A stretch of 63,765 nt of DNA, filler included, from Parasitella parasitica NRRL 2501 (GCA_025201805.1; 12 parts of 12 records of this genome joined end to end with filler, not necessarily neighbours in it), one strand, 5' to 3'; positions 1 to 63,765 are shown, numbered from the whole stretch's first letter. Notes: generated from the sequence alone by a model not told the origin. Numbers and translations are program-made.

Positions 1-118
1 AATTGGGAACAACAACAAAAAAAAACGCAAGAAAAAAAAAAAAGAAAAAAAAGAGCTATACAGAGTAGCGCAGCATATAGGGTTTGATAAAAAGCGACAT
101 AATTAATAAAAGATGCAA

Positions 119-1609
119 TCACCATGTCAATGTAGTGGGAGAGGATGAATTTGAAGAGTAGTATGATGGTCTTCTTTGAGAAGGTTGCTGCTGTTGGTAG
201 CAGTAATTGCTGGGAACTGCTGGTGCAGAGGGTGGCGTTGTGGGATATGAGTAGGAGGATGAGGTTGTGCTGGTAGTGGGGCTATTCATGTTGCTGGAAG
301 CGTGGTAATTGAGGTTGCTGGACATGACAGAAGCAGTGGCAAGCTCGATAGTCTTGGCGGGTATATCAGTCCAGGACCAGCTATTCCAATTGACGAGGGA
401 ACGCACATCTACTTTGCGTTTGGCAGCCTTGATAAAGAGCTCTGGTGGTCTGACTTTTGTATGACGAAGGTAGTAGCTCTTGCAAGTTTCACACCAGTTT
501 CCCTGACCACACAGGTTGCGATACCATTGATGAGTCTCTTTTACTTTGCAGTTGTCGCAGTATTTTCGGCTGCGGCGAGCGGTAGCTTTTGGAGAGTAGA
601 GGACCATGGGAAAGGAGTCGCTGTCGGAATGCTGTTGCTGGTTGATGCGAGGACCAGGTCGATTAGCAACAATCAAACGCAGAGGCCTGGGCTCGTTGTG
701 CTTCAGATGGTACCGATAACAAGCAACGCACAAGCTGCGTCTAGAAGCAGGTTTTGCATTGCAGTTTGTACACATTGGCTTTGCTTTGGCAGGACGAGGC
801 AAATGAAGAAGCAAGAGCAAGTCTGGATACATGTCTGGCTGCTGATGGGTTTGTGGCAAACACTCGGTGGGGAAGACGGGACGGGGAAGGTTAAGGTAGT
901 TCAAGCCAGCCTTGTCAAACAGGAAACTGGCTAATTCGATAGCTGATTGCATCTTGTGAGAATCAACGTTGTGGATGTTGAACCGGAAAAGAGTGTTCAG
1001 CACATGATTCAGACGGTAGATGTGGTCTTCCTTTGCCATGTTTGCGTTCTCCAAGAATCGGACGTCGGTCCTTCCAGGAGTCGAGTCGCATTCTGTGTAG
1101 CGAAATAAATGCAAAAGCCACGTAGGGAAAAAGATGAATTCTGGCGATACAAATTGCGATTTTACGTTTTCAGTGCGGAAGAATACTACCAGAATTCTCA
1201 TTTGACTGTACAGCTCGGCGGATTGGATGGGACGAGATTGTTTGCTGGTTCCAATGTTGCATCTGAACGAGCCATTCATGTGTCTGCCGATGGTCTTGAT
1301 GTGGATCGGTACTTTGTCGACAAAGCGAGAGCGTTGTACGGGATACAAGGTGGCATCTGTGAGTGTGTTGCGTTCGTGTGCTTCCGTCATCGAGAATCCA
1401 GACTTTTTCAAGGCGGCTCTCAATGAGGGTATCATCTCGTCTTCTTGCACCATAGCATGGGCTGAAGGTGGAGAGGCGGACGGGATTGGTCTCAGCGAGG
1501 GTATCATTTTTTCGTCTTCTTGCACCATTGTGTGAATTGAGGCGAGAGAAACGGAGGGGACCGATTCTTCGTTTTTAATTTTGGGTAAAAGCAGGTCGTG
1601 AATGTTCAT
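119..1609 (-). CDS. GATA-type zinc-finger protein (putative transcription factor)
   Basis: Uninterrupted 496-aa ORF. CDNC-x18-CETC finger with GATA-like THQWYR..CETCKSYYLRHTKVRP; a second short finger CTNC-x10-CVAC..RP; S/T/Q-rich C-terminus. Confidence 0.7.
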   Translation of the reverse strand: MNIHDLLLPKIKNEESVPSVSLASIHTMVQEDEKMIPSLRPIPSASPPSAHAMVQEDEMIPSLRAALKKSGFSMTEAHERNTLTDATLYPVQRSRFVDKVPIHIKTIGRHMNGSFRCNIGTSKQSRPIQSAELYSQMRILVVFFRTENVKSQFVSPEFIFFPTWLLHLFRYTECDSTPGRTDVRFLENANMAKEDHIYRLNHVLNTLFRFNIHNVDSHKMQSAIELASFLFDKAGLNYLNLPRPVFPTECLPQTHQQPDMYPDLLLLLHLPRPAKAKPMCTNCNAKPASRRSLCVACYRYHLKHNEPRPLRLIVANRPGPRINQQQHSDSDSFPMVLYSPKATARRSRKYCDNCKVKETHQWYRNLCGQGNWCETCKSYYLRHTKVRPPELFIKAAKRKVDVRSLVNWNSWSWTDIPAKTIELATASVMSSNLNYHASSNMNSPTTSTTSSSYSYPTTPPSAPAVPSNYCYQQQQPSQRRPSYYSSNSSSPTTLTW

Positions 1610-2243
1610 ATTTTATTGCATATATTGGAGGGAAGGTTGGAAGGGGAAAATGAGGAAAAAATAACGAAAAATAACAGACATTTTTATACCAGAAAAAATC
1701 AAAGGGGTGGGGGGTGGGGGTGAAGAGGGATGGTTTATTACTTGTATTTACATTGTTTATTATTATGGTGTGTTGATCTGATCTGCTAATTTCTTTGTCT
1801 CGTTCTTCTGAAATACCCAATTAAAATGATAACCTTTTTCATTGTTTCTTTCTCGTGGCCTCTTATATTCATGAGACAATGGCATGGACTCCTTAATGAA
1901 ATCACCCCCCGAAACTGGGCTTGTTTGTCCTCGAGACTATATGACAAGTTAATCACTTGTCATAACGAAAAAGCTATCCCCCACTGACCACTTTTTTTTT
2001 TTTTTTTTTATTATTATTATTTGTTTACCTCGGTCCTCAGTGCGTCAAACGCGCTCGCTGCACTTTTCAGTTTCGCGTTTCGGATCACAGGCATCCGCCC
2101 AATGTGGAGGCGTGATGTACTGGCACATACCAATAGCGGCAATGTGTGGTGGACCTAGGGTACCGGCACAAAGCAACAATGTGCCTTAATCCCTTTTTCC
2201 GTTGCTTTCTTTTTTCTTCTTTTCCCACTTTCTACACAACAAA

Positions 2244-5200
2244 ATGGACGGCCAAGAAGAAGACTTTTCTTCGTTATCAATAGTGGATAAACTCCAGCAC
2301 AAGGTAATTATGAAATTCCTCCCCTCCCCTCCCCTCCCCTCCCCTTATTCGCTATCGACTATGCCAACGAAAAAAGATAGCTTTGGAAGGCTCGTGTATC
2401 TGCCTGTGAGGACCTCTTGAAGCTCTTCAAAACCACCGTAGAAGACGACGACTTTTATACCTATGAGCCCTACCTGAAAAAGCTTGTTCTGGAGCCCAAC
2501 GCCGTAGCTCAAGAAGCTGGCCTAGCTGCCCTGGTTGAATACGTCAGCAACGCAGCTAATGCCTCAAGGTACATATCTATTTATCACTAGAAACTAATGC
2601 CGCAGAATATTCAAATGCACAATAGCACACGTGAGGCCATCATACCAGCCCTCGTCGACAAATGCCTGGGAGCAACCAAAGCAGGAACAAAGCAAAAGGC
2701 AACAGACATTATACTGCTTTACGCAGAAATCGACACACCAGACCCTATACTTGTAAATGGGAATAACCAATAACTATATACAAATGTATAAACATGCAAA
2801 ACACCAACATTCTTCTTGATAGGAATTCGTTCTGCCTGGTTTGAATGCAAAGCAGCCTAAATTAGTCACTCAAACAGTCGTTGTCCTCAGAGAGCTTGTT
2901 CGACAATTTGGCATCAAAAAAGTCAACCCCAAGCCTATTCTCAAAGTCATTCCCAAAATATTTAGCCACACAGATAAAAATGTGCGAGCAGAGGCATCTG
3001 CGCTAACTGTAGAACTGTATAGATGGATTGGACAGCCCTTAATGCCAAGTATCAGCACCCTAAAGCCAGTACAAATCAAGGAACTCGAGGAATCGTTTGC
3101 AAAACTACCTGCCCAAAAGCCAGCTCCTGAACGACTAATCCGCTCTGAACAAGCTGCTGCAGAAGAAGAAGAGCAGGCTGAAAACGACCAAGATATGGGT
3201 AAAGTATTTGCAGACTAGCCCAAAAAAAAAAAAAAAAAGGATATTATTCTCAACTCGACATCATCATCATGCAGGAGATGCTCAGGGTGAAGACGATGAA
3301 ATGGATGTGGACGAGGTAGACGCCTTTGATCTGGCTGACCCAGTGGACATCACTGCAAAACTGCCATCCAACTTTAAAGAACTGATCGAATCAAAAAAGT
3401 GGCAGGAGAGAAGAGAGGCTTTGGATGCATTGTTGGAGCAAGCAAAGGCCGAGAAAATTATGGACAAAGATTACACTGACCTGATAGCATTGCTAGCCAA
3501 AGTAAAACATCAACTGATTCACGTCTGTATACATATACTAACATGCGAAAACAGCGTATCAACGATTCCAATATTTTGCTAGTTGGAGCCACTGCGACAT
3601 GTATCGAGAGAATAGCAACAGGATTACGCACAGACTTTGGCAAATACAAACTCGCCATTGCACCCGTAATGATTGAAAAATTAAAGGAGAGAAAGCCAGC
3701 CATTTTGGAGCAACTTGCGAATGGTCTCAACGCAGTATTTGCATCGGTTTCCATGTCCGAGTTGATTGAAGACGTTACAGCAGCAGCCAAGCATAAAAAC
3801 CCTCAGGTGCGATCAGAGTGCTTCAAGCTTGTTTCGAGACGATTGAAAGAAGTAAAAGAGATACCAGGAAAGGCTGAAATCAAGTCGTTTGCTGAAATGT
3901 TCAAGAAGCTACTGGACGATGCTGATGCAAATGCCCGTGAAGCTGGCGCAGAAGGTTTGGGAACTCTGATGAAACTTACCGGTGAAAAAGCAATGCTTGT
4001 ATATACAGATGGCTTGGACGATATCAAAATGGGCAAGATCAAAGAGGCCTTTGAAAAGGCAACTGTGAAGGCCAAGATTAAAAAAGCAGCTCCGCCACCG
4101 CCTCCAGTCAAAAAATCTCCTGCTTCTGCGAAAAAGCCTGCCACTGCTGCTGCTGCTGCTTCAAAACCTAAATCAAAGGCTGGGCTAGTGGCTACCAATG
4201 ATGATGACGATCCATTTGCTTCTTCCACTGCCGCCAGTCCACCTAAAAGAAAGCCTCCCGCTCGTCTATCTGGTGCAAGTAGCACAAAGAAGCCTGCATT
4301 GTCGTCCTCAAAGCCAAAGCCAGCTGCAGCTGCTGGTGCTCCAGGTTCCAAGAAAAGTGCAAAGCTACCTCCCTCCAGTGGCCCCGAGGAGGTGAAATAC
4401 AAATTCTCCCCCGAAGATGCTGAAGCTCGAGCAACTGAATTTATCCCAGAAGCCATTCATGCAGAGTTACAACAGGCCCAATGGAAAGCACGATTAGCTG
4501 CGATGGAGTCGCTCTGTCAGCATTTTGAACAAGCAGATGGATCCACGATTGAACCTGAAATTGTCATCCGGTCATTATCAAAGAAACCAGGGTGGAAAGA
4601 AATGAACTTTCAAGTGATGGGCAAACTGTTTTTGGCTATTCAGACGCTGTCATTGCAATGTCCCAAGTTTAGCAAGGCGTGCGCTGCACTATGCATTCCT
4701 ACAATGGTTGAAAAATTAGGCGATATCAAGCTCAAGAAACCTGCTGGTGAGTGTTTGGTGGCAATTGCAGAAAAAATATCCTTGCAGTTTGTTTTCTCGC
4801 AAGCGTATCCGGTGCTGAAAAAGGCAAAGTCGCCCAAAGTGCTGGCTGATTCACTGTTATGGATCCACAGCTCGTTGATGGATTTCGGTATTCATGGCTT
4901 ACAGGTCCGTGATTTGATTGAACTGCTAAAGTTTGGCCTGTCGAATACAAATGCGTCGGTAAGAACTAGTGCCGTTACCGTGCTGGGCGCACTGAGACAG
5001 TTTATCGGTCCAGGTAAGATGAAGCAAAGAACGTGCCAATGAGATATTTACACAGTNNNNNNNNNNNNNNNNNNNNNNNNNNNNNNNNNNNNNNNNNNAA
5101 AAAAAAAAAAAAAACTGTAGAGGTCAAGTCATTTGTAGAAGATGTCAGCCCTGCTTTACTAGCCACAATCGAACAAGAATTTGACAGAGTATCCAAATTG

Positions 5201-8200
5201 GACCCACCACAGCCCACCAAAGCACCTGTCGGATCAGTAAGTTGGCGTAAAAAAAGAAAATGCATTCCACTATTAGTGATTTTTGACAGTGTGTTTTTTG
5301 TTTTTTTTTAGTCTGGTGGCGATGACAGTGGAGATGATGGGGGCGCTGGTGCAAGTGCTGCTGATGCAATCGAATCCTTGTTTCCCCGTGTCGATATCTC
5401 GGGTCCATTAGGTAAAACTGTAGCAGCGTGTGGCGACGCCAACTGGAAGATCCGCAAAGAGGGATTGGATAATGTAGTCAGCATCCTGGCTGGGGCCAAC
5501 AACCGCATCAAGCCGTCCTTGGGCGCTGAATTTCCCAGTGTTCTCAAGCAAAGACTGAATGATAGCAACAAAAACTTGCAGATCCTGGCAGTCGAGATCA
5601 CAGGTTTATTGGCCGTGGCTATGGGTAAGGCGTTTGACAAATATATCAAGGTGTTTGCAGGCCCCATCATTGCAGTGTTGTCTGACAATAAAGCCAATGT
5701 AAGAGCAGCTGGTGTTGCTGCATTGGAAAGCATGAGAAAGACATGCACAATGGAAATGATGGCCCCTGTTTTTGGAACCAGCTTGGCCAACGAAGCGCCT
5801 GCTCTCCGCAAGGAACTATTAACTTGGTTCAATGCTGCAATCAAAGAGGAGCCTAATGCTGCTAAATTTGATTTTAATGGCATGATCTCCCCTCTATTTT
5901 CGTGTTTACAAGACCGCAATGCTGATGTACGTAAAGCAGCTCAGATCACACTCCCTGAATTAATTGCTGCTGTTGGGTACGATGCTGTTGCAAGCAAGAC
6001 ATCGGAGCTCAAGGCGGCACAGCGTCAAACTGTGATGCCTTTTGTGGAAGCGGCTCGAGGGTCTGCGCCTGCTAATTCCATTGGCGGAGGTGTTGGTGGG
6101 GTCTCAGCCCCTAATGCTAAAAAGCGTCCCGAGTCGGTTCATGCCGCCGCAGCATCAGATGACCATGTCGGTAGATCACCAAACTCGACTCCTAGTCGTA
6201 TGAAGACACTCACACGGAAAAAGATTGGAGGGAATCCTGCACCTAGATCACAAGCTGTGTCACAAGCAAGCGCTAGCACAGAAGATGCCATTGCTCCCGT
6301 CTTGACAAGCGAGCCTCGTGCCAAGCAGGTTCGCGCCAAAAAAGAAAACAGGTGGCAGTTTGACACTCCCAGGTCAGATGTCATTGATGGTCTCAGGGCA
6401 CAGTTTGATGCCAACATGAGTGCTGAGGTAACTGCATTGCTGTTTAGTACGAGTCAGTACGCTGAGCGTGATCGTCTGAATGGGTTGGGTATCCTGAACG
6501 AATGTCTTGGCTCACCTGAAATATGTGCCTCCAAATACAATGTCGACTATTCCGATATGAAGAAGCGCTACATGGCTAATCTGGATTTGATCCTGAAATA
6601 CCTGACCATACGATTCTTTGACACAAACACCAGTATGCTGATTAAATGCTTGGACATTACGCAAAACCTCGTGGCAATCCTGGACGAAGACGGCGTGAAT
6701 TTGACAGAGTACGAAGCCGTCTCATTCCTACCATTCCTCATTAACAAAGTGGGTGATCCCAAAGAAGTTATGCGAACTCGTGTCCGCTCCATTCTGGGCT
6801 CCTTTTGTCGTGTGTATCCTGCAAGCAAAATGTTCAACTGGCTACTGGAATCGGTCGCCAACTCTAAAAATGCGAAAGCGCGTGCAGAATGTTTGGAGGA
6901 GGTGGGTGGGCTGATTCAGCAAAAGGGCGTTGAAATCATGCTTCCCAACAAAGCATTGCCCTTGATTGCCGTTCATATCGGCGACAGAGACGCTGGGGTG
7001 AGAAATTCTGCCCTCAATGCTATTGCGCAAGCGTATATTTTAATTGGCGATTCTGTGATGAAATACATGACAAAGCTTGGAGACAAAGAAAAGAGTATGC
7101 TTGAAGAACGGCTAAAGGTATAAGTCTGGGGACGTCTATGTTGATCCACATGTTTGCTAACAGCTCTTGCAGCGTACTACACCGTCAGCAACAGTGCTGG
7201 CTGCAGCAGAAAGAGAACAAAGAGCCAGACAGGAGGCTGAAGAGATGGAGGTTGACGAACTGCCGTCTATCAACAACCTGCATCGTGCTGGCGGCAGATC
7301 GCATATTGGAAAGCCTAGGAGCAACATTGCCAATCCTCAGCGTTCCATCCACCATGTGCAAAGCACACCCGAACCCGAGCCTATGGAAGACGTTACGGAC
7401 GAATTTGGACAGCGCATTCCAGAACCACACCTCGACCACCGTCACCCAATTGATGCCAGACGTACACAGCAACTTGGATACTACGCAGCCCCGTCTGCGC
7501 AACAGCATCCAAAGCAATACGACACCCAAGAAGATATTGTTGACTACCTCATTACGCAGATCACAAACGGAGATCCTCAGCCCAGCATTGAAGCCCTGAA
7601 GAGCTTGGACAAGTTCCTCTCGACCAACCCCCAGGCTATTTTACCTGATATCGAAGCGTTAATCAATGCGATTACGCTCCAAGTTCGAATTGCGTACTCG
7701 TCTGTTGATCCACGCCAACCTGCTACAACACGTCTTTGCAAACATTTAGTCAATGCGTTGGTCCTCCTCTTTTCAAACAGGGATTTAGCTTGCGCTGTGC
7801 CCCAGACTGCATTGCATCATTTGCTACAGGAACTCTCTCATAGGTTACTGGATCAAAAACTGCTCTCACTAGAGTCAGGGCCTCAATTATCCAAGGCGTT
7901 GAACGTAGCAATGGTCAAAGTATTGGAGAATAGCGCCAGAAATCATACTTTCAGGTAAATGATGTGAAACACTGGTAATTTTGTAAACGAGTTTGCTCAC
8001 CATCCTGTCGTAGCGCCTTACTCGCCATCTTAGTTCAATGTTCTGCGTCGTTGCGTCCTGGCGACTCACCTTCTGCGAAAAACACAAAATACACTGAGCT
8101 TATCATGAAGTGTCTGTGGAAACTAGCAAAAACCATTCGAGACAACCTTGGATCAGGCACGTTGAATCCTGATGAACTCTTGCTTGAGATCAACAAATTC

Positions 8201-9905
8201 TTTATCAACACGCCGCCAGCGGAATGGAAGCGCAGAGCTAGTGAAAAGGTGCCCTTGGGTGAAATGCCACTTAGGACAGTTAAAACTTTGTTGTTGGAGC
8301 TTGTCGATTGTCTACGTGATTCGATATTCCAACATTTGACATTGATTGAAAACCCACAGACCAGCAGTGTCTACCCTTACCTTCATCATATGCTTGAAGC
8401 CTGTCGTAAGAAAGACAGAATGCAGCAGCAGCGACAATCGCAACCACCAGCGCTCCAGCAGCAGCATTCTCCACAGCCACAATCGCAACAGCTATCCAAG
8501 CAACTACAGCCGCAGCAGCAGACGCAGCAGCAACAGCAACAGCAACAGCAAGCGCAGCAGCAACAGCAACAGCAACAGCAAGCGCAGCAGCAACAGCAAC
8601 AGCAACAGCTTCGTCAAGCACAAGCACAATCACCCCAACTACAGCATGCAGAAGAAAATAGGTTTATATCTCATTCCAGAAATTCATCGATAGGGAGACC
8701 AGCGTCTGTGTCGTCATATAAGTCCAATTCAATGATGAGATCTCCTTCCATGGTATCACATCCGTCTTCTATCGACGGCGAAAACAACGCAGAGAACAAT
8801 CCACAATTGACAAATCAAAACTCCGCCAACAATCATGCTGAGCCAATGCAAATTGACGAGCCTCAGAGCAATGAAGCCCCTACTAGCAGCAAAGAGCAAG
8901 AATGGAACGTAACATTGACAGCGATATTCAACAAGATTGGTACAAGAGATAAGACCAAAGAGGTATATAATCTATTTTTTTTTTTTTTACTGCCCCAAGT
9001 ATCAAACGCTAATATGTAAAGGCACTAGGGTCTTATCGAATTATATGAATTTCAAAAGACAAATCCTTTGGCTGAGGCCAAAGTCAACAAACATCTATGC
9101 CAAACTGGGACATATTTCCAGAGCTACATTCGCAGAGGCCTAAGCAATCTAGCTGCAGAGGATAACGATCTGAGAACTACAGCATTGGCACAAGCACAAG
9201 CGCAAGCGCAAGCACAAGCACAAGCACAGGCACAAGCACAGGCACAGGCACAAGCACAAACAGTAGCCACTCCACCCAATTCAGACTACAACCGTCTTTC
9301 ATTTTCACCAACTCCTACACTGCCAGTTAATCCAAATCCAATGGTTGAACAGCTATCGAATGAAAGAAGGTCGTTTGACAATCAAACGCATGTGAACAAT
9401 AGAACGAGTATACATGCAGGAGGTAACATACATATAACGTGAATTTCTGCTGTTCCAATAAAGTAACTTGGGTATGATAGATGACGCGGCAGAAATCAAA
9501 ATGAGACTATACAGACTACAACAAAAGTTTGGCTACAAGACAGATGTAAGAGGGCTTTAAATGTGTATACATGTAGACGACTAAATAGGCTAAACAATAG
9601 ATGGAGGATCCAAATCCAAGTGCAGCCGTTGCAAACGCTGCTGGTCTATCCACCACTGATTCTCTTCAGATGCCATCTCGACAAGACATTTCTCCTACTT
9701 ACTCTCGTAGACAACTTAGTGTGAACAACCATGTAAGCCTAAACATAAATAACAGCACAATCTGGTCTCTAATCCATCATTGCAGAACATGTATGGCGAT
9801 GTTCAAGGCGAGTCAGACAGACAACAGTCTGTTTCTGCTTTGAAAGAAAGGTTGGCAAAGATGAAGCAAGTCATTAGTTCAGCGGCTTCTTCGCCTAATT
9901 TGTAA
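2244..9905 (+). CDS. STU2: XMAP215/ch-TOG/Stu2/Alp14 microtubule polymerase, multi-exon, five-TOG type
   Basis: ATG 2244 (MDGQEEDFSSL..KLQHK|LWKAR). TOG/HEAT signatures SKKWQERREAL, QAQWKARLAAME, KKPGWKEMNFQV, DANWKIRKEGL, LKYLTIRFFDTNTS; K/P-rich linkers; many GT-AG introns; last exon ..LKERLAKMK..PNL-TAA 9905. A short N gap lies inside an intron. Confidence 0.93.
8420..8640 (+). repeat. Coding CAG/CAA poly-glutamine tract with 30-nt tandem units
   Basis: CGCAGCAGCAACAGCAACAGCAACAGCAAG repeated about 3 times inside an XMAP215 exon. Confidence 0.9.
9187..9258 (+). repeat. Coding (Ala-Gln)n hexamer repeat
   Basis: GCACAA/GCGCAA/GCACAG hexamers encoding AQAQAQ... Confidence 0.9.
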
Positions 9906-11756
9906 TTACGTATAAAAATATCTATAATTCCATAAATATAATGAAACTTTTATTATATCAGTAATTTGCTTTTAGAAATCAAATTCTCACGGATTGAGTT
10001 GAGATTATTCAGATTAGTTTGTGGTCAAGCAATTCAAAAATATTCTCTGTTTACCAAGTATGGGGGATTCAACAACAAAATTTTCAATAATACGCCCGTG
10101 CCAGCTTATCATGTCCTCTACAGGATTTTAACGATTGCAAACATTGGACAAACTCGGGGGGGGGGGGTTTAGTGGAAACAACTACACACTTTCCAAGGAG
10201 ACATACTAAATTTTTTCTATAAAGCTTTCAAAGTAGTCAGTTGAAATCCTATAGCAACAAACGGATCCAATGGTATTTGCTGACATGTCATATGACCTGG
10301 CATCAGCCATGCGTCCATAATAAGATATCGGTGGGGCATGTTTTCTTCACGAATATTACATTTTATGTAATGCTTGGATATTTATAAAGATAACAGAAAA
10401 TGATTGTTTTAATGAAAAATGTGATATTTATATGGTTTACGAGCTGGACAACTCGTCATCGGTAGCAAAGTCATGATGCGCATCTTTCAAAAGATTAATG
10501 AGCTGCTAGATGTTGAATAAGACGACTGGGATCTCATAGGGAAGATGATTACTTTCCAATGCTGATTCAGAAGGGGATAAAGCTTACTAGCCGCAGGGAT
10601 TTTGTCTAAATCAAAAAGGCACGGCCATGACATTCTGCTCCTCCGCTGACAGTCGCAGGGACATTTCCCAAAATCGGCTCAAGGCCTAGTAGATGACTAT
10701 GGCGATCTTACTGAATGGATCAGGTCGATATACTGTAGTTCGGAGTCAATTTGAGATATTTCTTACTAGTCTGTTCGAATTGATGTATACCGTTTGGGCG
10801 GGTTTTTGGATTGCTCGATTTTTTCACGCCAACAGAATGATATATCCAAGCGGGTCCAAAATCCATCGAGTAGATGGTCCAGTTTGACGACGACGAGGTG
10901 AGAGGTAGATCAGCTGTTTTAACAGTCTTTTGATGAAAGGCGTTGGCAAGAAAGGATGATACCCGAAACGATCTGCGACCAAGATCAAGTGGGGAGAGTC
11001 GGCTTGTGGGTTCCTGAAAAAGTGCCAATTTAACCTGACATTTGAAAACTCCGTCCATGCTCAAACAAACAAACAGAGAGTGGAGGCACTGTTAGTTCCG
11101 AATTCAATACGTCTAGAATATTGATCCATAGAGTTGTATCAACACAGACACGCTTTTGATATTACTGATATCATTTGTTCGGCTTCATTCCAAGATGCTA
11201 CCGTGCTTTTCTGCTTTCCATGGATAATTTCTGTAAACCTAGCAGCTACTGCCACTGCTGTTTTTCATTATAGCTGCTGATAGCATAAAGGAACTCCTGT
11301 ACCAAGTCTTGTTACTGCATATTTCGTGTATTTCTTTTATTTTGGGTTTCAAAAGATAAATCCGATTCATGATTACATGTCATTTACTTTCCCATTCAAA
11401 TTTACAAAAGGCATTTAGTGACACATGGAAAAGAAGCTAAATTCAATGATGCAGCCAAGAAAGCATGACTGGTTAGATGAAGCGACCCATCTTGTGTGCT
11501 TGATACATGGTCTCAATAAAAGAAAGGGCTAACGCTGTCAAAAAAAAAAAAAAAGTGGGTGTGCAAATGCACCTGGATGGTCAGCCTTCATCTTTTGTGT
11601 TGCTTAGAGTTTTGATCCATTCTTGGTCTTTCTTATTTGTGTGACTCTTTCGAGTTATCATCAAACTAGTATCATATTAGTGTCTCCTTTTTTCACGCTT
11701 TAGAATACCTTTTTCTTTCCTGAAATTCTTATTTGTATCATTCAAGAACATATACC

Positions 11757-13645
11757 ATGTCAGACTCAATACTAATCGACGAAAATAGTAGAGAAGGATA
11801 TGACATTCGGTCAGCTACAACAGCAGAATATGCCGAGTTGGATTTTGAAGACGCTTCACATGAAAACGATGACAACAACCATCATCAACCTCTATTAGCA
11901 GATATTGATTCAAGCGATGGATATGACAATGACGAAGAGTCCTTAATTGATAATCCGGAACAAAAGCAATACAGACTGCCGTCAGAAGGTGGCACTATAT
12001 TCTCTAGCTTTGTAAGCATTATACTATGATCCCTTTTTTGCACTCGAACTGAAATTTCATTAGCTCAACATGGCAAACAGCATAATCGGAGCAGGAATCA
12101 TTGGATTGCCGTTTGCATTTAAAGAAGCTGTAAGAGAGATGAAACGAAACTAATTGAAACAAAAGAATTGACTGATTTTGACCTCCAAAGGGATTCTGGA
12201 CCGGCATATTTTTGCTGATTGCTTTGACAATCATCGTAGGTAAACATTCGAACCACAGAATATGCGCAAATTCGATATTGACACTGTTTAAGATTGGACT
12301 GTACGTCTGCTAATGTATAACGGAAAGTTAGCTGGTAGATCAACATATCAAGATTTGATGGAGTTTGCGTTTGGCAGACCGGGATTGATAGCGATTTCTA
12401 TATTCCAATTTGCATTTGCATTTGGTGGCATGTGTGCCTACTGTGTCATTATAGGTAAGCACTTTTGATACAACAGGGCATTCAAGGAGTATATATAACA
12501 GAATCCCGAATTGAATTAACAGACATTTAGGTGACACTATTCCACATGTTATACGATCCTTGTTTCCGAAGATTCATCAGGTACCCATCATTTGGATATT
12601 TGCAGACAGAAAGCTTTGTATTTCATTCTTTACACTGTTTGTATCGTATCCGCTTTCACTTTACCGGGACATATCCAAGCTAGCCAAAACAAGCGCATTG
12701 GCTCTGGCTGCAATCATTGTGATTATTGTCAGTGTGGCTATCGAAGGCCCTAGCACAGCAGCAGAAATCAGAGGATCACCAGACCTTATGTTTAACTTTA
12801 TGGGCAATGAAGTGTTCCAAGCGATTGCTGTTATTAGTTTTGGTACGCACAATTTTTCAGGAGCAAACCTCCGCATGTATTGATCTAGTGTAAATATAGC
12901 ATTTGTATGCCATCATAATAGCTTCCTTATATTTGGTTCTCTGAAACAGCCTTCCTTGAACCGATTTGCTGTTGTCACTCACTGGAGTATGGGCATTGCC
13001 TTCTTTGCTTGCTTTGCATTAGCTGTTTCTGGGTACTTGGTGTTTACAGACAAGACTGTTGGCAAGTATTATAAAACAATTTTGCAAGACTAAAAGCATT
13101 AACGTGTTTTTACGCAGGCAATATCTTGAATAACTTTCCATCTGATAACTCGTTCATCAACATCGCAAGATTAGCATTTGGACTAAACATGTTTACGACT
13201 ATACCACTAGAAGTCTTTGTCTGTAGAGAAGTAAGTCTACCATGCTTTGCACAAGCAGCCATGTCTTAACATACCCTAGGTGTTAGAAACGTTCTACTGG
13301 CCATCAGCACCATTTGATACAACCCGACATTTTTTCATCACAACGGCACTCATTCTAATCACGTTAATCATTTCGCTATTAACTTGTAACCTGGGCATAG
13401 TCCTGGAATTGACTGGTGGCTTTTCAGCAACAGTGCTGGCGTTCGTCTTACCACCTTTATGCTTTTTAAAGTTATCGGGCGGCTCCTTGTGGGATAGAAG
13501 CAAGATTCCACATTGGCTTTGTATGACATTAGGTATTCTAATCATGGTATTGAGTACATTCTACAGTCTTCAGAAAGTATTTACGCCAGCCAATACTGCT
13601 AGCTTATCTGGTGGAGAAAATACTGTGGCAGAAACTTGTAATTAA
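11757..13645 (+). CDS. Amino acid transporter, Aa_trans/AAAP family (Avt2/SLC38A11-like), multi-exon
   Basis: Spliced motifs SF|LNMANSIIGAGIIGLPFAFKEA, IGDTIPHV, SYPLSLYRDISKLAKTS, AFVCHHNSFLIFGSL, GNILNNFP, LGIVLELTGG. Contains one GC-AG intron (13062-13117). Confidence 0.9.
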
Positions 13646-13950
13646 GAATAAACACACCAAGAAGTGCAACACAAAAATACGTTTGGCGTACCCGTCAGCG
13701 TTTAATATGGTTATGAATCATTCAAGCATGTTCGTCTACATCGAGACAAAATATGCAATGTTACAAGTATGCTCTCGCTGGCCTTTATTGAACCATCATC
13801 TTTTACTTTAGTCATTATCGTTTCCTTACATTTCATGAATACATAAAATATTAAGTATCCAATTGAATGACCTTGTTGAAACTTTGGGTAATTGGGGTCG
13901 ATTTCAGCAGCTTCTAGTGCCTCTACCATAACCAATTTTAATTTAGTCGC

Positions 13951-14244
13951 GTTAATGAGTATCAGGGTTCATTATTTTACAACGCTAAAGATCTCGTTTA
14001 TTACATGGAAAATATGATGGTTTATATACTAGTGAATCTAAGTAAACTGATGGGGGGAATAAAAAGCAAGTGTAAGACATGGTGTGATTTTGTGAGAATG
14101 GGACAATAGATTGTATCTATTGTTCATGAACATGTCATGTAAAGTTTATAAATAGGGAACATGATCCATTGGGATATGTTCCTGGATTGTGTACGGGATT
14201 TAGTTTGCATGAGTTTGACTTCTGGTTGGAAAATTGACACATCG
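13951..14244 (-). mobile_element. Diverged solo LTR, family B (inverted)
   Basis: Reverse complement matches 18155-18462 (TAAAGATCTCGTTTATTACATGG...TTGACACATC). Left boundary uncertain; possible TSD GTCGC at 13946-13950 and 14245-14249. Confidence 0.7.
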
Positions 14245-14780
14245 GTCGCAAGCGTGTATCGTCTGCTTCCATAAGCTCTCCCAATCTGTGGCTGCTCTCA
14301 ATGGCATACAGCGAACAACCGCTTCATTTCTTTGCTTATATCCCGAATACCCCAATGCCTCTAAGACAATGTGCCGCGACCAAGTCTCAGCACTTGCAAT
14401 TGGCCTTGCTGATCTTGATTGCCTTTTTGTTTCGAATAACTTTCCCCTGTTTCGACCCAAATCTCACCACTGCCAAGCGCACACAATTCAATAATTTAGC
14501 CCTATCTTTTTTTTTTTTTTTTTTTTTTTTNNNNNNNNNNAGTAAATTTCCCCTGTCTCAACCCAAACCCCACCGATGCCAAGCGCACACAATTCAACAA
14601 TTTAGCCCTATTTTTTTTTGTACAGAAAACAGATACTGGGCTCGCCTTTCGGTGGAGGCAATACTCTTTGAAGGTGAGCAAATATATATATATATATAAA
14701 AATTGGGGATAAATCAACATTAATCGAGCGCTGCATCTTTGGTTTTGACTTTTGAAATCTGGCTTACTATACGGATGCAG
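14245..14780 (+). pseudogene. Fanzor/TnpB-like nuclease remnant (Zn finger + RuvC-III) with right-end sequence
   Basis: SQACIVCFHKL..FLCLYP..CRDQVSALAIGLA, then a frameshift to FRITFPCFDP. Homologous to the C-terminus at 15204-15480. 5' part cut off at the LTR; ends ..TACGGATGCAG|TA. Confidence 0.7.
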
Positions 14781-15067
14781 TATAATCGATCTCTACTTTA
14801 CAACAACAACTTGTTAGTGTCGTTGTTGTTTTGTTCACATCCACAACTTGAACAACATTGCTAATTTTGAATTCACTAGCTTAAGTTCGGATGGTAGTCT
14901 TCACATTCTCATTCGCTCTTCTGTTTTTTTTTGGTTATAAAAAGAGTTGCTTAATCAATGAATATTCATATCTAGACAAATGCTTATACTGATAGAGTAA
15001 ATGAACTATGAGACCAAACGAGAGCCACAATGTTAAGACCGTTAATAAAAAATAGCGCAAAGAGTAA

Positions 15068-15756
15068 TTGCATACGTACCAACAAAAGAGATGGTTATGT
15101 TGTAAAAAAAATTATATAGAAGAAAAAGAGGATGATTTTCTGATAGTAATAAGCTTTATAGAGTTTCTGAATTTACCGAATATAGCCCTCATCGAGGGCA
15201 GGCCTATATTCTTTTCTTGTTCAGAAAGACATCAGCAAGTTTGTCGAAATTGTCAGTTCTTGAAAAACTGGTTTTTGGGTCGAAGGATGGAAATGTCACG
15301 CCGAAGACGAGTTGGGCCACACCTGCCAAACCGATCACAAGAGCACTGAGAGTGTCTCTGTTGTGAGTGTTGTGGGCAGACTTGACAGAGATACAGTCTT
15401 TATTGACACAAATGAATGCACCTTTGACTGTCTTGAATTGGGTTTGGTCGTTGTCTCGTACGACACGTAACGGGTGAGAGACCAACATAACGCAAAAAGC
15501 CTTTCGTTCGTGAACCGACACCAAGTCCGCGATCACCTACAAACATAACAAGGCGCTTGAGCCTTTTGTCTTCGTCGTCGATGCAATGATTTCGTTCAGT
15601 GGAGCATTATTTATCAATGAATTTTCTTTTCCGCAACTCGTATTGTCTCTTCTTTTTTGCAAGGTGAGCAGAGTTGTAGAAGCTTCGGACCTCCCCAGCA
15701 CGACTAAACTGTTTGTTCTCCCAGACAAGTAATTCATCAATTGTGTTGACGTCGGA
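15068..15756 (-). pseudogene. Fanzor/TnpB-like nuclease remnant with internal deletion
   Basis: Minus strand reads VRSFYNS..KKRQYELRKRKFIDK*CSTER..LVMFVGDRGLGVGSRTKGFLRYVG, then jumps frame to LSHP..KGAFICVNKDC..HNRDTLSALVIGLAG..TFPSFDP. The RuvC-II Glu and first CxxC segment are missing; premature TAA; 5' end lost in the gap. Confidence 0.75.
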
Positions 15757-15856
15757 NNNNNNNNNNNNNNNNNNNNNNNNNNNNNNNNNNNNNNNNNNNN
15801 TTAATTAATTAANNNNNNNNNNNNNNNNNNNNNNNNNNNNNNNNNNNNNNNNNNNN
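15757..15856. other. Artificial contig spacer (N44-TTAATTAATTAA-N44)
   Basis: The same 100-nt spacer, with stops in all six frames, also starts at 20815, 42853, 46721, 48255, 50692, 52202, 55407, 58172, 60367 and 62576. Confidence 0.97.
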
Positions 15857-15975
15857 GAGCTTTATACACCTGTCGATTTGATAATAAAACCTATACCTTT
15901 ATCAAGTTGAGTTTATTGTTTTTTTATTATAATTTTTTTCCGTGAATCCATATAACAATTTATACCGATTCCACA
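15857..15975 (+). mobile_element. 3' end of LTR family A, abutting the Helentron ORF
   Basis: GAGCTTTATACACCTGTCG..AATAAA..CCGATTCCACA, nearly identical to 44606-44721. Confidence 0.8.
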
Positions 15976-16784
15976 CAGTGTTTAAAAAACCCACATTTCT
16001 TGAATTAGAGTGTTTGTGCCACCCCAATAAGTCATAAGTAGCTTCGACAACACCAATTATCCTCGTTTTTAAATGGTCAGATTCTTTGATAAAGGAAGAT
16101 TTTTGACGAAAACCTTGTTAGCCTTTACTTTGCAGGTTTACTGAAGTACCATAATTGTCTTTAGCCATGTACTTTGCTATATATTTGACTGCTTGTGGCC
16201 CATCGTTATATTGTATGTCCATGTTTGTCCGAAACGCTGCCAATAGGTATGGATTGTAGTTATTAACCATGCAATCAGCTACACCTCTACGGTAAGTGAC
16301 ATGATGATCTTCATCCATGTAAGTTATCGTTGCTTCAGGCTTGGGAAATCCAAAGCGACATGGTCTCTCTGGTTTTCCTCGTTTACAGTAGCTTTGAATT
16401 TAAAAGTGTGTTAATTTACAATTGAGTCAAAAAATACAAAAACTTACTTGACATTGCAAGAGTGTAATTGATGCTTATTTACAAGGCGATGCATCAAAGG
16501 ATCTCTGCTACTATTTCCCTGAGGGAACCATGTATGAACAACGTCTAAATTAATTAGTTGGTGAACAGTTTCCTCGGTCCAGAGCACCAAATGTATGTGG
16601 GGACTACCCCTGTCTTGAACCTCCAACACGCAGCTATATTCATTTATGCCACCAATCTGATTTGCGAAGTGGCCTAGTATGTAGCTCTTGAAGAACTTTA
16701 ACCATTTTCTTTTCCAATGAAGAGCAAAAACGACAGGATCATCCCATGCATTAATCATTCCAGGAATCAAGTTTTGGAAATCCG

Positions 16785-17075
16785 TGTTATGCGCAGAGGA
16801 TATATAAATATGATCTGCTCAAAAAAATGTATAACTTTATAGAAATAAAATCAGACACAAAAACTAATGACTTTATTGATAAGAAAATGCCATCTTTTTA
16901 TACTAGATTATATCTATTGTAACACTATTTGTCATCATGGTTAAACATTGAACTTGGTATGTAATACCAAGTTTATTACATGTTCTACTGTACATTAATA
17001 GCTTATTCCTTGTCATTGTATACAAAGAATTACCAATCTAATAATTGCTTAATCTCATGCCTTTCTGGCACAACA
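16785..17075. mobile_element. Solo LTR family C (291 bp)
   Basis: TGTT...AACA termini; TSD ATCCG at 16780-16784 and 17076-17080; interrupts Rep just after motif 1. Confidence 0.85.
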
Positions 17076-18154
17076 ATCCGCGCTATCGTCAGCACACGAA
17101 AATGTCAGGAATAGTTGAGGCGAACCAAGGTTGTCAAAAATACATTGGAGATCGAGAAAGTTTTTCCTTTTGTATGCATAAGAAGATCTAATTTGAGGTG
17201 GAACTGTTGACACTAGATTTTTGTTCAGTTTTTTCGTTTGCGAATTCACAATATCACTCTGCTTTAGCTTGGTGGTTCTTCCCTTAGTTGACACAACAAA
17301 TCTGTTTGCCAATGCAATGTTCTTTTTCTCTACTGCATCTAGCATAAAAAAAAGAAAGGATGGGTCCTGAGCAAATCTCCTGTCTCTCATCAATAAGCGG
17401 GTTTTTGCATAGCTAGTAATATTTTCACCCCTTAGCGTTGCAATGGCCACTCCATCTCTTTCCTCAGGGATATTTTAAATATTTTGCTCTGCAGATGTAG
17501 CAGTTTCTACTGACGTTCTGAAACTTTGCACCAGCGAATAATGGCCAGTGCATGTTGTAAAAAGATGAGGAAAAGTAAGGGCAAGGAGACTTGGGTGCGA
17601 ATATTTGATCATTTTCCCGCCATCATCTTGACCTATGATCAAATCTTTGAAATCAAAATCCGTTGCTTGTGGGTTTGTGTCTTCCATTGCAAAAAGAGCA
17701 TTGCTTTTCCAGTCAGCGGCAGCCCCGATGTGCTTTCTATTCTCTAAAACGTGATAATTCACCAATGAGTAAGTGAGCTTGGGTAGCTTGTATCTTGCCA
17801 GAAGAGGATTGACAGCTTGCAGAGCTTTGTAAACATCTTGAACCTTTCTTTTGTTGATATTATCAGGTTCTCCACGCTGAAAAAACAAACTCAATGTACC
17901 ACCATATGCCATTTCTGCAAATTCATAGTTGTGCAATCTATTCATTGAACCAGTCATAACAAAGTGGCCTATTCTTCCACGGGTTAAGGTTGATTTTCTT
18001 GTTATTTGAGAGTACAACTTGATTGGAGACAGGACAGATTTTTCTCGGTAGTTCAAATTGTTGGATCCAGGCACTAAATCACCTATGAAAACTGGATAAG
18101 CTAATTTGATACTCTCAAAATCAAGTTAGAATATCATTATACCTGGATACGCAA

Positions 18155-18462
18155 TGATGTGTCAATTTCCCAACCGGAAGTCTAACTCAAGTAAACTCAA
18201 TCCTGAACACAATTCAGGAACATATCCCAATAGATCATGTTCCTTATTTATAACTCAACATGACATGTTCATGGATAATAGATACGATCTATCGTTCCAT
18301 TCTCTAAATCACACCATGTCTCACACTTGTATCTTATCCTCCCATCAGTCCACTTAGATTCACTAGTATATAAACCATCATTTTTTCCATGTAATAAACG
18401 AGATCTTTACCTGATTAATTCACAACCGTTTTATTTGAATAATTTCTCATTCTGATAAATCA
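18155..18462 (+). mobile_element. Solo LTR family B (308 bp)
   Basis: TGAT...ATCA termini; TSD CGCAA at 18150-18154 and 18463-18467; TATATAAA followed by AATAAA; empty site visible in Helentron copy 2 near 56453. Confidence 0.92.
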
Positions 18463-18699
18463 CGCAAATTATACAACGCTGGTCTCATCGCACTTCCAAT
18501 GCGTGGTGTAAACCATGTAATAGTCCTTGTTTTTCTCTTGTTTTTTTATGGGATCTATCTTCCATTGAATACATGGCAAATCAAGAGGCGAATGGATCTG
18601 ACGATAATTTTTCTCCTCGGGGTAAAGTAACTTCATACAAAAGCAGCAATGGCCGTCTGGTTTTTACATGATAAAGTTTTGAAAAGATTTGATTTGTGC

Positions 18700-18910
18700 T
18701 GTTATGTCAAAAGTCTGATAAAATAAATCTGCCAAAGAATTACACCTTTATTCATAATACATCTCTCGATGTATTATATACACATTCATTACACTAGGGT
18801 TCTACTGTCTAGCTGCATAATGTAAATCATGACTACCCATGATTTACTGTAAGACCCTGGGACTGATCTGAGATCCTGATGTGAGACCTTGCCATGTTAT
18901 TGATATAACA
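18700..18910. mobile_element. Solo LTR family D (211 bp)
   Basis: TGTTAT...ATAACA termini; TSD TGTGC at 18695-18699 and 18911-18915; empty site in copy 2 near 56690. Confidence 0.9.
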
Positions 18911-19866
18911 TGTGCCTTTTCTCCATTTGTAAAGGATGACAAGTTTCTGTCTTCGACTCGAAATACAAAAAGAGACATAGTATTAATTATTTGATTAAGA
19001 TAGTAAAAGCTTTCAAGTTTAATTGAAAGAGACAAAAAAGATACTTAAAACAAAGCTATTTATAAAGCAAAAGAAGAAAGCTTGATATTTTAATGTTTTG
19101 AAATGCACGATAAATTTAACATTAACCTTGCATATATATATTAATGATTTATTTCAAAAAAAAAAATTAACAAGGGCGGAGAGGGTGGTAGGGGCGGTGG
19201 TCAACATCTAAAGATTCATCTGAGAACATGACGGGAGCTCCTCATCCGATTCTTCCTCAGGAACCAGAGAGATCAGATAGGGGGGGCAAAGGGACGACTG
19301 TTGTCTAGTATGTTGACCAAGGAGAGTTCAGAATCTTCCCAGTCAACTTTTGGTACCTTTTCATTGAATAGGTACTCAATGTCCCTTCTTCTTTCAACCA
19401 ATTTGTTACTTTTGCGTCTTTTAGCAAAAGTCTCTTTTATGATAACCGGATTACGAGTCTCTCCTTTCTTGATAATCCCCATTTCGCCTATAGAAACTTG
19501 TTTAGTAGATGATCATTAAGCTACTTGACATTTTAACTTTACAAAGATCGTCATGCATATCAGAGAAATACTGAGCAAAGGATTCCTTCGTCAGCTTTTC
19601 TTGTCGTACCACCTCGTCGTTATCGATGTTTTGCCAAACAAATTTGTAAAGCATGTATTTTAACTTGGTGGTATATTTGTTATCGTAATGGTCAGCGACC
19701 ATTTTGAGAGCGTCAGAGGGGATCAAGTTATTATCTTTGCCTACGCTAGGATAGGGCCTTACACCAGTGACGTTCATTCTCAAGTTAATGAACGCCCGAG
19801 TGCTGTCATCATTCATGTACGCATAAGCGTTCATTGATCCTAGAGATTGCATGTTAATAAAGGCTC

Positions 19867-19981
19867 TTCTACTGTCTATCTGCATAATGTAAATCATGAC
19901 TATACCCATATGATTTTCTGTAAGACCCTAGGACTGATCTGAGATCCTGATGTGAGAGCTTGCCATGTTATTGATATAACA
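19867..19981. mobile_element. Half copy of LTR family D at a deletion junction
   Basis: Matches ~18799-18910. Fused directly to Helentron sequence TAAAGGCTC, where copy 2 continues differently. Confidence 0.8.
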
Positions 19982-20814
19982 AATGGAGCAAAAGAGCATT
20001 ATATGTTTGTTGTAAACCAGCTCTAAGTTTCAATGTGTAAGTACTGGCATGCTGATTGTCTATGCTAAAATGAAGTGGGAAGATGATTATGTATTTTTAA
20101 TTCTGTTTATTTTTTTTTTTTTTTTCATTTCTGTTTTTCTCATAAAATCAGGATTAATTTGGCTAAGTCAACCCTAAAATCCTAAAAACAAAAAAACAGG
20201 GTTTCCCCCTGTTTTGATGTTAGGCGGGGCTTGAAATTCGACCAAGAATAGAAATTGGTAGAATTTCAAGGAATACCACCCCTAAAAGCCAAAAAATGCC
20301 TTACCGCACTTCCTAGCTTCGGATAAAATGGCCCATCTCAAGAACTGCTAGGGTAAGCACAGTCGATGAGTAGAAGCAGCCTACATGCTCCTGTATGACC
20401 CGGATAAAGACCTAATGTCAAGTTTCAATGATAGGCCATCCACTTGACACGAAGAGAGAACCAAACCTAAATGTAAAGCAAAAGAGATTTTTCAGTTAGT
20501 AAAAAAGCTTTTACAAAAACATAATAAATGATAATACCTGAATGACTACTGCACTAGAAACACGCCATCTTGTATATTGTTTTCTTGTGATAGGTACTAT
20601 AAAAAACGCGTATGAGAGTGTTAGTTATGGTTGTTTAGAAAACGTGAGTAATATAGTTACTGGTTTTTAAAGAAAAAAAAGACTTTACCCAAAATCAAAG
20701 AGGTATAACGTGTAATACCAGCAATAATCAACACAAAGTGCATGCATTTGCATCGTAGATAATCAAAGATAAGAATATATAGTATATAGTGTAGTAGCAT
20801 AATAATAGTGTAGT
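19982..20814. repeat. Dispersed repeat with near-identical structured core (second copy 58272-59090, inverted)
   Basis: Aligned by eye to the reverse complement of 58272-59090; core 20074-20449 differs at only a handful of positions. Confidence 0.9.
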
Positions 20815-21800
20815 NNNNNNNNNNNNNNNNNNNNNNNNNNNNNNNNNNNNNNNNNNNNTTAATTAATTAANNNNNNNNNNNNNNNNNNNNNNNNNNNNNN
20901 NNNNNNNNNNNNNNCAGGCATGATCATCGCTATCTGAGCATACCTTGATTTCCTTTGGGCAATGTCTCTATCAAAAGTTATCTGCGAAAACAGTTTTATT
21001 TTTCAATATATAAATGATCACACAGATATTTGATCATAACTTCTGCTGAAAAAACAGTAGAACCGAGATTTAGCTTGAAAGACATAGCGTTGACTAGGCA
21101 AGTAAAAGCCTAAAACACAATTGACCCCATGTTGGTATGAAGAACCATCAGATACAGCCTTGCATTTCTCAAGGAACATGTTGCCCCACCAATTATTGTG
21201 ATCTTTGATGTACATTCCACTAAACTAGGCATACCCAATGACTTAGCACAAATCAGATGCCATACGCTAAAAATTATCCTTGCAGACCCTGGGCCAATTT
21301 TCTTTCCATTCTGGACTATATCACTGTCATAGCCATGTGCACAAACTACCACTTTAACCATTGGTTGCAGTAGGACGCTTTTTACGCAAGCAAAGAAGAC
21401 TCTGTAGAACATGGACAGCAAGGAGCGTGTTGATGAGACGATGCAACTGCTGTATAATATTGCAAATGAATTTTCGAAAATGATGCCTACCAAGTGAATA
21501 CAACACAAATCTCTTGCCGGCTTTAGATCAGCCAAACACAAAATCACCCGATTTTGCTTTTGTTGAAAGCTTCAAAAGTAATGAAAAGAAGATGAGTTGG
21601 GGCGCTTGCTTGGATACTGGAAGAGCAAAAGGTTTTTTCGAGTCTTTTAAAGATTTTAGCAGTTTAAACAATAATAAGCAAGCGTCAATTGGCACTGAAG
21701 GCACTGGGTAAGATATATAATGAATAATAGCGTCCGCTTTATTTACTAGTAGTTGCCATTATTTCAATTGCATGCGTATGTGATGGAAAGTTGATATCTG

Positions 21801-22026
21801 TCACTTTTTATCTTTGGACGTGCTTTCTTTGGTCTCTTTGGCTTCTAGTGAAGTTTTTAAAGCCTCTATCTGCTTGGCTTCCTATGGCAGTACATGAATT
21901 AGTTGTAATGCGAATTGTCATTATATAATACCAAATACTCACTTTTTCACGGGCATATTGATTTTCAAAAGCTAGTCTTCTTGAACCAAATTCCTTTGAT
22001 TCTGCGGTAGCCCCAGATTGATTCAT
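21801..22026 (-). CDS. Mitochondrial F1Fo-ATPase inhibitor-like protein (IF1/Inh1/Stf1 family), 2 exons
   Basis: Exons 22026-21943 and 21881-21801 give MNQSGATAESKEFGSRRLAFENQYAREKEAKQIEALKTSLEAKETKESTSKDKK, matching the IATP pattern F..RE.A.E..Y.R..E..Q...LK. Confidence 0.7.
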
Positions 22027-22258
22027 TTTTAGTTTTTCAGTTCAAGATGAAAGAAGTTGGAATTCGTCATCTAATAAGAACTTGCCAGAAACGAAAACGA
22101 TTGACGCATAAATGGTCCCGTCTTCTCCGAGGAGCATGCAAGTCTCCAATCATGAACGAGCACTTCAACCCCAGTGAGAGTATAAATAGTGCCTAAACGC
22201 TACTTAAGACTACGAAGCATTTCTTTCATTATACGATAATATATACGACAAAACAAAT

Positions 22259-22843
22259 ATGGGCCGATCAAGACAGGTAATAATTGAAAATATGAGCATG
22301 TGCAAACCACTAACAATAAATCCAGACTCGTCGTTCTGGACCTTCACAACAATCCCGTAGTGCTCACACTATGCCTGCTAGACAAACACCCCCACCTCAA
22401 CAGCAACACACTCCTGTGCAGCATCAAACACCTCCTCCGCCTTCTATTGCACAGCAGCGTCAGCCCGGAATGTTTGCTCAAAGTAAGTGTGGAATGTAGG
22501 GATTGAAGAACTGAGCTGACAACGTATTATATTAGTGGCATCTACTGCGGCGGGTGTAGCTGTTGGTTCTGCTGTAGGACATACTATGGCCAACGGTGTT
22601 TCGGCCATGTTTGGTGGTAGTAGTGGTGTTAGCGGTGAGAACCAACCCCAAGAGCAACCTCAGCAGCAATATCAACAACCCTACCAACAGCCTTTGGCCG
22701 CCCAGAATCAAAACGGAGTATCTTGTGAAGCAGATGCCAAGGCATTTACCCAGTGCCTTGAGGCTACTAATAACGACATGTCTGCTTGTAAATGGTATTT
22801 AGACGCATTAAAACAATGCCAACAAATGGCTTCTCAATATTGA
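22259..22843 (+). CDS. MIX17: Mitochondrial twin-CX9C protein Mix17/CHCHD2/CHCHD10 homolog, 3 exons
   Basis: QPGMFAQMASTAAGVAVGSAVGHTMANG and C-x9-C..C-x9-C (CEADAKAFTQC..CKWYLDALKQC). Confidence 0.92.
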
Positions 22844-22866
22844 ATCATACAATAAAGTTTTATTTC

Positions 22867-24332
22867 TTATCTACGTTCATAATCAAAATCGAGATCAAAT
22901 TGAACATAAGGTCGGTAACTGCTGTCGTTGACAGATTGTAAGTCATGATCCAAAAGCTCGTCTTGGTTTTCATTCTTGATGGCTTGACCGTGAACACCGC
23001 CTAGACGACCGTATTGAGCAACTAGAGTTTCATCAATTTTCTTTTCAAACTTGGGCTTTGGCGAGATAGTGACTGAAGAGAAATCAGGAGGTAATCCGTA
23101 ACGGAGCACTGACTCGACAAAGACTCGGAGAGCTTTGAGATGCAACCAAGAAGCAAAGGTTTCCCCAAAGTTTGTCTTTGTTAAACGCAACAATTCAGCC
23201 TGCTGCTCGCGTTCGGTAGCAGACGCTTCCTCTAATTCACGTTGTTGGGTTTGCAGGGCATCTTCGTCATAGGTAAAATCGCGAGGAATGAACCTTTCTT
23301 CTCGTGCCTTGTGGCTAAACTCATCAATAGTTCTCTTGAATACGGTAACGGTGAACAATCCAAACTCTTCATCTTCCGCAATTTTGCTATGTTTGGTGTG
23401 ATTATTGATGAGAGCAACAACGTATCAGGGGGGGACATACTTACACTGAAGAGCGAGGAACAACCATGTCTGTCAAAGTCTCGTATCTGTTATTCCATTG
23501 CTTGAAAAGTGTCTTGGGAACAGCAACAATTAACGTGGTCAGAAATTCTGAATTCAAGACACAATGCTGCTTCTTGACAATGCCGTTCAGGTTACGAACA
23601 GACAAATTACCCCTAAAATGCAAAAAGTCAGAAGAGGAAGAGGAAGAGAGAAAAAGAGGGCAAAGCTTTACGTCTGTTTGCGCTGTAATGTCTGGAGGGC
23701 GTTCTTATTTTGGGTATACAAATTTAACTTGTTCTTCATGACATTATCGATAGCTGTAACTTCCTATAAAAAAAAGGGGGTTGTTGTTGTTGTTTAACGG
23801 GTTTTGTTTGATGTTTCATAATTTTTACAACACTTACTTGGCTCAAAGTTGCAGTGGTTTCTTGTAAAGATTTATCTGTACGGTATTTCATGGTGTTCCA
23901 TTGGAAGGTTGAAATATACTGATCAATAGGCTCTGTGCTGTTAAGTTAGTGTACGCGTTTTTGTATCTAGAGCGGTTACACTTGCTATCATTCACCAACA
24001 GTTGGTCTTGCAAGTTAGTCTGTTGACCTCGCAATAAAGTGTTCAACATGTCAGCCAACTTGTTCACGGATTGTTCAAATACAGTATCGTATTTGACAAG
24101 ATCATCTGATAAAAGCACCAAAGCATCTAGCGTACCAATCTAGAAAATAAACCGCCTTAATACCATAAAGCACACAGACACACAAATAGACATACACACA
24201 TAAAGTACTAACCTTAAATTCAGGGATGTTCAACTTGTAGACTTGGGCATACTCGGTCAACTTTCCCTTGATATTCAAATAAGTATTTTGCTTGTCGCCT
24301 AAAGCAGGAACCGAGATAAAAGTATACTTCAT
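22867..24332 (-). CDS. VMA5: V-type ATPase V1 subunit C, multi-exon
   Basis: IPEFK|IGTLDALVLLSDDLVK, FQWNTMKY, GNLSVRNL, SEFLTTLIVAVPK, YETLTDMVVPRSS, WLHLKALRVFVESVLRYGLP. Confidence 0.95.
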
Positions 24333-24612
24333 TTTCTTTTGCAAACAAAAAGAGAAAAGAGAAGAAGAAAAAATTAAGGCGAAACAAAGAACGGCGTATA
24401 CACCAAATCTGAGCAACTAATCATCTATCGTTATCGGACAGTCAAACCAATGCTAAACATGCACCATGAATCCTGCTGCTTTATGCCTTTCACATTTGTC
24501 TGATATTCAGGAACGCCAAGGAAACCAGATATAATACCGTATAGCAACAGTAAAAGCCCCTAATTTTACGTCTCCATCCTTCCTATTATCAACAATCTTT
24601 CCGAGCGAAAAT

Positions 24613-24891
24613 TTAGAGTCGGTATGTTTGCATTTGCTCGATATTTCTCGGCAATCCTTTTAGTTTGACGAGACTAAATTGCATATAATCAAAGTAACGG
24701 CTGTTCTTTATGTCAAATGGAGTTGCTTTTTGATTATCAGCAACATTTAACAAAAGTTTACATTGTTGTAATTTTGATTCCATATTGGGTAATATGTTTT
24801 CGTTTTCTTTTTGAGTGAGTTCAGTAGCACTAGAGCGTAATTGAAGTGTTGTATAATCATTTCCCTGTTTTGGCAAGACACATACAATCAT
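24613..24891 (-). CDS. Hypothetical small ORF
   Basis: 92-aa ATG ORF between VMA5 and the kinase; no recognisable motif. Confidence 0.2.
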   Translation of the reverse strand: MIVCVLPKQGNDYTTLQLRSSATELTQKENENILPNMESKLQQCKLLLNVADNQKATPFDIKNSRYFDYMQFSLVKLKGLPRNIEQMQTYRL

Positions 24892-24972
24892 TTTCTATTT
24901 TATTATTATTTATTTTAATTTGTCTTCATTTTTGTTTTTCTTTATTATTATAATATTTTGCAAATAAATTTC

Positions 24973-27846
24973 ATGGCAACCATTACTAGCAGTAATTCAT
25001 CGTCTACGCCTGTATTTCAGCAAAAACCTGAGGATGTAGTCAGGCAGTTCTTGGTTGAAACGCTTGATAGACAAGAGCTACCCAAGGGATCTCTCCAGGA
25101 CATATTGAAAGATGGCATAATATTGTGCGAGTATGTGTGAATTCACAGTGTTTCATTTAAACAGCTCTTTAATTACCTATACCCAGGTTCATTAAACGAT
25201 TTTCACCAAACGAATGTATTATAAAAAACGAAGGCGGCACAATTTTTGCATATGTAAGATTATATAGTGCATATTTAACTTGTATAGTTTGCTAAAAATC
25301 AAATACCCAAATCAAACGCAGCAAGACAACATTGGGCAGTTTTTGCGTGTTGCAGAGAGTGTGAGTAAACCAGATGGCATGCTAAAAAAGATAACTGCAA
25401 TACTGATCTATTTGAATGTAGCTTCATATACCCCAGTCTGATTTATTTCAAACTGTAGATTTGCTAGAAGGAAAGAGGATACAGAGCGTTATTTCGTGCC
25501 TTCTCGCAATCAAGCGCATCATGTGCGAAAGAAAAATTATACCCACCAAACCCGCATCAGGGTTCCTGACAACAGGCAAGAAAGGCGGAAACCGCAATTC
25601 TCAGCTGCTTCGGCCGCCATCGCCTCCAACAGCCGTTACATGTAACGGATATGCATACAATGGGTTACAAAGCAGCAAACTTGGTAGTTACTGTAGACCC
25701 ACTCATAAACGCTTTTCCTTTAGCGAAGAAAAAAAGCTTCCTTCGCCACCAGCAACTCCACCAACTGCAAACGCGGCTGCTGCTACTGTACAACAATACA
25801 TGCTGCATGCGAAAACAAAAAACCCAAGTACAACCCAAACCTCAAACATTGAAACTAGCAAGACTATACACTCTGAATGGCCCAAAAGATCTATAAATAC
25901 TCAAAAATCTCAGGACTGCGCTGGAGATGCTAAAAAGCTAACACTCGAAAAGAAGTTCCAGCATCAAAACAGCAATATTGGAGGCTATGTCAAGTCTCAA
26001 GTGCAAATGATTACTACCAACAACTATCTTACAGTTGCTGACCCAAGCATGAGCAAAGCAAAGCGATACTCTATTTCCGACAATACCAATTATAGCACTG
26101 TAGACAAAACCAATACCAAGCCAGCTTATCTGGCAAGTAACCATATGCCCATGCCAAAGCCCTCTAAATCTACGCCTTTAGTAGCAGCTACCAATGTCAC
26201 TATAACTGCTACATCAGCCGAGAGCAAGAAAAAAACTGCAGCAGAAAACAAGATGAAATACTATGCAGATTGCAACAACAGAAAAACCTCTCTTAAAAAG
26301 ATGGGTTCTTGTGCTATTACTGTTGAAAGCGATGCTGGCACATCTGCAGTTTACGTAAGTTTTCTACAGTGACGAAGTTAAACAACAAGCTAACGTGAAA
26401 AATAGGCGCTGGGCAAAAGCATCGGTAAAGGCCAATTTGGAGAAGTATTTGGTGGATTGAATATGGACACTGGAGAGTATGTAGCAATAAAGAGAATCAA
26501 GAGAAACCAAATGGAATGCGATGATATGGTAAATATCTTTGGGATAAATTTTACAGCATTTTGGCTGACTTTTTTTCTTTTATTGATTAGAACGAAGTAG
26601 GTGTTCTGAAGCATCTCAACAGCGAGCATATTGTGCGGTACAAAGGATTCTCCAAGGATAAAGAATGTCTCAACATTATTCTAGAGTGAGCTTCATGTAT
26701 CAATTGAGTCGCCTTGCCCTACTAATACAAATCTATAGATATGTAGAAATGGGATCACTCCACAACAATATCAAAGCATTTGGCAAATTCCCTGAAAAGC
26801 TAGCTGCGTCCTACACTTACAAGATCTTGTCCGGACTTCATTACCTTCATTCCCAAGATGTCATTCATTGCGATTTGAAGGCTGCAAACATATTAATCAC
26901 CAAAACGGGAGGCCTTAAATTGACTGATTTTGGCGTATCCTTGAGCCTCAAGATGAAAGATGATGAGAATACAGGCGAACCTGCAGGAACACCCAACTGG
27001 ATGGCACCCGAAGTGATCAAATTTGCTGGAGCGTCAGCCAAATCAGATATTTGGTCATTAGGATGTACTATTGTAGAAATGCTGACTGGCAAACCACCTT
27101 ACGCAGGTATTCCCTCATTTGCAGCACTCTATCGTATTGTTGAAGACGACGAGCCACCTATCCCAAAGAACATTGCATTATCTGACGATGCAAGGGAGTT
27201 TTTGATGGCTTGTTTCAAAAAGAACCCAGAGGATAGGCCAAGTGCACTTGACCTTATGAGAACGAAATGGATGAAGACATTCTTTGGCCAAGATCCATCT
27301 TTTCTGGCTTTGTCAAAAGAAGAACATACTATAAAAAAATCCAAAAGCGATACTTGTCTAGAAATGAACAATAGCAATAACTCCTTGACACATCAGTTTA
27401 TCGACCATCAAACATGCCAAAAAGGAGTAAAATGCTATGGTTGCAGTATTCAAATGAAGGGATTATGGATCAAGAGCTGTCAAGGTGAGTAACATTTCTA
27501 TTGTGACAGACATTTTATTAATGAGTAATTTGTGTACACAGATTGCCAATTGAAATTTCATCCTCACTGCATCAACAAAGCACCTCTCTGTACCAAAGAA
27601 TATCACAATAGCCCGCCATTCATCGAATGTTCGGCTACAGTGGCGGATAAAAAGAAGAACTACACTCCATTGGGTCCCGTAACCAATAACATTACAAAGT
27701 CTTATCTGCCCGTTATCAATCAGCAGGAACAGCCTATTTTTGACAGCAATGCTTCTCACCATTTCCAACAATACAAATCTGCGGGATATGCTACAAATAA
27801 GAGCAATACACGCAGACGAAATTTATCATCGTCTGTCATGACCTGA
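24973..27846 (+). CDS. Ser/Thr kinase (Cdc15/SepH-like, STE group) with N-terminal calponin-homology and C-terminal C1-like domain
   Basis: CH: LKDGIILCE..DNIGQFLRVA..SDLFQTVDLLEGK..VISCLLAI. Kinase: IGKGQFGEV, VAIK, HCDLKAANIL, DFG, GTPNWMAPE. C1: HQF..CYGC..CQDC..FHPHC..C. Confidence 0.88.
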
Positions 27847-29329
27847 GTACTGTATAATTCGTATTTTTGGTAATAAAGGTCATTAAAATAATAGCACAAT
27901 CAAATTAGATCATCGGTGTTAAAAAGCTATTTTTAAATGAGCAATTTAGGCCTTCCTCAATAAAATATAAAAGTAGAAATATCTCCACGTTTATTCTGTT
28001 ATTCAGAGATTTCAATGTGTCATAGTATCACTAGTAAACAAAAAAAAGAAATCATAAAAGACTATTATGTGATCATTTACCAATTTAAGCATTGATACGC
28101 TTATAAGTTGTAGATCTGGTCAAATTTTTAAAGGGAATGGAACAATTATGAAAAATATCGATTTTATTTACAACAGTAAACATACTCATCAAATTAGAAA
28201 ACCATACACGAATGTCTATATTTCCAATACAAAAAAGTAGCAGCATAATTTTGCGCACGCGTAGATATCTGTTAATGTGAGTAATAACTGGGCTGAAGTG
28301 TCCAAATACGCATCGAAGTTAGCCAAGTTTGATATAAAAAAGCTATAAAGTGTTGAAATAGTTTAATTAGCAAAATCCTAGCAAGAATCTTTCTTAGGCT
28401 TTTTTTAGGGCCTTTGAACCCATTCGAAAATTCAAAGGCTCACCAAACAACTTTCCATGTCAAGTATTTACCATTTGATTCATGTAAATGATTTTCATCA
28501 AATTTATATGAATATAGGGTTGTTCATAACGACATTTGCTGTTCCCAACGTTTTGATACCCAAAAATGTCATTTTTTTATTGCAAATATTAGTAGAAATG
28601 ATCCAAAACACTCTAGATTTTCGGCTGAAACCACTTATTTCTTCATGTGTGAGCTATTCGATTCTTTTGATTAAAAATTTCAATGAATTATTGATAATAG
28701 CGAAAATATAAAAACATTATGACCCCTTGCTTCAATATTATGAGTATCTCTATCCTTTTTTTTNNNNNNNNNNNNNNNNNNNNNNNNNNNNNNNNNNNNN
28801 NNNNNNNNNNNNNNNNNNNNNNNNNNNNNNNNNNNNNNNNNNNNNNNNNNNNNNNNNNNNNNNNNNNNNNNNNNNNNNNNNNNNNNNNNNNNNNNNNNNN
28901 NNNNNNNNNNNNNNNNNNNNNNNAAAAAAAAAGCATAGCGTCCAAATGGATGCGATTAAAGAGTTGAGATTGGAGATATTAGTCGTTTAAAGAGACAATA
29001 ACTACGATTTTCTGCCACAGAGAAAATATTTACAGTCGTTCTTAATCTTTAGAAAGTTGGCATTTTTATGGCAAAGCTCTCAGGATATTTGTTATACAAA
29101 AAAGATATCAATACTGCAAACTGCTACATCCAAATTAAAAAGGTTTTCACAGTTTATCTGTGATATGTATACGATATTCACTGGAGCATATAAAGACACT
29201 TCTCTTCTTTGGACATCGGACTTGGGTTTCAGAAACGGGAAGAACCGAATGATACCACTATATAATATTAGATCAGATTTCTGAAAAAAAAAAATTCTCT
29301 TTTTGCTCTTCAGAAGAAGAAAAATTATC

Positions 29330-31686
29330 ATGGAGAATAATAATCCTGACCACAAAATAATCCGTGCAGAGCAAGGCGCATTGAGGCCTACAATTGAGAA
29401 TGGCTCTGATGATCCAATGAGGATTTTTGATAATGAAAAGATGGAAGCTTATGATGACACCGACCTTTCATTTGAGAGTATACCTGCTGAAAATTTCAAA
29501 CATACTTCAACATCTACTCAACCTCATCGTGGCTTAAATGCTCGCCATATTCAAATGATTTCGCTAGGTGGTTGTATTGGGTATGACATATTGAAATTTA
29601 TAGTCTGATGCCTTCACTCACTTCGAATCTTGTATAGTACTGGTTTGTTTTTGAATTCTGGACAAAATATTTCAGAGGTAAAAGCTAATAGCTGTTTATT
29701 TTGCTACTTGCTTGTTGCTTATTTGTTTGTTTCTAGGCTGGACCTGCAGGCGCTTTGATCGCTTACTGTGTTGGTACGTTAGTCAAGAAATAACCAGTTA
29801 CATTATTTTCTCACAATCCACTTTTAATCTTAACATTTTCTTATCAAGTTGGATTGATGGTAATACATTTATGCAATACAGATATCGTGAGAAAATTGGA
29901 TTAGTTCTCATCGTTGCAACTTAGGTTTACTGTCTTATGACCTGCCTTGGTGAAATGGCTACATACATGCCTGGTAAAGCCAATGTCTAGTTGTATACCA
30001 TGGTGATCATACTGAAAATACATGTATAGTGTCTGGTTCTTTTAATCACTACGCTACGCGTTTTGTTGATCCTGCTTTTGGTTTTGCTCTTGGTTGGAAT
30101 TATTGGTAACTACGCTATATGAAGTCGTGAAATCGAAAACTAAATACGTTTTAGGCTTTCTGTAAGGGAAAAACTTGATTTTGAGACTTTTTATACTAAT
30201 ATGCTAGAATTGGTTTATCATTTGCTTTTTAATGATCAATAGTGGGTACGTTAATTTTGATACTCTGTATAAGACTATATATATTGACTAATCATGCTTA
30301 TTTTACAGGCTGTAACAATTGCTGCGGGTAAATTTTTCTAGACATGTGTAAAGGACATCTTGTAACTCTTCCGAATAGAAATTTCTGCTGCTGCTACTAT
30401 TATCAATTGGTGGAAACCTGTCATGCCTGATCCAGCATGGTCTACCATCTTTATTTTTCTTGTTTTGTTTATCAATTTGGTTGGTGTCAGACTCTATGGT
30501 GAACTTGAATATTGGTTCGCACTCTTGAAGATCTTGATTGTGCTTGTATTCATCATTATTGGTAATATCGACTACAATTCGGTATTTAGTAAAGCAAACT
30601 CAATCAGTAATTATTAGCTCTGTGTGTTACAACTGGTGGACTTGGTGCCGGTCCTATTGGCTTCAAGTATTGGAAAGATCCTGGAGCCTTTGCCGGTGGT
30701 GGTCTTGGTACACTCAATGTGTTGCTTTCTGCAGGCTTCTCTTTTATGGGTACTGAAATTGTTGGCATCACTGCTGCTGAAGCAAAGAACCCAACAAAGA
30801 CTGTTCCTCGTGCTATTAAAAACACTTTCTGGCGCATCATATTTTTTTATATTGTTACCATTTTCTTGTTAGGCATGTGTCTCCCTTATGACAACCCTGA
30901 TCTGGCCAATGCTGATGGCGATCCAGGAACCGCTTCTTTTACTCTTGTTTTTCAACTTGCTTACATTGACGTTGGTGCTCATATTATCAACGCGGTAATC
31001 TTAATCAGCGTTTTATCTGCTGCCAACTCCTCTCTTTATACCTGTTCTCGCACCTTGCTGGGTCTTTCAAAGGATGGTAATGCTCCTCGTTGGATGGCCA
31101 AGTTGAACCGTTGGGGTGCCCCTTACTTGGCTGTCATTTGTTCGTCTGTTATTGGGTTTGCCTGTGTCTTTGCTTCCATTTACAGCGCTTCTGTTGCATT
31201 TGTTTGGTTCTTGAGCATCACTGCTGTCAGTGGCTTCATCAGTTGGTGGGGTATTGCTGTTGTTCATATTCGTTTCAGACGTGCATTCAAAGCACAAGGT
31301 CGCAGCATGGATGATTTGCCATACAAGGCTTTGGCTTACCCGTATTCAGCTATCATTGCTATCATTTTAACAACATTTATTATTTTTGGACAAGGTTAGA
31401 TCATATATATATATATATATATTATACAACATTTATTAACATGAACGTAGGTTATACAGCTTTCTATCCTCAATGGGATGGCGTCAAATTCGTCACAAAT
31501 TATATTGGCCTTGTTCCTGTTTTCGTTTGGTATGTTGGCTATAAGGCCATTAGAAAATCTAAGGTTGTTCCCTTGATGGAAGTTGATTTTGAAACTGGTC
31601 GTGTTACCCATCTTGACATGGAGAAAGATAGAAAGGAAGATGAGATTTTACCTTGGTATCGCAAGGCGCTTGCTTGGGTTGTATAA
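29330..31686 (+). CDS. Amino acid permease (APC superfamily, YAT/Gap1-Can1-like), many exons including micro-exons
   Basis: RGLNARHIQMISLGGCIGTGLF, AGPAG, LGEMAT, RFVDPAFGFALGWNY, YGELEYWF, FSFMGTE..AAEAKNP..PRAIK..FWRI, SAANSSLY..SR. Confidence 0.93.
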
Positions 31687-31832
31687 GGAATTGCCGTGTG
31701 CTATAGCTCTTTTTTTTTTAATTAATTAATTAATTAATTGTATTATCATTTTTCATCATTAGCTACTATTGTATCTTTTTGAGCCATTTTTTTATTTTAT
31801 TTTTATTATTGCAAGGGCTAATTTTTTGGGAT

Positions 31833-32805
31833 TTACACTGTATCATCACTACAATAGGATAGAAAATGTTAAAAAGATACTGTGCTTGCTTAAAAATTGC
31901 TGCTATATATTTGAAGTATAACTTACTACAAGAAGAAACTATTAGCATAACTCAACAAACGAACAAATGTTGCTAAGATTTACCTGAAATGCCCAGGCTG
32001 TCTTTTTAGGCGATGCTGATGCGTTTTTGACATACAGGTCATTATCCGGCGGAAACTCCTAATTACTCGTCCTTAGCTATATAAACACCATTGATATGTT
32101 ACCAACATACCTTCTTTGTACAACTTGAAATCATGGATATAATAGACAAACAAACATGAGCAACTGTTTGAACAGGCGACCAATCTTTGTAGAGAATATT
32201 CAGGCAAATGTGTCCGTTTGAATATACCTATCAATCATTTTCAGTCAATTGTTCAAGATGAGGGCCCATATCTTTCCTTTACACTAGAGATGGATATAGA
32301 TTAATCAAAATATCATAATCTGAATGTAACAAATTGATAACTTACTGCGGATGAATTGGTATGAAAGGTCGTATAAAAACAACGTCAGGAGCTTCTAAAG
32401 GGTATTGTTCAGTGAATCGAAACTGGGATGTACAATTGTCAATGAATGATGTTTCAAAAATGCTGTCTAGTTTACCTCTAATTTGAATTCTTCTCCCTAA
32501 TCATTGGAGATTAATAACAAAAAGAAAAAGAAAATTTGTTCCCTCTAACCTGGTATATTGTCTTTGCTGCTCCAATTATTTTAATCTTCCATCTAACAAA
32601 TTTATCAGCAAATACAAATTCATCATTCATACCGCTATTATAGTTACGATTTGAAACTTTCGGCTTCCTCTACTATAACGCCTTCGGGAGGGTTCTTATG
32701 GAGGCCTACGGTTCATCAACATTGGCCATGTGTTTCTATGCAGTTTTTAAAAATCAATTTACCGCTTAATTCCTTTGTCAGTCTTTTTGTAAAGAGAGAA
32801 GTCAT
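31833..32805 (-). CDS. UBE2W: Ubiquitin-conjugating enzyme E2, UBE2W-like, multi-exon (absent from the ORF track)
   Basis: Spliced model MTSLFTKRLTKEL..NPPEG..WKIKIIGAAKTIYQGEEFKLEFRFTEQYPLEAPDV..IPIHPHVYSNGHICLNILYKDWSPV..VCLSIISMISSC..PPDNDLYV..PKKTAWAFHDDTV. HPH (not HPN) and terminal HDD are UBE2W-type. The model needs a 1-nt exon and a stwintron. Confidence 0.9.
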
Positions 32806-33025
32806 GTTTCTACACTATAAAATGTCGCGTATTATTCAAGTGAAAGCTGTGTATTATGAGGAAACTAATCGAAAAAGCGGCATATTTGTATCAGAAACTT
32901 GCCATGCTCACAGTCACACATGTTTTGCTTTATTCAGAAGCTTCTCTTCCTTTTCTATATAAATATGTACAGTTTTGTGAAGGTGTGTATGATCCTTTCT
33001 TCTTTCCTCCTATCTATCTTGACTT

Positions 33026-35296
33026 TCACTTTGTTTTTCTCCAAACCGTATCGCATACTTGGATCACTTCCCACATTGGTCGGACATCATGCACTCTCAT
33101 GATATTAGCCCCGCCTGCAACACAAGCTGCAACAGCCCCAGCAGTGCCAAATGTTCTCTTCGCAGCCTCATCTACGCCGGTTATGCTACCAATAAACTTT
33201 TTGCGGCTAATGCCTACCAGAGATGGAAGTCCTCGCAATAACGAATCTTGCCCCTGAGACATGTCTTTCATATGACGCAAGAGTTCAAGATCCTGATCTG
33301 CCGTTTTAGCGAATCCTACACCCGGATCAACAATAATGTTCCAACGGTGAACACCAGCAGCAATAGCTCTCTGTACTAGCACGTGCAATACATGAGACAC
33401 ATCACCTACGACATCGTCGTTTTCGTATTTGGTATTTTCCTTGGACATCATGGTCTGAGCATCTCCGCGCATGTGCATTAAACAAACAGGGACATTACAT
33501 TCTGCCATGATTCTCAGCATGTTGGGATCACGAGTACCACCACTAATGTCATTGATCAAATTGGCACCAGCCTTGACAGCAGCCTCAGCTACAGATGCGC
33601 GGAACGTATCAACAGAAATGGGTAAATCAAAGCCTTCTTCTCTCAATTTAGAAATTACAGGAACCACACGGTGAATTTCTTCTTCTTCTGGGAAACTGTC
33701 GTCGGCACCGGGACGAGTAGACATACCTCCAATATCAATGATATCTGCCCCTTCTTCCTTCATGCGCCAAGCAGCCGCAACAGCAGCCTTGACTTTGTTA
33801 TGCTTGCCACCATCTGAGAAACTGTCCGGTGTAGTATTCAAAATACCCATGACATAAGTCTTGTCGTTCCAACGCCAAATTTTACCCTGTTGAATGGGCG
33901 CCACCTTATCAATTTTGAGAGGACCTTCTTCGCTTTCAGCAGTAACCTTGAGTAGTTGGGACAAAAGTTGGCCATTGGTTTTGAAAAGACGAGGATGTTC
34001 CATGTCTCTAGCGATATCACAAAGAGGCCATAATACAAACTCCCGCTCCTGGATGGATTTGTGGGGGATGATCAAGGCCTCGCCGTCATTGAGTACGAGA
34101 TCATTATAGAATAAGATATCAAGATCGATTGGGCGTGGGCCGTTGCGGAAACTGGGGAGGCGTCCTAATGCGTTCTCGGTCTCTTTCAATTTGGCTAGTA
34201 ATTGATGAGGCTCCAAGCATGTAGCAATCTTGCATACACTGTTCAAAAAGGCCGGCTGCTCTGCATAATACATTGGAGGTGTCTCGTACAGAAAGCTAGT
34301 ATCGAGCACAACACTACTGCATTCAGATTCGAGCATATTAAGAGCCTGATTGATGTTGTCAACACGGTCGCCAATATTTGACCCAAGAGCAATGTAGGCA
34401 GTCTGGGTATAATCAGCAGCCACCTCTTTGCTAAAGTTTAGGTTACCAGCATGATGGATAAATTTTTCCCCTGCCTTTTCCTCAGCATCAAGCACTTGCT
34501 TTAACCATATTCTATCCCGGGTAACCTCGATACCAGAACAATCAGCAAACAAAATAGCGCTCGGCTTCTCTACTCGGACAGAAATCTTGTTGATATGACA
34601 CTTTTCTAATGCTAACCGAGCAACCGTAACACCAAATGCTTCGATCGTCTTGTAGCCAGATGCTTCAATATGACGAGTCAATGTACGAACAATGGTACGC
34701 AAGTTGTGAGACTTGTTTTGTTCTGAATCAGCAAACTTGCCATAGGGTAAAAAGGAAGGGTATACAATCAAATTGATAACAACCACTTGCTTCTCCTCCC
34801 TCTCCCAAGGGTTGACACCAACGATCGTATGAAGACGCAAGTCTCTCACAAAAATCTCGTCGGCTACTCCCAATCCTGATACTTGACCTGTAGTTTCTAT
34901 TACCTCTTTATCGCAGCCGTCATAATCTTCGATGGCTCGAGTTAACCTTACACCTGAAGCAGCAGCATGCAAAAGAGCCTTAGGTTGTTCCACAGTTACC
35001 ATTGTTTTAGCAGCACCGAACTGAACACAACACAATTTAACGACAGCGTGAGCTAGACCCTCCAAAGAATTGAATGTACAGGTTTCGCCCAATTTGGTGA
35101 TAGCCTTAGTGACATGACCGTAATGAATAGTGTTTGTAACATGATCAGTATTACCAGCAGCAGTGATGTCAGTGTAGATCTCGACAGAAATCACGACGGG
35201 CTGTGATTTAAGTCTTTGCCATGCCTCTACGCCTGCTACATTCTTCAGAGCCAGGTTCTTTACAAGAATTTTGTCGTATTGCTTTTCCTCTTCCAT
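33026..35296 (-). CDS. FOL1: Trifunctional folate synthesis protein (2x dihydroneopterin aldolase, HPPK, dihydropteroate synthase)
   Basis: Intronless 756-aa ORF. Two FolB-like units (VEQPKA, VEKPSA); HPPK AYIALGSNIGDR..GPRPIDLDIL; DHPS MGILNTTPDSFSDGG, STRPG, DPGVGF, SRK, RVHDV. Confidence 0.97.
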   Translation of the reverse strand: MEEEKQYDKILVKNLALKNVAGVEAWQRLKSQPVVISVEIYTDITAAGNTDHVTNTIHYGHVTKAITKLGETCTFNSLEGLAHAVVKLCCVQFGAAKTMVTVEQPKALLHAAASGVRLTRAIEDYDGCDKEVIETTGQVSGLGVADEIFVRDLRLHTIVGVNPWEREEKQVVVINLIVYPSFLPYGKFADSEQNKSHNLRTIVRTLTRHIEASGYKTIEAFGVTVARLALEKCHINKISVRVEKPSAILFADCSGIEVTRDRIWLKQVLDAEEKAGEKFIHHAGNLNFSKEVAADYTQTAYIALGSNIGDRVDNINQALNMLESECSSVVLDTSFLYETPPMYYAEQPAFLNSVCKIATCLEPHQLLAKLKETENALGRLPSFRNGPRPIDLDILFYNDLVLNDGEALIIPHKSIQEREFVLWPLCDIARDMEHPRLFKTNGQLLSQLLKVTAESEEGPLKIDKVAPIQQGKIWRWNDKTYVMGILNTTPDSFSDGGKHNKVKAAVAAAWRMKEEGADIIDIGGMSTRPGADDSFPEEEEIHRVVPVISKLREEGFDLPISVDTFRASVAEAAVKAGANLINDISGGTRDPNMLRIMAECNVPVCLMHMRGDAQTMMSKENTKYENDDVVGDVSHVLHVLVQRAIAAGVHRWNIIVDPGVGFAKTADQDLELLRHMKDMSQGQDSLLRGLPSLVGISRKKFIGSITGVDEAAKRTFGTAGAVAACVAGGANIMRVHDVRPMWEVIQVCDTVWRKTK

Positions 35297-36137
35297 AATT
35301 GTTGTGTTGTGTTGTTTGAAGAGATAAAACGTCTTTTCTTTTTTTTTGCTTTTGATGTTTCTTTAATACATGTTTGACCATTGTGACTATAGATCTAATC
35401 CAATTAGATCATGCATCCTCTCATTTTGCACAATTCAAATCTTGACCCTTGCCATTGGTTACAATGCGATTTATGTTTCTCACTCGAAAAGCCCTTAAGT
35501 TTGACTTTTTAAAGAAAAAAAAAAAGTGTGCTTGTATGATTCTATAGTGTTTGCTATGTTTACTATAGCTGAATTGATTTAAATTCTTTTAGACCTGAAG
35601 ATAGCTACTGGATTTCAGTATTTTACAGATTTCCAAGATTTAAGATGAGATTGCAACATGTCTTTTTTTGCAGAAGTGGTTATTGAAATGGCATTGGCTC
35701 GTGTTACATGACCTATTCATCCCTTCAAGTATAGCTCTTATTTATTTGTAGGCATGGTGGTGTATAAGTTCAAATGCTCGTCATCTATTGCTAAGGTTAT
35801 ACTGGGAGATTAATGTAAAAACAAAATGTTTTCAATATATGACTCTTTTGAAGGATTTTTTCTCGCATGATGAGATCAATAGTATCTTAATTCTTCTTTG
35901 TAAGATAACTGATCAAAATGTTTGTTATGCTAGATATAAAAGTTTTTCACTCTAACCGAAATGATTTCTATTATTCCCTAAATACAGCAAAGAAAGGTTT
36001 ATTGTTTTGAATAAGATTAGGATGTTTGATTGGCGTAAGGTTTGAGGTTACTGCACAAACAAATAAACTCGAATCTGCTAATCTAAAAACAATCCTTTTT
36101 CCTTCCTCCTTTTCTTTTTTATTTTCTACATTATTTC

Positions 36138-36419
36138 ATGGCTGCTTACACTGGTCGAGATATTGCTCTTTTTATTATTGCCTTCTTCTTTCCCCCTGCT
36201 GCTGTAGGTATTAAAGCTGGATGTGGTGTTGACTTGCTGATCAATATTTGTCTTTGTGCTCTCGGCGCCATTCCCGGCATTATTCATGGCTTCTACATTG
36301 TTCATAAATACAATGATAATATTGAAGATATTGAATCTGGAGGCCTTCGCTATGAAAGAGTTGCAGTGGAAGAACCTCCGAGAGTCGTGTATGGTGCTAC
36401 TTCGCCTTCTAATAATTAA
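36138..36419 (+). CDS. Pmp3/Sna (UPF0057) family proteolipid
   Basis: IIAFFFPPAAVGIKAGCGVDLLINICLCALGAIPGIIHGFYIV. Confidence 0.88.
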   Translation: MAAYTGRDIALFIIAFFFPPAAVGIKAGCGVDLLINICLCALGAIPGIIHGFYIVHKYNDNIEDIESGGLRYERVAVEEPPRVVYGATSPSNN

Positions 36420-36787
36420 TAGCAAATTTATTTAAATACATGAATGTTCTCATATGCGCGAAGTAAATGTATAAAGCAACTGATTATTTTTTTTTTCTTT
36501 TTGTAATGCAAGATATTGAAAGAATTATCAACATTTGTTAGTTTATTGATATGTAGAACTTAATTCAGTATAGGAAGTATGTTTTTCACAAAAAAAAAAA
36601 CCAAGTATAAATAGCATTTTGTTTAGAACATTGCATTTGAAGAATTTACCTAACAACAGTCGTTTCGATTTGCGATTATTTTTGGCAGTATCAGTAACGT
36701 TCCGTTTGTAAAAGATGCTACATCTTCCATCATTTGGTCGCATGTTGAGCAACTCTTGGATGATAATAACTTAAGACCGCGATTAAT

Positions 36788-36842
<55 letters not shown>

Positions 36843-36967
36843 GGAGAGAAGGTTGACATGAGCGGAATTTTGACCTACTCCATTATTTCTGCAGGCCTTC
36901 GGTTCTTCTTCTTTCTCTTTGTATTAGTGTATTAGTCACTTGATCCTTTGACTTTTTTTATCTAATT

Positions 36968-37951
36968 ATGCATAGTAACAATAGTAGTCGCAGTTATCTA
37001 TCAGATCAACATCTGATCTTTGTCAATGATAACAACAACAAAGACATCCTAAAGGTTTGCACTGGGAGATTTTTTACTATAAATATCAAATTAACGCGCA
37101 TTTACTAGCATCTGGAATCTTTAAGGACTCGTTTAGGATTTGCTCGGTTCAAGCTTCGAAATGGCTGGGAAAAAAACTCTTTAGGAGACGTTGAATGCTT
37201 TTGGAAACAGAGACAACGTCAATTGATCAAAGAAATTCCTATACCTCGATTTACACAACAAGATATCATTGATAAACGATCTTACATACCCGCTTCTAAT
37301 GTTAGATACGCTAAATCTAAACGACCCAAGCATCGACCTCGCTCAAATGCACAACAAAAAACGTATGCCGACCAACAGAAAACTGCAGACCCTCAAAGTC
37401 ATGATAATGTAAATTTTGATTCGCAGCAATCATCACAGCAAACGTATTTTTTTCATCATTATGACAAAGACATTTGGAGCGATAAAAAGTCTGCTACCTG
37501 TTCTCAAGAATCATCATCTTCAGCAAACGCCCGAAACCATTCCATTTCATCGTTTAATGCTTCATATGTCCCTAATGATTTGAACGTTGAACCATCCAAA
37601 GTTAGAAACTCTTTGGACTATTTGTCATACGCTATTGCAATGACAGAGAGAGGACACTCGCCAACTAGTAACTCTCAGCAACGAGACAGTAACCATCAAA
37701 TCCCTAAAGAACCGACACTACTCGAAGACGATGGAGACGAAGATGAAGATACAGATATTAATTTGAGAGATGATGTGATGAGCCCTGATTGGAGCAGAAC
37801 AAGTCAACTTCGATTATCGCTATCGATCCCAAATCAACTGGTAGAAGAAGAAAGCAAACGTCCTCCAGTATCCCCCACATCAGCAACAAATGCAGCTGCT
37901 CAAGCCATGTTGATGTTTGTAACGAGAGAACATGACCAACACGATCATTAA
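36968..37951 (+). CDS. Whi5/Nrm1-like protein (GTB-like motif), 2 exons
   Basis: ATG 36968; intron ~37054-37108; LRTRLGFARFKLRNGWEKNSLGDVE resembles the G1/S transcription-factor-binding motif; the rest is low-complexity with SP sites. Confidence 0.6.
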
Positions 37952-38895
37952 CTAATTAAAAAAAAAGCCCATCTATTCCTACATAACCGTCTCCCTTTTC
38001 TTGTAATATAAATAAAAATCTACATACTTATATCAAATTACAATAGATCCGTGCACGTCCTTTTCCACTGTACATTTTGTATTACTTAAACAAAACACTA
38101 TAACAATTAATAATGTTCGGCAGTTTATCAACCCATCAAAAACAATCCTATAAATTTGTACTGATTCGGATGGGTATAATAAGCTGGATACTAGCTTTAT
38201 TACAAATTAATACATTCCATGATTCATGATACCGCGCCTATAACATAAGATATATATCAACCTTTAGCTATTGTAAAAACAATCAATGGACGACATATTC
38301 GATGCGTTATGCAGTGGGCAAAATTTATCAATCTTTCCTAAAACAGACATACGATCAACACTCTGTGTGTTTCAAAAAATGGGAAATTTTCAAATTATTG
38401 AGACAATAATATAATTGAGCGTTAGTATAGTACTAATATTCATCCTTTTTTCAAGTATACTTACGCAGACTAACCGTCGCGAGTTTTTGATATTCGATTT
38501 TTTAATGGAATTTTTTAGAATGTTCATTGAGAACCCCTATCATTGCCAGAACCTGAATGTTGTGTGCAGCGTTCACATCTCATTGCCATACACGTCCACA
38601 GTTTTTACAGAATAGGGCCGAATGCAAATTAGATGCTTCGCTACTCCAAAGCTTTAGAGTTCCAAGTTTGTGCATAGAATAAACTTGATTCACTTGGTCA
38701 AAAGAGTTTTTCCTGTACACAAGTAATGGTTTGAATACCATAATCTTACACTTAACGCCTTCGTCGCAATGTGATTTCACTCAAAATCCAAAATCTAGTT
38801 TCCTATCATGCTTACTTTACGCATGGTTTTATTATGTTCTTTATGCTCTTTAAATTTCGGTAATCACACCCCTATCGACCTTGATTATTAGCATC

Positions 38896-39104
38896 CGTTG
38901 TACCAGCAAGGCATGAGATTAAGCAATTATTAGATTGGTAATTCTTTGTATACAATGACAAGGAATAAGCTATTGATGTAGAATATAACATGGAATTAAC
39001 TTGGAATTACACACCAAGTTCAACGTTTAACCATGATTACAATAGATATAATCTAGTATAAAAAGTCATACTTTTTTTGAGCAGGTTATATTCTGCGCAT
39101 AACA
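38896..39104. mobile_element. Diverged LTR family C copy (inverted, internally shorter)
   Basis: Reverse complement matches 16785-17075 (GGCATGAGATTAAGCAATTATTAGATTGG..CTGCGCATAACA); no intact TSD. Confidence 0.75.
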
Positions 39105-40796
39105 TATTTCACAGAACCTTTTTTTTGTAATCAGATGTTCTTGTTCATATCTTTTTCTTCTATTAGCAAATAGCAAAATGATGGCACGTTTTCACTTGTT
39201 AACAAATGAAATAGTACAAAACTAACCATTTATTGCGTAGACTATTCAAAACTATATAAGGTGCTATTGGCAAGATCATCATAACTTAATAGATCTATTT
39301 GATGAAGAATGTATTGAGAGGAGATATTGGGGAAGACTTCATACGCGCTTTAATTGAACTAGGCAATAGTAATGATATCTCATGAGCTAAGAGCTTGGTG
39401 TAAAAGGTTGAACAAGAGGGGTTTAAGGTATACACACACATATATATGTATTTGTATCATATATAATCAACTTTTCTAGACTTGAATATCCGTTTTTTAA
39501 TTATTTAAACCCGATAAGCTTATGGTATATTGGAGAGATAATATGACGGTGTCTGCTGAAATTAATGACGATATCTGGAATATTGAATCAACATTCAAAG
39601 AAAGTAAAATAAAACATAAAAGAAACGCAAAGATCTCAACGGAGACCCTAAGATCCATGCTGCGCAGTAATGACGATGTCGACCCTTATCTCCCGCCAAT
39701 TGTAAGTTAAATGTTAACTAATATGAAGGCATCGAGGTTATGAATACTAATCAACATATGCATACAAATATACCTTTTATATAAATAAGGAACAAGATAA
39801 AATCTTGTTTGGATCGAAGAGCCCTGGTACCCTGGTACCATAATGAAACAATATGCTGAGAGCAAACTTAACGACTATTGCAGTCTTTCAGATGGAGAAA
39901 AGTACAGGGTTGGGTAGATGCTTGATATACAATAATGAGTGATAACTAATATTGATAACTAATAAATTGGTTTATCATGATGTTAAGACTATGTGCCATT
40001 GGCATTTTGAATGTTTCGGACACAACAAATGATTCACAAAAGGCACTTTTTACAAATTAAAAGAGTGGGACATCATTGTAGCAAAATACTCAAAAATCCC
40101 CAAGCTTCATAAGCTTAAAAAAATTGAATGAAAAGCTACAGCCCATCAACAAGGTAAATAATACAATTAAGAATGAAAGCAAACACAAATATATTAACTT
40201 TGTTGTTTACATATAATAGATTTTGATCTCTCATGATATCAAAGCGGCTCATCATAAAAGCAAGATCCCTTGAGATCAGTAACTTGAATATTTTTGGTGA
40301 GAAGATGATATATGTGTAATGATTCACATTACATGATGTCTCATTTTACTTGAAACATCCAATTGTTATAAATAGGTTCAACTTTTACCAGATATTGGAA
40401 CGCTAGTGAATATATCTGTAACAGCTATTATAGTTTATTACCATAAACATTTCTCATATACTAGCAAATATATTATCTACAAATCATCTTTATCACTGCA
40501 AACCTGATCTGTCACTACCGATCGTTGTTTACATATAAGTTTATAGTTCATATAAACATCGCCGCATTGCTGTCAATTACTTCTTGTCCAATAATAGCTA
40601 CATATTATTATATAGTAAGTAATAACCCTGATAGCAATGTCAACAATTAGATACACCAACCGTCCATTAACATAGTACATCATTCTACCCATACTACTAG
40701 ATAATTGTACTCCATCACATTTTTCCAAGTGCACACAAATTCTGTGTGCAAATGACACCCTAATTATGCTGCTTAGTAATAATTAAAAAAATACAT

Positions 40797-40969
40797 TGTC
40801 GAGTGCAGAGATGTGTTAGTTTTGTGATGTTTTGGTAAGTGTATATAAAGTATAAAGTACGAGATGAAAGATATGTCTTGAGCAGAGATGGGATTATTAT
40901 ACAGTAAGATATAATTATAAGATATTTTATGAGATAAAAAGATAACGTTTATTGTTTTGTACTTTGACA
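40797..40969 (-). mobile_element. LTR-like family E copy
   Basis: TGTC...GACA termini; similar to 43867-43965 and, inverted, to 44779-44869, which is followed by a PBS-like site and gag. Confidence 0.65.
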
Positions 40970-41099
40970 GATATTTATATATTGATTAAAAAGTTACACA
41001 CAAGGTCAGTGAGAATCTGACAATAACTAAAAGTGTTACACACAAAGTCTGTGTGTACCTGACAACATAAACGTCTCACGTTAAAAATGATTAAAAATT

Positions 41100-41172
41100 T
41101 GCCTGTTAACAGAATTGAACTGCTGACCTTCTGCTTACTAGGCAGACGCTCTGCCAACTGAGCCAAACAGGC
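41100..41172 (-). tRNA. tRNA-Thr(AGT)
   Basis: GCCTGTT/AACAGGC acceptor; D-arm GCTC/GAGC; anticodon arm TCTGC-CTAGTAA-GCAGA; T-loop TTCAATT; T-run downstream; 73 nt. Confidence 0.88.
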
Positions 41173-42248
41173 CTGAGTGTTAATAATGCGAGTGCAAAAG
41201 GCTTCTGTACAATTACCTTTTTTTTGAGATTTGAATTGAAAATTACCATATTCCTGAACGGACTTTGCAAAAAGTGAATCAATGTTTTCGATGTTATATA
41301 TCACACCAAAACCGTTCTCAAGCCCATATTGCTTAGATAGAACAGGGGCTTTTTTTCGTCTAAATAATTTATATCATACTTTATCTATTTGAATTATATT
41401 GCTGAGAGATTCTACACAACAAATCAATAATTCATGTTGTGCCAGTGTCAAAGGGCGCAGCGTAATGTTATGTAAATAAGATTTGTATAAAGTAATAAAG
41501 ACTTTCTGAATAAAACCAGATACAAAACTGAAGACTTTTATTGACATAAGATATNNNNNNNNNNNNNNNNNNNNNNNNNNNNNNNNNNNNNNNNNNNNNN
41601 NNNNNNNNNNNNNNNNNNNNNNNNNNNNNNNNNNNNNNNNNNNNNNNNNNNNNNNNNNNNNNNNNNNNNNNNNNNNNNNNNNNNNNNNNNNNNNNNNNNN
41701 NNNNNNNNNNNNNNNNNNNNNNNNNNNNNNNNNNNNNNNNNNNNNNNNNNNNNNNNNNNNNNNNNNNNNNNNNNNNNNNNNNNNNNNNNNNNNNNNNNNN
41801 NNNNNNNNNNNNNNNNNNNNNNNNNNNNNNNNNNNNNNNNNNNNNNNNNNNNNNNNNNNNNNNNNNNNNNNNNNNNNNNNNNNNNNNNNNNNNNNNNNNN
41901 NNNNNNNNNNNNNNNNNNNNNNNNNNNNNNNNNNNNNNNNNNNNNNNNNNNNNNNNNNNNNNNNNNNNNNNNNNNNNNNNNNNNNNNNNNNNNNNNNNNN
42001 NNNNNNNNNNNNNNNNNNNNNNNNNNNNNNNNNNNNNNNNNNNNNNNNNNNNNNNNNNNNNNNNNNNNNNNNNNNNNNNNNNNNNNNNNNNNNNNNNNNN
42101 NNNNNNNNNNNNNNNNNNNNNNNNNNNNNNNNNNNNNNNNNNNNNNNNNNNNNNNNNNNNNNNNNNNNNNNNNNNNNNNNNNNNNNNNNNNNNNNNNNNN
42201 NNNNNNNNNNNNNNNNNNNNNNNNNNNNNNNNNNNNNNNNNNNNNNNN

Positions 42249-42852
42249 TTTTTCGTTCTTTGCGAGTAGCAGCTGCTTTTAGATTAACTGTTTTTGGAGC
42301 TAATCGACGTTTACCAATAGCTTGAGCACCATCTCGTCTACCCCAGTATAATTCAATATGTTTAGTAGAATCGAAACTTTCAACAGGCTCCCAAGTATGT
42401 TCAATCGGATCATCGTATCCTTTCCAATGCACCTTGTATAAATAGTTACCGGGAGTACCTTTATGATCAAGAACAGCTTGAATTTCATAATGTTCATTAC
42501 AAAAGACATCAGCCGTCGTAGGTTTAGGATTCACAGCAGCATTATAAACAATTTGGTGAGTGGGGACATCTCGACTGAGTAAAGCGCCTGTCTTATCCAT
42601 TAAAGTATAAGCACCATTATCAGTTACATTGTGGATTAAATAGGGTCCCTCATACCGTTCATCTAATTTGTTTTGACGATGCACATTTTTGATCATCACT
42701 TTACTTCCAATAGGATATGGAGTTGTAACAATCTTATGCTTCTTTGCAAATTCACCATGATCAGCTTTCTGAGTTTCCACTATACGTTTGGAAATAGCAG
42801 GGATGAGGACATCTTGAACAAATTGGTAACGTTCATTGATAATCTTTTCATC
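42249..42852 (-). mobile_element. Ty3/gypsy chromovirus integrase C-terminus (GPY/F motif + chromodomain), gap-bounded
   Basis: YPIGSKVMIK..KLDERYEGPYLI..GAYTL; YEIQAVLDHK..YKVHWKGYD..TWEP. Confidence 0.9.
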
Positions 42853-42952
42853 NNNNNNNNNNNNNNNNNNNNNNNNNNNNNNNNNNNNNNNNNNNNTTAA
42901 TTAATTAANNNNNNNNNNNNNNNNNNNNNNNNNNNNNNNNNNNNNNNNNNNN

Positions 42953-43448
42953 CGTGATTAATAACGTTATCTGCACATGTCTTTGTCCAGATTTCAAAAA
43001 AACACAAATTGCTTGCAAACATATGTGTCTACTTAGGAGATACACCTCTATGCCTTTGAAGATTGAAGTGGGCGTTAGCAATGGACTGGAGCTTGAGCAA
43101 CATACTCGACACGATTCTGAAGAAGAGAACAACAGTAAGTAGTTTTAGAAGTTGCATCTTACAAAATACTTGTAGACTAAAACTTAATTAGACATTAACG
43201 TAGAAGATAACCCAGAAGAAGAGGCCACTATCTTAAGAAATTCTGCTGCTATTGACATGGCTTTGTCACGAATTATTGCCTTACATCATAGTAAGCGTGA
43301 TGTAGAAAAATTCAAAATGATACCTGGAAATGACGCAGCAAAGTTGGAAACTTTGAATTCAGCAATCCAAAGTGCACTTGATCAGATTGAAAGCATTAGG
43401 AACAACCATCCTAGTTTCTTTCGTAGACAAAACCGTCAGTGGAACTAA
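42953..43448 (+). mobile_element. SWIM zinc-finger C-terminus, probable MULE transposase fragment
   Basis: CLCPDFKKTQIACKH (CxC-x8-CKH); one intron; stop at 43448. Confidence 0.65.
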
Positions 43449-43679
43449 ACGTGATAAAAAATTACAAAAACTTGAAGTAAAAGAAAATAAAGAATTTTTT
43501 GCTTATTTGGAATAGATAACTTATGGTTTATGGTTTAACGATGAAGACAAAGTCTTAACAGTCTCGTCCTTTTCAAACATTTATCCGACGACAGAAAATA
43601 AGGGGATCCTAAAAAACATCCTATTTACCATAATAATATTTGATATTAAAATATACATTTAATTTTGAAATTATTAATT

Positions 43680-43752
43680 GGGGGGTTAGCTTAATTGGTA
43701 GAGCGTCAGATTCCAAATCTGAAGGTCAAGAGTTCAATTCTCTTACTCCTCA
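43680..43752 (+). tRNA. tRNA-Trp(CCA)
   Basis: GGGGGGT/ACTCCTC acceptor (two G-U pairs); anticodon arm TCAGA-TTCCAAA-TCTGA; T-arm AAGAG-TTCAATT-CTCTT; TTTTT terminator. Confidence 0.88.
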
Positions 43753-43965
43753 AATTTTTAAAACTAAAAAGTGGTGTTTTTAGTGTTTTTGATGGGCTTT
43801 GAGCAACTGTCAGGTTCACACTGACCTTGTGTGTGGCCTTTTAGTCAATATAAATATCTATCGACGTGTCGTGTGCAGAGATGTGTTAGTTTTGTGCTGT
43901 TTTATTAAGTGTATGTAAAATATGAGTAAGAGATGAAAGATAGATGATCTTTATTCTTTTGTATT

Positions 43966-44721
43966 TGTGAAATACATTCACCATGATAATCTGCATTCCA
44001 CTTCTAGATTCATCCAGTTACCTTAAATTGATATAAACTACATATGCGCACAGATAATAAGATGTGCAATACAGATTTATACTATATAAGATATAAGCTA
44101 GAGATGGCACCATTAGGATGGATGACGCTATAGACTGATACTTATATCTCGACACGAGCCTTAGACATTTACTAGATTTAGTAGATGCTACGAGCTTATG
44201 CTATATAAGATCTATGCTTCAGATGCGTATTCCCAGTTTCTAGATACGCACTACAAGACATATACTTATATCCATGATACTAGCTACAGATACATCATGT
44301 ACTACAGACTTGTACAATATGTGCAATGCTATAGATATGCTTATGACAAGCTATAGACATGCTACATATACCGATATATGCTAAGATGAATACCAAGTGA
44401 TATACACTCAGACATGTACTATTAATATAGACTGGATAAGACTATACAAGGAATGATATACGCTTATGGATCGATATTAATAATCTTCGCATAGAAGATT
44501 GATCAGGGTACTACCTCGGGTAAAGTCTATCTCCTCACTCAAATAGAACATTTATTTACAGTTTAAGTATATAAAGGTTCATCTACCTGGCCAGTAGATG
44601 TACTGGAGCTTTATACACCTGTCGATTTGATAATAAAACCTATACCTTATCAAGTTGACTTATTGTTTTTTTATTATAATTTTTTTCCGTGAATCCATAT
44701 AACAATTTTACCGATTCCACA
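43966..44721 (+). mobile_element. Solo LTR family A (756 bp)
   Basis: TGTGAAAT...ATTCCACA termini; TSD GTATT at 43961-43965 and 44722-44726; TATATAAA at ~44568 and AATAAA at ~44632. Confidence 0.9.
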
Positions 44722-44778
44722 GTATTCAATTGATATTTATAATAACTAAAAGTGTTACACACAAATTCTATGTGTACC

Positions 44779-45480
44779 TGACAGACGTACAAAAGAATAA
44801 AGGGTATCTTTTTATCTCTTAAATATGTTATACTTATATCTTATAATAATTTCATCTCTGCTCACGACATTTGGTAGCATCTGTGCCAATTGATCGTTTT
44901 ACTACTACTGTTTATACTATTTAGTGAATGTCCTATAGATCTGAAGAGACATTCAGGGAATTGAAGAATCAATTTGAAATTGAAGAAAGAATTGCTCAAC
45001 AGCTGGAACATCAAGATATTAAATATTTTAACAGCCATTTGAGAAAGACAAGCATTGGAGAAATTTCTGAGGAAACAAGACTAAAATCAACTCCTAAAAG
45101 AGAAGCTCATTGGAACGAATTGGCAAGATTTTTTATAAGCAAATATTTTAAAAGAGAATTCAACAGCAACATTGAAAACAACAAAAGTAACTTAAAAAAT
45201 ATGGAAGCAACGGATTCCAGTAACCACAGCGCTATTCTAAAGATCGCTCAAATTCTGAAGGAGGTAATTCTATCCAAACCGACACGCAACGACCACTTTG
45301 ATTTCTTGGAGAAACCAAAATCATATGATGAAACCAGGAATCCGCATGTCATTCCATTCGATTGAAGATTATTGTAATCTCAAAGAAATTCCAGACGACA
45401 AGATTGTTGTATCCATAGAATACCATAATTACCACTATTTCAACTCAGTTGTCATGGCAACCGTTCCTGATCGGATCTAA
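44779..45480 (+). mobile_element. 5' end of a decayed Ty3/gypsy element: LTR E, PBS-like site, gag remnant
   Basis: LTR ends ..CACGACA (44869); TGGTAGC at 44872; ORF from 44928 with KPKSYD.TRNPHVI, frameshifted to HSIEDYCNLKEIPDDK (gag-like). Confidence 0.65.
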
Positions 45481-45770
45481 GGTTAAATGGCATCGATTAT
45501 TCTATCTAGTAAATACTGTAGAAGTATTCAATATATAATAGAATTTCTTGTGTAAGAAACCATCTATTTGGGTTCTACTTATTCTAAATTGCGAAGCTCA
45601 ACTTATCGATGAATGATTCTCGTTCATAACGATTAGCTGATTAAATATAGAAATAGGTCTTGCTCTGACTACTACTGTGTTATAATCTTGTTGACAATTA
45701 AATGTCAAACATGACCTGATTGTATTTTATAGATTGATTTAGATAGATTTATTCTAATATAAATAGACAG

Positions 45771-46028
45771 TGATTTATCAGAAAAGTTCAAGTAGAGATT
45801 AATCAGGTGGTAAAGATCCGTTTATTACATTCAAAAATAGAGGGTTTATATACTTTCTATGAACTGAGGGAAGCGATGTGAGGATAAAGGTTTTAGTGAT
45901 GAGATCAGGGAGATAGGGTAGATTGTATCTATCCCAAATGTCATGTCATATTATTTTATGATCTGTTGCTTTACTCTTGAGTATGAGTTTATATTATATT
46001 GACATCCGGTTTTAGAATTGATACATCA
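45771..46028 (-). mobile_element. Solo LTR related to family B (258 bp)
   Basis: TGAT...ATCA termini; TSD GACAG at 45766-45770 and 46029-46033; reverse complement starts TGATGTATCAATT..CCGGATGT, like family B. Confidence 0.82.
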
Positions 46029-46956
46029 GACAGCTTCTTGTCAATCAATAAATCAATAGTTTTGTATCTGGTAAACTAAGTCTTTATTACATTCTTATAT
46101 TTTTATATCATATACAATCACCTGCTGTGCTCATTTTCAAGACCTGGCACAACAAAGATGGTGCAATTAAGTGCTACGTTACTTTCGGGTTCTGCCAAAG
46201 TATGTGTAATATCTGAGATTGTGTAACTAAGACTTTCTGAATATAATAAGATAATCCTTTATTTGATAAAATGATATGAGTATTTATACTTTGACTACTC
46301 GGTGGTAGATATCTAATATAGTTATTCGTTGTAGGTATTAAATATAGTATAGCAAAGGATTTGATACTAGAATCGTAATCCTTGAAAGGTACGGCCTTTG
46401 ATCTTAATTAGGTAATTGTCTTGGTACACCTATACGGTTATTACCACAGTATTGATCTGCCATAATTATAGACAGGAGATCATGGCAATGTACTTCAATT
46501 GAAGATTGAAGATTGTCCAATGATGTGATGTGATACGCTTGTGTAAATTGGAGAATAAAGTCTCTGTTTCAAATCAAGAAGGTTATTCCTGTAAGTAACA
46601 CAGATCTGAGCACCAGGATAAAGGTTAAAGCTCTGTCAGATCAAAGACGTGTAGCCCTTGCTGTATAACCTCATATCGTACCCTGTCAAGTAGATTGTCA
46701 CTGTGAATTAGTCTTGTCAANNNNNNNNNNNNNNNNNNNNNNNNNNNNNNNNNNNNNNNNNNNNTTAATTAATTAANNNNNNNNNNNNNNNNNNNNNNNN
46801 NNNNNNNNNNNNNNNNNNNNACAGATAACCTTCCTGATTTGAAACAAAGACTTTATTCTCCTGTTTCGACCAGTATAACAACACATCATTGGACAATCTC
46901 CAATCTTTAATTGAAGTACACTATCATGATCTCCTAACCTACATTATGGCAGATCA

Positions 46957-47325
46957 GAATGATATACGCTTATGGATCGATAATAATAATCTTCGCATAG
47001 AAGATTGATCAGGGTACTACCTCGGGTAAAGTCTATCTCCTCACTCAAACAGATTTAAGTTATCTTGAGTCTGCTGATATATTGGTTAGCACAAAGTTAA
47101 GATGCTAGTTACGCAGTATTGTCGTACATGTTAAATTGCGAGAATAAAACATTTATCCACAGTTTAAGTATATAAAGGTTCATCTACCTGGCCAGTAGAT
47201 GAATTGCAGCTTTATACACCTGTCGATTTGATAATAAGACCTATAACTTTATCAAGTTGACTTTACTGTTTTTTTATTATAATTTTTTTCCGTGAATCCA
47301 TATAACAATTTATACCGATTCCACA
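46957..47325 (+). mobile_element. 3' half of LTR family A
   Basis: Matches 44451-44721 with an extra ~95-nt internal segment; ends ATTCCACA. Confidence 0.82.
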
Positions 47326-47459
47326 ATGTCTTTGCAAACTATTAAGCGATGGAGACACAATTTTCAGCCAAAATATTTCCCGTTTGAACTATTCTACAAT
47401 ATATTCAATTCTCAAACATTTCTGACCATGATTCGGATTCTGCGATGTTTGGACCCCAA

Positions 47460-47767
47460 TGATGTGTCAATTTCCCAACCGGAAGTGAAAATCAAGTAAA
47501 CCCAATCCCGAACACAATTCAGGAACATATCCCAATGGATCATGTTCCTTATTTATAACTCAACATGACATGTTCATGGACGATATATACGATCTATCGT
47601 TCCATTCTCTAAATCGCACCATGTCGCACACTTGTATCTTATCCTCCCATCAGTCCACTTAGATTCACTAGTATATAAACCATCATTTTTTCCATGTAAT
47701 AAACGAGATCTTTACCTGATTAATTCACAACTGTTTTATTTGAATAATTTCTCATTCTAATAAATCA
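47460..47767 (+). mobile_element. Solo LTR family B (308 bp)
   Basis: TGAT...ATCA; TSD CCCAA at 47455-47459 and 47768-47772. Confidence 0.92.
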
Positions 47768-48354
47768 CCCAAACCTCATATTCGATTTTCAATTTTCAAC
47801 TTTGGGTAAATCTTCAGGGTCACTTTTAGGTGGTATGGATTTGGGCTTTAAGGAAAGTATACATCCTTATACCAGTACAATAACTGTATCTCTACACCAC
47901 ACTTTCCGAATTCCAATATCTATTTTATTTAGTTGTCGAGATACTACCAAAGCAAGATCTTGCTGATTTTATAGCAAGTTAGGTAGATAATGATTGATCA
48001 ACACTTAGGTCTATAAAAGTCTCCAGTTGTGTATTTGGAGTTTTTTTCAAAAAGTCTTTATCGCGTTAAAATAACATATTTGCAGAACATTTTGCTGTGC
48101 GCTTTATACTGGGAAAACGGAGATTATCTTCCATATATAAAGAGAAAATCTATTCCAAACTATAAGAGAAAAGATGTTCTCTTAAAAAAGATTATATATA
48201 TAATCGCAGCGATTGCTGTGTCAAACTCAGATTCAGGAACAATTCGAACTGTGTNNNNNNNNNNNNNNNNNNNNNNNNNNNNNNNNNNNNNNNNNNNNTT
48301 AATTAATTAANNNNNNNNNNNNNNNNNNNNNNNNNNNNNNNNNNNNNNNNNNNN

Positions 48355-48597
48355 TACGTGAGTGTGAATATTATTGAGTTGTTTATTGACGTTGTTGATC
48401 TAACGATGGATCAAGGACGGCATTTGAAACATAATTCTTATTCATGCGATTAGGAAGCTTTCATTGTTTGATGAATTGTTCCTTTTCAGGCTTTAGTTTG
48501 TGGCACAACATGCTATTTTGACATAATATGTCGATTTCTATCCCTGCTATATTTGTTTATCTTTGTAGTCATAGCTTCTATTGTTGGGAAGATGACA
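48355..48597. repeat. Dispersed repeat (second copy ~59620-59853)
   Basis: TACGTGAGTGTGAATATTATTGAG...GTTGGGAAGATG is shared; the copies diverge abruptly after that. Confidence 0.85.
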
Positions 48598-48817
48598 ATA
48601 TTTTATGATGGGAATCTAGTCTTGTTCACTTCAATAGGATATCACCACTTTGTATTGGGATAAAGATCCGCCATTCAATGGTACCACTTATGTCTCTTTG
48701 CCATGTCTAAATAAAGTCATTCCATTCTACTACGCATTTCTACTCATGCTCGCTTTATGATGTATTATACAGAGTATAATACATTACCGCTAAGATTTGA
48801 TCTGTATCCTAAACAAA

Positions 48818-49056
48818 ATTGAGAGTAGAGGGTAAGAGTAATGCGCCCACCTCCTTATTCGCAAGAGCTAAACCCAACTGAGCAATTTTGGGCTCTTGAA
48901 AAAGGAAAAAGGAAGCGCCAAAGGTTGATGAATGAAGAAAATATGTCGCAAAGAATTGCAGATGCATGTAACAATGTACGCCTCAGCGATCTCCATGGCT
49001 TCTGTAGACACTCTAAGCGCCAAATTATCAACTGCTATAACAAACTGAACTTCTAA
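48818..49056 (+). mobile_element. Tc1/mariner-IS630 (DDE_3) transposase C-terminal fragment
   Basis: IESRG*RVMRPPPYSQELNPTEQFW matches the LPPYSPELNPIE.FW motif; in-frame stop upstream. Confidence 0.85.
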
Positions 49057-50791
49057 TTAGCTGCTTACTTTAAACATTACGTATTAAAAGACTAAGTAAA
49101 TCTCGAAAACGACTATCATTTGCTGACAAATGGCCAATCATTTTCTTGGTAGCGCCATTTATTTTTAGATAACCGACGTTTATTTTTCGGAAATCGCCAT
49201 TTATTTTTTTAGAGCGGACAAAATTTACGAGCATTAAATTGACAAAATTCGATCACGTGATTACTTAAAATTTACAATTTCTTATACGTATTTAAGTTTA
49301 TAAAATCTGATACTCTGCGGTGCGGGTTTGTGAAATTTATAGCGATATGTTGGGAAGATCTTGCAGTGAACAGATCAATGCCGAGACTAATTAGACTGTT
49401 TTGCTGCTGTTTATGCGTTTATTATGTCGAATAACTAGGATGGTATGGTATCTCAGCGATAGAATAGCAAATTAGTATATATTGCAGTAAATTTGAAAGA
49501 TTTACGAAATAAAAAAAAAATAAAAATAAAAGCGTTATGAAATTACAATTATAATCAAGTTTGGGGTTCTTTATTATAAAAGTATGCTGAGGTTTTATCT
49601 AGAGAAAAACATCTTAGTATTTATAGGATTTGAATTGTTGTATATCAGTTCTCATGAATGAAGCATTGATCCTAGAGTCAATGCGTTAATTTGTCGTTGT
49701 TTAATTTTAGGTTCTAAGGAGAAGCAAATTATGCTGAATGCTTTCACCTTTGATGAAGATTTGCGTAACATTGGTTGGCCGTGTTAGGATGACTATCGTC
49801 ATACTTTAGTTATTCTGTTAAAGATATCCTTATCTAGAATGATGGGAAAAACTCATTGAATGACGAGCTGCCATAATTGATATCTTTGTCATTGTTATTC
49901 TTATTCTGAATGTCTATTGTGTAAGGGAAAGCACTTTTTGATCAGGAGTGTTTTCCTTCACACGACATTCATTGATAAGGTCTTAAATTGTATTTGTAAT
50001 TCGGTTTGATTTATATGACTTAATATGTTATGCGAACTCGAATGGCACGAATTGACTATGCGTGACATTTGAGTCTTATTTTTTTTTAGATACTTGCTTT
50101 TAGTTATACCATTCCATTGCATATATGACAGAATTTTAAACGTAAGAAAGTTCGATTTATTTCAAATATGAAGCATAATTCCATATATATATATCTAAGA
50201 TGAGACGTTCCTAGAATTCAACATCAGGTTCAGGAACGTAGCTTCAATTGGCTCAGACTCTGATCACGTGCGGATAATCAGTCAATACCATCAAAAAAAA
50301 TTTACATCTCCGACAAATCAAAAACGCGCGGTTGGTTAGGCGAAAATTTATGTTTATTGAATACAATGATATACAAAGTAAAATAAAAGGCTATAATGCA
50401 TGCGATCTTTTGATCATTGTTGCTAGCCAAGAGTTGCGACATACAAAAAAGAGGTAAAAAAAAACAGTTGCAGATCAAGTTTTGATTTCGATGTAGGAAC
50501 ATGAAACATGTCCTAAAACAGAAAAAGGGTCTATACTTGAAAAGCAGCTGTCAAAAAAATATAATGTATAGACAAGAAAAGGGGGGAAAACAGATGAGAA
50601 GGAAGGGAGTTCAAGAAGATGTGGTGTATGAGCTGTGCAATTGAGGAGACCTCGACAGACATACAGCAGCACAAACAAAATGAAATCACACNNNNNNNNN
50701 NNNNNNNNNNNNNNNNNNNNNNNNNNNNNNNNNNNTTAATTAATTAANNNNNNNNNNNNNNNNNNNNNNNNNNNNNNNNNNNNNNNNNNNN

Positions 50792-52201
50792 GGCTGCTGG
50801 TGATTCTGGTTTGGCTCCTCGGCGTCAGTGGAAGCTCTCGAAATTGACGAAAGAGCAGCCTTTGGGCTTGCTCCGTGAATCCTTTCGATCTTCAGTGGCT
50901 CCTTTGGTGGATACTCTCTCTGGTTTGGTGTCTGGCTCCCTTGGTGTTCGTCCTGATATTGATGCACTCAACGATTCTTTGAATCAATGTTTGTACCAAT
51001 GTCTGGATAACTCAATAGGTGTGAAGTCTGGTCGTCCTGCACACTGGAAGAAGTACTGGACTAATGAAATTCAAGATGCTGCAAGTGAACGTGATCGTCG
51101 CTATAGTCGATGGCGGTATGCCCTTGGGTATACTAAAATTGAGTGTTGGTTACTGTATAAGCAAGCCCACCAACGGTTTCGCTCTCTGGTCCAAGCTGCT
51201 AAGCGGCGATCATGGCGCAAGTTCTGTGATACGCTGGAGAGAGACTTCTCTAAAGCTACTGCTGCTATCAAACGTATCAAGCGTAACAAAGAGTCCACTG
51301 CCACGTATAGTCACCCTGATGGTCCTGCTGCTTCTGTCGCTACGATGGGGTCTCATCTTGCTTCGGTGTACAATGGTTCTCTACTTAGTACTGCTGATCG
51401 TCCTGCTGCTCCACCTGGTTTTGACTCTGAGTTGCCTTTCTGTCTACCTGCAGACATGTCCATGTTTGATACTGATACCTTGGTGTCGTGTATTAAACGT
51501 CTGCCAACACACAAAGCTCCTGGTCCTGACCACATCAAGGCTGAGATGTTAAAGGCTTTAGTATCCGAGATTGCTCCTGTTCTGTCTTTGCTATTCTCTC
51601 TCTGCTACCAATGGTCATACACTCCTGCTCTCTGGCGACAGGCGCAAGTGTTTCCAATCTTCAAGAAGGGTGATGCTTCGGATCCTGGCAATTATCGACC
51701 AATTTCGCTCACTTCGGTGGTGCGTAAGTTGTTTGAGTTCTGTCTCATGCCCGCTCTGGATGAACACTCTCCTGCTCTGGATATTGCTCAAGGTGGTTTC
51801 CGACCCCAGCGTAGTCCTCTGGATCAAGCCCTCTGCTTGCATGACTTGATGCATGATTACTTTCTGACTCATCGGCGCTATCCTGTGGTGGCTTTCTTGG
51901 ACATCAAGTCAGCGTATGATACTGTCGATCGTCGTGTGATCTGGTCTGCTTTAGCTGGTTCTACTCTTCCTCGTGCTGTCTTGGGGCTGTTGATCAACAT
52001 GTTTGATGATGTGTCTGTCTCTGTTCTGATTGCCAATCATACCTCTGCTGCTTTCTCTCCTGTCACGGGTGTACTACAAGACTCAGTGCTCAGTCCTCAT
52101 CTGTACTCGTTGTATATCAACTCTTTACCGAGTCTCTTGCGGTCTGCTGCTACTGGTGCTACTATAGTCACTCCTCCTGGTACTAGTGGTCCTATTGCCA
52201 T
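50792..52201 (+). mobile_element. Non-LTR retrotransposon (LINE) ORF2 reverse-transcriptase fragment, gap-bounded
   Basis: KAPGPDHI, NYRPISLTS..KLFE, QGGFR, FLDIKSAYDTV, GVLQDSVLSP (QG changed to QD). Confidence 0.93.
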
Positions 52202-52312
52202 NNNNNNNNNNNNNNNNNNNNNNNNNNNNNNNNNNNNNNNNNNNNTTAATTAATTAANNNNNNNNNNNNNNNNNNNNNNNNNNNNNNNNNNNNNNNNNNN
52301 NTACCTGTTACT

Positions 52313-55300
52313 ATGTCTACTCAATCTTTTGATATGGATATTGATCGTGAAAAACGACCAACTGCTTTGGAAACAAGGGAGGAAGATCTTTCGTTCGAAG
52401 ATGCTCTCCAGCAACTTCGAGTGGAGGTCAGGTCTTTGGCTGTTAGGGTTGCAAAAAGCTCTATGGACAAAACAATTTCTCGGGATGTAACCGATTCGTT
52501 AGTGGTATCTTTGAAGCAGAAACAATCTGATTTGGATACTTTGGAAGAAATTGCTTCTAAGGTTTCTGGTGAAAGATTGAATAGCTCTGATGCTGCTGAA
52601 CATCATCCTATTAATTTTAGTGGGTCTGTTGTGCCTAGTGGTTTACCACTTTTCCAATGGACAGGGTTTGTCAGAGATGAGAAACGCGAAGTCTTTGCTG
52701 ATGTGGAAGAATGTCTTCGACGATTTGAAGACGTCTTGAGTAGCCATACTCTTGACTTCAACCAACATTGGTATCGACTTCTCCCACGCTGTTTGAGCAA
52801 CGATCTTCGAGATTGGTTGAACGAATACTTGAATGCATCTGGTACTACTACGGTATATTGGAACGCTCTCAAGTCGGCTATTATTGGTCGATATGGTGCA
52901 CCCAAGGAACAACTTAGATTCGAAAGAATCAGAGAGTTCTTGAATTGTGCTAAAAACGACACTGAATCTGTCGATAGCTTTCTTGAGCGCTTCAAGAATT
53001 TGAAAGCCAAGTCGGGTATCAAGGATAAGTACGTCGTGGCCAAGGTCTTCTTTGATGCTTTTTCAGAGTCGACCTCTAGGCTAATCATGGTGGCGATGAG
53101 TCAAGCTCAAGAATCGTCATTTTATGACATCGATTACGTCTCTGCTGTAGCAAGACGATTGGACATGGCTGAAAAGACGGTGAAGCCAAGCAATGCGACA
53201 GCTGGAAGCAAACGCAGTGCTGAGAATATTCCGGTTTCGTATGAAGCAAAGAAATCTCGGTACGCACCTGCTTCTGACTCTCGAGCTGGTACCTCGTTTT
53301 CTTCTTCTTCGTCTGATCGCAACTCAAAGCTTTCAAAGTTTGGCAAAACATTTGCTCAACATGTTGCTGACGGTCTTTGCTTTACGTGCAATCGCACGTA
53401 CAGTAAAGGACATCGCTGTGCTACTGCTGTTCGCACCGTTAGTCCTGGTGATGCAACTAGCAGCAGGAAGGTTTTACGTGCAATGGGTACCAAGAAAAAA
53501 CCCAAAAACACAATTGATGCTGTCGTAAAAGCTGCTTTGCTTTCTGTTCGTGTTGATGAAGCCCTGTCAACTAGGAAAAAGGCTTCTTCGTCCATTGCTG
53601 ACCCCACTCCAACTGTGGAACGTTCGGTGATGAAAGGAAAAAGTGCTGCCGGTGAAGATGTTGTCATGAATGAGATTCATGACACAAATGGTGGTACTTC
53701 TGACGATGAATACGACGCCGAATCTGACTTGACAGAAAGGGCTCAGGCTGTTCTTGTTAATGGCATGTCAAACGTATCTGTTGATGATGTGCTGCAAAAC
53801 ATTTTTGCTCAGCAATGTAAGTTCAATGCTGTATTCAGTGCTCCTCCTGCTATGCGTACCAATTCTATTTGTGTTCCTATTGTGGTTCAGAATATAATTT
53901 GTTTCGGATTGGTAGAACGGGTGCAACTTTTAGTTGCATAACTGACGAGTTCTTTCAATTTCTAGGAGGAACGTCTCTTGCAACATATCAAGAAAACAAC
54001 GATGAAAGTGTTGTTCAGTTGGCTCATGAAGTTACTACTGTTCCAAGAATTGGTGCGGTAGACCTATCAATCAGCTACAACAAATTTAATAAAAACCATT
54101 TGTTTGAAGTATTTTCGTTTCACTCTGAAGAAAACGTGCATGTATTGCTTGGCATGGATATATTATCCAAGCTAGGTATTGGACTTACTGGTTTAGTCAG
54201 TCAACATGGGTTCCAGACGGGTCCTCGTATCCCAGATCCTATCGATGACACCATTAAGCCAAATGAAGATCCTTTTGGTAGTGATGGTGAAAGAGAGCCT
54301 TTTATCGTTGCACTGAAGGAATTGTTAGATGAGAACTCGCAAATTGACATGAAAAATACACAGTGTAATTTGCCTGATTCCATTATAAAGCTCGACACTA
54401 AACCAGGTGCTATTGCTTGGAGAGCACAATACCCATTACCTGAAGCTTATCGAGATGCTGTTGCAAAGCAAATTCAGATATGGCTCGATGAAGGGGTAAT
54501 TGAACGATCTGCTAGTCATACTCGCTTCAATCATCCATTGTTGGTGGTTAAAAAGAAAGACGCAGATGGCAATTACAGTATCTCTAAGCCTCGTGTGGTT
54601 TGCGACGTGCGTAAGTTGAATGCTATCTTGGAGGTGGATGACAAACAACAATTACCATTAATTTCTAATATTCATCAAAGTATTGGAACTAAAATGATCC
54701 ATTCTTGCTTGGATATCCACGCCTGCTTCACTAGTTTTGGCCTCGATGTTCAACAAAGGCACAAGGTCAGCTTTACGTGTCCATTCACAAATGTGCAATA
54801 CACCCATAAAAAGGCTGCATATGGTATTCGCCATGTTGGCTCAGTGGTGGTCCGTACATTACAAACATTGCTCTCGGATTTGAATACAACAACATCTTCA
54901 TCTCCATCATCGTTTCCTACGGATCGCCAATATTCTGCTATATGCTATGTGGACGACATAATTTTGAGCAGCAATGGTTCGTTACAAGACCATTTTGAAT
55001 TGGTGTCTGAGGTGATACGTCGTCTCACAAACGCTAATTTGATGCTTAATCCTGCAAAAGTAGTGTTTGCACAACGTAGTATTTACTTGTTAGGCTGGAG
55101 CGTCATTCAAGGCAAATTATTGCCGGATGGTCGCAAGCTGACTAACATTGCACAATGGCCGGCTATCAAAACTGGTCGTCAGTTGGCATCTTTCTTGGGT
55201 TTAATGTCGTACTTCCGTGCTGCCATTCCATGCTATTCTCGTTTGACTCAGGATCTCGATTCTTTGAAGCATTACGCTGATTTAGCATCTGTATGGAATG

Positions 55301-55406
55301 AGTCTCATGAAAAAGCTGTGACCAACCTGAAGGATGCACTTACCATGGCACTCGTGCTGTCACCTCCTGATTTTTCGGTTCGATTTCACTTGGCTACTGA
55401 TGCTAG
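52313..55406 (+). mobile_element. Ty3/gypsy gag-pol (gag, Zn knuckle, protease, RT, start of RNase H), frameshifted
   Basis: CFTC..GHRC knuckle; GLV[D]TGATFS protease with a 1-nt loss; VLLGMDIL; WLDEGVIERS; PRVVCDVRKLN; YVDD; FHLATDA at the gap. Confidence 0.93.
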
Positions 55407-55506
55407 NNNNNNNNNNNNNNNNNNNNNNNNNNNNNNNNNNNNNNNNNNNNTTAATTAATTAANNNNNNNNNNNNNNNNNNNNNNNNNNNNNNNNNNNNNN
55501 NNNNNN

Positions 55507-57848
55507 AACTGTGGACACTAGATTTTTGTTCAGTTTTTTCGTTTGCGAATTCACAATATCACTCTGCTTTAGCTTGGTGGTTCTTCCCTTAGTCGACACA
55601 ACAAATCTGTTTGCCGATGCAATGTTTTTTTTCTCTACTGCGTCTAGCATAAAAAAAAGAAAGGATGGGTCCTGAGCAAATCTCCTGTCTCTCATCAATA
55701 AGCGGGTTTTTGCATAGCTAGTAATAGTTTCACCCCTTAGCGTTGCAATGGCCACTCCCTCTTTCCTCAGGGATATCGTAAATATTTTGCTCTGCAGATG
55801 TAGCAGCTTCTACTGACGGTCTGAAACTTTGCACCAATGAATAATGTCCAGTGCATGTTGTAAAAAGATGAGGAAAAGTAAGGGCAAGGAGACTTGGGTG
55901 CGAATATTTGATCATTTTTCCGCCATTATCTTGACCTATGATCAAATCTTTGAAGTCAAAATCCGTTGCTTGTGGGTTTGTGTCTTCCATTGCAAAAAGA
56001 GCATGGCTTTTCCAGTCAGCGGCAGCCCCGATGTGCTTTCTATTCTCTAAAACGTGATAATTCACCAATGAGTAAGTGAGCTTGGGTAGCTTGTATCTTG
56101 CCAGAAGAGGATTGACAGCTTGCAGAGCTTTGTAAACATCTTGAACCTTTCTTTTGTTAATATTATCAGGTTCTCCACGCTGAAAAAACAAACTCAATGT
56201 ACCACCATATGCCATTTCTGCAAATTCATAGTTGTGCAATCTATTCATTGAACCAGTCATAACAAAGTGGCCTATTCTTCCACGGGTTAAGGTTGATTTT
56301 CTTGTTATTTGAGAGTACAACTTGATTGGAGACAGGACAGATTTTTCTCGGTAGTTCAAATTGTTGGATCCAGGCACTAAATCACCTATGAAAACTGGAT
56401 AAGCTAATTTGATACTCTCAAAATCAAGTTAGAATATCATTATACCTGGATACGCAAATTGTACAACGCTGGTCTCATCGCACTTCCAATGCGTGGTGCA
56501 AACCATGTAATAGTCCTTGTTTTTCTCTTGTTTTTTTATGGGATCTATCTTCCATTGAATACATGGCAAATCAAGAGGCGAATGGATCTGACGATACTTT
56601 TTCTCCTCGGGGTAAAGTAACTTCATACAAAAGCAGCAATGGCCGTCTGGTTTTTGCATGACGAAGTTTTGAAAATAAAGATTTGATTTGTGCCTTTTCT
56701 CCATTTGTAAAGGATGACAAGTTTCTGTCTTCGACTCGAAATACAAAAAGAGACATAGTATTAATTATTTGATTTAGATAGTAAAACCTTTCAAGTTGAA
56801 TTGAAAGAGACAAAAAAGATACTTAAAAAAAAGCTATTTATAAAGCAAAAGAAGAAAGCTTGATATTTTAATGTTTTGAAATGCACGATAAATTTAACAT
56901 TAACCTTGCATATATATATTAATGATTTATTTCAAAAAAAAAAAATTAACAAGGGCGGTGGTCAACATCTAAAGATTCATCTGAGAACATGATGGGAGCT
57001 CCTCATCCGATTCTTCCTCAGGAACCAGAGAGATCAGATGGGGGGCAAAGGGACGACTGTTGTCCAGTATGTCAACGAAGGAGAGTTCAGAATCTTCCCA
57101 GTCAACTTTTGGTACCTTTTCATTGAGTAGGTACTCAATGTCCCTTCTTCTTTCAACCAATTTGTTACTTTTGCGTCTTTTAGCAAAAGTCTCTTTTACT
57201 GTATGATAATCGGATTACGAGTCTCTCCTTTCTTGATAATCCCCATTTCGCCTATAGAAACTTGTTTAGTAGATGATCGTTAAGCTACTTGACATTTTAA
57301 CTTTACAAAGATTGTCATGCATATCAGAGAAATACTGAGCAAAGGATTCCTTCGTCAGCTTTTCTTGTCGTACCACCTCTTCGTTATCGATGTTTTGCCA
57401 AACAAATTTGTAAAGCATGTAGTTTAACTTGGTGGTATATTTGTTATCGTAATGGTCAGCGACCATTTTGATAGCGTCAGAGGGGATCAAGTTATTATCT
57501 TCGTCTACGCTAGGATAGGGCCTTACACCAGTGACGTTCATCCCCAAGTTAATGAACGCCCGAGTGCTGTCATCATTCATGTACGCATAAGCGTTCATTG
57601 ATCCTAGAGATTGCATGTTACTAAAGGCTCGTCATAGAGCAAAGTGGTTCTGTACCAATAAAATGATGTCTAGTTTTCCTCTTGAAGAACCTTAAGAAGT
57701 AGTACATTAAGGCGTAGTTGGCTACGAAGAGGTTGGGGCGTAAACCCGAATCTTGGGCTTTGGCCTGCAAACTGAGGCTTCTACCCAAAATTCGGAATTT
57801 GACATCTGTAGTGAGTGGTTGGCTGTCTGTTAGTTCTCCGATAAGCAT
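55507..57848 (-). mobile_element. Helentron-type element, copy 2 (accessory ORF + N-terminal half of RepHel), without LTR insertions
   Basis: Highly similar to 17203-19866 minus the solo LTRs; LALTFPHLFTTCTGHY, DRRFAQDPSFLFF; 2-nt deletion near 55758. Confidence 0.88.
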
Positions 57849-58271
57849 ATGATTGTTTAAGTAAAAATGAAAAAGGCCAATTAATTAGAAGCCTTTTATA
57901 CTACTCTAGTTCATGGCTTAACTTTTTCTAGCGCTAAACGCAGGGGATCAAGCATTAGCGACGAAAATCGAGTGTATGTTACTCGGTGTCGGGTAAAGCG
58001 TTGAGATCGTATCGATTGGACTACATGTACCTTTGATTGAGACTCCTGAATTAAACATATTATTATTGAAACCAAGTCTATTTTTATTGTTTAATTAGAA
58101 TTAGACATATTATTATTAGAACCAAGTTCACTACTGCCTAAACTTATTATTATGAGATCCAACTCTACTACNNNNNNNNNNNNNNNNNNNNNNNNNNNNN
58201 NNNNNNNNNNNNNNNTTAATTAATTAANNNNNNNNNNNNNNNNNNNNNNNNNNNNNNNNNNNNNNNNNNNN

Positions 58272-59090
58272 ATTATCTTACTATTATATACTCTCATACT
58301 TGATCGTCTACAATCCAAACGCATGCAATTTGTGTTCATTACTGTTGATATTATACGTTATGCCTCTTTGATTCTGGGTAAAATTGATTTTTTTCCTTAA
58401 AAACAGTAAATATTACACACGTTTTCTAAAACAAGATAACTAACACTCTCATACGCATTCTTTTATAGTACCTATCGCAAAGAAAACAATATACAGAATG
58501 GCGTGTTTCTAGTGAAGTAGTTCATTCAGGTATTATCATTTATTATTATGTTCTTGTAATAGCTTTTTTTACTAATTGAAAAATATTTTTTGCTTTACAT
58601 TTGTAGTTTTGGTTCTCTCTTAATGTCAAGTGGATGGCCTATCATTGAAACTTGACATTAGATCTTTATCCGGGTCATACAGGAGCATGTAGGCTGCTTC
58701 TACTCATCGACTGTGCTTACCCTAGCAGTTCTTGAGATGGGCCATTTTATCCGAAGCTAGGAAGTGCGGTAAGGCATTTTTTGGCTGTTTAGGGGTGGTA
58801 TTCCTTGAAATTCTACCAATTTCTATTTTTGGTCGAATTTCAAGCCCCGCCTAACATCAAATCAGGGGGAAACCCTGTTTTTTTGTTTTTAGGATTTTAG
58901 GGTTGACTTAGCCAAATTAATCCTGATTTTATGAGAAAAACAGAAATGAAAAAAATAAAAAAATAAACAGAATTAAAAATACATAATCATCTTCCCACTT
59001 TATTTGAACATAAACTATGAGCATGCCAAGACTTACATCAGAACGTAGAGCTGTTTTACAACAAACATATAATGCTTTTTGCTTCATTAT
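58272..59090. repeat. Second copy of the repeat at 19982-20814
   Basis: Inverted match; near-identical core 58624-59000. Confidence 0.9.
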
Positions 59091-59181
59091 TTACGTAATT
59101 GCAGCGAAACGCAGTAAAAAAGTGTAAAAAAGCAAGATACGATTAAAATCTTTCTTTATTTTGAAAGTAGATTGAATGTGC

Positions 59182-59394
59182 TGTTATATCAATAACATGG
59201 CAAGGTCTCACATCAGGATCTCAGATCAGTCCCAGGGTCTTACAGTAAATCATGGGCAGTCATGATTTACATTATGCAGCTAGACAGTAGAACCCTAGTG
59301 TAATGAATGTGTATATAATACATCGAGAGATGTATTATATGAATAAAAGTGTAATTCTTTGGCAGATTTATTTTATCAGACTTTTGACATAACA
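59182..59394. mobile_element. Solo LTR family D (inverted relative to 18700-18910)
   Basis: TGTTAT...ATAACA; TSD TGTGC at 59177-59181 and 59395-59399. Confidence 0.9.
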
Positions 59395-62300
59395 TGTGCA
59401 ATAAGCTGTTATTTTACATCTCTATTTATATTATTTGGAAGTCGTCGTCTTACTAGCAGACAATTGTTTCGTTATTTCTTAATCTTTATATGTTGTGTTA
59501 TGAATTCTAATCAGCCGTTTTGGCTTATTAGTAATATACTATCATACCACTTGGGTTGATTAGAGATGGTCATTCATCAGGTCAATAGAATAATTCTACC
59601 GTAGCTATTCTTCTAATCTTACGTGAGTGTGAATATTATTGAGTTATTTATTGACGTTGTTGATCTAACGATGGATCAAAGACGGCATTTGAAACATAAT
59701 TCTTATTCATGCGATTAGGAAGCTTTCATTGTTTGATGAATTGTTCCTTTTCAGGCTTTGATTTGTGGCACAACACGCTCTTTGAAATATGTCAATTTCT
59801 ATCCCTGCTATTTGTGTATCTTTGTAGTCATAGCTTCTATTGTTGGGAAGATGTCATGAACCTGTCGAGCCTTCAAGCCCAAACAATTATACATCTTGAT
59901 CATCTAAAAATATTTATCACCTCGTTCTTCCCTAATCGATCCACATTGTATTCTTGCCTCTCTGATTCACACTGTCATTCTTGCCTTACTCATTCACATT
60001 TTAAACTATTGACTTATTGATCCACGATATCATAATTACCTAATTGATTCACGTTATCGTAAATAGTCTAGTTCATATTTCAGTGAACTAGACAGCTCGC
60101 AAAAAAGTATAAATAGAGGCCATTTTGACCAGCAAAGAAGAGTTTTCTTCGTCAGATCTCCTCATCGAATTCCCTTATTAAAAATCCCTAGCAATCCTCT
60201 TTTTTTTTTCCACCTTTCCCTTATTAAATCTGTCGGTTTTCGCCTATTAATTGAAGGTTGAATCTCATCTCAATTCCAATATTGACATTGACATTCAAAT
60301 GCAATTGTATAAAGACTTTTAGAAACCAGGACCAGAGCAATCCTGGCTTCCTTTTCAATCTTTAATNNNNNNNNNNNNNNNNNNNNNNNNNNNNNNNNNN
60401 NNNNNNNNNNTTAATTAATTAANNNNNNNNNNNNNNNNNNNNNNNNNNNNNNNNNNNNNNNNNNNNCGACAATAACAAATAACCACCTACACTGATTGTG
60501 AAAAGAGATGATACACTAGATCATATATAATACTCGAAAAAAGAAGCAAGGAGGCAGCATCTTGAAAAAAAGTAGCAAGGTTTAACTTCATAACATCTAG
60601 AATCCAGGGCAAAAATGAGCAACAAACCTCTCGTATTATTGTATATGTTCAGATACTGGGCACAAAATTATACCTGTAGCATGCCTAAATAATAGAAGAA
60701 ATCTAATTTCAGTGTATATTAATAAAGCAAAAGAAGCAAGCCAAAAAGTATTCAATACTAGCTTGACATTGACACCCAAACGAAGTAATAATGCAAAAAA
60801 GTGATTCATACAAAGTATTATCTTTAGCTATTGCCTATATTCAGCAGTAAAAGAAGTCAGTCATTTAGTTGCTACAAACAATTTAATGCACATAGCAATA
60901 CCATGATCTCATATGAAAGATTAAACTAAGCAGCGCCTCTATATATTATAGACAAAAGGATTAGTAGTAGTTTGTTATTAGAATAAACTCGAATACATAC
61001 CATGATAATAGCAAAACACAAAATATGTTGCGTATCATTTCTTCACACAAAGCTATACTGCAAGCTGTTCCTTAATGAAAGAGAAGCTACAATTTCTTAT
61101 GATGAAACTACAGATACGTGAAGATGTTATTACTCTGCATAATGTACTTATATTTGGCACAAATGTGCTAATATTGTGTGTTTTTTAAGTTAAAATACCA
61201 GTTCATAAGTTGTAAAAAGATAGATAAAACAAAAGAAAAAGACCAAGGAGAGCTAACAAAGAAGCTAAAATATGCATTCGGTCATCACAATACGCAATGT
61301 TTTGGGCGGCTAAGCATGCAGAAAGAAGCCAATGGAAAAACACCGCTACAAGAGGTCATCTCAACAATTGAAAGCAACCATGTAAAAACAAAATATATAC
61401 TTTATTCAAGTATATTGCTACTGGTGCTAGCATTATTACCACCAGCGTCTTCTTCAACATCTTGAACAACACTTTGGTTAACAGTAGGTACTTTTTCTTC
61501 ACTTTTTGCTCTCAAATGAACATTTGTATGGTCGTGAGAAGACCATAAATAAACTTTTACTCAAAAAAGAAAAGCGATCTTTGGAATGCAATGTCATAAC
61601 GAATATTTGGTAGCAAATGTTACTACAAGCACAAAAAAACCGAAATGTCTCAGAAATAATATTGTATAATTAAAAATGAGCTATCTCAACTTTTTTTATA
61701 AACGCACAACATTCTGGGGCAAAATCATTTATGTTCTCACAAGCACATAAATGCTCCCATGACCCTAATAATGTTCCCTTTTGAGCACATTTGTGTTCAC
61801 CGAGAACATCCAGGATGCCATAGTGTCAAACCAATTGACAATGATACCACGGTGTATTTTCTATTCGTTCATCAACAGTGACAACATACTATCAGATTAA
61901 TCTATTGGTTATTACAGCTACCATCTCAGTTGTAGTAAATAATTGAAGATATAAATACCCTGTATTTATATCATAATAAACGATACTTCTTTTATTGTTG
62001 GGATACAGTTGAAAGCTGTGAATTATTACAAGTCTCTTTTTATTGTATTGAAATATTTGAAATATACATCAGCGTTGCTGACTGTCGAGAAAATACGTTT
62101 TTTGTTAAAGTGAAAGTGTTTCTACCAGGATAGGGTGGCAAAAAGTGATGAAAAAACTGATACATGCGTATTTTTTCTGCTGTCAACTTACGATATACTA
62201 TTTCTCAAAAAGGCAAATCATTTTCACGTGATGTTTATGAAGAGTCAAGTAATACGTATTTTTAAATGGTGTTTTGAATGCATGTTTATTCTGGAGTCTC

Positions 62301-62889
62301 AAGTGTTCTGAGGTGAAGGTCAATCTAAATTTAGCCTCTTATTTTGGATTATATAATTGTTGCTGATGGCTAAATGTTGAAGTTCATGGTTACATTTTGA
62401 TCTGGGGCATTTATTTTTACTTTGAAATGGAGATTTGACAGTTCGATTTGACAGTTTATGATAGTTTGAGATTTAGAAAGTAGACATGTAGATGTAGATA
62501 GACATTATTGTTGTATTCATATAAAGGCTACATATGTCATATCTAACTTAGTCATAATGCACGGATCATGATATTNNNNNNNNNNNNNNNNNNNNNNNNN
62601 NNNNNNNNNNNNNNNNNNNTTAATTAATTAANNNNNNNNNNNNNNNNNNNNNNNNNNNNNNNNNNNNNNNNNNNNGTGTAGCCCTTGCTGTATAACCTCA
62701 TATCGTACCCTGTCAAGTAGATTGTCACTGTGAATTAGTTTTGTCAATTAGTAATCTAAATAAGTCACCATAAATTTATGTAGTTGTAAAAAGTATAAAT
62801 AGCAGATGCAATTTCGATCTTAAATAAAGTATCTTTAGGTTTTCGTATCTCCTTAACATTTGGTTTTTATTATCTTTTTAACCTAACAG

Positions 62890-63110
62890 GTTAGCACAAA
62901 GTTAACATGGTACTTAAGCAGTATTGTAGTACACGTTCAATTGCGAGAGTAGAACATTTATCCATAGCTTGAGTATATAAAGGTTCATTTACCTGGCCAG
63001 TAGATGAACGAGAGCTTTATAAACCTGTCGATTCGATAATAAAGACCTATACCTTCATCAAATTGACATTATTGTTTTTCTATTATAATTTTTTTCCCGT
63101 AAATCCATAT
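62890..63110 (+). mobile_element. Diverged LTR family A fragment
   Basis: GGTTAGCACAAAGTTAA..TATATAAAGGTTCATTTACCTGGCCAGTAGATG..AATCCATAT matches 47084-47303. Confidence 0.75.
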
Positions 63111-63635
63111 TACAGCTTGTAATAAAATTGGGATCAATTTTATGTGAAAATAAAAAAAAGTAAAAAAATAAAGCCAGAAAAATACAATCATAGTCTTTCT
63201 ACCTTTGTTTTCGATTAAAAGAAAACTGAAGAAAAGATACATGCTCTTTAAGAGAGCTTGTATTTATACTACTTGTAAAATTGCCTCACTACAGTGAGAA
63301 AGCTTATTTTACAGCTTATTTGAAGAATGACTTTTGTTGACATTCTCTCACTTGTATTGTAGTTGAGATTTCGATATGTTGGTATTGAAATTGATACTAT
63401 GGTTTTGGGCAGGATTGTAATCTTTGAGGATCCTGATTATTTCTAATGCGACTGAGCTTTCCTTATTGTGTAATAAACAAGCCATTTCTGGCATCTAGAA
63501 TTATTGCAATTCTTTTAACAATTGCATTGTTTATACATGTTTGGAATTTGTTTATTTATGATTATGAGCAGCGTTGTTCAACATTAGCATGTGCCAGGGT
63601 TGTTGGAGATTGTATTTTGATCAGTAATGCACAAG

Positions 63636-63765
63636 TGATGTGTCAATTTCCCAACCGGAAGTCAAACTCAAGTAAACTCAATCCTGAACACAATTTAGGA
63701 ACATATCCCAATGGATCATGTTCCTTATTTATAACTTAACATGACATGTTCATGGACAATAGATA
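63636..63765 (+). mobile_element. LTR family B, truncated by the window end
   Basis: TGATGTGTCAATTTCCCAACCGGAAGT start is identical to 18155. Confidence 0.88.

Follow-up and report, generated by a model that had tools for sequence, protein, structure and literature searches.

Introduction

Spliceosomal twin introns (stwintrons), in which one intron interrupts a splice signal of another, are described from ascomycete fungi. In the [D1,2] type, the first nucleotide of the outer donor is separated from the remainder of that donor by an inner intron, and the type is defined by the sequence 5'-G1/U2RWGY (here and below, a slash marks a splice junction) together with a +1 frameshift if the unit is excised in one step (PMC9024468). 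A case in Lipomyces was stated to be the first stwintron outside the Pezizomycotina, and in the same work Mucoromycotina homologues of the Lipomyces host gene were searched and contained no stwintron (PMC7138796); at the bioDA position, too, Mucoromycotina have standard introns only (PMC5639578). Within the literature that we searched, stwintron cases were ascomycete only and no paper paired Mucorales with twin or nested introns, which agrees with the remark in an earlier, sequence-only reading of the present locus that no Mucoromycota stwintron is known. As nuclear single-nucleotide exons, the literature searched yielded only those of Arabidopsis (PMC4674806) and of Fusarium CYP621A, and the paper on the latter describes its case as the first fungal example and the second of all (PMC12940212).

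Here we examine a window of 63,765 nt, filler included, from Parasitella parasitica NRRL 2501, in which a UBE2W-type ubiquitin-conjugating enzyme (E2) gene carries both a single-nucleotide exon and a 136-nt intervening sequence that we interpret as a [D1,2] stwintron. The features of the gene, and the orthologous loci with which it was compared, are collected in Table 1.

Table 1. Features of the UBE2W-type gene in the window, orthologous loci in relatives, and public models of orthologues that end inside the stwintron
Feature	Position	Strand	Support
UBE2W-type ubiquitin-conjugating enzyme gene	31833..32805	minus	start to stop codon, frame check and spliced contig
Exons 1-4	32805-32763, 32705-32648, 32592-32550, 32496-32476	minus	frame check and contig joins
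Exon 5, 77 nt, ends ...IHP + CA	32346..32422	minus	frame check and contig
Intron upstream of 1-nt exon, 62 nt, GTAAGT..TCTCTAG	32284..32345	minus	frame check, contig, orthologues
1-nt exon (T), third base of CAT His, second His of HPH	32283	minus	contig and 7/7 orthologues
Intron downstream of 1-nt exon, 55 nt, GTAAAG..TGATAG	32228..32282	minus	frame check, contig, orthologues
Exon 6, 39 aa, carries catalytic-cysteine stretch VYSNGHICLNILYKDWSP	32111..32227	minus	PDB and Pfam matches
Exon 7, 74 nt, EFPPDNDLYVKNASASPKKTAWAF + CA of His codon	31985..32058	minus	frame check and contig
Complex intervening sequence, 136 nt, GG...AG overall, read as [D1,2] stwintron	31849..31984	minus	sequence and contig skip
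G, first nt of outer donor, split from donor remainder by inner intron	31984	minus	absent from mRNA; CAG/GT in 7/7 orthologues
Inner canonical U2-type intron, 58 nt, donor GTAAAT, acceptor TTGTAG	31926..31983	minus	sequence, orthologues
Inner branch-point-like GCTAAT, branch A 31942, 16 nt before inner acceptor	31941..31946	minus	motif scan
Outer-intron remainder, 77 nt, TAAGT..., giving GTAAGT after joining G31984; acceptor TTGTAG	31849..31925	minus	sequence, orthologues
Outer branch-point-like TTTAAC, branch A 31869, 20 nt before acceptor	31868..31873	minus	motif scan
Last exon, T GAT GAT ACA GTG TAA; completes His, then D-D-T-V-stop	31833..31848	minus	frame and contig
E2 orthologue, Mucor-like JGI contig	L001		
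E2 orthologue, Mucor flavus	L002		
E2 orthologue, Gilbertella persicaria	L003 and L004		
E2 orthologue, Phycomyces nitens	L006		
E2 orthologue, Mycotypha africana	L008		
E2 orthologue, Cunninghamella echinulata	L011 and L012		
Stwintron-truncated public model, M. flavus, 137 aa	L002 8144-9073		
Stwintron-truncated public model, Gilbertella, 143 aa	L003 6411-7181		
Stwintron-truncated public model, Phycomyces nitens, 145 aa	L006 8000-8933		
Stwintron-truncated public model, Mycotypha, 141 aa	L008 7474-8416		

Results

The gene is a UBE2W-type E2 of nine exons

Exon borders were set by eye on the minus strand, and the reading frame was then verified with a local script. The frame check gave nine exons, one of them of 1 nt, and a 149-aa product ending AWAFHDDTV (terminal stretch ...SPKKTAWAFHDDTV-stop), while the ordinary introns of the gene were all GT..AG and 52-62 nt long. 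To identify the product, exons 5, 6 and 7 were searched singly. Exon 6 matched Pfam UQ_con at 1.7e-10, with human UBE2W (2MT6, 8A58, 2A7L) and Agrocybe UbcA1 (3WE5) as its top solved-structure matches, and exon 7 aligned to human UBE2W (residues 125-145 of a chain of 151) and also to Agrocybe UbcA1. Beyond the aligned Y/F (position 146 of 151) the human chain has five residues, as many as H-D-D-T-V. The C-terminus of human UBE2W reads ...HDDTC. Ahead of VYSNGHIC, the Mucorales protein reads H-P-H, with HPH in place of HPN, and this replacement is described as unique to the Ube2w family (PMC4630614). By its HPH motif, the structure matches of exons 6 and 7, the UQ_con match and the conserved C-terminal region, the predicted protein qualifies as a Ube2w-family E2. 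The sequence-only reading had recognized a UBE2W-type terminus, and the best structure matches of exons 6 and 7, together with the HPH motif, bear this out.

The public gene call for the source genome (GCA_025201805.1, MU619456.1) runs exactly from 32805 to 31833 and has 149 residues; since span and length are the same as ours, a correct version of the protein has probably been deposited with this genome. Elsewhere in the window, a long ORF on the minus strand at 41374-42780 is broken by a run of N and contains a chromodomain-like stretch (..YLYKVHWKGYDDPIEHTWEPVESF..), which suggests a retrotransposon integrase tail beside an assembly gap.

An assembled transcript contains all eight junctions

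Transcript data were taken from one public run of the same organism (X1), in the form of assembled contigs, and compared with the window over 31600-33100. A contig of 2290 nt, with a depth of ~300 and 0 mismatches, was without every intron of the UBE2W-type gene and contained all eight junctions of the gene model at the exact predicted borders. The run is recorded as RNA with a question mark, and we take the contig to be RNA-derived because of the eight precise splice joints. In this contig, 31985 was joined straight to 31848, with exactly 136 nt skipped and no positional ambiguity (the field 'both' was 0), and the skipped stretch ends CT..CC on the plus strand, which is GG..AG on the gene strand. 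Exon 7 and the last exon thus meet as TTTCA/TGATGAT in the mature mRNA, the same junction that the sequence-only reading had proposed looking for in mRNA. Depth was 0 in the interior bins 31855-31956, and the intermediate junction TTTCAG/TAAGTT, which that reading had also named, was not among the contigs; assembly into contigs drops rare forms, so that this interior gap speaks neither for nor against removal in two steps, and the transcript support for the gene as a whole is one contig of one run.

The same contig continues unbroken from the 3' end of the E2 gene (31600-31848) into the last exon of a convergent amino-acid permease gene, whose ORF ends at 31686 on the plus strand, and extends ~1.6 kb beyond it. 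This continuity reflects either overlapping 3' ends of convergent transcripts or a merger by the assembler.

The 136-nt intervening sequence contains nested splice signals

The last five nucleotides of exon 7, read on the minus strand, are TTTCA, with the final A at 31985 directly 5' of G31984. The 58-nt inner intron follows this G, and the outer intron, composed of G31984 plus 31925-31849, amounts to 78 nt; both halves are intron-sized when compared with the 52-62 nt of the remaining introns of the gene. These nested coordinates had been proposed in the earlier reading, and each was reproduced to the base by our reading of the minus strand and by script. The script also confirmed its claim that splicing of the first intron only, or of a single long intron, ends the protein F-Q-stop: this terminus resulted from one-step GT..AG removal of 31983-31849 and likewise from removal of the 58-nt unit alone, and the HDDTV terminus was in frame only with all 136 nt gone, G31984 included. 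The succession of G31984, inner intron and TAAGT fits the published [D1,2] definition exactly (PMC9024468), and the 136-nt sequence has the features, in sequence and in mRNA, by which a [D1,2] stwintron is recognized.

The 22-kb piece that carries the gene contained no copies of the UBE2W stwintron, and no internal symmetry or stable hairpin was found within the stwintron (z = +1.8); on these grounds an origin like that of the Hypoxylaceae 'sister stwintrons' was set aside. Another [D1,2]-like string in the window, GGTAAGT..CAG/TAAGA..CAG at 40834-40970 on the plus strand, is AT-rich and has no coding context, and was taken as chance.

The nested arrangement is conserved among Mucorales

Syntenic loci were fetched via homologues of the upstream neighbour FOL1 (single exon, 33026-35296, minus strand), and an E2 gene was present downstream of FOL1 in six relatives. 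Together with the source gene, those of the six relatives are referred to as the seven orthologues. All seven have the arrangement TT(T/C)CA/G/GTxxxx...YAG/T(A/G)Axx...YAG/(T/C)GA(T/C)GA(T/C), and all seven encode H-D-D-(T/S)-(V/I)-stop only upon removal of the whole stretch, including the first G. Conservation in other Mucorales orthologs was a check named in the sequence-only reading, and the nested layout proved to be kept in the six relatives, which represent several genera. The reconstituted outer donors in the seven species are GTAAGT, GTGAGT, GTAAGT, GTAAGA, GTAAGC, GTAAGG and GTAATA, the last of these being the weak donor of Cunninghamella. The halves are 49-79 nt long across the orthologues and longer in Cunninghamella (116 and 127 nt). 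A strict NYTRAY branch-like element lies 13-43 nt from the acceptor in the inner introns of all seven and in the outer introns of five; no strict NYTRAY match was obtained in the outer half from either M. flavus or Phycomyces, and ACTAAG is visible in that of Phycomyces. In each of the seven species the final acceptor is followed by T or C, and an alternative [A2,3] route was rejected for this reason.

Outside the splice signals, the similarity of the intron interiors is at the level of shuffled sequence. Depending on the species, 0.5-5% of dinucleotide-preserving shuffles contained an internal AG/TRAG flanked by at least 40 nt on either side; the strict form is present in six of the seven orthologues and the relaxed form AG/TRA[AGT] in all of them, and the product of the chance values over the six species with AG/TRAG is ~4e-11. 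Because this junction persists while the interiors are randomised, the internal splice signals must be under selection, and removal in one step as a GG-AG intron would have no need of them. In the frame defined by the stwintron, the last exon differs among the orthologues mainly by synonymous changes (T/C, GAT/GAC, ACA/ACC, GTG/GTC), and the amino-acid identity of exon 6 is 92-97% among five orthologues and 87% in Phycomyces. As judged by such comparisons, the exons of the gene are evidently under purifying selection.

The ordinary introns differ among species. In Gilbertella, exons 4 and 5 are continuous (L003 6709-6804); in Cunninghamella, exons 6 and 7 are, and exon 5 is split by an extra intron (L011 14051-14239, 13660-13810). 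The ordinary introns of the gene have thus turned over while both complex ones, the stwintron and the pair flanking the 1-nt exon, persisted. Of the six orthologues, four have public models that end inside the stwintron, with 137-145 aa instead of ~149, and these truncated models are without the conserved HDDxV terminus; the public model of Cunninghamella, 150 aa, reaches the true stop.

The FOL1 loci of Rhizopus microsporus (L005), Absidia repens (L007), Umbelopsis sp. (L009) and Zychaea mexicana (L010) were without the E2 gene, and a degenerate 44-nt exon-6 pattern gave no match in metagenome contigs. The gene order FOL1 - UBE2W - amino-acid permease extends from Mucor to Phycomyces and is broken in R. 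microsporus, A. repens, Z. mexicana and Umbelopsis; in Cunninghamella, another gene is inserted and a different gene follows.

Removal of the 136-nt sequence in two steps and in other ways

We read the 136 nt as a spliceosomal twin intron whose outer donor is disrupted ([D1,2] type) and which is removed in two steps, and put the probability of this reading at about 0.85. In the primary transcript, the inner 5' splice site would be the sole one at the exon 7 boundary. In the first step, the inner intron, 31983-31926, would be spliced to its own nearby acceptor, bringing G31984 to TAAGT and so forming a GTAAGT donor; in the second, the 78-nt outer intron, GTAAGT...TAG, would be excised, joining TTTCA to TGATGAT and placing the last five codons, H-D-D-T-V-stop, in frame to give the family-typical UBE2W C-terminus. 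That the reactions follow this order, and that the spliceosome uses the inner sites, we infer from splice-site logic. The primary transcript also holds an intact GTAAGT..TAG unit, 31926-31849; if this were removed first, the inner acceptor would be destroyed and the observed junction could no longer be reached. Since canonical GT-AG excisions in any other pairing fail to produce the observed mRNA, the two-step route is the sole canonical one. The contig, which contains the end product alone, formally displays a GG..AG excision, and the 136 nt might be removed in one step as a GG-AG intron in which the internal AG/TAAGT is irrelevant. We consider this quite unlikely, because it leaves unexplained why an internal YAG/TRA(G), intron-sized halves and branch-like elements are kept in seven species, because every other intron of the gene is GT-AG, and because the U2 spliceosome is not known to accept a G at donor +2. 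The idea that the nested reading over-interprets an assembly error or a pseudogene frameshift draws on the a priori oddity of a gene that requires a special splice, and on nothing more, and its probability is close to nil: seven independent assemblies all contain the G, within CAG/GT, which excludes a sequencing error at 31984, expression of the gene is seen as a fully spliced transcript at a depth of ~300, the exons are under purifying selection, and the public model also has 149 aa. On the simplest view, the twin intron would be an old, constitutively spliced complex intron for which a regulatory role is unneeded, and it would have been kept because any alteration of the internal signals would cost the gene its reading frame.

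A further proposal of the sequence-only reading was that obligatory sequential splicing could act as a switch on the substrate-binding C-terminus. Full as against partial or one-step removal would then regulate the production of UBE2W with or without HDDTV, and tune substrate recognition. In the source gene, one-step excision, or retention after the first step, does end the protein F-Q-stop, and the C-terminal region is conserved in the Ube2w family, in which a large C-terminal deletion alters or abolishes activity; in Agrocybe UbcA1, deletion past residue 127 abolishes conjugating activity (PMC4630614). The importance of this region in the family, however, explains the maintenance of a frame-restoring splice as well as a switch does. 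Moreover, the fully spliced form alone was present in the transcript contig, most of the [D1,2] stwintrons in the literature are constitutive (PMC9024468), and the tails produced by one-step removal differ among the orthologues, being Q-stop in four species, QR-stop in Phycomyces, QRR-stop in Cunninghamella and QRRYSVIRK-stop in Gilbertella, which argues that there is no conserved alternative isoform. With one-step products that are not conserved, the switch is unsupported, and we regard it as very unlikely. A related and similarly improbable idea is that the stwintron serves as a kinetic checkpoint, at which modulated completion of both steps sets the level of HDDTV-bearing UBE2W; if this were true, the rate of splicing or the masking of the inner sites, for example, would modulate that completion and hence the capacity for N-terminal ubiquitination.

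A single-nucleotide exon precedes the catalytic-cysteine exon

The interval between exons 5 and 6 reads ...CCGCA/GTAAGT..TCTCTAG/T/GTAAAG..TGATAG/GTATAT..., and the transcript contig has a single letter between 32346 and 32227 (A on the plus strand, T in the mRNA). When 32345-32228 was treated as one intron in the script, a premature stop arose ahead of the catalytic Cys. The same arrangement is present in all seven orthologues, in which the exon is T or C and the codon CAT or CAC, both encoding His; the AG/Y/GTRNR junction is expected by chance at 0.1-4% per species. Position 32283 is a single-nucleotide exon, consisting of one retained, frame-needed nucleotide between two canonical introns. 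These introns must be removed sequentially because acceptor and donor overlap in the sequence bound by the spliceosome, and either order of removal is possible.

Discussion

The UBE2W stwintron is probably the first outside the Ascomycota, inherited from the common ancestor of most Mucorales and sharing its gene with an equally old 1-nt exon. If so, nested-intron splicing is no peculiarity of ascomycetes, having been kept in Mucoraceae, Choanephoraceae, Mycotyphaceae, Phycomycetaceae and Cunninghamellaceae, and a nested intron can remain stable at one position for a very long time. With its two unusual intervals, this one small gene would offer two tests of how an intron-defining spliceosome deals with overlapping splice signals. 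The truncated public models have a practical side, in that gene predictors systematically cut off the functionally important C-terminus of the UBE2W-type protein.

The encoded protein shares with the Ube2w family, as represented by human UBE2W (PDB 2MT6, 8A58) and Agrocybe UbcA1 (3WE5, PMC4630614), the HPH motif, the NGHICL context of the Cys and the C-terminal PPDN...PKKT.W. It differs from the family in its last residue, which is V or I, and the Mucorales protein is known here from sequence.

Pezizomycotina [D1,2] stwintrons, such as that of lipS in Aspergillus and the 'uniquely occurring' ones of Hypoxylaceae (PMC5639578, PMC9024468, PMC12403724), have the identical layout 5'-G/GU...AG/URAGY...AG, and the UBE2W stwintron has in common with them canonical U2 halves, a +1 frameshift on removal in one step and a position conserved across a wide taxon. 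The 'uniquely occurring' class, whose position is conserved, is the one that it resembles in particular. The host, in contrast, belongs to the Mucoromycota and not to the Ascomycota, the [A2,3] route that is open to some [D1,2] stwintrons is impossible in the UBE2W case, and the UBE2W case is known from sequence and mature mRNA, whereas the experimental criterion used by the authors of the class is a detected intermediate.

The Lipomyces [D4,5], [D6,7] and [D7,8] stwintrons (PMC7138796) are likewise donor-disrupted nested introns outside the Pezizomycotina, with other insertion points in the donor. They are restricted to the genus and lie in a poorly conserved region, whereas the UBE2W stwintron occurs across the order and safeguards a C-terminus that is conserved. 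Recursive splicing at ratchet points in the long introns of Drosophila and human (PMC5126111, PMC6110457) also involves stepwise removal and a regenerated 5' splice site; there, however, the donor is regenerated with the end of the upstream exon and the introns are very long, in contrast to the units of ~60-80 nt and the intronic first G of the UBE2W stwintron.

By the count given for Fusarium (PMC12940212), the 1-nt exon of the UBE2W-type gene would be the third nuclear case reported and the second in fungi. Like those of Arabidopsis (PMC4674806) and Fusarium CYP621A (PMC12940212), it is needed for the frame, supplies a codon base in a conserved motif and is confirmed by transcript, and the earlier two share with it that 1-nt exons are missed by gene predictors. 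In contrast to both, the Mucorales exon belongs to an E2 family in another phylum, is found in at least six Mucorales genera, varies synonymously between T and C, and lies in the same gene as a stwintron.
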